32,000 nt of DNA from Halomicronema hongdechloris C2206 (GTDB lineage Bacteria > Cyanobacteriota > Cyanobacteriia > Phormidesmidales > Phormidesmidaceae). The DNA lies in contig NZ_CP021983.2 in NCBI RefSeq assembly GCF_002075285.3, positions 4,440,001 to 4,472,000 of the forward strand, in the 5' to 3' direction. The position numbers and the translations under genes were made by a program. Shown piece by piece: positions 1 to 32,000 of the stretch. Each line of letters starts with the position of its first letter. Positions within the stretch are counted from its first letter, which is position 1. The notes under the pieces are model-generated. The model ran no database searches. It saw only the letters and a list, made by a program, of their open reading frames with translations, and was not told the origin of the DNA.

Positions 1-1
1 C

Positions 2-1207
2 AACGTAATTGAAGCGCTACGCTTGCTAGCAAGAATTGCTGAGGGAGAACGACTTAGCCTTTTGGGTGGGCCTTATAAGCAAGACGAAACAATTTTTAGG
101 GGAGGAGTAGAGAATCTTGGCTATCGGGGTTCAAAATCTTTCGGGCTTTCTTGTGTAACAACAGAGCCAGAGTGGAAAGATCTCTCAATCGATTTAAGTC
201 TTGGAGGAGATGGAGATCTTCATGTTACCAAGGAAAAAATTACAAGTCATACTTCAACAGTTCCTTTGTATGAAATTACAAGCGCACCTCAAGGGGCTGG
301 AAGTGACGTATTTGTTACTTATAACAATTTTGCCAGAGGTGGGAAAAAACCTAGCATAGTATGCAGCAGTCATATGGCAATTTTTACACAACTTTTGAGT
401 GATATCCGCTTCCGTCCAGAGAACACTAAAAGTCGAAAAATAATTCCTAAGGTTGCTGAACGATATGTTCAATGGTTAAGTAGCATCGTATTTCTTGAGC
501 CTGAGCCAAGCTCAATGCGCTCTTATGGTCATAAAGTTGATAAGGTACTCAAAGAGCATGGTGAAAACCTTTCAGGGGTAATCTATAACTTATGTCTTAA
601 CCCAAATGTCAAAAGTTCGGTTCTGGATTTCGTTCAAAGTTTGCCTGAACAGGATATTGAAAATATCGATTTCATAGAAACACCTCGTGATGAGGTTATG
701 CTACAGCTAACTGAAACCTTTGGCGGTGCATCGACTACCTATGATGCTTCCATACTTTCAGATGGAACTTTACGCGTGCTCTCTATTGCTGCAGCAATGC
801 TTTCTGCACCTGAGCAAAGTTTAGTTGTTATTGAAGAAATCGATAACGGCGTACATCCTAGCAGAGCAGCAGATTTGTTAGAGCGGATTTCTAGTATTGC
901 AAAGAACCGTGATTTACGGGTTCTAATTAGCAGCCATAATCCCGCACTTCTTGATGCCCTGCCTGATGAAGCCATTCCTGAAACTGTATTTTGCTATCGA
1001 AGTCCTCAAGATGGATCAAGTCAGTTAGTTAGATTGCAGGACATTCCCGACTATCCCGAACTCATTGCTCAGGGGTCTGTTGGGCACCTCATGACTCGCG
1101 GACTATTAGAACGGTTTGTTAAGCAACATCCCGGAACAGAGCAGAAAAAGAAGAAAGCAATGGAGTGGCTAGCTTCTCTCGCTGTGGTAGGGGAACCGAG
1201 AGAATGA
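2..1207 (+). CDS. ABC/SMC-like ATPase of the AAA_15/AAA_21 type, 5'-truncated by the window edge (C-terminal ~400 aa)
   Basis: The frame is open from base 2 (NVIEALR... precedes the TTG at 23), so the Walker A part lies upstream of the window. ABC signature-like LSDGTLR at nt 755-775. Walker B LVVIEEID at nt 821-844. H-loop-like SSHNP follows. This spacing is typical of RecF/SMC-like AAA_21 ATPases. The region is AT-rich compared with the rest of the window. Confidence 0.75.
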   Translation, partial: NVIEALRLLARIAEGERLSLLGGPYKQDETIFRGGVENLGYRGSKSFGLSCVTTEPEWKDLSIDLSLGGDGDLHVTKEKITSHTSTVPLYEITSAPQGAGSDVFVTYNNFARGGKKPSIVCSSHMAIFTQLLSDIRFRPENTKSRKIIPKVAERYVQWLSSIVFLEPEPSSMRSYGHKVDKVLKEHGENLSGVIYNLCLNPNVKSSVLDFVQSLPEQDIENIDFIETPRDEVMLQLTETFGGASTTYDASILSDGTLRVLSIAAAMLSAPEQSLVVIEEIDNGVHPSRAADLLERISSIAKNRDLRVLISSHNPALLDALPDEAIPETVFCYRSPQDGSSQLVRLQDIPDYPELIAQGSVGHLMTRGLLERFVKQHPGTEQKKKKAMEWLASLAVVGEPRE

Positions 1208-1659
1208 AAGCAGTTGCAATTGTTGATACATCTATATTCTGCAATGTTCTCGATATTCCTCATATGAATAGTGAACGGACTCAGGTAATGCAAAAGTTGA
1301 AAGATTTACTTGAGGAAAGTACTAATCTTCTTCTACCTATGGCTGCCGTCTATGAAACAGGGAATCATATTGCTCAACTCAGTGATGGTGGAAACCGGCG
1401 TCAATTTGCTGAAGTTTTCATTGAGCAAGTCAAGAAAGCGATAAAAGGGGAAGCACCTTGGCAAGTTATGCAGCTGCCAGATATGGAGGAGGTTGGAGAA
1501 TGGCTAAGTAACTTTCCTGATTCAGCAATGCGTGGCGCAGGTATGGGAGACTTATCAATAATCAAAGAGTGGGAGAAGACGATTAGGATAACGCCCAATC
1601 ACCGTATTTTTATATGGTCTTTAGATGGCGATCTTCAGGGATATGATCATATTCCTTGA
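1204..1659 (+). CDS. Small PIN-like (predicted nuclease) protein, partner of the upstream ATPase
   Basis: The ATG at 1204 overlaps the upstream TGA (1205-1207) as ATGA, which suggests translational coupling. The 151-aa product has acidic residues in PIN order and spacing: AIVDTS near the N-terminus, YETGNH, GDLSIIKE, SLDGDL near the C-terminus. The PIN assignment is inferred from motif spacing only. Confidence 0.55.
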   Translation: MKAVAIVDTSIFCNVLDIPHMNSERTQVMQKLKDLLEESTNLLLPMAAVYETGNHIAQLSDGGNRRQFAEVFIEQVKKAIKGEAPWQVMQLPDMEEVGEWLSNFPDSAMRGAGMGDLSIIKEWEKTIRITPNHRIFIWSLDGDLQGYDHIP

Positions 1660-1905
1660 TCCTAATAATTAAGCTTTAGCTAGCAGTGTTGACTTTTATG
1701 CAAAAATCTGTTCCCTTTCGAGAAAATCTTATTGATTCTAGGCTTTCGCAAAAAGCTGACAATTCAAATGCAGCGGACAGTTTTGAGCCGTTGCTGCTGA
1801 GTTTAAGGTTGTCTGCTGCCGATGATTTGAGCCGTTCCCTCTCCAGGCAAGCCTTTGACTTGAGAAAGTCGCATCAATGCGTCGCAACCTCCTCGGAACC
1901 TAACG

Positions 1906-2049
1906 CTATGATTTGCTGCCGTAGTAGAAGGCGATTTCTCTGTCTTTGAGGGGCGCAAAGCCAGCTTCCTGCAGCATGTGCTCCAGATCAGCCAGGGAAA
2001 AGTGCTTGGCACCGATGCGGAGGATGCGCGATGGCCCTTCAGGGCCGGT
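1906..2049 (-). pseudogene. Start-less gene fragment resembling the C-terminus of a class I SAM-methyltransferase-like protein
   Basis: The minus-strand frame reads TGPEGPSRILRIGAKHFSLADLEHMLQEAGFAPLKDREIAFYYGSKS*. It has no usable start and is bounded upstream by an in-frame TAG at 2050-2052. It lies at the junction between the AT-rich block and the GC-rich core. Confidence 0.25.
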
Positions 2050-2311
2050 CTAGCCCCTCTGGGGCGGCGTCGCCTTTTATGTCGCCCTGCGAAATGACCA
2101 TCGCATCGTATTGGTGACGCCACTGCGCTACCACTGGGCTTCCTTGGCCATCACCCGCCGATACAGCTCCAGCTTGGCCGCAGGGATGGGGCTGCCATCG
2201 AGGTCAATGCCCTGGGCAAGGGCCTGATCAACGGCATCGGCGCCCGTGGTGGTGGGGTGGGTCATCGGTATCCTCGTGAATCAATCGATAAATCGATCCG
2301 CATCCTATCAG

Positions 2312-2343
2312 AAAAAATCCCCCGGCGCCTTGGCGTCGAGGGA
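2312..2343 (-). terminator. Intrinsic terminator downstream of rplL
   Basis: The minus-strand RNA is UCCCUCGACGCCAAGGCGCCGGGGGA followed by UUUUUU. This forms a ~12-bp GC-rich stem with one mismatch and one wobble, 42 nt after the rplL stop. Confidence 0.6.
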
Positions 2344-2384
2344 ATCCATCATGACCGGCCCTGCAGCCGCAGCCAGGGACCAGG

Positions 2385-2798
2385 CTACTTGACAGACACC
2401 TTGGCACCGGCCTCTTCCAGCTGCTTCTTGGCATCTTCGGCGGCTTCCTTGGCCACGGCTTCCTTGACCGCTTTGGGAGCCGATTCCACCACTTCCTTGG
2501 CTTCCTTCAGACCCAGGCCAGTGAGGGCACGTACTACCTTGAGGATGGCGATCTTCTTGTCCGCGGGAACCTCTTCTAGGACCACGTCGAATTCGGTCTT
2601 CTCTTCGGCCTCCTCAGCGGCGGCTCCGTCACCGCCAGCCCCGGCCATCATGCCGGGGGCCATCATCATCATGCCACCGCCACCAGCGGCAGAGGCATCG
2701 ACGCCAAAGGTGTCTTCGATTTGCTTCACCAGCTCAGACGCCTCCAGAAGACTGAGGGACTTAAGCTGTTCTAAAATTTCGTCGGTCTTAGCAGACAT
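2385..2798 (-). CDS. rplL: 50S ribosomal protein L7/L12
   Basis: The 137-aa product has the characteristic N-terminal dimerisation segment, a Gly/Ala/Met hinge, and the C-terminal domain [24 protein letters not shown]. It sits immediately downstream of rplJ. Confidence 0.97.
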
Positions 2799-2858
2799 GG
2801 GTTAACTCCTGTGAAATGGACACAACAAATCGAGACAGTAGAGATAGAGGGGCTGCTC

Positions 2859-3419
2859 CTACGACTCTTCTTGCTCGGAAACAGCCTTGATGGCGCGAGT
2901 CAGGGAAGCTGGCACTTCCTTGATACCCACAGCCAGTTTGGTGGGAACGGCATTGAGCCCTACGCCCAACTTGGTGGGAACAGCATTGATGGCACCGGCA
3001 ATGCGGGCAATCAGCTCTTCCTTTGACGGCAGGTCGGTGATGGCTTTGATGTCGTTTTCATCAAGGGCTTGTCCCTCCATGACGCCGCCGCGCAAGACGG
3101 TTTTTTTGGTGTCTTTCTGGAAGGCTTGGTACTCCTTGATGGCTCCGCCCAGATCGTCCTTGACCAATACAAAGGCCGAGGCATCCTTCAGGAAGGTCTG
3201 AATCGGCTGCCAGTTATCATCCCCCTCAACGGCAATGCGCATCAGGGTATTCTTGGTCACCTTACAGACAGCCCCTTTGGAGCTGAGACGATTGCGCAGA
3301 TCGGTGATTTCAGCAACGGATAATCCCTTGTAGTCAATCACCAGAGCCAGCTCAAAGCCAGTCAATAGCTCTTTCAGCTCTGCCACAATCTCCTTCTTGT
3401 TCGCTAACGTTCTCCCCAT
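2859..3419 (-). CDS. rplJ: 50S ribosomal protein L10
   Basis: 186 aa, with an L10-like N-terminus ([12 protein letters not shown]... [14 protein letters not shown]). Conserved position between rplA and rplL. SD AAGGAGG lies upstream. Confidence 0.95.
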
Positions 3420-3690
3420 TCGGTCTCACCTCCTTTTAATCGGGGATTACAAATCTGTGGGGGACCCAGCCATTAAAAAACCTCCGGGAAATACCGGAGG
3501 ACAGGCCCTGAAAGTAAGCGGCGGCCGCACGCTATCAATGTGCGATCGCAATGGCTAGGGCATCTACCTCGGCAGGGTTTATGCGCAGGCAACCTGCTGT
3601 CTCCGGCTTACCAAGCTATGGAGTTGTGGCGTGGGTCAATAACTTACCTCTCCATGAGAAATGTTTGCAGTAGGGATATCTTGGCTTGCC
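3420..3690 (-). promoter_or_regulatory. Putative rplJ (L10) leader containing an intrinsic terminator/attenuator hairpin at 3475-3500
   Basis: There is ~270 nt of untranslated spacer upstream of rplJ. The minus-strand RNA CCUCCGG-UAUUUC-CCGGAGG followed by UUUUUU ends only ~55 nt before the rplJ ATG. That leaves little room for a separate promoter, which fits an attenuator-type L10 leader. Confidence 0.45.
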
Positions 3691-3750
3691 TTAGGCAATA
3701 TCAGCCATCTTAATATCCCGTAGGGCGCTATCACTGATGACCCATGTGGG

Positions 3751-4386
3751 TTACCATCGCCAGTAGCGCCCCTTAGCTCCCGAAGGCCGGTTGCGATCGA
3801 TACATTCCTGTAAGGCCTTTAAGTTCATCAGCAGATCTGCCACCGAAAAAGATGCCTTACCGAACATCACATGAACGATTCCAGTCCGATCCGCTCGAAA
3901 TTCGAGCTTACCTGCCTTAAACTCATCAATCGCCTGGGACAAATTAAAGGTCACCGTACCACCCTTGGGAGACGGCATCAAGCCCCGTGGCCCCAACAGA
4001 CGCCCCAGCTTAGCCACCTTGGGCATCATGTCTGGAGTGGCAATCAAGACATCGAAGTCCATCATGCCTTTAGAGATCTCCTCAATTAGATCCTCTGAAC
4101 CAGCCATGTCAGCCCCGGCACTACTGGCTTCCGTTACATTTTCACCTCGAGCAATTACAGCCACCCGCACAGTTTGCCCGGTGCCCTTTGGCAAAATGAC
4201 CGTCGTTCTCAGTTGCTGATCCGTGTACTTAGGATCGATGCCCAAACGAATATGGGCCTCTGCTGATTCCGGAAACTTAGCCGTGGCTGTGTCCTTCAGT
4301 AAGGTGAGGGCTTCCGTGGGCTCGTACAGCTGATCCTCAACCCTTTTGTGAAGGTCCTGAAGTCGTCGAGAAATTGTCTTAGGCAT
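3751..4386 (-). CDS. rplA: 50S ribosomal protein L1, apparently C-terminally truncated
   Basis: 211 aa with strong L1 motifs: [50 protein letters not shown]. The ORF stops at TAA (3751-3753) right after GRYWRW, where typical L1 proteins continue for ~25 more residues. See the corresponding finding. Confidence 0.9.
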
Positions 4387-4457
4387 AATCCATTACTACT
4401 CCTGGGGTGATAACGAAGTCGCAACCTCTCCCCCTCTATGGGACATACCGCCCTAGA

Positions 4458-4539
4458 GACGGCAAACTTTTCTACAATACCCTACTCCACCTGACCATGA
4501 CGGCAAACTTTTCTACAATACCCTACTCCACCTGATCAT
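4458..4539. repeat. 41-bp direct tandem duplication (2 copies, 1 mismatch) in the rplK-rplA spacer
   Basis: Copy 1 (4458-4498) is gacggcaaacttttctacaataccctactccacctgaccat. Copy 2 (4499-4539) is identical except for c>t at the fifth base from the end. Confidence 0.95.
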
Positions 4540-4569
4540 GGCAGAGAATCCTAGGCTGAGGCAAAGAAC

Positions 4570-4995
4570 CTAGCCAGATACCGTGACGCCCATATTCCGG
4601 GCTGTCCCTTCCACGATGCGCATAGCCGCTTCAATATCGTTGGCATTGAGGTCGGGCATTTTGGTCTCGGCGATCTCTCGCAGTTGGTCACGGCTAATGG
4701 ATCCCACCTTTTGAGTGCGAGGTTCCCCGGATCCCTTCTCAATCCCGGCCGCCTTTTTAATCAAGACCGACGCTGGGGGAGTCTTGAGGATGAAGGTGAA
4801 GCTGCGGTCTTCAAACACCGAAATCTCGACTGGCACTACCAGCCCCACCTTATCCGCCGTTCTGGCATTGTATTCCTTGCAGAACGCCATGATATTGACG
4901 CCATGCTGACCTAGAGCTGGGCCAATGGGGGGAGCCGGATTTGCCTTCCCTGCTGGAATCGCTAATTTAATAATCGCAACTACTTTCTTCGCCAT
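4570..4995 (-). CDS. rplK: 50S ribosomal protein L11
   Basis: 141 aa: [43 protein letters not shown]... is canonical L11. Conserved position after nusG. Confidence 0.97.
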
Positions 4996-4998
4996 CGA

Positions 4999-5673
4999 CT
5001 AACTCTCTTTTTGAACCTGGTTGAATTCCAACTCCACTGGGGTATCACGCCCAAAGATTGACAGCAACGCCTTCAATTTGTGACGTTCAGGACTGACTTC
5101 AATCACCTCACCCTCAAAATCTTTGAATGGACCCGACAGCACCAAAATCTTGTCGCCAGTGGCCATATCAATTTTGACAACAGGCTTCTGTTCCTCAGTC
5201 CGCTTGAAGATGCGCTTAACTTCAGCTCGACTCAGGGGCATGGGTTTCACATGACCCCGACCGCGACCATAGCGACGCCGCTGCTCCGCCCCCACAAAGT
5301 TAATCACATGGGGGGTATTTTTGACGACAGACCAAGCCTCATCATCCATCAGCATGCGCACCAGCACATAGCCTGGAAAGACCTTCTCCTCAATGTTCTG
5401 GCGACTACCATCCTTACGAAGCTTAACTGCCGGAGTTTGGGGGATCTCGATCTGAAAGACTCGATCAGCTACATCGAAGGTCTTGATGCGCTGCTCCAGA
5501 TTCAGCTTCACTCGATTTTCACACCCAGAAGCCACCTGCACGGCATACCAGCGTCCCTGCTTTTCAGAAATCGCTTGGGCCTCACCCTCATCAACTACAT
5601 CAGCCGATGAGATATCTGCAGATTCCACGTCGTCATTGAAGCCGTCGTTGAAATCGTCTGCTGTCAACGCCAT
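4999..5673 (-). CDS. nusG: Transcription termination/antitermination factor NusG
   Basis: 224 aa. NGN domain (RWYAVQVASGCENRVK...) and KOW motif (GDKILVLSGPFKDFEGEVIEV). Acidic N-terminal extension. Sits between secE and rplK. Confidence 0.95.
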   Translation of the reverse strand: MALTADDFNDGFNDDVESADISSADVVDEGEAQAISEKQGRWYAVQVASGCENRVKLNLEQRIKTFDVADRVFQIEIPQTPAVKLRKDGSRQNIEEKVFPGYVLVRMLMDDEAWSVVKNTPHVINFVGAEQRRRYGRGRGHVKPMPLSRAEVKRIFKRTEEQKPVVKIDMATGDKILVLSGPFKDFEGEVIEVSPERHKLKALLSIFGRDTPVELEFNQVQKES

Positions 5674-5675
5674 CT

Positions 5676-5960
5676 CTAAAACACCTGTCTAGACGCCCAT
5701 CCGAAAACCTGATCGATTAAATAAATCAAGGAAGCGGAAAGGCTCACCATCAGAATTACGGCGGCAGATTCGCTGATTAACTGCTGCCGACTGGGCCAAA
5801 CAACTTTGCCTAGCTCTTCCTTGGTACCCTCCAAGAACTTAGCTAGATTAAAGCCCTCCTCTGCCGTCGATTGAGCCTTGGATTGAGCCTTGGATTGAGC
5901 CTTGGATTGAGCCTTAGCATTATCGCGCTTCGGGTCAGATTTCGTATCTTTTTTAGCCAC
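5676..5960 (-). CDS. secE: Preprotein translocase subunit SecE
   Basis: 94 aa. The C-terminal half (KFLEGTKEELGKVVWPSRQQLISESAAVILMVSLSASLIYLIDQVF) is the SecE TM/hinge motif. Conserved position upstream of nusG. The N-terminus carries a (KAQS)4 repeat. Confidence 0.85.
   Translation of the reverse strand: MAKKDTKSDPKRDNAKAQSKAQSKAQSKAQSTAEEGFNLAKFLEGTKEELGKVVWPSRQQLISESAAVILMVSLSASLIYLIDQVFGWASRQVF
5869..5916. repeat. 12-bp tandem repeat x4 inside secE (encodes AQSK x4)
   Basis: gattgagccttg x3 plus gattgagcctta, read directly from the sequence. Confidence 0.95.
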
Positions 5961-6200
5961 TGCCTATAGACTCCTGCGTATTCAACCTCGGCAACTCAAG
6001 CACACCAAATACTTTTACTAGCTGAATCAGCCTACGACAATGCATTTAGCGTCTGGCCTCAAGCTGCAAACTCCTTCTATGATAAGCAGTCTCATTGCCT
6101 GTCTGAAAGGCCCTCACCACCGAACGACAATTCTACCCGAAGTCCTGACACGTCAAGCTGAGTCCCTAAGAACTTCGGGTAGATTGTAATGGTGACTCAG

Positions 6201-6273
6201 CGCGCCCTGGAGGACTCGAACCCCCGACATCGGGTTTTGGAGACCCGCGTTCTACCAACTGAACTAAGGACGC
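6201..6273 (-). tRNA. trnW: tRNA-Trp (anticodon CCA)
   Basis: The reverse complement folds by hand as a 73-nt cloverleaf. Acceptor GCGTCCT/AGGGCGC, D arm GTTC-AGTTGGTA-GAAC, anticodon arm CGGGT-CTCCAAA-ACCCG, T arm GGGGG-TTCGAGT-CCTCC, discriminator G. No CCA is encoded. Typical location upstream of secE. Confidence 0.9.
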
Positions 6274-6348
6274 ATACGGCCAGAGTCAATTTGAATAGAT
6301 TTAACCTGAATCAATCAAGCTAAATCCTAGCTCATCCTTAGTCTACCG

Positions 6349-6711
6349 TTAGATAGGCCGGTCGAACCGTTGCTTCAGACGTGTTGCCTTACCAACCCGA
6401 TTACGCAGGTAGTACAGCTTGGCTCGACGAGCTTTACCACGACGAATGACTTTGATGTTAGCAATGCGAGGGGCGTGCAGCAGGAAGACCCGCTCTACAC
6501 CAATACCCTGAAAGATACGGCGGACAGTAATGCTGGCATTGATGCCACCATTGCGCTTGGCAATCACCGTGCCTTCATAGGGCTGAACCCGCTCTTTTCC
6601 CCCTTCCTGAATAATTACACCGACGCGGACAGTGTCGCCGACGTAAATTTCGGGGATATCGTCCTTATAGTAGTCCGCTTCGATAGAGCGGATGATCTCC
6701 TCAGCGTTCAT
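6349..6711 (-). CDS. rplS: 50S ribosomal protein L19
   Basis: 120 aa with the canonical L19 core: [52 protein letters not shown]. Confidence 0.95.
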
Positions 6712-6909
6712 AGGGCCTGCAAAAACGCACAGTCTATTACACTACACTAGTAGAGCATCAAATATCAACACTCTGCTGGCTACGACAGCAATTCTCATTT
6801 TGGCGAAAAGCTGCTCAAGCTCTAGAACTGGACAGTGGAAAGTTTTCAGTCCGCTGGCAAGACACCAAGAAAAACGGACGTGGGTTAAGTCGAATCACCC
6901 ATCATGTCC

Positions 6910-6940
6910 AAAACTGGCTGATATAGAACGTTTCAGCCAG
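6910..6940 (-). terminator. Candidate intrinsic terminator downstream of gloB
   Basis: The minus-strand RNA is CUGGCUGA-(11-nt loop)-UCAGCCAG followed by UUUU. This is a perfect 8-bp stem. Confidence 0.45.
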
Positions 6941-7170
6941 CAATATTATGGAGCTATGCCAACGTCTTGAGCAAATCTTAGGGGAGACTGCGTCTAGTCT
7001 TTAGTCGGGAGTCCTCGTTTCGGTGGTTTGTCCTCTTGGTGTGGAGCATCCTCTCTTAATGCTCAACCTGCTACCGTCACCAGCTATGTGAATGCCCTGG
7101 GTTTGAATGAAGATGAAGGCGATGAAACCTGCTCCGACTTGGCCCACCAATCTTCCGCCTCCTACGGGGC

Positions 7171-7944
7171 TTAAAACTGATCCTTCCGGCTCCGCAGGCG
7201 AGCAAAGGCTTGCACGGGTTCGTGACTCTGGACAGCCTTTTGTAGAGCCAGATGATCCCAGCGTAGGAAGGGATTTGTGGCCTTTTCTAGGCCTAGGTCC
7301 GAGGGGATTGTAGCCTGCTGCCGTTGGCGAGCGGCCTTGACCATGGCGAATCGCTGTTGCAGATCAGGGTTTTGGCCATCTACGGTGAGGGCAAATTTCA
7401 GATTTTTCAGGGTATATTCGTGGGCGCACCAAATGCGGGTTTGGTCAGGTAAGGTCCGAATCTTGCTGAGGGATTGCACCATCTGCTCAGGCGTGCCCTC
7501 AAACAAGCGACCACAGCCACCGGCAAAGAGGGTATCGCCGCAGAAGAGATCGCCCCAGTCGCTACCGGGGGCGGGGGAAAAATAGTAGGCGATGTGGGCC
7601 CGAGTATGTCCCGGTACGAATAGGACGGTGCCGGTACGACCGGCGAAGGTAACGGTGTCGCCCTCCTGCAGAAAGATCTGTTGGCCAGGAATGCGATCGC
7701 AATCTTCGGCGCCGCCATAGACCACCGCCTCAGGATAGTGGGCTAACAGCTGCCGGTTGCCACCCACATGGTCGGCGTGGTGATGGGTATTGAAGATGGT
7801 CCCCAGGGGAGCTCCGAGTTCCTCTAGTTTCTGCAAGACCGGGGTAGCCTCGGCTGGATCCACCACGGCAGCAGTGTTGTAATTCCTATCGTGGAGGACA
7901 AAGATGTAGTTGTCTGAGAGGGCATTCAGGCGATAGATATCCAT
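7171..7944 (-). CDS. gloB: Hydroxyacylglutathione hydrolase (glyoxalase II), metallo-beta-lactamase fold
   Basis: 257 aa. [11 protein letters not shown] metal-binding motif, a [17 protein letters not shown] segment, and the C-terminal NPFLR motif typical of GloB. Confidence 0.9.
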
Positions 7945-8305
7945 AGGTTGAGCATTATCGGCAGACCAGATATGGCCGTGGATCGATTGATGATGCCTCA
8001 GCGATCAGGCCGACGTCATACATGACTACACACATGGCTACTTCTAGCGTAGAAACTGCCGGGGGAATTAGCATCCATCCTGGGCCAGGCATCTTGCCAT
8101 TATCTCCGAACAATTACTGAAGCGTTAACCGTTTCTGTGGTAACGATTCCGTGAATTTAGCGCTGCGCTGATAGGCCAATCCAGCCTGTAATACAGATAT
8201 CAGGTGGCGATGGGTGCTGAGAAGACAACGGGTTATTGCCTCATATCCACTACGAAATCGTGGCAGTGATGGCACCTCGTTCACTCGACTACCAGTCTCG
8301 GCCAG

Positions 8306-8596
8306 ATGATGCTTACCGAGAGGGGCGGACGACCCATGCCAGCCTCAGCCGTCTGGCCCATGCTATCCACACGCATTTGGACTCGTACCGTGATGGGAAC
8401 AATGACCACTGCTGCCCAGGCCAGGATTTATCAACTCGTGCACCAGGCGATCCATCAGGGGCGCTTGAGCCGCTGCGACCATCTCACCCTGGTCTCGGCT
8501 ATGCTAGCAGACGCTACCCTGGACCCCTTAGACCGCAGCCAGATCAACCGCGTATTCGACTATGTCCGCATGGGACGGGTGCGGCTGGTGGATTAA
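8306..8596 (+). CDS. Hypothetical small protein (start uncertain)
   Basis: The C-terminal two thirds (AQARIYQLVHQAIHQGRLSRCDHLTLVSAMLADATLDPLDRSQINRVFDYVRMGRVRLVD) has protein-like composition. The overlapping 8236-8745 frame, by contrast, is Pro/Arg-rich. Convergent with mutS. No family recognised. Confidence 0.4.
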   Translation: MMLTERGGRPMPASAVWPMLSTRIWTRTVMGTMTTAAQARIYQLVHQAIHQGRLSRCDHLTLVSAMLADATLDPLDRSQINRVFDYVRMGRVRLVD

Positions 8597-8608
8597 TCTG
8601 GGCTGCCT

Positions 8609-11344
8609 TCAGGCATCGAAAATGCCCAACTGCTCTACGGGCTCGGCCACAGTATCGTCAGACGGCTTATGAGGAGACGACTTGGGGCGACTGCCCCGGC
8701 GTAGCCCCACGGCAATCTTGCTGTGTTGTTCGATCTGATGCATGACCTGTTTGGCCCGCCGGATCACCGATGGCGGCAACCCAGCTAGGCGGCCGGCTTC
8801 GATGCCGTAGGAGCGGTCGGCGCCACCGGGGCGCACCTGGTGTAGAAAGATGATCTGATCTGGCATTTCCTTCACCGTCACCTGGTAGTTGGCCACGTTG
8901 TCGAGGATGCCGGAGAGTTCGTTGAGCTCGTGGTAATGGGTGGCGAAGATGGTGCAGGCGCGGATGTCGCTGGCCAGGTGCTCGGCGACGGCCCAGGCGA
9001 TGGAGAGGCCATCGAAGGTGGCGGTGCCCCGGCCAATCTCATCCAGGAGCACCAGGGAATGTTCGCTGGCATGGTTGAGGATGTTGGCGGTTTCGTTCAT
9101 CTCCACCATGAAGGTGGATTGACCGGTGGCTAGGTCATCTACGGCCCCGACTCGGGTGAAGATGCGATCGCAAATGCCCAAGCTAGCCGCCTGGGCCGGG
9201 ACAAAACTGCCCACCTGAGCCATCAATTGAATCAACCCCACCTGACGCAGATAGCAACTTTTACCACTGGCGTTGGGGCCAGTGAGAATAATTAAATCCG
9301 GGTCGGGGGATGATCGGGGTTGAGTGCCTGCCAGTGCCTGTCCGCTGCCTGTTGACTGGTCTGCTCCTAATGCCGTGGCGTTGGGCACGAAGAAGCCGGT
9401 CGGGAGCAACTGCTCTACCACTGGATGACGGCCAGCCTCGATGGCGATCTGACGGTGCTGTCCCATGTGGGGGCGGCAATAGCCTTGATAGACGGCGACT
9501 TCGGCCAACCCACAGAGCACATCGACGGCAGCCACAGCCTGAGCCACGCGGCGGATACAGTCGGTGTGTTGGCCTACCTGCTGCCGCAACTGCACGAAGA
9601 TGTCGTACTCCAGGCTGTGAATTTCAGCTTGTAGGTTAAAGACCCGGGCTTCCCGTTCCTTCAGTTCCGGGGTGATGTAGCGTTCTTCGTTGGTCAGGGT
9701 TTGCTTGCGGATATAGTCGGCCGGGGCCTGCTCGGCTTTGGCCCGAGAGATGCTGATGTAGTAGCCAAAGGCCTTGTTAAACCCCACCTTGAGGGTAGCA
9801 ATGCCGCTACGCTGCCGCTCTACGGCTTCTAGGTTGGCGATCCACTGTTGATCTCCGGCCACCTGTTGCCGCAGGCTATCGAGCTTGTCGTTGACGCCAT
9901 CGCGGATCAGGTTGCCCTCATTCAGATAGAGGGGCGGGGTGTCGACCAGATGCGATCGCAACACCTGACCCAACTGTTCCAATTCAGGCGGCACCATTTG
10001 TAGTGCCTTTAGGTAAGCAGATTGAGCCGAGGCTACCAAGGCCGCCAGTTCTGGTAAGCGGGCAAACGAATCCGCCAGGGCCACCAGATCCCTGGCATTG
10101 GCGGTGCCAGAGCCGGCTCGACCGGCTAGCCGCTCCAGATCATAGATTTGCTTCAGGCGCTGCTGCAGGATTTGCCGCAGATTACCATCTTGAACCAGGT
10201 CTTCTAGGGTGTCTTGGCGAGCCTGAATGGCCTCAATATCTAAGAGAGGCTGCAGCAGCCAGCGACGCAGAGCCCGACTGCCCATGGCGGTCACGGTGCG
10301 GTCTAAGGCCCATAGCAGGGAACCATGGAAAGTGCTATCGCGGGCGGTCTGAGTAATTTCCAGGTTGCGGCGGGTTTGGTGATCGATGACAAGATACTCG
10401 CTCAGGGTATAGGTGGCCAGGGACTGCAAGGGCACCTGCATCGATTTCTGGGTGTCTTCCAGGTACTCCAACAGCCCCCCAGCAGCCCGTACGGCCAACG
10501 GTAGGTGTTCACAGCCCAACCCTTCTAAGGAACGGAGGCGAAACCGCTGTAGCAGTCGCTGGCGGGCTTCGCTTTGGGTAAAGGGGGCCTGGGGCCGCAG
10601 GGTATAGCAAAACTGGCGCGGTAGACAATCGGGCAGATGCTCGGAGGGTTCCCCTGGCCGCAGCAACGTGATGATATCAGGGGCATTGGTGGGCACCAGG
10701 GTCTCGGCCGGCTGCAGACGCATTACCTCTTGGGTGAGCTGCTTTAGGGAGCGAGACTGGGTGGTAAAAAACTCCCCCGTGGAGACATCGGCATAGGCCA
10801 GGCCCCAGTGGTCTGCAGCCATCACAACCGCCGCCAGGAAGTTATTGCGACTGGCACTGAGCATGCCCTCTTCCAGCACTGTGCCTGGGGTCATCACCCG
10901 GGTGACTTCCCGCTTCACCAGCCCCTGGGCCAGGGCCGGATCTTCCACCTGGTCACAGATAGCAATGGCAAAACCCTTCTCCACCAGGGCAGTGCAGTAG
11001 CGGTCTAGCGCGTGGTGGGGAATGCCGGCCAAGGGCACCCGGCCAATGGCCTTGCCGGCGTCCTTGCTGGTCAGCACCAGTTCTAGTTCCCGGGCGATGG
11101 TGATGGCATCCTGAAAAAAGGTCTCGAAAAAATCACCGACGCGGTACAGCAGCAGGGCGTGGGGATGTTCCTCCTTGATGGCCACATAGTGCTGCATCAT
11201 CGGCGTCAGATCATCCCAGTTAACGGAACCATGGTCGCTGTAGCGGACGGTATGCTTGGCCAGCCGCTCTGGCAGATCAGCGGCAGACGGGTTGGCGGCA
11301 GGGGAACCGGTCATAGACATCGTCAAGGTATGACGGGCACTCAA
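8609..11344 (-). CDS. mutS: DNA mismatch repair protein MutS
   Basis: 911 aa. N-terminal mismatch-binding motif (TPMMQHY...[12 protein letters not shown]), Walker A GPNASGKS, Walker [12 protein letters not shown], and [10 protein letters not shown]. The start may be the TTG at 11344 or the ATG at 11320. Confidence 0.97.
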
Positions 11345-11586
11345 GCTGGTTAACAGTGGCTATATTGTAGGCCCCTGACCAGTCCCCCTGCGGAGTTGGG
11401 CTTGGACCAACCGCCAGTCTCTGGAAGGCAATGACACCAGACCCTATGCCTTTGGGGTGACTAGAGGCCTGAGCAGGCAGCAGCTCGTACCATTAAGCTT
11501 CGTTGCATGCTTTCACGCAGCCTGGAAGGACCATGTTACGTTCGTAACGTTCTCATTGCACATCGTTACATTAGGGAGAGGGTTCT

Positions 11587-11802
11587 GTGGCACTGTCTGA
11601 GAACGCTATCGACGCTGTAAACAACGCTGTCAATACTGAGCGCGAAGACTTCAGCGAGTATGTCGCCCATTTGCAACTGCATATGGCCCTGCAGGCTCGT
11701 AACCTGGTACCGGCACTGCAACATCGGGGCGATCGTCGTGAGACGCTATTGCACCAAACCCAAGCTGATTTCGAAAAACTGATTTCTCGTCAAGGGGTAT
11801 AG
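11587..11802 (+). CDS. Hypothetical small protein (71 aa, GTG start)
   Basis: SD-like GGGAGAGGG lies 5 nt upstream of the GTG. The ORF is followed by an intrinsic terminator. No family recognised. Confidence 0.45.
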   Translation: MALSENAIDAVNNAVNTEREDFSEYVAHLQLHMALQARNLVPALQHRGDRRETLLHQTQADFEKLISRQGV

Positions 11803-11831
11803 CTTTCCGCCTGTAGCGGGACCATAGCCTG

Positions 11832-11865
11832 GCGTCTATCTCGGCAAGGGATAGGCGCTTTATTT
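11832..11865 (+). terminator. Intrinsic terminator after the 11587-11802 ORF
   Basis: GCGUCUAUC-(9-nt loop)-GAUAGGCGC gives a 9-bp stem with one G:U pair, followed by UUUAUUU. Confidence 0.55.
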
Positions 11866-11869
11866 ATGA

Positions 11870-12571
11870 CTAATAGCGGCGGGAAGGCCCCTTGGTATCC
11901 ATCAGGCCCAACAGGGGACCCAGAATGATACCGAAGACAAAGCCGCCGGCATGGGCCCAGTAGGCGACGCCACCAGCGCCGACATCGGCGTTTGCTCCTA
12001 AACTAGCCAATCCATAAAGGGCCTGCTGCACGAACCAGAACCCCAGGAAAAATAAGGCTGGCACCCGCACGGTAGTAATAAAGAAAAAGAGAGGCAGCAG
12101 GGTGAGGATGTAGGCCCGGGGAAACCGCAGGATGTAGGCTCCCATGACGCCAGCAATGGCACCACTGGCTCCCAGGGTTGGCACTGCAGAGAGGGGGGCG
12201 AATATCCACTGGGCCAGGGCAGCCAACACCCCACACCCCAGATAAAAAATCACGAAGCGTCCTTTGCCCAGCTGCTCTTCAATGTTGTTGCCAAACACCC
12301 AGAGATAGAGCATGTTGCCGCCGATGTGCAGAATGCCACCATGTAGAAACTGAGACGTAATTAGGGTGAACCATTCCTGCGGGGACGCTTGACCGGCAAA
12401 GCTGGCAGTTAGTTGCTCAGGCACGATGGCCCAGGTATCAAAGAACTGCTGCAGCTGGGCTGAAGAGGGCAGACTGAGCTCGTAGAGGAAGATGAGGACA
12501 TTGATGAGAATCAGGGTATAGGTGACATGGGGCGTCGTTTGGGTGGGATTCTCATCACGTAGGGGAACCAC
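11870..12571 (-). CDS. Rhomboid-family intramembrane serine protease
   Basis: 233 aa and polytopic. Contains HGGILHIGGNM, the catalytic GASGAIAGVMGAY (GxSG), and a downstream AHAGGFVFG histidine motif. GTG start. Confidence 0.85.
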   Translation of the reverse strand: MVPLRDENPTQTTPHVTYTLILINVLIFLYELSLPSSAQLQQFFDTWAIVPEQLTASFAGQASPQEWFTLITSQFLHGGILHIGGNMLYLWVFGNNIEEQLGKGRFVIFYLGCGVLAALAQWIFAPLSAVPTLGASGAIAGVMGAYILRFPRAYILTLLPLFFFITTVRVPALFFLGFWFVQQALYGLASLGANADVGAGGVAYWAHAGGFVFGIILGPLLGLMDTKGPSRRY

Positions 12572-12621
12572 AGGCCTGGTTAGAGCGACGACTCCTATAT
12601 TCTACGGGGGTTTACAGCAGT

Positions 12622-13530
12622 CTACCCAGCGGTAGGTAAAAGGGTAAGCTGGCCCTGGTCACCATTGAGCTCTGCTGGCACACCCACTGGCAGGGCGGCG
12701 TTGACGCCATCATGGCCGAAGGGTAGATCGGAGACGACGGGAATGCCGAGATCGCCGATGCGATCGCACAGTACCTCAGCCACACTGAAGCTGGGTGTAT
12801 GCTCGGCGGGAAGACAGCGGCTAAAGCGCCCTAGGGCAATGCCACCAACTCGCTGGAGTTTGCCACTAGCCCGCCAATGGGTCAGCAGGCGGTCAATGCG
12901 ATAGGGAGCCTCAGTGACATCTTCTAAAGCCAGAATCACTCCGTCCAAATCAGGCTCATCGGCGGTACCTAACAGATGAGTAGCCACCGTCAAGTTGGCC
13001 GGAAGCAGTCGTCCCCGTGTTTTCCCTTGGTGCCAGCCCCGACCCTGTAAGGGGGCCACAGAACGGCCCTCGATCCAGTCAAATAGGCGCTGGCGCGACC
13101 ACTGCGGTTCCTGGGCCAGAGTAGTCAAGAGAGGTCCATGGACCCCGGCGATCCCCAGCTTGGCTAGACTCCACAACAGGCTGGTGATATCCGAAAAGCC
13201 AATCAGCCATTTGGGCTCGGTCGAAGGCCAACGCCACGCCTCCAGCAGGCGGGTGCCGCCAAAGCCGCCGCGGGCACAGAGGATGCCTCGACAATCCGGA
13301 TCCAGCCAGGCCTGCTGCAGTTGCTGGCGGCGAGCGGCATCATGGCCCGCCAGATACCCCCATTGGTGATCATAGCCAGGGCTCAGCTCTATGCGATAGC
13401 CCCGCCGCCGCCAGATATCTACCCCGGCCTGAAAAGCCTCCAACTCCCGTAAGGCACCACTGGGGGCAATTACCCGTAGACAATCCCCAGGTTGCAACGG
13501 CGGCGGTAACTGACAATCAGAACGGCGCAT
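12622..13530 (-). CDS. LD-carboxypeptidase (peptidase S66, LdcA-like)
   Basis: 302 aa. GFSDITSL provides the nucleophile Ser. Also has ARGGFGGTRLL and a C-terminal PFGHD His motif. Overall S66 architecture. Confidence 0.8.
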   Translation of the reverse strand: MRRSDCQLPPPLQPGDCLRVIAPSGALRELEAFQAGVDIWRRRGYRIELSPGYDHQWGYLAGHDAARRQQLQQAWLDPDCRGILCARGGFGGTRLLEAWRWPSTEPKWLIGFSDITSLLWSLAKLGIAGVHGPLLTTLAQEPQWSRQRLFDWIEGRSVAPLQGRGWHQGKTRGRLLPANLTVATHLLGTADEPDLDGVILALEDVTEAPYRIDRLLTHWRASGKLQRVGGIALGRFSRCLPAEHTPSFSVAEVLCDRIGDLGIPVVSDLPFGHDGVNAALPVGVPAELNGDQGQLTLLPTAG

Positions 13531-13933
13531 TGACAGGGCTACTCCTTAATCGGCCGTTCATTACTATACACACCGACCATTGAGACGGTTTTGGGACGCC
13601 TAGCGACGCTGCTCTCAGTAGTCTTAACTCAACAAGCCGGCGAGCTGCTAACCAGCAGTCATTCCAAGAAAGCAAGCATATTAGCCTGTTTCGCCAAGTT
13701 AGAGACGGGACTAGCCCTGGCTAGTCAGCCATTGGGCTACGGCAAACGCTCTGAAAGAGCACCCTAAGACCTAATTTGCAAAGGAATTCTTCAAAAGCTT
13801 GCAAGGCTAATAACAACCTTGAGGGAGCGTTTGCGGTGGTCCTAGAAGATTTGCCCTAACTGCTGTGTAGGCGTTTCGCAAATCACCCAAAGTAGCTCTT
13901 GATTCTCCATAAAAGTCTGGGCAGACTGGAGAG

Positions 13934-15040
13934 GTGCAACGGCTGTTCATCTGCTTAGAGGGGAGTCTCCTCGGCGACATCGTGTTACTCAAGACCTTCG
14001 ACATTGCTCCAGGGCAAGTTCAGACCTTCCTATGGGACGGAGGAGCGGAAGCATGGTCGCAGGTAATACTGGCTGAGGAAATTTGCTCAGCAAATCTACG
14101 GCTGGTGTTTCACAGCTGGCCCCAATTGTCCGAGCACGAGGGGATTATTCAGAGTGTGCTCCAGACCTTGGCAGAGGTTGTCTATAGACTCTGGCCCAGC
14201 TGGTATTGCCAGGACAACTTATTTGCCGATGATGCTACCACAGAAGCCGCCGTCCTCAACAGCTATCGCTGTCTAGACTGGCAGAGGCGTGAGGCTGGAG
14301 TATCGTTGCCATGGCTGAAAGCAGCCGTTCGAGCCCGACAGCAGGGCAAGGTGCCGCTTCTAGATCCATTTCCCCACTCTCTGCAGCTGGCTCAACTGGC
14401 CCTTGCCATTGACCCAGCCGGTATTGTTCTAGTCTTAGCCTTAGCGGAGCCCCGGCCTGCCGACCATCGTTTGTTGGCCTTAGCTAGGGCCGTCAATTGG
14501 ATAGCCATCCATTCACAGGCTCGTGTGGCCCTGTGGCTGCCTCAATCTCTAGCACAAGCGGCGGCGTTGGATTCGATCTTGTATGGCGCTAAGGTTCTGC
14601 CTTGCCCATTGACGGCGGCGGTTGCTACCGCTGAAGACGAAGCTAAACATGTGGTATTTCCCATCCACGGTAGACCGCATCCGTTTAGTCCAGGGGAGGA
14701 GAAATTGGCTCAATGGCTGGCTCGAGATAGGGAGTTAGGGCAGCTATTTAGCTTCAACCAGATGGTGAGGACGAAGAGGGGCCAGACCTATCTGGTAGAT
14801 TTGCTGTGGCTAGAGGGTCGGGTGATTGTTGAAGTGGATGGTTACCGCCACCACGGTAACCGGTTTGGGTTTAATCAGGATCGCCATCGTGACTATGACC
14901 TCCTGATCAGCGACTATGTGGTGCTGCGGCTGCCCCATGATGAGGTGCTCAACGATGTCGAAGTTGCGGTAGAAAAGATCCGCGACGTGGTGCGATTTCG
15001 TCGCCGACAGCTTTGTCATACCCGCGAGGTGTCTCTGTGA
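13934..15040 (+). CDS. Cassette gene A: unknown ~245-aa N-terminal domain fused to a C-terminal DUF559 / Vsr-like (restriction-endonuclease-fold) domain
   Basis: The C-terminal ~105 aa (nt ~14672-14989) read ...YLVDLLWLEGRVIVEVDGYRHHGNRFGFNQDRHRDYDLLISDYVVLRLPHDEVLNDVEVAVEKIRDV. This matches the D...E-V-D-G..H....D..RD....G..VLR pattern of DUF559. The start is uncertain: GGAG lies only 2 nt before the GTG at 13934. Its stop overlaps the start of the next gene. Confidence 0.75.
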   Translation: MQRLFICLEGSLLGDIVLLKTFDIAPGQVQTFLWDGGAEAWSQVILAEEICSANLRLVFHSWPQLSEHEGIIQSVLQTLAEVVYRLWPSWYCQDNLFADDATTEAAVLNSYRCLDWQRREAGVSLPWLKAAVRARQQGKVPLLDPFPHSLQLAQLALAIDPAGIVLVLALAEPRPADHRLLALARAVNWIAIHSQARVALWLPQSLAQAAALDSILYGAKVLPCPLTAAVATAEDEAKHVVFPIHGRPHPFSPGEEKLAQWLARDRELGQLFSFNQMVRTKRGQTYLVDLLWLEGRVIVEVDGYRHHGNRFGFNQDRHRDYDLLISDYVVLRLPHDEVLNDVEVAVEKIRDVVRFRRRQLCHTREVSL

Positions 15041-15696
15041 CTATTGAATTAACGCCCAAGCTGGATTTGGTGATTTGGAGTCTCCTAATCACAGGCGATG
15101 AACCGATGATGTCAAAGGTGAAGCCAGGCATAACGCCAACTGAGCGAAAAAAGCTGATTGATGCAGGTTTGATTCGATTGGAGAAACGAGGTCGAGCTTC
15201 TCATATTGTGCTAGAAGATAAAGCCTGGGATTGGCTGGCCACACGGTTGCAATCTCCAGACTTCACAGTCGAGTTCCCGAGTCGAGCTACGACTGCTATT
15301 CCCACATTTCAAGTCTTGCTAGGAAAAGTAGGGGAATTTTTGCGATCGCACAATATTTCCCTGGCTGAATTTCTCAACCCACCTCCTGAGTCCCACAAAC
15401 TGAATAATGATGATTTAGAGAAAGTTGCCGAAGTCGACTTAACAAAACATATACATGCTGCTTATACCAAGATTACAGGTGGTCAATACAGCGTTAGAGT
15501 GCGACTATCTGACCTACGACATAATCTATCTAATTTTTCTCGAGCTGAAGTTGACAGTGCATTGAGAAATATGGAGTTAGCTGGACATGTAGTCTTAATG
15601 CATTTAGACGATCCAGATGAAATCAAGCCAGAAGATGAGGCGGCAGCTGTCGATATTGATGGCCATAAAAGTCACATTTTATACTTAAAGGCTTAG
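15037..15696 (+). CDS. Cassette gene B: ~219-aa protein with two predicted winged-helix-like segments
   Basis: The GTG at 15037 overlaps the gene A stop as GTGA, with GAGG 7 nt upstream. The ORF is also open from the TTG at 15013. N-terminal part: LVIWSLLITGDEP..ITPTERKKLIDAGLIRLEKRGRASHIVLEDKAW. C-terminal part: VRLSDLRHNLSNFSRAEVDSALRNMELAGHVVLMHLDD. Both resemble wHTH recognition-helix plus wing segments, which is an inference. AT-rich. Confidence 0.7.
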   Translation: MTIELTPKLDLVIWSLLITGDEPMMSKVKPGITPTERKKLIDAGLIRLEKRGRASHIVLEDKAWDWLATRLQSPDFTVEFPSRATTAIPTFQVLLGKVGEFLRSHNISLAEFLNPPPESHKLNNDDLEKVAEVDLTKHIHAAYTKITGGQYSVRVRLSDLRHNLSNFSRAEVDSALRNMELAGHVVLMHLDDPDEIKPEDEAAAVDIDGHKSHILYLKA

Positions 15697-15707
15697 GATA
15701 TAGAACG

Positions 15708-18700
15708 GTGGAAAATTCGATTGCTTTTCAGGCTCTTCAATCTGTCGATTTTAACTGGACCATGCACATTAAAAGTGTATGGGAAGACATAATTGATGAT
15801 ATTGAGGGATTACACCAACAGGAACGCCACTTTATCGCCTCTGCCCTTGACCAACTCCTAAAGACATCTCAGCCGCTTGCGCCACTTGGCATTGTTATTG
15901 CAGGGGAGGGAGGTGTAGGTAAAACTCATCTCATTGGAGCAATTCGTAAATATACCATTACCCATGGGCTCAATTTTATTCTGGTCGATATGACTGATGT
16001 CCGTGACTTTTGGGAAACTGTTCTTCAGGGCTATATTAGTTCATTACAAGAAGATGCTGTTGATGGTACGGCCCAATTTCAACTAAGAGATTTAGTGGGT
16101 TATTTGGTTTCCCTGACAGGGAAATCGGTCTCTTCAGGTGTGATGGCTGCTCTGCCTGAGAAGTCTTTGAGAAATGCTATCAAGCACGTTTTGAATGCCC
16201 TAGCTCAAGTTGATCGGAAAGCTGCAGCCGAGTTCCAAGATGTCATCCGAGCCTTAATTTTGTTAAATTCTGATAGCTTTGAAATCTTGGGTATTGGTCA
16301 TACTTGGCTGCAGGGATTAGAAATCGAAACTGAGGATAAAACTCGATTTGGCTTCAGGCAAACTATTGCGACTAGTCCCAGGAAAATCGTACAGGGTTTG
16401 TCTTGGTTAATGAGTTTGCAGCGACCATCAGTATTGGCTCTCGATCAACTGGATTCTATCGTGATGCAACATCACTATGGAGCCGGTGGCTCTACAGATT
16501 TAGATCTATCAGAAGAACAACGTATCTCAAAAGCCATTATCGAAGGTATTGGCGGTGGATTAATGGCTCTACGTGATACCATCTATCGTACGCAAATAAT
16601 TGTTTCTTGTCTGGAATCAACCTGGAACGTTCTTGTAAATCAAGCTATTAGTACATTTCAAGATCGCTTTCATAGACCGCTCATCCTAGGACGAGTTATT
16701 AGTTCTGAAGTTGCTCGAGCCATTGTTGAAAAACGCCTTCAGCAGGCATATGAGCAGGTTGGTTTTGTTGCCCCCTACTCTACTTGGCCATTTTCCAAAT
16801 CATTTTTCCAATCTGCTATTCGTCATTCCCCGAGACGGATTTTAAAGCGTTGCTATGAGCATCAACAGCATTGCTTAGTGGCAGGAGAAATTCAGGAAAT
16901 TCATTCATTTGGTAACGACGTAGTCATAGATGATCCTCCTGTCGACCTCGAGGCAATTGATCAGGCATTCGCAACGGCTCAGCAACAGGTTGACATCAGG
17001 GCTGCCCTAGATGAGACCCAAGAAGATGCTGTGTTAGGGCAGTGGCTGCAAACCGCTGCAAAGTGCTTGGTTGCGGAGAACCCGACTCCAGATACGGTGG
17101 ACAGCGAGGTAGAGGTCAACTTTCCAGGCGGCAAAAATTATCCTCAACTTCACGCCAGGGTGAGGCTGATTTACCGCAACGAAGGGGACCGGGAGAAGCA
17201 TTTGTCCTTGAGGGCGCTGTTGCGATCGCATCATGCCGCCTACCGCGCCCGCCTGAAAACGGCCATGACCACGGCTGGTATCGACCATGCCCTGAGTTTT
17301 CGGCGGCTGCTCATTGTCAGAGTCGGTGATATTCCTGGTGGTGCAACTACTCAAGAATTGAGCCACCGATTTACTGAAGCAGGCGGCTTAATGGTCTATC
17401 CCGACGAGGCTGAATTGCGCCTCTTGGCAGCCCTGCATCAGATCAGGTCAATGGAACATTTTGATACCTGGCTGCATCAGCGTCGTCCAGTGTCACAACT
17501 GCGGTGCTTTCAATCCACCGTCACCTGGCTATTTGGCGATACCGTCGATGTATTCTCCTCTGGGAAAACGGTCTCTTCGGGGACGCTAGATTCCCCTCCT
17601 CAACCAGCACCTGACAAGCCAGATGAGTTGCCACTGAAATCGCCACATTCAGGAGATCACCCTGTCGCACCCTCGCCGGTTGGCCTGCCCATTGGCCGAC
17701 AGCTTAGACAGCCCCAAGACATCGTCGCGATTCCCCTAGAGGCCTTAACCAAACACATCGTCATCCTGGCCGGCAGCGGGGCGGGGAAAACCGTGCTGGT
17801 GCGTCGACTGGTGGAAGAAGCCATCCTGAAGCAGATCCCGGCCATTGTCATTGATGGGGCCAATGATCTGGCCCGCATGGGAGATCCATGGCCAGAAACA
17901 CCAGCGGCATGGGATCACCTCGACCGTCGCCAAGCCCAGCAGTACCATCAATCCGTCGATGTCGCCGTTTGGACCCCTGGCCGTGAAGCTGGCAATGCAG
18001 TCACCCTGAACCCGCTACCGGATTTTGCCGCCCTCACGAACAACGCCGATGAACTCAATCAGGCCATCGACATGGCCCGCGACAGTCTGCAAGATATCGT
18101 TGCCTCGGGCAATTCAGCCACGGCCAAGGTGCGGCGAGGCATTCTCAGAAATGCCCTAGAGGTGTTCGCAACTAACGGCGGCGGTGATCTTGAGGGCTTT
18201 GCCGACTTTTTAAGAGACCTCCCCGAGGATGCCGCCGGCAACATTTCTAGAGCCAGCCAACATGCCCAAGCCATGGCAGATTTACTCAGTGCAGAAATGG
18301 CCAACAATCCCCTCCTGCGTCAGAGTGGCGCCCCACTGGCCCCGGCCATTTTGCTAGGGCTAGAGGGTTCGTCTGCCAAAACTCGCCTCTCGATTCTCAA
18401 CTTTATTGGTCTGTCTGGACTGCCGCAGCAGCAGCAGTTCCTCCATCAACTGGCCATGACCCTATTTACCTGGATTAAGAAACACCCAGCCCCAGCAGGT
18501 CAACCCCTACGGGGGCTGCTGGTGATCGATGAGGCCAAGGACTTTTTACCGTCTCGGCAATCGACTCCCTGTAAATCCAGCCTGAATCGTCTCGCTGCCC
18601 AGGCTCGGAAATACGGGCTAGGGCTGATCTTTGCCACCCAAGCCCCCAAGAGTATTGACCATAATATTATCGCCAACTGCTCAACCCAGTTCTATGGGCG

Positions 18701-18923
18701 CAGCAATTCTCCAGCAGCGATCGATGTAGTGCGGGATCAACTCCAGCAACGCGGCGGCCAGGGGGACGATATTGCTCAACTGCAGCGAGGAGAGTTTTAT
18801 GCCGTTTCTGAATCAATCAATCCCCCGATTAAAATCACGGTGCCGCTGTGTTTGTCCTTCCATCCGCCCACTCCCTTAGATGAATCAGAGGTATTAGAGC
18901 GGGCCAAGCAATCTCGCCAATAA
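15708..18923 (+). CDS. Cassette gene C: 1071-aa double P-loop protein (N-terminal ORC/STAND-like NTPase plus C-terminal HerA/FtsK-like DUF87-type ATPase)
   Basis: The GTG start lies 11 nt after the gene B stop, with AGGA 9 nt upstream. Module 1 has Walker A GEGGVGKTH (aa 66-74, nt 15903-15929) and Walker B-like VLALDQLD (aa ~242-249). A Pro/Ser-rich linker spans aa ~620-665. Module 2 has Walker A ILAGSGAGKT (aa 686-695, nt ~17763-17792), IPAIVIDGANDL, Walker B LLVIDEAKDF (aa 937-946) and ARKYGLGLIFATQAPKSIDHNIIANCSTQFYGR. The last string is typical of HerA/VirB4/FtsK-clade ATPases. Confidence 0.85.
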   Translation: MENSIAFQALQSVDFNWTMHIKSVWEDIIDDIEGLHQQERHFIASALDQLLKTSQPLAPLGIVIAGEGGVGKTHLIGAIRKYTITHGLNFILVDMTDVRDFWETVLQGYISSLQEDAVDGTAQFQLRDLVGYLVSLTGKSVSSGVMAALPEKSLRNAIKHVLNALAQVDRKAAAEFQDVIRALILLNSDSFEILGIGHTWLQGLEIETEDKTRFGFRQTIATSPRKIVQGLSWLMSLQRPSVLALDQLDSIVMQHHYGAGGSTDLDLSEEQRISKAIIEGIGGGLMALRDTIYRTQIIVSCLESTWNVLVNQAISTFQDRFHRPLILGRVISSEVARAIVEKRLQQAYEQVGFVAPYSTWPFSKSFFQSAIRHSPRRILKRCYEHQQHCLVAGEIQEIHSFGNDVVIDDPPVDLEAIDQAFATAQQQVDIRAALDETQEDAVLGQWLQTAAKCLVAENPTPDTVDSEVEVNFPGGKNYPQLHARVRLIYRNEGDREKHLSLRALLRSHHAAYRARLKTAMTTAGIDHALSFRRLLIVRVGDIPGGATTQELSHRFTEAGGLMVYPDEAELRLLAALHQIRSMEHFDTWLHQRRPVSQLRCFQSTVTWLFGDTVDVFSSGKTVSSGTLDSPPQPAPDKPDELPLKSPHSGDHPVAPSPVGLPIGRQLRQPQDIVAIPLEALTKHIVILAGSGAGKTVLVRRLVEEAILKQIPAIVIDGANDLARMGDPWPETPAAWDHLDRRQAQQYHQSVDVAVWTPGREAGNAVTLNPLPDFAALTNNADELNQAIDMARDSLQDIVASGNSATAKVRRGILRNALEVFATNGGGDLEGFADFLRDLPEDAAGNISRASQHAQAMADLLSAEMANNPLLRQSGAPLAPAILLGLEGSSAKTRLSILNFIGLSGLPQQQQFLHQLAMTLFTWIKKHPAPAGQPLRGLLVIDEAKDFLPSRQSTPCKSSLNRLAAQARKYGLGLIFATQAPKSIDHNIIANCSTQFYGRSNSPAAIDVVRDQLQQRGGQGDDIAQLQRGEFYAVSESINPPIKITVPLCLSFHPPTPLDESEVLERAKQSRQ

Positions 18924-19065
18924 AATCTGCAGAGTAATGATTTATAACAACTGCAATACGTCATTCCGGACAAGCGCAGCACGACCCGGAATTCAGGTCG
19001 TACACTCTGGGCCCAAGAGACTGTTTGAAACCAGCGTTTATCAGCCAGCAGTTGGTCCCTCTGCC

Positions 19066-19740
19066 TTAGCCACCTGTTTGAATACTCAAATGCTGAGTAG
19101 CCGCCTGAGCAACGATCTCAGACTCATCCTGAGTCAGGCGCTCTAGGGCCGCCCGGGCCTCTGGAGCCGTGAAATGATGCAAGGCCGTGACCAGGCGATG
19201 GCGTACCTGCCAGTCGGCATCTTCTACGAAGGGCAATAGTAAAGGGATAGCGCGCTCATCCTGCAACTCGCCCAGGGAGCCAATGGCTGCGGTCTTCACC
19301 AATTCGTTGTCCGACCCCAGGGCCTCTCGCAGCAAATCAAAGGCCCTAGGGTCACCAAACTCTCCTAGGGCTGCAATAATGCTGAACTGGACTAGCCATT
19401 CTGAACTTTCATAATACTGGGCTTTCAAATCCTCAAACAGCCCCGATAATTTCAAGGCACCGATAGTGTCTGCCGCCGCCGCTTGAACGTCAGGTTCAGG
19501 ATCGCTCAGTAACGCCTGACGCAATAGCCCTAGCAAGCGGTTCCCATCTTGATGGCCCAGGCTAGCTAGTTGGCTAATGGCCGCGTAACGTACTCGATCA
19601 TTGCCGTCCTGGGCAGCTAACTGCACCATGTCAAAGGCGATGGCCGGGTCGAGCTGTCGTAATTGGTTAACGCCGCGGAGTCGCTCCCCAAAATCCTCAG
19701 ACTGCAAGAGCTGCCTGGCACTTTCCGGTGTGATGGACAT
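19066..19740 (-). CDS. HEAT-repeat protein (PBS-lyase HEAT-like repeats)
   Basis: 224 aa with repeated ...D.VR..A..aLg..gd..a...L motifs (DRVRYAAISQLASLG, PDVQAAAADTIGAL, WLVQFSIIAALGEFGD, ELVKTAAIGSLGEL, WQVRHRLVTAL). Confidence 0.8.
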   Translation of the reverse strand: MSITPESARQLLQSEDFGERLRGVNQLRQLDPAIAFDMVQLAAQDGNDRVRYAAISQLASLGHQDGNRLLGLLRQALLSDPEPDVQAAAADTIGALKLSGLFEDLKAQYYESSEWLVQFSIIAALGEFGDPRAFDLLREALGSDNELVKTAAIGSLGELQDERAIPLLLPFVEDADWQVRHRLVTALHHFTAPEARAALERLTQDESEIVAQAATQHLSIQTGG

Positions 19741-20014
19741 TTGTTATCCGCTACACAAAACCCTTAGTACCACTATCGGGCATTTTGGGGATCAGGCGAC
19801 AGAGTGTCTACAAGATTTTCTCAGAATTCAAGAGAGAGCCCTGGGCATATTCAGGGTGATTGCTCTGAAAAACCTCTGTGGTAGCAGGGTCAAGCCTTCG
19901 TCCCATGCCAGGAGCTACCAACATTAAGCAATATTTCACCTAACCAGTATCTGGTGCGGGACTCGAGAAAACGATTTAACCCTGCACCAGATAGCAACCG
20001 CTGTTATGGCCATA

Positions 20015-20497
20015 TCAAACAGACTGGGCCGTCTCATCGTAACTTCTAGCCATTTCCCGCACGATATCGCCCCGGGTGAGGATGCCCACCACCTTGCGGT
20101 CCTGATCAACCACGGGCAAACGCCGCACATGTTTGTCGTGCATGGTTTGGGCTGCATCCCGAATCGACTGGCTTGGCGTTGCCGTCACCACCTGTTCAGT
20201 CATTAGATCTCGGACTAATTGCCCCAGCGCCTTGTGCAATTCTTGGTTGTAGCGAACCGGATTTTTCAGATAGATCACACTGTCAAGCAAGGTGATATAG
20301 GCGGGCAAAGGCGCGCCAGTAGCTTGCCACATCAAATCTGATTCCGACAAAATTCCCACCAGTCGGCCGGTATCATCTGTCACCGGTATGCCGCTGATGT
20401 GGTGATCGATTAGCACCTGCACAGCATCCTTCAAGACAGTAGTGGGACGCACCGTTAGTGGATTCGGTGTCATCACGTCGGCGACAGCTTTGGCCAT
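20015..20497 (-). CDS. CBS-domain pair protein
   Basis: 160 aa. Two CBS motifs: DVMTPNPLTV...HHISGIPVTDDTGRLVGILSESDL and DLMTEQVVTA...KHVRRLPVVDQDRKVVGILTRGDI. Confidence 0.85.
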   Translation of the reverse strand: MAKAVADVMTPNPLTVRPTTVLKDAVQVLIDHHISGIPVTDDTGRLVGILSESDLMWQATGAPLPAYITLLDSVIYLKNPVRYNQELHKALGQLVRDLMTEQVVTATPSQSIRDAAQTMHDKHVRRLPVVDQDRKVVGILTRGDIVREMARSYDETAQSV

Positions 20498-20580
20498 ATA
20501 ACCCCCTAATTGGCGTAGGTGAGGGACTCAGTCTCCTCTATAGTCATTCTAGAAAAGGCCATCACGAAACCATCGGCCTT

Positions 20581-21648
20581 TCACAGGTCGTTACAGTAAC
20601 ACACCAGGATCTCAATACACTCAGCAATGGCCCCTAAGTGGGCAATCTCATAGCCATGGGTGTTCTGGGTGGGGAAGCTCAGACAGGCGGCTCGAGACAC
20701 ATGGCCAAATTTCATGGCGATGGAGCCATCACTGCCAAAACTACTAAGAGTAGTCAATTGCAGGGAGACACCTGCCACCGCTGCTGCTCGGCGAATATCA
20801 CGATTGAGCCCATCGTCGTAGAGACCATAGCCATCCTGATAGAGCAACACTGGCTGCTCCCCAGCCTGAATCGGATATTCCCTGGAAAGCGGACAAATTT
20901 CTAGAGCAATCAGACCTTCGAGCCGATGGCGTTGGGTGAAGTAAAGGGCTCCTACGGCTCCCACTTCTTCCTTGGCAGAGGCAACTAAATAGACCGTTAC
21001 TGGAGGCTGCTGCAGCCGTTCAGCCAGAGCCAATAAGATGGCTACCGAGGCCTTGTTATCGAGGGTATAGCTGGCCATATAATTGCCCAGGCGGCAGGGG
21101 CGCTTGCGGTGCTTGCCTACCACTACCCGCGTGCCAGGATGAACACCAGCATCTGCCAAAGCCTCTTGAGACAAAGTGGTCTCGATCCAAGCATCTTCCC
21201 AGAGGACGGCCTTACCTTCCTGATGTTCTTTCTGCGGAGATTGGTGGGAGACGTGGCGGGAGCCAAAGCAGAGAATGCCACTGACGGTAGTATGGTCCCC
21301 CAATACATCAACCACCCCTTCGCCATAGACCCAAGGGAAGGCCCCGCCTAGGGGACCAACAGTAATACGCCCATTGCGCTGAATGGTCTTGACGATGGCA
21401 CCAATTTCGTCTTTGTGGCCAGTAATGGCAATGGCCCGCTCAGGCTGAGCGGCTCCGTTGTCGCTGGTCTGACTACGGCCGGGAATCTTGGCAATGATAT
21501 TGTCAGCCTCGTCTTGCCAGTGCTCGACGCCTAAAGCACTCAGACGATCTAACAGGTATGTATTCAGTTCGGTCTCGGCTCCACTCGGGGAGTGGCACAT
21601 GACCAAATGATCAATCTGGTGGAAGAGCTGGTCGTAGGCCATAGGCAT
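20581..21648 (-). CDS. M42-family metallopeptidase (glutamyl aminopeptidase / FrvX-like)
   Basis: 355 aa. GHKDEIG (compare HMDEIG), LDNKASVA, SAKEEVG, and a C-terminal QNTHGYEI-type motif, in the order expected for M42. Confidence 0.75.
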   Translation of the reverse strand: MPMAYDQLFHQIDHLVMCHSPSGAETELNTYLLDRLSALGVEHWQDEADNIIAKIPGRSQTSDNGAAQPERAIAITGHKDEIGAIVKTIQRNGRITVGPLGGAFPWVYGEGVVDVLGDHTTVSGILCFGSRHVSHQSPQKEHQEGKAVLWEDAWIETTLSQEALADAGVHPGTRVVVGKHRKRPCRLGNYMASYTLDNKASVAILLALAERLQQPPVTVYLVASAKEEVGAVGALYFTQRHRLEGLIALEICPLSREYPIQAGEQPVLLYQDGYGLYDDGLNRDIRRAAAVAGVSLQLTTLSSFGSDGSIAMKFGHVSRAACLSFPTQNTHGYEIAHLGAIAECIEILVCYCNDL

Positions 21649-21718
21649 TGGTGCAGAAATAGTTATGGCCCTGGGCAGGGTGGGAGGTCAAACGATGTGC
21701 AATGATTTTGCCTCGATC

Positions 21719-22039
21719 TTAGGTTGGAGTGTTCCCCGTTAGGACCGCCTGCAAGCGGCTGCGGAATTGGCCTTTAGGATGTCCTCCCTTGACTTCTCCC
21801 AGGATGGTGAAGTCCCCGTCTGGATCATCGCAGATGATATATGTCGGCCATCCCATTTGAGCTTTATCGGGATATTGAGCCAGCAACACATTGCGATATT
21901 TGCGGTAAGTCGCTGTGTCTTGCATCTTCACGTCGACGAATTCCAAGCCCAGCTCCGTGGCGACTTTCTGATCATAGAACGACATCTTGTGGCAGATGCC
22001 GCAGTCCTCGGAGGAAAATTTAATTACGGTGCGACTCAT
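21719..22039 (-). CDS. Thioredoxin-fold protein (CxxC = CGIC)
   Basis: The preferred start is the ATG at 22039, with GGAG ~9 nt upstream, rather than the upstream ATG at 22105. The 106-aa product begins MSRTVIKFSSEDCGICHKM, with WPTY later (a cis-Pro-like position). Confidence 0.65.
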   Translation of the reverse strand: MSRTVIKFSSEDCGICHKMSFYDQKVATELGLEFVDVKMQDTATYRKYRNVLLAQYPDKAQMGWPTYIICDDPDGDFTILGEVKGGHPKGQFRSRLQAVLTGNTPT

Positions 22040-22138
22040 GGTTCTTGCTCCCCAGCACAATCGATCGTCAGTATGACTCGTTAGCCTGCAGAGGACCATA
22101 GTCATCCTATAGCAATCGCTACGGAACCATGACCAGAG

Positions 22139-24442
22139 TTATGCCAGGGGCTGTTGTTGCCGCCAGCGCTGTAACGCTGGCACCACTGGACAGGGGGGTG
22201 CTTCTTGTAAAGCATCCGGTTTACTCCAGGTGAAGGGAGCCTGGCGGGCGGCTGACAGCCACAAAAAACGCTTGGCCCGGGTCATGGCGACGTAGAGTAG
22301 GCGATATTCTTCCGCGGTTTTCAGGGTCTGGGCCTGGTGCCAGGCGGCTATGGCATTGGGCATAGGCTGGGCGGCGGCGTCTCCGTGGGCATGGGCCCGG
22401 ATTTGAGCCCGGGCTACTTCGGCTAGGGTAAAGTCTCCTAGAAATTGGGCTTGGGGTGGCACCCAAAGCTCTCCTGGCAAGGTGCGCTGGTGCAGAAAGG
22501 GCAGAAATACGCCGTCCCAATCTAGGCCCTTGGCTTTGTGCATGGTAATCACGGTTAGCTGGCCCCGGCGGGTATAGAGATCGTCGGTATCTTCTGTCTC
22601 TACAGCTTCGAAGCGCTCGGTATCCACGATGTCTCGCAGGATCTGAATCAGGGTGTTTAAGCCCATGGCAGCCTGGGCCTGTTGGCCTAAGCGAGTCGCC
22701 AACTTGTCGGCGGTGGCCAGTTCACTCTGGTTGTAGCCGAGGCTGAGGCCGATGAAGGGCACCAGGTGGTAGGGGGGCAATTCAAATCGCGATCGCACCA
22801 AACTGACACAGAGGTGCTGAGCCTGGCGAGCCGCATCGGTGGTTCGCGGTGGGTCTAGGGGGGTCGGGTAGAGAAACTGTTCAGGGGCACTGGCTAGGGC
22901 GTCGAGATCTTGGCCGGGAATGCGGCGACGGTCTACCAATACCCGTAGGGCCGCCTTCAGGGTGTCGGCAGAATGGGGCCGCTGGATGAACTGCAGCAGG
23001 GTGAGCATCTCCCGGGGCACTTGGGTCTGGCGATCCTGTTCGCCCACGTCGTAGAGATGAATCCCAGTCGCGGCCAGGTCGGAACCATAGCACTGTCTGA
23101 GATGATGGCTGATAAATTGACCCTGGCGATATTCCCGCACCAGGATGGCCCAACTGTAAGTGTGGGGGGCCATCGTGCCTGCTAGGATCTGCTGGGCGAT
23201 GGCGGCTACCGTATCGTGAATGGTGTCTGGGGTCTGAATGGTAACCCCCTCACCCAGGGGAGCCGGGTTGGCATCGGGCTGAGGATCACCGCAGGGCACT
23301 GGTCGAATGGTTTGGGGCCGAAAGGGCAATGGCTGCATCGCCACGGTCTGGTTGACCCAGCCCAGTACGAAGTTGGCCGCTGCCATGATGATGGGGCTGC
23401 TGCGGCCGGCTTCATCCATGGTCACCAGGCGTCCTTGCCCCTGGCAGCGATCGCAAAATTGGTTGAAGTACACCGGGTCTGCCGGCGTGAAGGTGGAGTT
23501 GATGGCCTGGTTGGGATCGCCCACCCGGATTAGATTCAGGTTTTGATCTGGGTGTTGGGGAGCCGCGGCCAGTTGCTCTAGCAGTTGGGTCTGTAGCGGC
23601 GAGGAGTCTTGGGCCTCGTCCTCGAACACGGCAAATACCCGCGATTGCCAGAATCGTCGCGTCTCAGGGTCCGCCAGGGCGCGTAAGGCCGCCAGAATCA
23701 TGTCGTCGTAGTCGATGAAGCCCCGCTGCTGTAGGCCGTCTTGATACTGCTGGTAAAGCCCTGCCGCCAGGGTGAGCACCGGATAGTCGGTACCACCGTC
23801 AGTATCGATGCGATGGAGACTGGTCGCTAACTCGGCCAGGACCTCTGGCAGCAGACCCGAGCTTTTGGCTTCTCGGATGGCGGTATGGGCTAGCGTCGGC
23901 AGGACGTCGGTGCGCAACACCGATTGCCGCCGCAGCCGCTCGGTTTCTTCGCCGTCGAATTGACGGCCTTCGATCAAGTGCTGATATAACTCGGGATGAT
24001 GGGTGATCCAACGCTCTACGCTTTGACGCATCAACCGATGGCTCTGGCTGGGGGAGACTAGGGTCAGGGTCTCTAGGTTGAGGTTGGAGAGTTCTGGGTT
24101 GCGGCTGGCGATGGTCAGGGCTAAGCCATGTAGGGTATAGGTGACGAAGCTGGTTTGGGGCAGGGATAGCTGCTGCAGATGCGATCGCACCTTGGCCTTC
24201 AGATTCGCCGCTGCCGAGCGGGTGAACGTAACTAATATCAACTGGCGGCGACCATGGAGTCGCTGCTGAGCAATGGTAAAGGCTGCCGCCGCCGCCATAC
24301 CGGTAGATTTTCCCGACCCTGGCACCGCCGAGACCGCCAAGGGACCTCCGGTCCAATCGGCCATGGCTTGTTGACCATGGCGCAGACCACGGTATAGCTC
24401 CTGCAGCACGGCAGGGCGATCGAGGGAAGGACTGCTGACCAC
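22139..24442 (-). CDS. UvrD/REP-family (SF1) DNA helicase
   Basis: 767 aa. Walker A AVPGSGKST, motif II FEDEAQDS, VGDPNQAI, and C-terminal TMHKAKGLDWDGVFL and YVAMTRAK motifs. GTG start with GAGGAG upstream. Confidence 0.85.
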   Translation of the reverse strand: MVSSPSLDRPAVLQELYRGLRHGQQAMADWTGGPLAVSAVPGSGKSTGMAAAAAFTIAQQRLHGRRQLILVTFTRSAAANLKAKVRSHLQQLSLPQTSFVTYTLHGLALTIASRNPELSNLNLETLTLVSPSQSHRLMRQSVERWITHHPELYQHLIEGRQFDGEETERLRRQSVLRTDVLPTLAHTAIREAKSSGLLPEVLAELATSLHRIDTDGGTDYPVLTLAAGLYQQYQDGLQQRGFIDYDDMILAALRALADPETRRFWQSRVFAVFEDEAQDSSPLQTQLLEQLAAAPQHPDQNLNLIRVGDPNQAINSTFTPADPVYFNQFCDRCQGQGRLVTMDEAGRSSPIIMAAANFVLGWVNQTVAMQPLPFRPQTIRPVPCGDPQPDANPAPLGEGVTIQTPDTIHDTVAAIAQQILAGTMAPHTYSWAILVREYRQGQFISHHLRQCYGSDLAATGIHLYDVGEQDRQTQVPREMLTLLQFIQRPHSADTLKAALRVLVDRRRIPGQDLDALASAPEQFLYPTPLDPPRTTDAARQAQHLCVSLVRSRFELPPYHLVPFIGLSLGYNQSELATADKLATRLGQQAQAAMGLNTLIQILRDIVDTERFEAVETEDTDDLYTRRGQLTVITMHKAKGLDWDGVFLPFLHQRTLPGELWVPPQAQFLGDFTLAEVARAQIRAHAHGDAAAQPMPNAIAAWHQAQTLKTAEEYRLLYVAMTRAKRFLWLSAARQAPFTWSKPDALQEAPPCPVVPALQRWRQQQPLA

Positions 24443-24562
24443 AGGGCTCCTCTCTGTCTATCCCTTCAGCATAGCGGCAGCTACGGCCAAAGGCAGAAAC
24501 CAGACCGCAGAAGACGGACAAAAATCTTACGGCTGGCGGCTAGAAGCCACGCCTATACCAAG

Positions 24563-24584
24563 AAAACCCGCCTGCGCGGGTTTT
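24563..24584 (-). terminator. Symmetric (potentially bidirectional) intrinsic terminator downstream of the SGNH hydrolase gene
   Basis: AAAACCCGC-CUGC-GCGGGUUUU. A GC stem flanked by an A-run and a T-run, so it reads as stem plus U-tract on either strand. Confidence 0.6.
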
Positions 24585-24697
24585 CAGCTCAGTAAGATAG
24601 TCGGCACAGGCCGCCTTCGATTGTATAGCAGCGGTTTACTCAGAGAGAAGCCACTTCGTGTCTATAACCCGCCCCGCATTAAAGTTTTGTCTTAGTG

Positions 24698-25798
24698 CTA
24701 GATCGATAGAATGGCCGTCTGCCAGAGACGATAACCCTGGACATTGAGGTGGAGGCCGTCGGTGGTGAGCTCAGGGCGTAGTCGGCCCTGGGCATCGGCA
24801 AAGTCAGTGGCCACATTTAGAAATTGAATCTCTTCCTGGCGGGCAATCCAGGCAATGTCTCGATTCAACCGTTGCACCTGCTGGCTGGGAATATGGTCCC
24901 AGCGGGTGGGCAGAATGGAATGGAGTACGATGCGAGCCTGGGGATGTTGCTGTTGCAGCTGCCGCACGATTTGCCGCAAGTTTCTAGCCACCCTATTCAC
25001 AGGCACCCCATTCTTTAAATCGTTGATCCCAGCCATCAGGTGAATCGTGTCAGGGCGAGTTTGGGCAAAGGTGTCTAATCGGTTGAGAATATCGGCAGTG
25101 GTTTCCCCAGAAATACTCTGATTCAGCCAGAAGCGATCCCTGGGCAGATGCTCGGACGGTAACCACAGGCTCAAGGAATCTCCCACCACCACGGTCAGAC
25201 GGTTCTGCCCCTGGCCGGCAGCAACTGCTCTGGCCTCTTGCTGCAGCAAGGCCAACCACTGCCGCTGGCTAGGAGACTGCCCAGCCTGTTGCCACTGGCT
25301 AGCAAACTGACTGGGAGCAATACGGGTGTAGAGCTGGCCGGCTCGCAGGGCCGCCAACCGCTGGCGATAGAGCTGGCTACCGGTTTGGGGTCGGGGGGAT
25401 GGGGATACCGTCCTCGGCGGGGCCAGACGGGCGGTTTCAGGAGCAGCGTCAAGCACGGTAGGCGTGGTGTGCTCTGGGAACGGCATCGTTGGAGGGGGCA
25501 CCTCTAGGGTGGACCGAGTCGCCTCTAGGGAGTCTTGGGGATGGGGCCGGGGATCAGGGGGCACCGCACAGGGCGTCTTGGCCTTAGATTGGGGCACTTG
25601 GCAGGAGTCCTCTGGCAAGAGTAGAGGAGAGTCGGGCATCGTCGGCGGTGCGATCGCACGTATTCCAGGCACTCTCGCCCACGCGTCTCGCGCTTGAGGT
25701 TGACTAACATCAGGGGTTGGCGTCTCCGGCCCAGGCGTTCCCTCAGCCTGACTAGCCGTGGCGATCAGGTGAGCGACTAACCAACTCATATCTGCCAT
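24698..25798 (-). CDS. SGNH/GDSL hydrolase with a Pro-rich N-terminal region
   Basis: C-terminal domain: block I VVVGDSLSLW, GINDL, and a C-terminal DGLHLN (DxxH). The N-terminal ~170 aa are Pro/Thr/Ala-rich. The preferred start is the ATG at 25798 (AAGGAAAG upstream). The ORF is also open to the TTG at 25819. Confidence 0.75.
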   Translation of the reverse strand: MADMSWLVAHLIATASQAEGTPGPETPTPDVSQPQARDAWARVPGIRAIAPPTMPDSPLLLPEDSCQVPQSKAKTPCAVPPDPRPHPQDSLEATRSTLEVPPPTMPFPEHTTPTVLDAAPETARLAPPRTVSPSPRPQTGSQLYRQRLAALRAGQLYTRIAPSQFASQWQQAGQSPSQRQWLALLQQEARAVAAGQGQNRLTVVVGDSLSLWLPSEHLPRDRFWLNQSISGETTADILNRLDTFAQTRPDTIHLMAGINDLKNGVPVNRVARNLRQIVRQLQQQHPQARIVLHSILPTRWDHIPSQQVQRLNRDIAWIARQEEIQFLNVATDFADAQGRLRPELTTDGLHLNVQGYRLWQTAILSI

Positions 25799-26142
25799 GG
25801 TGCATCTTTCCTTACGCAACAGCTCCGTTCCCTTTTGCAGGACTGAGCAGCTGAGTCAGGACAGTTCCACCTGGGTTCTGCCAACCGGGATCGCTACTAA
25901 ACGTTAAGATCTAGCCCCAGCCCTGAAAAATCAGAACCTACTGGCCCAGAATAGATTCTGGGATCTTTACCATTAGCAACATAAGATCTTAATTGCCGAC
26001 TCCAGGCCTCTCAATTGCCCCTAGATATTGGGACGACACAGTGGCGGCAGCCTAGATGCTGCTCCTTGCTTCAGCACTCCCTATCTACAGGCAGAAGATC
26101 CCAAGCCCTCATTGGCCGTTGGATTGTTTACTCAACCTAGCT

Positions 26143-26739
26143 ATGGCGTATTACTGGTTCAAAGCGTTTCACATCATTGGTGTCGTCGTCTGGTTTGCCG
26201 GGTTGTTCTACCTGGTGCGTCTATTCATTTACCATGTCGAGGCTGATGCCGAACCAGAACCGGCCCAGAGCATTCTCAAGCAGCAATATACCTTGATGGA
26301 AAAACGGCTCTACCGCATCATCACCACCCCTGGCATGATTGTCACGGTGGCCATGGCCATTGGGTTGCTGGTGCTGATGCCGGACTACCTAAAATCCGGC
26401 TGGATGCATGCCAAACTTGGCCTGGTGGCTGTGCTCCTGGCCTATCACATGTATTGCGCTCGCCTGATGCGAAAGCTAGAGCAGGGAGAATGCCGTTGGT
26501 CCAGCCGCCAACTCCGGGCCCTCAATGAAGCCCCCACCCTACTGCTGGTGCTCATTGTCATGCTAGTGGTGTTCAAGAATAACCTGCCCGCCGACGCCAC
26601 CACCTGGCTAGTGGTCGGCCTTACCCTAGCCATGGCCGTCACGATTCAACTCTACGCCCGCAAACGCCGCCGGGATAAAGAACGGGCCCAGCAGGCGGAG
26701 AGCCCGGCTGTCGAGGAGCAAGCTCTGCAGGAGTCGTAG
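26143..26739 (+). CDS. hemJ: Protoporphyrinogen IX oxidase HemJ (UPF0093 family)
   Basis: The protein from the ATG at 26143 begins MAYYWFKAFHIIGVVVWFAGLFYLVRLFIYH. It has 4-5 TM segments and is ~198 aa, matching the cyanobacterial HemJ (slr1790-type) family. The ORF track's upstream start at 26056 is probably too long. Confidence 0.85.
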   Translation: MAYYWFKAFHIIGVVVWFAGLFYLVRLFIYHVEADAEPEPAQSILKQQYTLMEKRLYRIITTPGMIVTVAMAIGLLVLMPDYLKSGWMHAKLGLVAVLLAYHMYCARLMRKLEQGECRWSSRQLRALNEAPTLLLVLIVMLVVFKNNLPADATTWLVVGLTLAMAVTIQLYARKRRRDKERAQQAESPAVEEQALQES

Positions 26740-26743
26740 GGGA

Positions 26744-26882
26744 GTGAAGGGTGAAGGAGTGAAGGGTGAAGAGTGAAGAGTGAAGAGTGAAGAGTGAAGG
26801 GTAATTCTCGTTACTCGTTACTCGCTACTCATCCCACCTCCACCCCTTTTCCATCCTCCGTTCTCCGTCCTCCGTTCTCCGT
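26744..26882. repeat. Three adjacent blocks of heptanucleotide tandem repeats (STRR-like)
   Basis: Block 1: (GTGAAGR, occasionally 8 nt) x8 at 26744-26799. Block 2: (CTCGYTA) x3 at 26807-26830. Block 3: (YCTCCGT) x4 at 26855-26882. The array starts 5 nt after the hemJ stop. Confidence 0.9.
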
Positions 26883-27062
26883 TTTCACCTTCCCCATCAC
26901 CCACAACCCTCGCCCTGTGTCAAGGTATGCGGGGCGTTTTTAATGCTGCCACGCTGGCCTCTATTGAAAGGAATAGCTAAAGTCCTGATTTGGTAAACCC
27001 TGCAACCATTCTGGCGCTATACCTAAAATCCTAAAGAAATGTTGCAACTTTGGCGTCAAGCA

Positions 27063-27081
27063 GTTAATATTTAGTTACAAG
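27063..27081 (+). promoter_or_regulatory. Possible HLR1-like (RpaB-type) direct repeat upstream of hli
   Basis: GTTAATAT-TTA-GTTACAAG lies ~45 nt upstream of the hli ATG. It loosely resembles the (G/T)TTACA(T/A)(T/A) direct repeat of HLR1, but the spacing is one nt longer and the first half-site has one mismatch. Confidence 0.25.
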
Positions 27082-27125
27082 GACGATTCAACGTCTCCTG
27101 ATGAAGCGAGTGAGGTTCTTAAACC

Positions 27126-27269
27126 ATGGCTGAAGAGCAAGCTAAGTTCGGATTTACTCAATTTGCTGAAAACTGGAATGGCCGCCTGGCTATGCTGGGA
27201 TTCATCATCGGTCTAGCGACTGAGCTGTTGACCGGCCAAGGCATCCTGGCACAACTAGGCCTGATGTAA
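27126..27269 (+). CDS. hli: High-light-inducible protein (Hli/Scp, one-helix CAB family), 47 aa
   Basis: Absent from the ORF track because it is shorter than 60 aa. Product: MAEEQAKFGFTQFAENWNGRLAMLGFIIGLATELLTGQGILAQLGLM, which carries the diagnostic AE.WNGR.AM.GF chlorophyll-binding helix. A strong terminator follows. Confidence 0.88.
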   Translation: MAEEQAKFGFTQFAENWNGRLAMLGFIIGLATELLTGQGILAQLGLM

Positions 27270-27339
27270 GCGCGTCATCAACGATGCACCGATGCCGCGC
27301 AACGGCGGCAGCCATATTACGGCTAGAGGATATTTGCTG

Positions 27340-27366
27340 GGGTGAGCGACAAGCTCACCCTTTTTT
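27340..27366 (+). terminator. Intrinsic terminator after hli
   Basis: GGGUGAGC-GACAA-GCUCACCC gives a perfect 8-bp stem, followed by UUUUUU. Confidence 0.8.
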
Positions 27367-27446
27367 GCGGGTGCGGAGCCACTGGCAGTGCTTTGGGCTC
27401 TCTAGCCCCTCAGCCGAGGCGAACTGTCTATGCTGTCCTGAGGGCT

Positions 27447-27761
27447 CTAGCCTGGGTCATGCACAGAATTGTCCCAAGTGCTGGTTGACCGCAAGACCTC
27501 TGGAATCTGGGCATCGCCCTCAAATTCCAGCAGGGTTTCCCGGTAGCCCAGATATCCGGATTCAGCGAAGGCCATTAACATGCGGTTGAGAGCGATCCAC
27601 ACGGCGGCTTCATATTCCCAGTCTTGGTCCCGTCGACTGCGGTCGGCAATGGAGCGCAGGGCCCAGAAAAAGGTATTTCGTACCACCGAGCCCGTTTTTT
27701 GGTACTGGGGTACGTCGTCGCGATGGAGATAGAGGACGTCGTTGTGAATGTGGGCTCGCAT
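27447..27761 (-). CDS. Hypothetical protein (104 aa)
   Basis: Protein-like composition (…VVRNTFFWALRSIADRSRRDQDWEYEAAVWIALNRMLMAFAESGYLGYRETLLEF…). Divergent from the ABC ATPase gene. No family recognised by eye. Confidence 0.5.
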   Translation of the reverse strand: MRAHIHNDVLYLHRDDVPQYQKTGSVVRNTFFWALRSIADRSRRDQDWEYEAAVWIALNRMLMAFAESGYLGYRETLLEFEGDAQIPEVLRSTSTWDNSVHDPG

Positions 27762-27813
27762 ACTGTTGATTCGAGAGTGATACCGTTATCAGAGGGGAGT
27801 TTTGAGCGCGACT

Positions 27814-28665
27814 ATGGCGGCTGCGGTTCTACTGCAAAACGTTCATAAGGTTTATAACAACATCCCCGTGGTCAACAATCTGTCGCTGACCATCGAAGCA
27901 GGGGAAATGTTTGGTCTCTTGGGGCCCAATGGAGCTGGCAAATCCACCACCCTGCGCATGATCACCACCCTGACGCAACCCACCCAGGGAGATATTGTGG
28001 TGGCAGGCTATGACGTCTCTCGCCAGCCCTTAGAGGTGCGCCGCCAGATTGGCGTGGTGCTGCAACAGACTAGCGTTGATGGGGATTTGACCGTTTGGGA
28101 AAACATGGAATTCCATGGTCGCATGCACCATCTACCGAATCCTCGCCGTCAGCGCCAAATTGTGCAGTGGCTAGAGTTTGTGGAGTTGGCAGAGCGCCGC
28201 AATGATAAGGTCAAGACCCTATCGGGGGGGATGAAGCGGCGGTTGCAAATCGCCCGTGCCCTGTTACATGAGCCGAATATTCTCTTCCTAGATGAGCCGA
28301 CGGTGGGCCTCGATCCCCAAACCCGCCGTCGCCTCTGGGAAATTATCCAGGGACTCAATCAGCAGGGCATCACCATGTTGCTGACCACTCACTACATGGA
28401 AGAGGTGGAATATCTGTGCGATCGCATCGGCATTTTAGACCAAGGCCAGTTGATCGAGATCGGCAGCCTGGAGCAACTGCGCCACAAACACGGGGAAGGA
28501 CTTGTCATGACACAACGGGGAGATCGCTGGGACTATTTATTTTTCCCCACCCTGACTGCCGCCCACGAGCATGTTGACCAGCAACCCGACAAAACCGGCA
28601 TGATGGCCCGCCCCTCTAACCTGGAAGATATCTTCGTAGAACTCACTGGCCATGACCTAGGCTAA
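27814..28665 (+). CDS. ABC transporter ATP-binding protein (ABC-2/DrrA-like)
   Basis: Walker A GPNGAGKST, Q-loop, signature LSGGMKRRL, Walker B ILFLDEPTVGLD, and the H-loop in LLTTHYMEE. The ATG at 27814 is preferred. The ORF is also open from the TTG at 27802. Confidence 0.9.
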   Translation: MAAAVLLQNVHKVYNNIPVVNNLSLTIEAGEMFGLLGPNGAGKSTTLRMITTLTQPTQGDIVVAGYDVSRQPLEVRRQIGVVLQQTSVDGDLTVWENMEFHGRMHHLPNPRRQRQIVQWLEFVELAERRNDKVKTLSGGMKRRLQIARALLHEPNILFLDEPTVGLDPQTRRRLWEIIQGLNQQGITMLLTTHYMEEVEYLCDRIGILDQGQLIEIGSLEQLRHKHGEGLVMTQRGDRWDYLFFPTLTAAHEHVDQQPDKTGMMARPSNLEDIFVELTGHDLG

Positions 28666-28851
28666 GACGCCAAGGCAGACGTAATGGCTACTATGGGGGG
28701 AATGCCAGTTCTTGTAGAAAACGCCACCTACGATTGGCAATAGAGTTGGGGGCTGAGGGGCGCCAGAGAATTGGTATAAGGGGGCAGAGGCGCACAATGG
28801 GCAGCCGTAGCGATACTCTAAACTAAACCCAGTATTGTCTTGACCGTCGCC

Positions 28852-29385
28852 ATGCCTCCCCTGGCCAGCACCATCGAAGCCATTCTCTATCTCAAGGGCC
28901 GCCCCCTGAGCCTGAATGAGATTGCTGATTATGCTCGCTGCGATCGCAGCGACGCGGAAGAGGGGCTGATGGAGCTCATGGACGACTACGCCCACCGGGC
29001 CAGCGCCCTCGAAGTGGCCGAGACCAAGGCCGGGTATTGTCTGCAGCTCAAAGAAGGCTATCGCTATCTGGTCGATGCCCTGATTCCTCTCGATCTAGGG
29101 CTAGGGGCCCTGCGTACCCTAGCAGCCATTGCTCTCAAAGGCCCCATCAGTCAGACTGACCTGGTAGACTTGCGCGGCTCCGGTGCCTACCAGCATGTGC
29201 AAGAACTGGTGCAATTGGGCTTTGTGAAAAAACGCCGTCAGTCAGACGGTCGCTCTTTCTGGCTGCACGTCACCGAAAAGTTTCATCAACACTTTGAAAT
29301 CGACCAACTGCCCACCATTCAGCAGTCTCGCCCCGCGACAGATGCCCAGGATGAGGCGGCCTCTAGCCTAGATCAGGCCTCATGA
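28852..29385 (+). CDS. scpB: Segregation and condensation protein B
   Basis: N-terminal IEAILYLKGRPLSLNEIA and a second wHTH (LRTLAAIALKGPISQTDLVDLRGSGAYQHVQELVQLGFV), as in ScpB. The ATG at 28852 is preferred over the TTG at 28840. Confidence 0.8.
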   Translation: MPPLASTIEAILYLKGRPLSLNEIADYARCDRSDAEEGLMELMDDYAHRASALEVAETKAGYCLQLKEGYRYLVDALIPLDLGLGALRTLAAIALKGPISQTDLVDLRGSGAYQHVQELVQLGFVKKRRQSDGRSFWLHVTEKFHQHFEIDQLPTIQQSRPATDAQDEAASSLDQAS

Positions 29386-29603
29386 GCAGCCGTCTCCAAT
29401 TCAGTACGATATGATCAGTCAATACCTTTTGTAACTAACTGTCTGCAACATCAGGTGCAGGGGTGCTTTCACTATCGACCGGACCAGCCACACCCCAAGT
29501 CAGCCAGCGAGATCATTTCCCATCCTTGGGAAGCTCCTTGGGAGAAGTTCGCCTAATCCCGCAGATAGGTCTTAAGGTGTAGATGTAGGTTCCTAGAATA
29601 TTT

Positions 29604-29975
29604 ATGGTGTTTAACCCTGAAGATGCCGAGTTCATGAGCATTCCGACGGACAGTGAGCAGTCTAATCAACTGCTACAGTACCTGCAAAATCAGTCTCCAG
29701 AGGTGCTCACCCGCATCGCTCAGTCAGTTAGTGTCGATATTAAACAGATTATTTCCCATAACGTGCAGGGATTGATTGGAGTGCTACCTGCAGATGGGTT
29801 TAACGTAAAAGTCACCACTGATCGAGAAAACCTCGCCGGTCTTTTGGCCTCAGCCATGATGACGGGCTATTTTCTCCGCCAGATGGAACAGCGGATGGAA
29901 CTAGAAGACCAGTTGTCCGGATCCTGGTCATCCTTTGGCAGTGAGTCGGAGTCTCACCACCCTGACAGCGATTAG
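29604..29975 (+). CDS. DUF760-family protein (cyanobacteria/plastid lineage)
   Basis: LLQYLQNQSPEVLTRIAQSVS..IKQIISHNVQGLIGVLP...F.V.V.TDRENLAGLLASAMMTGYFLRQMEQRMELE matches my recollection of the DUF760 consensus. Confidence 0.65.
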   Translation: MVFNPEDAEFMSIPTDSEQSNQLLQYLQNQSPEVLTRIAQSVSVDIKQIISHNVQGLIGVLPADGFNVKVTTDRENLAGLLASAMMTGYFLRQMEQRMELEDQLSGSWSSFGSESESHHPDSD

Positions 29976-30266
29976 GCATCGCAGTACCAGCCGAACCAAT
30001 CTGTATCGGTGTTCCAGATCAGTGTTCCAGGCTTCTCCACTGGGGGATAGCCGTGGCGAATTGTTTGCTGTTTGCCTGCGTTTCGCTAGATGCGATCGCA
30101 GGTGATTGGGTGGCGTTCCATCGGCAATAGGGAGGCTTAAAATGCTCTAACGGCTTTTGCCCTGGTACTGTGCGACCCCAGCTGTCTGACTCTTGATTTT
30201 TCAGTCCATTGCGATCGCACGCACCTCAGCTGGCGCCGTTGCCGACTCGGACAAATCGCATAGCAA

Positions 30267-31499
30267 TCACTGTAGATCGGGTGGCAACGCCGTCGGTCGC
30301 ACCGCTATGCTGCGGGTCTCGCCATCGCGAATTACCTCAACAGTTACAGGTTCACCGATCTCGGTGCCCTCTACTTGGGTCTGTACGTCCGTCGGGGTTT
30401 CGATCGGTTTACCGTTAATGCTCTGGATAATATCTCCCCGCAACAGCCCTGCTGCCTCTGCTGGCGTTCCCTCGAGCACACGGACGATGATCACCCCTTC
30501 ATCTCGATCGACTTTGACATTGAGTTCGGGGTCGGTATTGATTCGCTGTCGCATCTCCGGCGATAGATTTACCATCTGAATCCCCAAGTAGGGATGTTGC
30601 ACCTCACCGGTGGTAAAGAGCTGCTCGGCAATGCGTTCCGCCGTTTCAATAGGGATGGCAAACCCCAGTCCCTGGGCATTGGCTCGAATCGCTGTATTCA
30701 TGCCAATGACTTGCCCCTGATCATCTAACAGAGGCCCCCCAGAATTGCCTGGGTTAATGGCGGCATCGGTTTGAATAAACTGGACCCGCTTATCAGGAAT
30801 GCCGACTTGGGAGCTGGTACGACCAATGGCACTGATGATGCCGGCAGTGACTGTATTATCCAGCCCCAGGGGGTTACCAATGGCAATGGCCCACTGGCCG
30901 GGGGCTAAGTTCTCAGTCGTGCCTAAGGCCACTGCCGGCAGATCCGTCGCATCGATCTTAATGGCTGCCACATCGGTGACCGAGTCCGCCCCAACCACAG
31001 AGCCTTCAAAGCTACGACCATCCTTAAGCGTGACAGTTACCCTGTCGGCCCCCTCCACCACATGGGCATTGGTGAGGATGCGGCCATTCGGGTTGATGAT
31101 GAAGCCGGACCCGGTGCCCTGTTCAATCTGATCCGGAATGGCGTCCTCCGGCATTTCATCGCCAAAGAAGCGACGAAACAGGGGATTTTGTAGGGCGTCG
31201 GGCATATCCCCCATGAGGGAGCGAGCGGCATCAATGCGCACGACCGCTGGTCCCACCTGTTCAACGGCGTCTGCAATGAAATTGGGGTTACTCCGACGGG
31301 CTGCCCGCGTCACTCTCGGCTCCACAGACTCAGAGTCGACAACGGATTGCAGAGATGTGCTCAGTACAGGAGACACATCGGTTGTCTCTGGTTCCGGCAG
31401 CAGCAGTTGAGTAGTGTAGTGATGACCAACCCAGCCTGCGCCGCAGCCTGCCACTAATGCAGCAGCTATCATCACCGCCTGTTTCGGGTAAGACCCCAT
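30267..31499 (-). CDS. HtrA/DegP-family serine protease with C-terminal PDZ domain
   Basis: Trypsin-like domain with TNAHVV (His), the catalytic Ser in TDAAINPGNSGGPLL, and a PDZ segment (GVIIVRVLEGTPAEAAGLLRGDIIQSINGKPI). The ATG at 31499 (GAGGAAA upstream) is preferred over the TTG at 31526. The N-terminus is a signal/anchor sequence. Confidence 0.9.
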   Translation of the reverse strand: MGSYPKQAVMIAAALVAGCGAGWVGHHYTTQLLLPEPETTDVSPVLSTSLQSVVDSESVEPRVTRAARRSNPNFIADAVEQVGPAVVRIDAARSLMGDMPDALQNPLFRRFFGDEMPEDAIPDQIEQGTGSGFIINPNGRILTNAHVVEGADRVTVTLKDGRSFEGSVVGADSVTDVAAIKIDATDLPAVALGTTENLAPGQWAIAIGNPLGLDNTVTAGIISAIGRTSSQVGIPDKRVQFIQTDAAINPGNSGGPLLDDQGQVIGMNTAIRANAQGLGFAIPIETAERIAEQLFTTGEVQHPYLGIQMVNLSPEMRQRINTDPELNVKVDRDEGVIIVRVLEGTPAEAAGLLRGDIIQSINGKPIETPTDVQTQVEGTEIGEPVTVEVIRDGETRSIAVRPTALPPDLQ

Positions 31500-31682
31500 G
31501 GTGTTTCCTCGTCGGCGAGAAGCCAATTAAACTTGGCAGAGAAACTCTGCTGCCTTTACTCTAGCGAAAATTTCACCTGCTACGATCGGGGTAATACCCT
31601 GAAGATCCCATAAAGCGCCTCGATTCACAGCCGCGGTGACGAGTATCTCCTCAACTATAGTAATCCGCAATAGTGCCCCGCA

Positions 31683-32000
31683 ATGATGATGGTGTATCGC
31701 TTCTTAGCGGCAGCAACAGTCTCCTGGAGAGTCTTGCTGCTGAGCGTAGTATCCCTTGGGTTAGTGCAATCCGCCGCTGCTCAGTCCCTAGCCAGCACCG
31801 TTGCTGATCATGGGGCAGATCGCAGCACATTATGCCCAGTACCAGCCTTGAGTCGGGTAGTAGCACATCGGATTACCGCTGGCGAAACCCTAGATAGCAT
31901 TGCCCAGCAATATGGGGTACTGCCAGTGACCATATTGGGTATGAATCCTGGCGCATCCCCCGATTCCCTAAGGGTAGGGCGTTCTCTACGCATCCCTCCC
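31683..32000 (+). CDS. Secreted LysM-domain protein, 3'-truncated by the window edge
   Basis: Not in the ORF track because no stop falls within the window. Product: MMMVYRFLAAATVSWRVLLLSVVSLGLVQSAAAQ (signal peptide) ...HRITAGETLDSIAQQYGVLPVTILGMNPGASPDSLRVGRSLRIPP. The second part is a typical LysM motif. The frame is open to base 32000. Confidence 0.7.
   Translation, partial: MMMVYRFLAAATVSWRVLLLSVVSLGLVQSAAAQSLASTVADHGADRSTLCPVPALSRVVAHRITAGETLDSIAQQYGVLPVTILGMNPGASPDSLRVGRSLRIPP

Follow-up and report, generated by a model that had tools for sequence, protein, structure and literature searches.

A three-gene nuclease-NTPase cassette of Halomicronema hongdechloris with an exchangeable winged-helix/AAA+ module, a probable anti-invader system of the HerA/FtsK capture type

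The closest described counterparts of the cassette analyzed here are the "HerA/FtsK capture systems" proposed in silico by Rakesh, Aravind & Krishnan (NAR 2024, PMC10853773) and restated in PMC12839542, which combine an Orc/CDC6 AAA+ module, a REase, a HerA/FtsK ATPase and a wHTH, distributed over one or several polypeptides and located in mobile, phyletically patchy neighbourhoods. These systems often carry a rapidly evolving multi-wHTH protein, and their defining inactive REase separates the AAA+ core from the wHTH belonging to it (PMC10853773). In the proposed logic, localisation is assigned to the AAA+ and wHTH components, DNA pumping to HerA and cleavage to the REase; the class as a whole is a computational prediction (PMC10853773), and no experimental test of this class or of the present cassette family was found in the literature.

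HerA-clade ATPases are likewise encoded beside an effector enzyme in the SIR2-HerA and DUF4297-HerA anti-phage systems which, together with nuclease-NTPase defence operons generally, provide precedent for a defence reading. The stand-alone counter-invader system DndFGH/DptFGH also resembles the cassette in its constituents, with a REase nuclease, a HerA/FtsK-type ATPase in DndH and DndG as the recognition protein with multiple wHTHs, while HerA-NurA of archaea and some bacteria couples a hexameric HerA-clade motor to a nuclease.

In the current work, the window (the whole stretch of 32,000 nucleotides of H. hongdechloris DNA that was analyzed) contains at positions 13934-18923 three tightly coupled plus-strand genes, here named A, B and C. 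Gene A (13934..15040, + strand; 368 aa from a GTG start, with homologues beginning to align at about residue 17-24) is read as the effector nuclease. Gene B (15037..15696, + strand), read as an adaptor with two winged-helix domains, encodes 219 aa from a GTG start in agreement with the NCBI annotation, an alternative longer TTG start at 15013 being also open. Gene C (15708..18923, + strand; 1071 aa, GTG start) specifies the double-ATPase core protein and is a 100% match to an H. hongdechloris "ATP-binding protein". The A stop and B start overlap as GTGA at 15037-15040, B and C are separated by an 11-nt spacer with AGGA inside, and the neighbouring genes, an S66 LD-carboxypeptidase on the left (12622-13530) and a HEAT-repeat gene on the right (19066-19740), are on the minus strand. 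An earlier note on this DNA had described the three coupled ORFs, the GTGA overlap, the 11-nt spacer and the minus-strand flanks, all of which are real, and its proposal of a single operon encoding a DUF559 protein (A), two winged helices (B) and a P-loop plus HerA protein (C) is borne out: A, B and C form a single operon. As also noted previously, no tRNA, integrase, transposase or methyltransferase adjoins the cassette in the window, the sole tRNA of which is a Trp tRNA at 6200-6273. The cassette lies amid housekeeping genes at a site identical to that in a sister genome and is thus stably inherited there.

Homologues of gene C amount to 1,171 50%-identity cluster representatives at E<=1e-30, the best 150 of which are nearly all full length. 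Its N-terminal AAA+ module (aa 1-~417; 15708..16958, + strand) has an intact Walker A (K72), an insert of ~140 aa that separates strand 2 from Walker B, and a Walker B of the form D246-Q247-x-D249; K72 and Q247 are retained in 44/44 complete loci and D246 in 43/44. The module is matched by AAA_22, AAA_16, AAA, IstB, DnaA and Hda/DnaC-type profiles and aligns to Msp1 and ClpB/ClpC, with its "DQLDS" opposite the "DQIDS" of a deposited Msp1 chain; some homologues match PF10923 (BrxC/BrxD), and weak profile matches suggest an assignment to the Orc/CDC6 clade. The D-Q Walker B, present throughout, corresponds in nature to that of a hydrolysis-dead trap mutant, and since an invariant Gln replaces the catalytic Glu, the module is probably an ATP-binding switch rather than a working ATPase. 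The "sensor-like NTPase" suggested for this region in the earlier note keeps its Walker A, and the NTPase part of that label is doubtful.

The conserved middle domain of C (aa ~418-620; 16959..17567, + strand) gave no Pfam or PDB sequence match and no profile similarity to A; E439, H482, R484, R486, E496, H498 and R515 are invariant in its alignments, and it is possibly the inactive REase plus wHTH of Orc/CDC6-HerA systems. It is followed by a Pro-rich, poorly conserved linker (aa ~621-665; 17568..17702, + strand), recognized from the translation and from unconserved alignment columns, and then by the HerA/FtsK-clade ATPase (aa ~666-1071; 17703..18920, + strand). The latter has canonical Walker A and B motifs, with K694, D941, E942, R967 and Q978 in all 44 complete loci, and gives the anticipated DUF87/HerA match (3.5e-9) as well as matches to PADLOC HerA models (1e-10 to 1e-15), NCBIfam HerA_antiphage (1e-10) and the anti-phage and archaeal HerA chains 8xau, 4d2i and 8wiv in PDB (6e-11 to 1e-8). 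No HAS-barrel was detected in C.

Gene A has 308 homologues, nearly all annotated as DUF559, and its AlphaFold2 model has a pLDDT of 85.9. Residues 272-353 match DUF559 (PF04480) at 8.3e-10, as had been predicted, and lie within a C-terminal Vsr/DUF559-type PD-(D/E)xK endonuclease domain (aa ~241-368; 14654..15037, + strand), the fold of which matches 3r3p, the Vsr-like I-Bth0305I catalytic domain (Foldseek, probability 1.0, TMt 0.77). This domain shares both fold and D...ExDG..H motif with the Vsr/DUF559/I-Bth0305I endonucleases; in contrast to stand-alone DUF559 proteins of ~110-300 aa, it is preceded by an N-domain of 240 aa that is specific to the family, and it is operonic with B and C. 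D289, E300, H307, D316, D320 and R332 are found in 44/44 complete loci and D302 in 43/44, so the residues that had been singled out for mutation (E300 and D302 in A, K72 and K694 in C) are invariant or nearly so, the catalytic residues of the Vsr fold are retained, and the nuclease is predicted to be active. The N-terminal alpha/beta domain of A (aa ~24-240; 14003..14653, + strand) shows the lowest conservation anywhere in the cassette (mean pairwise identity 0.28); it has no Pfam match and no profile similarity to the AAA+ module of C, and the glycine-rich loop after strand 1, and with it any Walker A, is absent in every homologue. Weak Foldseek matches to Cdc6/ORC, TnsC, RdrA and ABC ATPases (E 0.01-0.1, probability 0.6-0.87) tentatively point to a degenerate P-loop/AAA+-like fold, the similarity being marginal.

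Gene B was without match in Pfam, PADLOC, NCBIfam or PHROG. Its model (pLDDT 88, dropping below 50 at residues 119-129) consists of two winged-helix folds connected through a helical stretch and a disordered linker, and the winged helices match ArsR/MarR/F-93/AspA-like structures with a probability of ~1.0.

When the cassette is compared to its sister locus (L083), a low-GC variable module becomes apparent at 15400..16960 (+ strand), comprising the C-terminal wHTH of B (aa ~121-219), the 11-nt spacer and the AAA+ module of C (aa 1-~417). Its GC content is 0.42 as against 0.55-0.59 in the remaining cassette and flanks, and its DNA identity to the sister locus, 0.84-0.95 in the sequence adjoining it on both sides, falls mostly to 0.40-0.68; the edges are sharp (15400-15440 and ~16960) and coincide with domain boundaries, namely the disordered linker of B and the end of the AAA+ module. 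At the protein level, identity is 0.34 for B 119-219 and 0.45-0.52 for C 1-430 (33-52% over the unit) as compared to 0.87-0.95 for the remainder, and dS within the module is saturated. The same allele type with the same low GC occurs in Nodosilinea (L001), a second mosaic pair is formed by L003 and L024, and the C-terminal domain of B correlates least with the other cassette regions (Spearman 0.23-0.45). The B C-terminal domain and the AAA+ module of C are therefore a unit that is exchanged by recombination. Relative to the sister genome, dN/dS is 0.1-0.2 for the cassette (0.21 for gene A), and dS of the cassette core (0.22-0.31) is ~3-fold lower than that of the chromosomal flanks (0.68-1.03), which at an unchanged site indicates recent replacement by homologous recombination.

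The trio is syntenic, with its gene order kept in dozens of genomes, in at least eight phyla (Cyanobacteriota, Chloroflexota, Planctomycetota, Myxococcota, Desulfobacterota, Acidobacteriota, Verrucomicrobiota, Pseudomonadota and Actinomycetota), a recurrence far beyond chance. In 71/72 loci B immediately precedes C, and in 59/69 A precedes B, which confirms that the genes move as a unit; no recurrent fourth gene was seen among the loci compared. A as an obligate partner is not upheld: it is missing from 10/69 loci, with no substitute nuclease found nearby and B-C kept without the nuclease in 14% of loci, so that the core function may be able to do without the nuclease. Cassette flanks vary between genera and contain no conjugation, phage or integrase genes, and identity across phyla can exceed that within a phylum (Caldilineaceae 53% versus Synechococcus 45%). 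The distribution is patchy and the phylogeny incongruent; the cassette is horizontally mobile. One locus adjoins a VWA-PP2C-kinase triad, and in Tsukamurella the trio shares an island with a VapBC pair.

No system model of PADLOC or NCBIfam covers the trio. The earlier claim that the combination is undescribed nevertheless has to be withdrawn, since the description of the capture class (PMC10853773) has the same components and logic as A, B and C and the general type was thus already predicted computationally in 2024; the cassette fits this class by its published description. DUF559/Vsr as the nuclease has 0 occurrences in PMC10853773, which likewise makes no mention of a degenerate P-loop-like nuclease N-domain, an invariant D-Q motif in Walker B or blockwise swapping of the B C-terminal domain together with AAA+; the invariant D-Q motif, the swappable "sensor" segment and the ~3-fold lower core dS are new. 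The HerAs of SIR2-HerA and DUF4297-HerA provide the best PDB sequence matches of C (8xau, 8wiv, 9c1m, 8ziq) and its best NCBIfam and PADLOC HerA matches. However, the anti-phage HerA match spans only C 895-1052, from Walker B to the C-terminus (E 1e-7 to 1e-11), C scores 41 bits against an NCBIfam anti-phage HerA cut-off of 850, a 660-aa AAA+ plus uncharacterised region occupies the HAS-barrel position, a DUF559 nuclease takes the place of SIR2 or Cap4-like DUF4297 as effector, and there is an additional wHTH adaptor gene. As regards DndFGH/DptFGH, PADLOC DndH matches are negligible (E 0.03-0.07), B matches no Dnd/Dpt model, a DndF-like protein is absent, a gene of its own encodes the nuclease, and AAA+ is fused N-terminal to HerA. 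An assignment to MADS, an 8-gene operon with methyltransferase, specificity subunit and kinase, was rejected: C 670-1045 matches PADLOC mad8 at 1.8e-26 (profile positions 15-299 of 314), but the MADS HMMs were built from HHpred/PDB alignments, so that mad8 in effect recognises HerA/FtsK ATPases in general, and the other seven components are absent at the cassette.

The cassette is probably an anti-invader (phage or plasmid) DNA-targeting nuclease-NTPase system of the "Orc/CDC6 AAA+ - HerA/FtsK capture" type, and the nuclease plus HerA-type motor proposed earlier is still the best reading. For this system we infer an oligomeric state, DNA translocation, binding partners, a sensed cue, self/non-self discrimination and a defence phenotype as follows. 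C would assemble into a ring via its catalytically competent HerA/FtsK ATPase, and this ring would translocate or "capture" double-stranded DNA, with the AAA+ module, binding ATP with little or no hydrolysis, serving as a nucleotide-dependent switch or loading module. AAA+ and the C-terminal winged helix of B would form a recognition unit that selects the DNA or cue engaging the machine, is connected to the conserved core by the N-terminal winged helix of B, and is diversified by recombination through blockwise swapping among cassettes. The Vsr/DUF559 endonuclease of A, docked by its degenerate P-loop-like N-domain, would cut the DNA delivered by the motor. Counted in favour of a defence role were the operon coupling and cross-phylum synteny, the invariant nuclease core and HerA Walker motifs together with the low dN/dS, the accessory and mobile character of the cassette, the precedents named above and the arms-race-like modular diversification of the B C-terminal domain and AAA+; a weak defence-island signal, the lack of a linked modification gene, the loci without A, the stable inheritance in the window, the weak profile matches behind the Orc/CDC6 assignment and the marginal P-loop similarity of the A N-domain were counted against it. 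The expected defence-island context is indeed weak: among 150 neighbouring ORFs a handful match defence models while most are housekeeping or regulatory, and neither a methyltransferase nor any other evident mark of self versus non-self was found among the neighbouring genes.

A rival reading, in which the cassette is an accessory machine resembling HerA-NurA that serves repair or recombination of the host chromosome, with the motor feeding ends to the nuclease and an AAA+/wHTH loader acting at damaged or stalled DNA, is unlikely. A HerA-clade ATPase and a nuclease do share one operon, archaeal HerA is among the matches of C (4d2i at 8e-9; NF040937, NF040819), and the Vsr nuclease family includes a bona fide repair enzyme; mutS lies 2.6 kb away in the window, a UvrD-type helicase gene is near the syntenic sister locus, and the mostly housekeeping flanks and the lack of a linked modification gene would suit such a role. 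However, proximity to mutS is not kept in other genera, neither NurA nor Mre11/Rad50 partners occur among the 150 neighbouring ORFs, and the nuclease type, the missing HAS-barrel and the extra AAA+ module and wHTH adaptor all differ from HerA-NurA. The patchy distribution, incongruent phylogeny and genus-variable contexts resemble those of a mobile accessory element, as does the setting in Tsukamurella, where the trio and a VapBC pair form an island between rplN and rpsQ, inside a ribosomal-protein operon, and a block-swapped hypervariable recognition module is unexpected for generic recognition of DNA damage.

The VapBC pair adjoining the cassette in Tsukamurella would instead favour a selfish or addiction element acting by homing-like cleavage and gene conversion, or by post-segregational killing, with host benefit secondary. 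In structure the nuclease comes closest to the catalytic domain of a homing endonuclease, there is a weak PADLOC "HEase" match in addition, and the recent replacement implied by the low core dS speaks for the same reading. Exchange of a defence locus between strains would, however, lower dS just as well, intein, intron, integrase and transposase features and terminal repeats were not found at the cassette, B-C occurs without the nuclease in part of the loci, and three genes over 5 kb with two ATPase modules are far more elaborate than known homing elements; this explanation is accordingly considered quite improbable.

A conjugative, plasmid-partition or DNA-uptake role, with C as a TraD/VirD4/FtsK-type coupling protein or DNA pump, is very improbable and effectively refuted by context, given that the weak matches to TraD, TrwB, VirB4, TraC, FtsK and CedB/CedD are far below family cut-offs and confined to the P-loop, C has an AAA+ module in place of an apparent transmembrane N-terminus, no relaxase, T4SS, pilus or partition genes occur among the 150 neighbours or within +-10 kb of 80 loci, and matches were absent from phage and IMG/VR collections and in PLSDB restricted to two megareplicons and one apparently chromosomal record.

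The cassette consists of three plus-strand ORFs located exactly where the earlier note had placed them, these being gene A (13934-15040, 368 aa), specifying a nuclease, gene B (15037-15696, 219 aa counted from its GTG; XM38_042360 in strain C2206), specifying an adaptor with two winged helices, and gene C (15708-18923, 1071 aa from a GTG start; 100% match to an H. hongdechloris protein), specifying a double ATPase. As that note had also described, the flanking genes are on the minus strand (an S66 LD-carboxypeptidase gene on one side and a HEAT-repeat gene on the other), the stop codon of A overlaps the start codon of B as GTGA at 15037-15040, and B and C are separated by 11 nt. An AGGA in this spacer precedes the GTG of C. 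The reading of the three genes as a single operon in that note and its domain calls for the three proteins were judged to be right. No integrase, transposase or methyltransferase gene is present near the cassette, again in agreement, and the search of the window for tRNA and Rfam features retrieved a tRNA-Trp (6200-6273) alone. Promoter and terminator scans gave background level only.

The NCBI start of C is Met19, generating a product of 1053 aa. Since F15 and W17, located 5' of this start, are invariant in the C family, the GTG at 15708 represents the better start. B and C of H. hongdechloris are both present at 100% identity in a collection of 5.8 billion proteins, whereas no identical protein was retrieved for A (top match 91%); the H. 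hongdechloris record may lack an annotation for gene A or list it as a pseudogene, though the ORF and all motifs of A are intact. Upstream of A, approximately 370 nt (roughly 13480-13890) have no counterpart in the otherwise collinear locus of a sister genome (L083, a JGI metagenome contig), and an imperfect inverted repeat of 18 nt (13734-13751 / 13825-13842) is present in the intergenic region (13531-13933).

The distribution of the cassette was determined by a scan of one genome per species, which returned at least 147 confirmed relatives of C, the best 80 loci being analyzed. These 80 are distributed over Cyanobacteriota, Chloroflexota, Planctomycetota, Myxococcota, Desulfobacterota, Acidobacteriota, Verrucomicrobiota and Pseudomonadota; a Tsukamurella record with the full trio adds Actinomycetota, and a Nonomuraea record contains a full-length C match. 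B is directly upstream of C in 71 of the 72 loci with enough upstream DNA, the remaining one having a B-like ORF by BLASTP, and A immediately precedes B in 59 of 69. The trio, whose co-occurrence elsewhere was a point on which the earlier proposal could have failed, is thus syntenic, and A, B and C form a unit. A fourth conserved gene was sought by all-against-all clustering of 1,198 ORFs from the 80 loci (±10 kb) and rejected, as generic families only (SDR, kinases, ABC ATPases) were obtained. An exhaustive profile search with C returned 1,171 representatives of 50%-identity clusters at E≤1e-30, and nearly all of the top 150 are full length (1,030-1,170 aa), indicating a stable architecture and a large family. 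At some loci C is broken into two ORFs (e.g. L073, 9998-13230, 607 and 486 aa) or N-terminally truncated (see also L076 and L064); frameshifts, pseudogenization or assembly errors may explain these cases, which suggest occasional decay of the cassette.

A is missing from 10 of 69 loci (14%), which are phylogenetically scattered. No substitute effector was recognized in these, their neighbours being unrelated to one another (a VWA/PP2C/kinase triad in one; ROCO, WD40, P450, Band7 and other proteins elsewhere). Given this scatter and the lack of a substitute nuclease nearby, B-C represents the invariant core, which A often accompanies while being dispensable or relocatable. In the first of these cases (L012, 6673-9740), the VWA, PP2C phosphatase and Ser/Thr kinase genes are tightly packed or overlapping directly downstream of a cyanobacterial B-C pair, in a composition resembling the TerY-P defence triad.

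Residues 272-353 of A match DUF559 (PF04480; 8.3e-10, 38.9 bits versus a cut-off of 20.6), the family anticipated for this C-terminus. In an AlphaFold2 model built on 39 homologues (pLDDT 85.9), the C-terminal domain and the Vsr-like catalytic domain of the homing endonuclease I-Bth0305I superpose (3r3p; probability 1.0, TMt 0.77). The catalytic residues, the lack of which would have spoken against a nuclease, are present: D289, E300-x-D302-G and H307, together with D316, R317, D320 and R332, show no or almost no variation in 44 complete loci, and A is therefore predicted to be an active nuclease. The preceding part of A (~24-240) is a beta-alpha-beta domain without a match in a Pfam search, for which Foldseek gave weak matches to Cdc6/ORC, TnsC, RdrA and ABC ATPases (E 0.01-0.1, probability 0.6-0.87), and a Walker A motif is absent from it in every homologue. 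It is tentatively regarded as a degenerate P-loop-like docking domain; homology to the AAA+ module of C was rejected, as hhalign detected no profile similarity.

B has no match in Pfam, PADLOC, NCBIfam or PHROGs. Its model (pLDDT 88) comprises an N-terminal winged helix (~7-60), a long helical segment, a disordered linker (residues 119-129, pLDDT <50) and a C-terminal winged helix (~126-217), both ends matching wHTH proteins of the ArsR/MarR/F-93/AspA type (probability ~1.0, ~75 residues).

For residues 40-400 of C, matches to AAA_22 (1.7e-8), AAA_16 (7.5e-8) and AAA, together with weak ones to DnaA, IstB, Hda and DnaC, clearly predict an AAA+/STAND-like P-loop module; PF10923 (BrxC/BrxD) is matched in some homologues, and the top PDB profile matches are classical-clade AAA proteins, although weak (E~0.005). 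The Walker A motif is intact (GxxGxGKTH, K72), and a ~140-residue insert separates strand 2 ('FILVDMTD') from the Walker B motif, which reads D246-Q247-x-D249 and aligns in the PDB profile search with 'IDQIDS' of a deposited Msp1/ATAD1 chain. The canonical Walker B sequence of AAA proteins is DE(I/L)D, and Gln at the Glu position is the classical engineered, hydrolysis-dead 'trap' mutation. As Q247 is present in 44 of 44 complete loci and D246 in 43, the module is expected, on the basis of its sequence, to be a natural Walker-B Gln 'trap' which would bind ATP and hydrolyse it poorly or not at all.

The middle part of C (~418-620) is conserved, with invariant E439, H482, R484, R486, E496, H498 and R515, and gave no sequence match in Pfam (single sequence and 12 members) or in the PDB profile search; a relationship to the nuclease of A was rejected by hhalign profile comparison. 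A Pro-rich linker connects it to a HerA/FtsK-clade ATPase (~666-1071), found where DUF87/HerA had been expected (DUF87 3.5e-9; PADLOC mad8 1.8e-26; PADLOC HerA models 1e-10 to 1e-15; NCBIfam anti-phage HerA 1e-10). The nearest PDB sequences to this domain are HerAs of anti-phage systems and archaeal HerA, K694, D941-E942, R967 and Q978 are invariant (44 complete loci), and no HAS-barrel was detected in C. In one C-family member of 1,500 aa (P0085) the C-like part ends at ~1090 and is followed by a ~400-aa C-terminal extension, which could be an alternative fused effector.

The cassette is not uniform in its history. GC content dips to ~0.42 over 15000-17000, compared with 0.55-0.60 elsewhere in the window. 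In L083 gene order is the same (MutS, rhomboid, S66, A-B-C, HEAT, CBS, M42), and DNA identity to the window is 0.78-0.92 in the flanks, 0.88-0.95 over A and the 5' half of B, mostly 0.40-0.68 from ~15400 to ~16960, and 0.84-0.95 over the remainder of C. At the protein level, identity is 0.88/0.95 for A, 0.95 for B 1-118, 0.33-0.34 for B 119-219, 0.45-0.52 for C 1-430, 0.87 for C 431-665 and 0.92 for C 666-1071. The left breakpoint is located in the disordered linker of B and the right one at the end of the AAA+ module. Three ages are distinguished by dS: 0.68-1.03 in the flanks, 0.22-0.31 in the conserved parts of the cassette (dN/dS 0.10-0.21), and saturation in the central block (dN 0.46-0.60). 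The lower dS of the cassette core compared to the flanks indicates that the core was exchanged between lineages more recently than the chromosomes diverged, and the central block represents a different allele of much greater age.

This allele is not confined to the window, as Nodosilinea sp. P-1105 carries the same type, with an AAA+ region which is 65-68% identical to that of the window and 34-53% to that of L083, and with the same GC content of 0.42 within a gene of 0.58. The C-terminal winged-helix part of B in the window is likewise closer to Sphaerothrix (0.61 identity) than to the sister genome (0.33). Another pair of loci (L003 and L024) shows the same pattern (0.39 for the B C-terminal part and 0.53 for AAA+, versus 0.74-0.84 elsewhere), and across 44 loci the lowest correlations with all other regions are those of the B C-terminal part (Spearman 0.23-0.45). 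In the simplest interpretation, this part of B and the AAA+ module of C work together and are exchanged as one block, with A, the N-terminal part of B, and the middle and HerA parts of C as a constant engine. It can be put as a testable statement that B bridges the constant and the variable half. From the mosaic, contacts would be predicted between the B C-terminal part and the AAA+ module, and between the middle/HerA part of C and the B N-terminal part, A or both. A more specific version is offered only tentatively, and we would sooner doubt it than rely on it: the B C-terminal part and the presumably hydrolysis-dead AAA+ module would be a portable, recombination-swapped specificity cartridge of low GC content across genera, re-targeting a constant HerA-motor/Vsr-nuclease engine to different invader cues. 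If true, this would be a HerA-based immune system with cassette-style sensor switching, in a logic similar to hsdS domain shuffling in Type I restriction, and a ready-made natural experiment for mapping what capture systems sense. Allele pairs differing only in the variable half exist, such as H. hongdechloris and the JGI sister genome, and are suited to swaps.

The cassette is accessory and mobile. Its flanking genes vary by genus, and among the best 80 loci C proteins of Caldilineaceae are 53% identical to that of the window, compared with 45% for some of Synechococcus. In Tsukamurella tyrosinosolvens (L082, NZ_LR134464.1, 'plasmid 22'), the trio, with overlapping stop and start codons, is part of a ~9-kb island (L082 2489-11527) between rplN and rpsQ, which are normally adjacent in the ribosomal-protein operon; besides the trio (DUF559/hypothetical/DUF87), the island contains a VapBC pair, a DEAD/DEAH helicase gene, a BTAD fragment and two hypothetical genes. 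As this 224-kb 'plasmid' carries the main ribosomal-protein operon, it is probably a mislabelled chromosomal fragment. In PLSDB the cassette is present on two megareplicons and this apparently chromosomal record and nowhere else, and searches of phage genomes and IMG/VR did not retrieve it. Of 150 neighbouring ORFs scanned with PADLOC and Pfam, most were housekeeping or regulatory genes, and defence-model matches were scattered, which speaks neither for nor against enrichment; a classic defence-island signal is weak.

In line with the earlier note, which could assign the combination to no named system, PADLOC v2 and NCBIfam (June 2026) contain no system or equivalog model for A, B or C. The combination itself, considered undescribed in that note, does not stand as such, since the three proteins map well onto a predicted class combining an Orc/CDC6-type AAA+ with HerA/FtsK, described by Rakesh, Aravind & Krishnan in 2024 as 'HerA/FtsK capture systems' (PMC10853773) and restated in the 2026 BREX paper (PMC12839542). 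Four features of this class are found in the cassette: an active endonuclease of the REase superfamily, as predicted for A 241-368 (DUF559, which may be one of the 'two distinct families' of the paper, with a Vsr-like fold); a HerA/FtsK ATPase domain (C 666-1071); a wHTH or a rapidly evolving multi-wHTH protein, corresponding to B with its two wHTH folds, of which the C-terminal one is only 33-34% identical between sister genomes that share 87-95% in the other cassette parts; and mobile, phyletically patchy neighbourhoods, seen here as many phyla, variable flanks, the Tsukamurella island and a cassette dS below that of the flanks. The AAA+ module of C is a candidate for the Orc/CDC6 type, its matches being to general AAA families, weakly to DnaA-like ones, and to classical-clade AAA proteins. 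Capture systems also contain a REase domain which is inactive and lies between the AAA+ core and a C-terminal wHTH (PMC10853773); C 418-620 is conserved and in the right position for it, with no Pfam or PDB sequence match. Sequence relatedness of B to DndG/SspB was not detected with the PADLOC models. The most fitting place for the cassette is within this kind, known from computational prediction, as a new member or at most one newly characterised; the literature searched contained no experimental work on the capture class and no mention of DUF559 together with DUF87.

Other systems containing related parts differ from the cassette. SIR2-HerA and DUF4297-HerA have a full-length HerA (HAS-barrel and ATPase) scoring at cut-off and an adjacent SIR2 or DUF4297 effector, whereas C reaches only 38-41 bits against NCBIfam HerA_antiphage (cut-offs 800-850) with C 936-1048 alone matched, PADLOC HerA models match only its C-terminal ~100-130 residues, A is a DUF559 protein, and neither effector is matched in A, B or C. 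Membership of MADS, an 8-gene methyltransferase-based operon (methyltransferase, specificity subunit, kinase and other mad genes), was rejected, as only mad8 matches and no other mad component is in the operon or recurrent in the flanks; because the MADS HMMs derive from HHpred/PDB alignments and the operon is methyltransferase-based with eight genes, the mad8 match does not make the cassette MADS. DndFGH is defined by DndF, DndG and DndH homologues, whereas DndH is matched here at E 0.03-0.07 over ~45 residues and DndF and DndG not at all. NurA, the nuclease partner of HerA, and Mre11/Rad50, which usually accompany it, are absent from A, B and C and not recurrent in the flanks. At the domain level A shares with Vsr/DUF559 endonucleases their fold, the PF04480 match and the catalytic residues (D / ExD / H). 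The cassette falls within the experimentally supported broad category of nuclease-NTPase defence operons, matching none of the 16 systems of the study on these.

Regarding function, an anti-invader role is favoured as reasonably likely. The HerA/FtsK domain of C would assemble into a ring for pumping or capturing dsDNA, the AAA+ module, predicted to bind ATP but to be impaired in hydrolysis, and the variable wHTH of B would be a recognition and loading switch, which B would bridge to the constant part, and the Vsr-type nuclease A would cut the captured DNA. No modification enzyme is linked to the cassette; self DNA might be spared if, as proposed for the class, the structures recognized are intermediates of replication, packaging or transfer, or abortive infection might operate. 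An accessory function in repair or recombination is considered unlikely: a gene for a UvrD-type helicase (22139-24442, minus strand) is located ~3 kb downstream of the cassette and mutS ~2.6 kb upstream, and the helicase gene also occurs in L083 (14646-16934, PF00580), yet this proximity is common to the two sister genomes and not seen in other genera, and is therefore probably coincidental. That the cassette is a selfish or addiction-type element is slightly less probable again, as att sites or flanking repeats around it were found at nothing beyond chance. A transfer or partition role is highly improbable, C scoring 11-21 bits against conjugative coupling proteins and T4SS ATPases (TraD, VirD4, VirB4; cut-offs 366-643) and no transfer, conjugation or partition genes accompanying the cassette in its neighbourhoods, which removes the coupling-protein alternative that the earlier note had named as one that would refute its idea.

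Capture systems with an Orc/CDC6-type AAA+ partner have so far been predicted only computationally, and the current results turn a generic prediction into specific, testable statements. The additions made here are how broad and uniform the family is, a Walker B that is invariably D-Q, the (tentatively) degenerate P-loop-like domain at the N-terminus of the nuclease, the lack of a nuclease in 14% of loci, and the recombination-exchanged block of B C-terminal part and AAA+ with its own GC signature and three-tier dS. The cassette is not a new category, but it is compact and abundant, with over a thousand 50%-identity clusters of C, and has clear experimental handles; with three genes in ~5 kb, a uniform architecture and clean catalytic residues for mutation, it is a good entry point. 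If it is a defence system, it would add one of the nuclease-NTPase type that cyanobacteria, planctomycetes and myxobacteria commonly carry; these groups are poorly covered by screens centred on E. coli and Bacillus.

Apart from the cassette, the 5' end of the window contains a 394-aa ORF (23-1207, possibly running off the end) encoding an AAA_21/AAA_15 (AbiEii/OLD-type ABC) ATPase, overlapped by a 164-aa ORF (1165-1659) with no Pfam match. GC content over 23-1659 is 0.41-0.45, compared with 0.55-0.60 elsewhere, and this region, adjoining rplJ, rplA, nusG and tRNA-Trp, may represent another two-gene ATPase module, separate from the cassette and acquired by horizontal transfer.

Follow-up and report, generated by a model that had tools for sequence, protein, structure and literature searches.

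An Orc/CDC6-STAND-like AAA+ module is tethered to a HerA/FtsK-like ATPase in the third gene of a conserved mobile cassette

In a window of 32,000 nucleotides, we found that a 1071-aa double ATPase, here called gene C, is the third gene of a conserved mobile A-B-C cassette (Table 1). We consider it probable, with moderate confidence, that gene C is the central subunit of a mobile three-gene conflict system of the Orc/CDC6-type 'HerA/FtsK capture' plan, its order running from an AAA+ module through a presumed inactive restriction endonuclease (REase) fold, a small helical domain and a tether of 15-85 aa to a HerA/FtsK module with a four-helix insert. The earlier note did not remark on the three-gene cassette to which the gene belongs; the gene B HMM places B on the same strand, immediately upstream of C, in 87/89 loci.

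Table 1. Positions of the cassette genes, and of the domains and motifs of gene C, within the window.
Feature	Position	Strand	Basis
Gene A, ~240-aa N-terminal domain and C-terminal DUF559/Vsr-like domain	13934..15040	+	Pfam DUF559 8.3e-10
Gene A DUF559/Vsr-like restriction-endonuclease-fold domain, aa ~272-353	~14747-14992	+	Pfam, PDB profile
Gene B, tandem winged-helix protein, 227 aa	15013..15696	+	TTG 15013; alternative ATG 15106
Recombinant block, B C-terminal half and AAA+ module of C	15380..16965	+	DNA identity vs L001; low GC
Gene C, double ATPase, 1071 aa	15708..18923	+	GTG start; ORF listing and translation
C aa 1-400, Orc/CDC6-STAND-like AAA+ module	15708..16907	+	Pfam AAA_22, AAA_16 over cut-off
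AAA+ Walker A, GEGGVGKTH, G66-H74	15903-15929	+	motif, translation
AAA+ Walker B, VLALDQLD, V242-D249, form hhhhDQhD	16431-16454	+	motif, translation
C aa 401-545, helical connector and REase-like core	16908..17342	+	AF2 segment model, Foldseek
C aa 546-613, helix-strand-helix-helix-helix domain	17343..17546	+	secondary structure
C aa 614-659, disordered Ser/Pro/Ala/Thr-rich tether	17547..17684	+	pLDDT <50, aa 615-653
C aa 660-1071, HerA/FtsK-clade ATPase without HAS barrel	17685..18920	+	sequence, Foldseek
HerA Walker A, GSGAGKT, aa 689-695	17772-17792	+	motif, translation
HerA four-helix insert, aa ~773-890	18024-18377	+	helices 780-798, 804-822, 828-843, 849-866 (AF2)
HerA Walker B, LLVIDEAKDF, aa 937-946	18516-18545	+	motif, translation
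HerA arginine finger R967 and sensor-1 Q978, within ARKYGLGLIFATQAP, aa 966-980	18603-18647	+	motif, 65/65; translation

Both Walker A/B sets lie in a single ORF, where the earlier note had placed them, and translation puts a Pro/Ser-rich stretch at about aa 620-660. Pfam AAA_22 (35.3 bits, cut-off 27) and AAA_16 (33.5 bits, cut-off 32.6) matched aa 46-167, and DUF87/HerA matched aa 673-743 (37.5 bits, cut-off 23.2). The RefSeq protein WP_088431799.1 (1053 aa) starts 18 aa downstream of the 1071-aa form, which is GenBank ASC73273.1; conservation of F15 and W17 at 90% or more among homologues favours the longer form as the probable start.

The two ATPase sites and their fusion are strictly conserved, far exceeding chance. 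Full-length homologues number more than 120 (43-74% identity), the N-terminal half alone matched 930 representative clusters, and a full-length match to gene C was present in at least 77 of 80 genomic loci. Across 65 gene C loci from at least six phyla, K72, Q247, D249, R320, R376, K694, T695, D941, E942, R967 and Q978 were invariant (65/65), and D246 was kept in 64/65. The proposal that a single polypeptide carries two intact NTPase modules thus stands, and the first P-loop, which the earlier note allowed might be a degenerate remnant, retains its Walker lysine (K72) throughout. No natural two-gene version occurred among 88 loci surveyed for separately encoded modules, and both apparent splits inspected (L089 and L090, 2/2) were frameshifts of the fused gene. 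The chance that the ORF itself is an artefact, made by a sequencing frameshift that fuses two genes or by decay into a pseudogene whose first P-loop is dead, is negligible: nothing but an abrupt GC step within the ORF speaks for it, recombination with breakpoints at domain boundaries accounts for that step, and the homologues, the invariant catalytic residues and a confident full-length AF2 model (pLDDT 87.8) refute it.

The N-terminal module appears to be Orc/CDC6-STAND-like, as had been suggested, a clade placement drawn from Pfam-level matches and motif positions; AAA_22 and AAA_16 matched 44/44 gene C members and NACHT matched 38/44, below threshold. In the AF2 model, a large helical insert (aa ~115-238) separates strand 2 from the Walker B strand, with a mean column identity of 0.38 compared to 0.50-0.60 in the core; this insert and gene B are the fastest-evolving folded parts. 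R320 is a candidate arginine finger and R376 a candidate sensor 2. Replacing the Walker B glutamate by Q is established to trap classical AAA+ proteins in the ATP state. Because Q247 (65/65) takes the place of the AAA+ catalytic glutamate in the hhhhD-Q-h-D Walker B, the module might be a non-hydrolysing ATP-binding switch, regulating the ring only allosterically and performing no mechanical or loading work. We hold this to be rather unlikely, given that D249 is likewise 65/65 and that the D-x-x-D spacing is like that of the NACHT/STAND Walker B (hhhhDGhDE), whose downstream acidic residue may take part in catalysis; moreover, invariant R320 and R376 at candidate finger and sensor-2 positions would be needless for a pure binder.

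The ~220-aa segment that the earlier note left unassigned does lie between both modules, but it is not unassignable, since AF2 and Foldseek point to a REase-like fold followed by a helical domain. The core order in the AF2 segment model (pLDDT 87.9, pTM 0.78) is alpha-beta-beta-beta-alpha-beta. The canonical D...(D/E)xK is absent and H482...E496-x-H498 stands in its place, E496 being Q in 13/65 loci, along with four arginines, R502 (65/65) and R515, R532 and R538 (63/65 each). The best Foldseek match in the PDB was EcoT38I (E 2.7e-3, prob 0.97), other top matches being the Cap4 nuclease, EcoO109I and FAAP24, and BFVD matches included DUF2726, a restriction endonuclease, RPB5 and UL24. With a fold similarity of TM ~0.3, the domain may tentatively be read as an inactive, binding-type REase. 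The domain at aa 546-613 has an invariant W588 (65/65), P594 in 63/65 loci and a conserved RRPVS motif; a search for a winged-helix match to it obtained none, and by its position it may correspond to the Orc/CDC6 C-terminal wHTH of the published architecture, as far as the available text describes it. The low-complexity linker noticed earlier is indeed disordered (pLDDT <50) and unconserved (column identity 0.14); S, P, A and T make up 48% of its residues, and its length varies around a median of 47 aa across the family.

Sequence and fold both place the C-terminal module in the HerA clade, R967 and Q978 occupying clade-defining positions, in agreement with its first description as HerA/FtsK-like. 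Foldseek matched it to the HerA hexamers 4d2i and 9x1m (E 7.4e-13), and further matches were SIR2-HerA, DUF4297-HerA and TrwB, with HerA-NurA among the best structural matches. Furthermore, the module matched a PDB profile (8xau, 2.3e-12) and PADLOC mad8 (1.8e-26, profile positions 15-299 of 314), and the Pfam families TrwB_AAD_bind and FtsK_SpoIIIE matched in 31-36 of 44 gene C members.

Gene A, directly upstream in 42/89 loci, encodes a putative effector nuclease with a catalytic-type motif. Its profile matched PDB 3hrl, an 'endonuclease-like protein' (E 2.4e-13), D289, E300, D302, H307, D316, R319 and D320 were invariant in 35 homologues, and the window copy is 91% identical to that of the syntenic relative L001. 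The A slot is exchangeable between partner families, with ParA-like proteins in 12 loci, TPR proteins in 5 and an unknown family in about 9. In gene B (mean column identity 27%), the N-terminal half (aa ~1-120) matched the MarR-type wHTH ZitR (E 2.6e-4), and the C-terminal half (aa ~121-227) gave non-significant winged-helix hints only (Z-alpha, 0.055; DUF6293_C WH in 6/44 members). Searches of Pfam, PADLOC and PHROG returned no family for gene B; PADLOC has no model for the whole cassette and gave no significant defence-family match for genes A and B.

Comparison of the window with L001 delineated a 1.6-kb recombinant block, inside which DNA identity was ~0.55 against ~0.9 in both flanks, and GC3 was 0.34-0.38 against 0.55-0.60. 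Gene B was 85-100% identical over aa 1-120 and 15-30% over aa 121-227, where one patch (DDPxEIxPEDEAAA) is conserved; gene C was ~50% identical over aa 1-420 and about 90% from aa 421 onward, mostly 95-100% outside the linker. The recombinant allele is the window's, not that of L001. An independent second pair, L091 and L092, had the same left breakpoint, and in both pairs the left breakpoint fell in the inter-domain linker of gene B and the right ones at domain boundaries of gene C. The wholesale replacement of the B C-half and AAA+ module in the window relative to L001, which is new here, together with the left breakpoint shared by the second pair, suggests that a specificity unit can be exchanged while the motor stays constant. 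The co-transfer could reflect hitch-hiking of contiguous DNA and not co-adaptation, for which a mirror-tree test gave 0.85 vs 0.81.

'HerA/FtsK capture systems' have been predicted by comparative genomics as an anti-invader class (Nucleic Acids Res 2024;52:1005, PMC10853773), and the available text of that paper presents HerA/FtsK domains that are either coupled to an Orc/CDC6 AAA+ with inserted inactive REase and wHTH or fused to one; PMC12839542 restates the Orc/CDC6-type prediction. By description, the predicted domain plan of the cassette agrees point by point with section 22 of PMC10853773, as far as its available text goes. The plan comprises an AAA+ of the Orc/CDC6 family whose core is followed first by an inactive REase and then by a small helical domain in the place of the wHTH, and a HerA/FtsK ATPase that lacks FtsK-alpha but bears a four-helix insert. 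It further comprises a nuclease with an active REase fold as a separate protein and a multi-wHTH protein that evolves rapidly; the neighbourhoods are mobile, and the domains may be combined in one polypeptide or spread over several. The class has two active REase families, of which DUF559 may be one. The two-NTPase fusion, which the earlier note thought unusual, has already been described there, and the gene C family is widespread; the recognition layer that it envisaged on a translocase ring agrees with the class prediction. Our literature search found no experimental work, on defence or otherwise, on the Orc/CDC6-type class or the gene C family, so that the fusion has precedent as a predicted class yet is uncharacterised. 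The recombinational swap of the AAA+ with its wHTH partner, the invariant DQxD Walker B, and the occupation of the nuclease slot by ParA-like, TPR and other proteins are seen here and not described in the available text of PMC10853773.

On the capture plan, the HerA modules would form a hexameric DNA-translocating ring. Six tethered Orc-like modules, acting with the winged helices of B and with the inactive REase domain and its arginines, would use ATP to recognise or load onto either invader DNA or an intermediate of replication, packaging or transfer, whereupon the ring would reel the DNA in and the A nuclease would cut it. The recognition half (B C-terminal domain and AAA+ core, sometimes with the REase-like domain) would be swapped between loci by recombination, motor and nuclease remaining constant.

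The genomic surroundings of the cassette were unrelated in each of the 7 contexts first examined; one copy (L006) adjoins type I R-M and toxin-antitoxin genes and another (L090) adjoins Mrr and type ISP R-M, while that of the window lies between mutS and uvrD among housekeeping genes, not in a defence island. Mobility also befits a mobile element's own machinery for transfer, segregation or replication initiation, in which an Orc-like initiator or loader would work with an FtsK/TraB-like pump to move or partition the DNA of the element. Conjugative pumps belong to the HerA/FtsK clade, the fold matches include TrwB and the TrwB_AAD_bind and FtsK_SpoIIIE matches recur across members, a ParA/MinD-like ATPase fills the A slot in 12 actinobacterial loci, and the available text of PMC10853773 notes features of mobile elements as well as of defence systems. 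We nevertheless judge this alternative to defence improbable, as the contexts examined show no integrase, transposase, relaxase or replication gene accompanying the cassette, the conserved genes are only three, the partner seen most often is an endonuclease that keeps its catalytic residues, some copies lie in defence islands, and in the window and L001 the cassette is stable at one chromosomal site flanked by core genes.

A cellular DNA-repair or end-resection complex like HerA-NurA, with the Orc-like module as a damage or structure sensor and DUF559 as a Vsr-like repair nuclease, would suit the HerA-NurA structural match, the Vsr-like character of DUF559 and the location between mutS and uvrD. 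These neighbours, however, are kept only in L001 among the contexts compared, the distribution is patchy in keeping with horizontal transfer, recombination acts on a hypervariable recognition half, the nuclease slot is exchangeable, and a NurA or Mre11/Rad50 partner is absent; we give this explanation very little credence.

As a probable capture-type system, the cassette shares parts with several known families. Gene C has the AAA_16/NACHT-type P-loop, D-x-x-D Walker B and presumed sensor/switch role of STAND NTPases (NACHT, NB-ARC; AVAST/Avs), but it lacks a C-terminal TPR, WD40 or LRR sensor array, its effector is an ATPase motor and not a death domain, and its matches to Avs2 and NACHT fall below threshold and cover only the P-loop. 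The mad8 protein of Pseudomonas aeruginosa MADS (mad1-mad8) is the same compact HerA-like ATPase type as the C-terminal module; it lacks the AAA+ and REase-like N-terminal half, and no other gene of that eight-gene operon is present here. DndH/DptH of DndFGH (and SspH-like proteins) are likewise large multidomain proteins that end in a 'captured' HerA/FtsK ATPase, with REase and DNA-binding domains ahead of it, and that work with wHTH partners (DndG-like); DndH differs in its ~1700 aa, eight different N-terminal domains and lack of an Orc/CDC6 module, and PADLOC DndH matches to gene C were marginal (E 0.03-0.07). In SIR2-HerA and DUF4297-HerA (PDB 8wod, 8xau, 8zit, 9c1m), which rank with the best structural matches of aa 660-1071, a HerA-clade hexamer scaffolds or drives a defence complex whose effector is a nuclease or NADase, and the middle domain of gene C weakly resembles the Cap4/DUF4297-type nuclease fold. 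Sequence similarity to gene C extends only over the C-terminal ~150 aa (E ~1e-8). Their HerAs are stand-alone proteins of ~570-700 aa with an N-terminal HAS barrel, whereas gene C has the AAA+, REase-like and tether regions fused upstream in place of a barrel, and the effector here is a separately encoded DUF559 protein.

Every motif that an earlier note on this DNA had quoted for protein C, the double ATPase of the cassette, was located in the translation where that note had placed it. GEGGVGKTH (aa 66-74) and VLALDQLD (aa 242-249) lie in the N-module, and GSGAGKT (aa 689-695), LLVIDEAKDF (aa 937-946) and ARKYGLGLIFATQAP (aa 966-980) in the C-module, with a Pro/Ser-rich stretch at approximately aa 620-660. 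Pfam assigned AAA_22 (35.3 bits, cut-off 27) and AAA_16 (33.5 bits, cut-off 32.6) to aa 46-167 and DUF87/HerA to aa 673-743. Two database entries, WP_088431799.1 and ASC73273.1, give the identical protein, and the window comes from the cyanobacterium Halomicronema hongdechloris; the RefSeq entry is annotated with 1053 aa from a start 18 codons 3′ of the GTG at 15708 (window 15708-15764), and the GenBank entry, with 1071 aa, agrees with the longer ORF. Given that the shorter start drops F15 and W17, each conserved in at least 90% of C homologues, the 1071-aa form is the better model.

Positions of the cassette genes and identity of their parts to L001, the syntenic relative of the window
Feature	Position	Strand	Remarks	Identity to L001
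Gene A	13934-15040	+	upstream of B, overlaps B	
Gene B	15013-15696	+	11-nt gap to C	
Gene C	15708-18923	+	1071 aa, GTG start (ORF listing)	
DNA	13900-15400			~0.9
DNA	15400-16900			~0.55
DNA	16950-18850			~0.9
Protein A				91%
Protein B	aa 1-120			85-100%
Protein B	aa 121-227		except one conserved patch	15-30%
Protein C	aa 1-420			~50%
Protein C	aa 421 onward		mostly 95-100% outside the linker	about 90%

The fusion of the two ATPase modules is real and obligate, and both active sites are conserved. A word-indexed search with C returned 451 relatives, of which the best 120, nearly all 1045-1125 aa long, were 43-74% identical to the query and aligned to 98-100% of its length. When aa 1-640 alone served as query, exhaustive HMMER searching yielded 930 representative clusters, 398 of them below 1e-30; most of these proteins were 1050-1170 aa long. 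Scanning one genome per species gave 80 C loci from Cyanobacteria, Planctomycetota, Myxococcota, Alphaproteobacteria, Hydrogenedentota and many Actinomycetota; a separate look-up added a copy in Chloroflexota (Caldilineaceae). By tblastn, three of the 80 loci matched only the C-terminal module: two of them, L079 and L087, are single fused ORFs of ~1100 aa with a divergent N-half in which Walker A is still present, and L076, the third, runs into a contig end. The representative search also contained an excess of 600-650-aa proteins that might have been stand-alone N-modules; this reading was rejected, as both inspected cases proved to be frameshifts of the fused gene. In L089 the frameshift falls inside a conserved WLxxRRPVS motif (~4780-4810), and in L090 it falls at an A8 run in the linker (~6880-6960), so that the downstream 'gene' is called from the middle of a conserved LPvGlRLiG motif. 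Neither the 80-locus scan nor the two inspected 600-650-aa cases provided a natural two-gene version of C. The earlier note had allowed that the ORF might be two genes joined by a sequencing frameshift, which is contradicted by at least 120 full-length homologues and by the inspected splits being frameshifts themselves. Its other reservation, that the first P-loop might be a degenerate remnant lacking a conserved Walker lysine, does not hold either: across 65 non-redundant loci from several phyla, K72 was invariant (65/65), as were Q247, D249, R320 and R376 in the N-module and K694, T695, D941, E942, R967 and Q978 in the C-module, with D246 present in 64 of the 65. As a separate observation, the frameshifted public copies L089 and L090 are annotated as two genes and could represent sequencing errors, pseudogenes or phase-variable switches.

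The C-module is a compact mad8-like HerA core. Its Walker A (AGSGAGKT, aa 688-695) and Walker B (LLVIDE, aa 937-942) fit GxxGxGK[ST] and hhhhDE, respectively. Foldseek comparison of a full-length AlphaFold2 (AF2) model, built from a 49-sequence alignment (mean pLDDT 87.8), against the PDB retrieved HerA (4d2i and 9x1m, E 7.4e-13), SIR2-HerA, DUF4297-HerA, D. radiodurans HerA and TrwB (1e9s, 1.7e-9); a profile search agreed (8xau, 2.3e-12), and the PADLOC mad8 profile matched the module over nearly its whole length (E 1.8e-26). Against PHROGs, this module showed nothing beyond generic similarity to terminase, FtsK and Zot. A comparative-genomic study (PMC10853773) marks the HerA/FtsK clade by two residues around core strand 4, an arginine finger shortly before it and a glutamine sensor-1 at its end; both features are present in C, as R967 lies just upstream of the modeled strand 971-977 and Q978 at its end. 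The HAS barrel is absent from the modeled protein, in which only two short strands (660-665 and 672-675) precede the P-loop strand and the region upstream is a disordered linker. A four-helix insert (aa ~773-890; helices 780-798, 804-822, 828-843 and 849-866) is placed by the model between core strands 750-755 and 892-898.

The predicted secondary structure of the N-module follows the AAA+ order, with strand 1, the P-loop, strand 2 and a Walker B strand (241-246), followed by strand 295-302, helix 315-320, strand 325-327 and a helical lid. Candidates for the arginine finger and sensor 2, respectively, are R320, which ends helix 315-320 ahead of strand 325-327, and R376, at the start of helix 375-392. 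In the model, a helical insert of ~120 aa (aa ~115-238) separates strand 2 from the Walker B strand. In the AAA+ classification this location, past strand 2/helix 2, would be that of the initiator-specific motif (ISM); the insert is far bigger than a canonical ISM. Walker A reads GxxGxGKTH, and Walker B is invariantly hhhhD246-Q247-h-D249, a glutamine replacing the usual AAA+ catalytic glutamate. Because D249 is invariant and the D-x-x-D spacing presumably recalls the NACHT Walker B, we do not conclude that the module is dead for hydrolysis. A Pfam census of 44 members found AAA_22 and AAA_16 in all 44, nSTAND_NTPase5 in 41 and NACHT in 38, which makes 'Orc/STAND-like' a fair label for this predicted NTPase. 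Both module assignments made in the earlier note were therefore borne out: the ORC/STAND-like NTPase by this census, and the HerA/FtsK-like ATPase by its motifs, fold matches and R967/Q978. Foldseek with the full-length model returned HerA-type matches only and is thus silent on the N-module, and single-sequence and profile searches of the PDB gave nothing above P-loop-level noise for aa 100-660.

Between the two modules, the segment at aa 401-613, which had been left unassigned, was laid out by AF2 as a helical connector, an alpha-beta-beta-beta-alpha-beta core (aa 461-545) and a helix-strand-helix-helix-helix unit. A separate model of aa 392-661 (pLDDT 87.9, pTM 0.78) matched EcoT38I (E 2.7e-3, prob 0.97), the Cap4 nuclease domain, EcoO109I and FAAP24 in the PDB, weakly (TM 0.3), and DUF2726, a phage restriction endonuclease, RPB5 and UL24 in BFVD, also weakly; though weak, all of these matches share one fold, that of restriction endonucleases (REase). 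This segment lacks the canonical D...(D/E)xK motif; conserved instead are H482...E496-x-H498, with Q in place of E496 in 13 of 65 loci, and the arginines R502 (65/65), R515, R532 and R538 (63/65 each). This pattern, together with the modeled fold, fits an inactive, binding-type REase domain. The helical unit behind it occupies, by location, the position of the wHTH in the plan of PMC10853773. In the full-length model the chain is disordered only at aa 615-653, and the corresponding linker (aa 614-659), with a column identity of 0.14, a length of 15-85 aa and a composition rich in S, P, A and T, looks like a tether.

An HMM of protein B, the tandem winged-helix protein, located it immediately 5′ of C in 87 of 89 loci, and the two misses are contigs without room upstream. 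Its N-half matches the MarR-type ZitR (E 2.6e-4), winged-helix hints for its C-half are weak, and its mean identity is 27%. Protein A carries a C-terminal DUF559/Vsr-like endonuclease domain (3hrl, 2.4e-13) with invariant D289, E300, D302, H307, D316, R319 and D320; its N-domain of ~240 aa gave no match. The order A-B-C was found in all seven contexts first examined, which have unrelated flanks: L001 and L002, both syntenic with the window, L003 (Leptolyngbyaceae JSC-12), L004 (Synechococcus PCC 7336), L007 and L008, and L006, a Caldilineaceae contig on which the cassette adjoins type I R-M and toxin-antitoxin genes. In L090 the neighbors are a DEAD helicase, Mrr and a type ISP R-M system, and flanks are likewise unrelated in cyanobacteria, Chloroflexota and others; the cassette is mobile. 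In the window it lies between housekeeping genes, with rplJ, rplA, nusG, mutS, a rhomboid protease and an LD-carboxypeptidase on one side and HEAT, CBS, M42, uvrD and htrA genes on the other. A scan for promoters and terminators gave chance-level results.

A itself is present in 42 of the 89 loci. In 12 others its slot holds a ParA/MinD-like ATPase, in 5 a TPR protein and in ~9 an unannotated family; further occupants include an SMC-like protein in Sorangium. Kinship of the ParA-like and ~350-aa families to the DUF559 protein was rejected by profile comparison, and since the alternatives are unrelated to A, B and C constitute the invariant core and A an exchangeable slot. The ParA/MinD-like protein, ~543 aa long, occurs in Amycolatopsis, Lentzea, Nocardia and relatives (L058 3734-5371, L087 1765-3381 and 10 more actinobacterial loci), and one copy has a C-terminal CATASP (CATRA-associated small protein) domain; its presence suggests a system variant with a different effector or localization component.

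The cassette is best filed as a well-delimited member of a class predicted, but to judge from our literature search, later work included, not experimentally studied. Among the 'HerA/FtsK capture systems' of PMC10853773 (NAR 2024), one class comprises mobile neighborhoods encoding an Orc/CDC6 AAA+ ATPase, an active REase and wHTH domains, combined in single or multiple polypeptides; its authors propose that Orc/CDC6 localizes the restriction apparatus on DNA and that HerA/FtsK intercepts invader DNA and pumps it toward the nuclease, a proposal restated in PMC12839542 (2026). The window cassette matches the plan of this class domain for domain. Where the class has an inactive REase inserted between the AAA+ core and the wHTH, C has a putative REase-fold domain in place (by weak matches) and a helical unit after it; where the class has an active REase-fold nuclease nearby, the window has A, a predicted DUF559 nuclease with invariant D289/E300/D302. 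The wHTH component of the class has its counterpart in the fast-evolving B, in which the first wHTH is supported and the second half is weakly WH-like. The motor likewise lacks FtsK-alpha and carries an inserted four-helix bundle, and the unrelated flanks correspond to the mobile neighborhood of the class. The view in the earlier note that such a fusion is unusual has been overtaken by this 2024 prediction.

Other placements fared less well. MADS is an eight-gene mad1-mad8 operon that includes a methyltransferase, and the window has only the mad8-like module, next to A, B and housekeeping genes. SIR2-HerA and DUF4297-HerA were rejected since the neighbors contain no SIR2 or DUF4297 match. STAND in the strict sense does not apply to C, which has no TPR, WD40 or LRR repeat sensor; its NTPase is followed by the REase-like domain, the tether and HerA. 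The structures of the SIR2-HerA and DUF4297-HerA defense complexes were solved only recently, and to our knowledge HerA is a separate subunit in all solved HerA defense complexes, with a poorly understood activation signal. In C, by contrast, an NTPase and a REase fold of the DNA-binding type are joined to the motor by a flexible tether.

The part that appears to be new is a record of recombination within the cassette. Between nt ~15250 and 16900 the GC content is ~0.42, down from ~0.55, and B and C aa 1-400 have a GC3 of 0.34-0.38 versus 0.55-0.60 all around. P0002, the C protein of L001, is congruent, the nearest relatives of its N- and C-parts both being P0004/P0005, whereas the nearest relative of the window N-part is P0006 at only 58%; the window allele is therefore the recombinant, with an unsampled donor of lower GC. 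An independent pair, L091 and L092, displays the same arrangement: B aa 21-120 are 85-100% identical, the C-half of B and C aa 1-~610 ~65%, and C from aa 620 essentially 100%. In both events the left breakpoint lies in the inter-domain linker of B, and the right breakpoints coincide with domain boundaries of C, at aa ~420 (a pLDDT dip) and at aa ~615 in the disordered tether. These comparisons show that the GC step inside gene C reflects modular recombination at domain boundaries and not an assembly fault. L094 and L095 were rejected as a third clean mosaic event, their identity dip being diffuse only. Across the family, evolution is faster in the N-half than in the motor, with a column identity of 0.38 in the helical insert versus 0.63-0.71 in the HerA core, and some pairs share C-modules at 97-99% and N-modules at 65-66% identity. 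A mirror-tree test of the B halves against the C modules gave a correlation dominated by deep phylogeny.

In the proposed mechanism, the HerA modules would assemble into a hexameric ring bearing six tethered Orc-like modules, which may, together with B and the arginine-rich inactive REase domain, carry out ATP-dependent recognition or loading; the ring would then translocate target DNA, and A would cleave it. The swapped block would in this scheme be the specificity determinant. We put forward only tentatively, and consider somewhat doubtful, the further reading that the C-terminal domain of B and the Orc-like AAA+ core, including a hypervariable helical insert of ~120 aa, form a self-contained, exchangeable target-specificity cassette, like hsdS shuffling in type I R-M, so that recombination re-aims a constant HerA motor and nuclease. 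If true, the swapped block would be a programmable specificity cassette, and six sensors tethered to one translocase ring would constitute a 'sensor-on-motor' immune architecture without characterized precedent. The C family lends itself to studying how a translocase ring is directed to its target and activated, and the window locus and its syntenic relative, which differ almost only in the recognition block, form a ready-made allele pair for specificity.

Several further observations concern the surroundings of the cassette. The ~400-nt intergenic region 5′ of gene A (window 13531-13933) does not align to L001 (identity 0.00-0.36 over nt 13450-13900), and its flanking genes are 80-90% identical to L001; an indel or the replacement of a promoter or regulatory region could account for this. 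A tRNA-Trp (CCA) at 6200-6273 (-), between the nusG/rpl cluster and gloB and ~7.6 kb from the cassette, bears no sign of use as an integration site. In two Leptothoe genomes a 515-aa AAA_16/AAA_22/AAA_35 protein (L094 7545-9092, L095 6353-7900), followed by an ARMT1-like gene, is encoded just downstream of the cassette and may form with it a further Orc-like conflict gene pair. Finally, two overlapping ORFs in a low-GC patch (0.41-0.45) at window 23-1659 (+) match the PADLOC candidate system PDC-M07 (component A, an AAA_21/ABC-type ATPase, E 5e-167; component B, 7e-61). Because the profile match of the ATPase begins at position 43, its gene is probably truncated by the left edge of the window or has its start 5′ of the called TTG; this region is a second defense-type island in the window.
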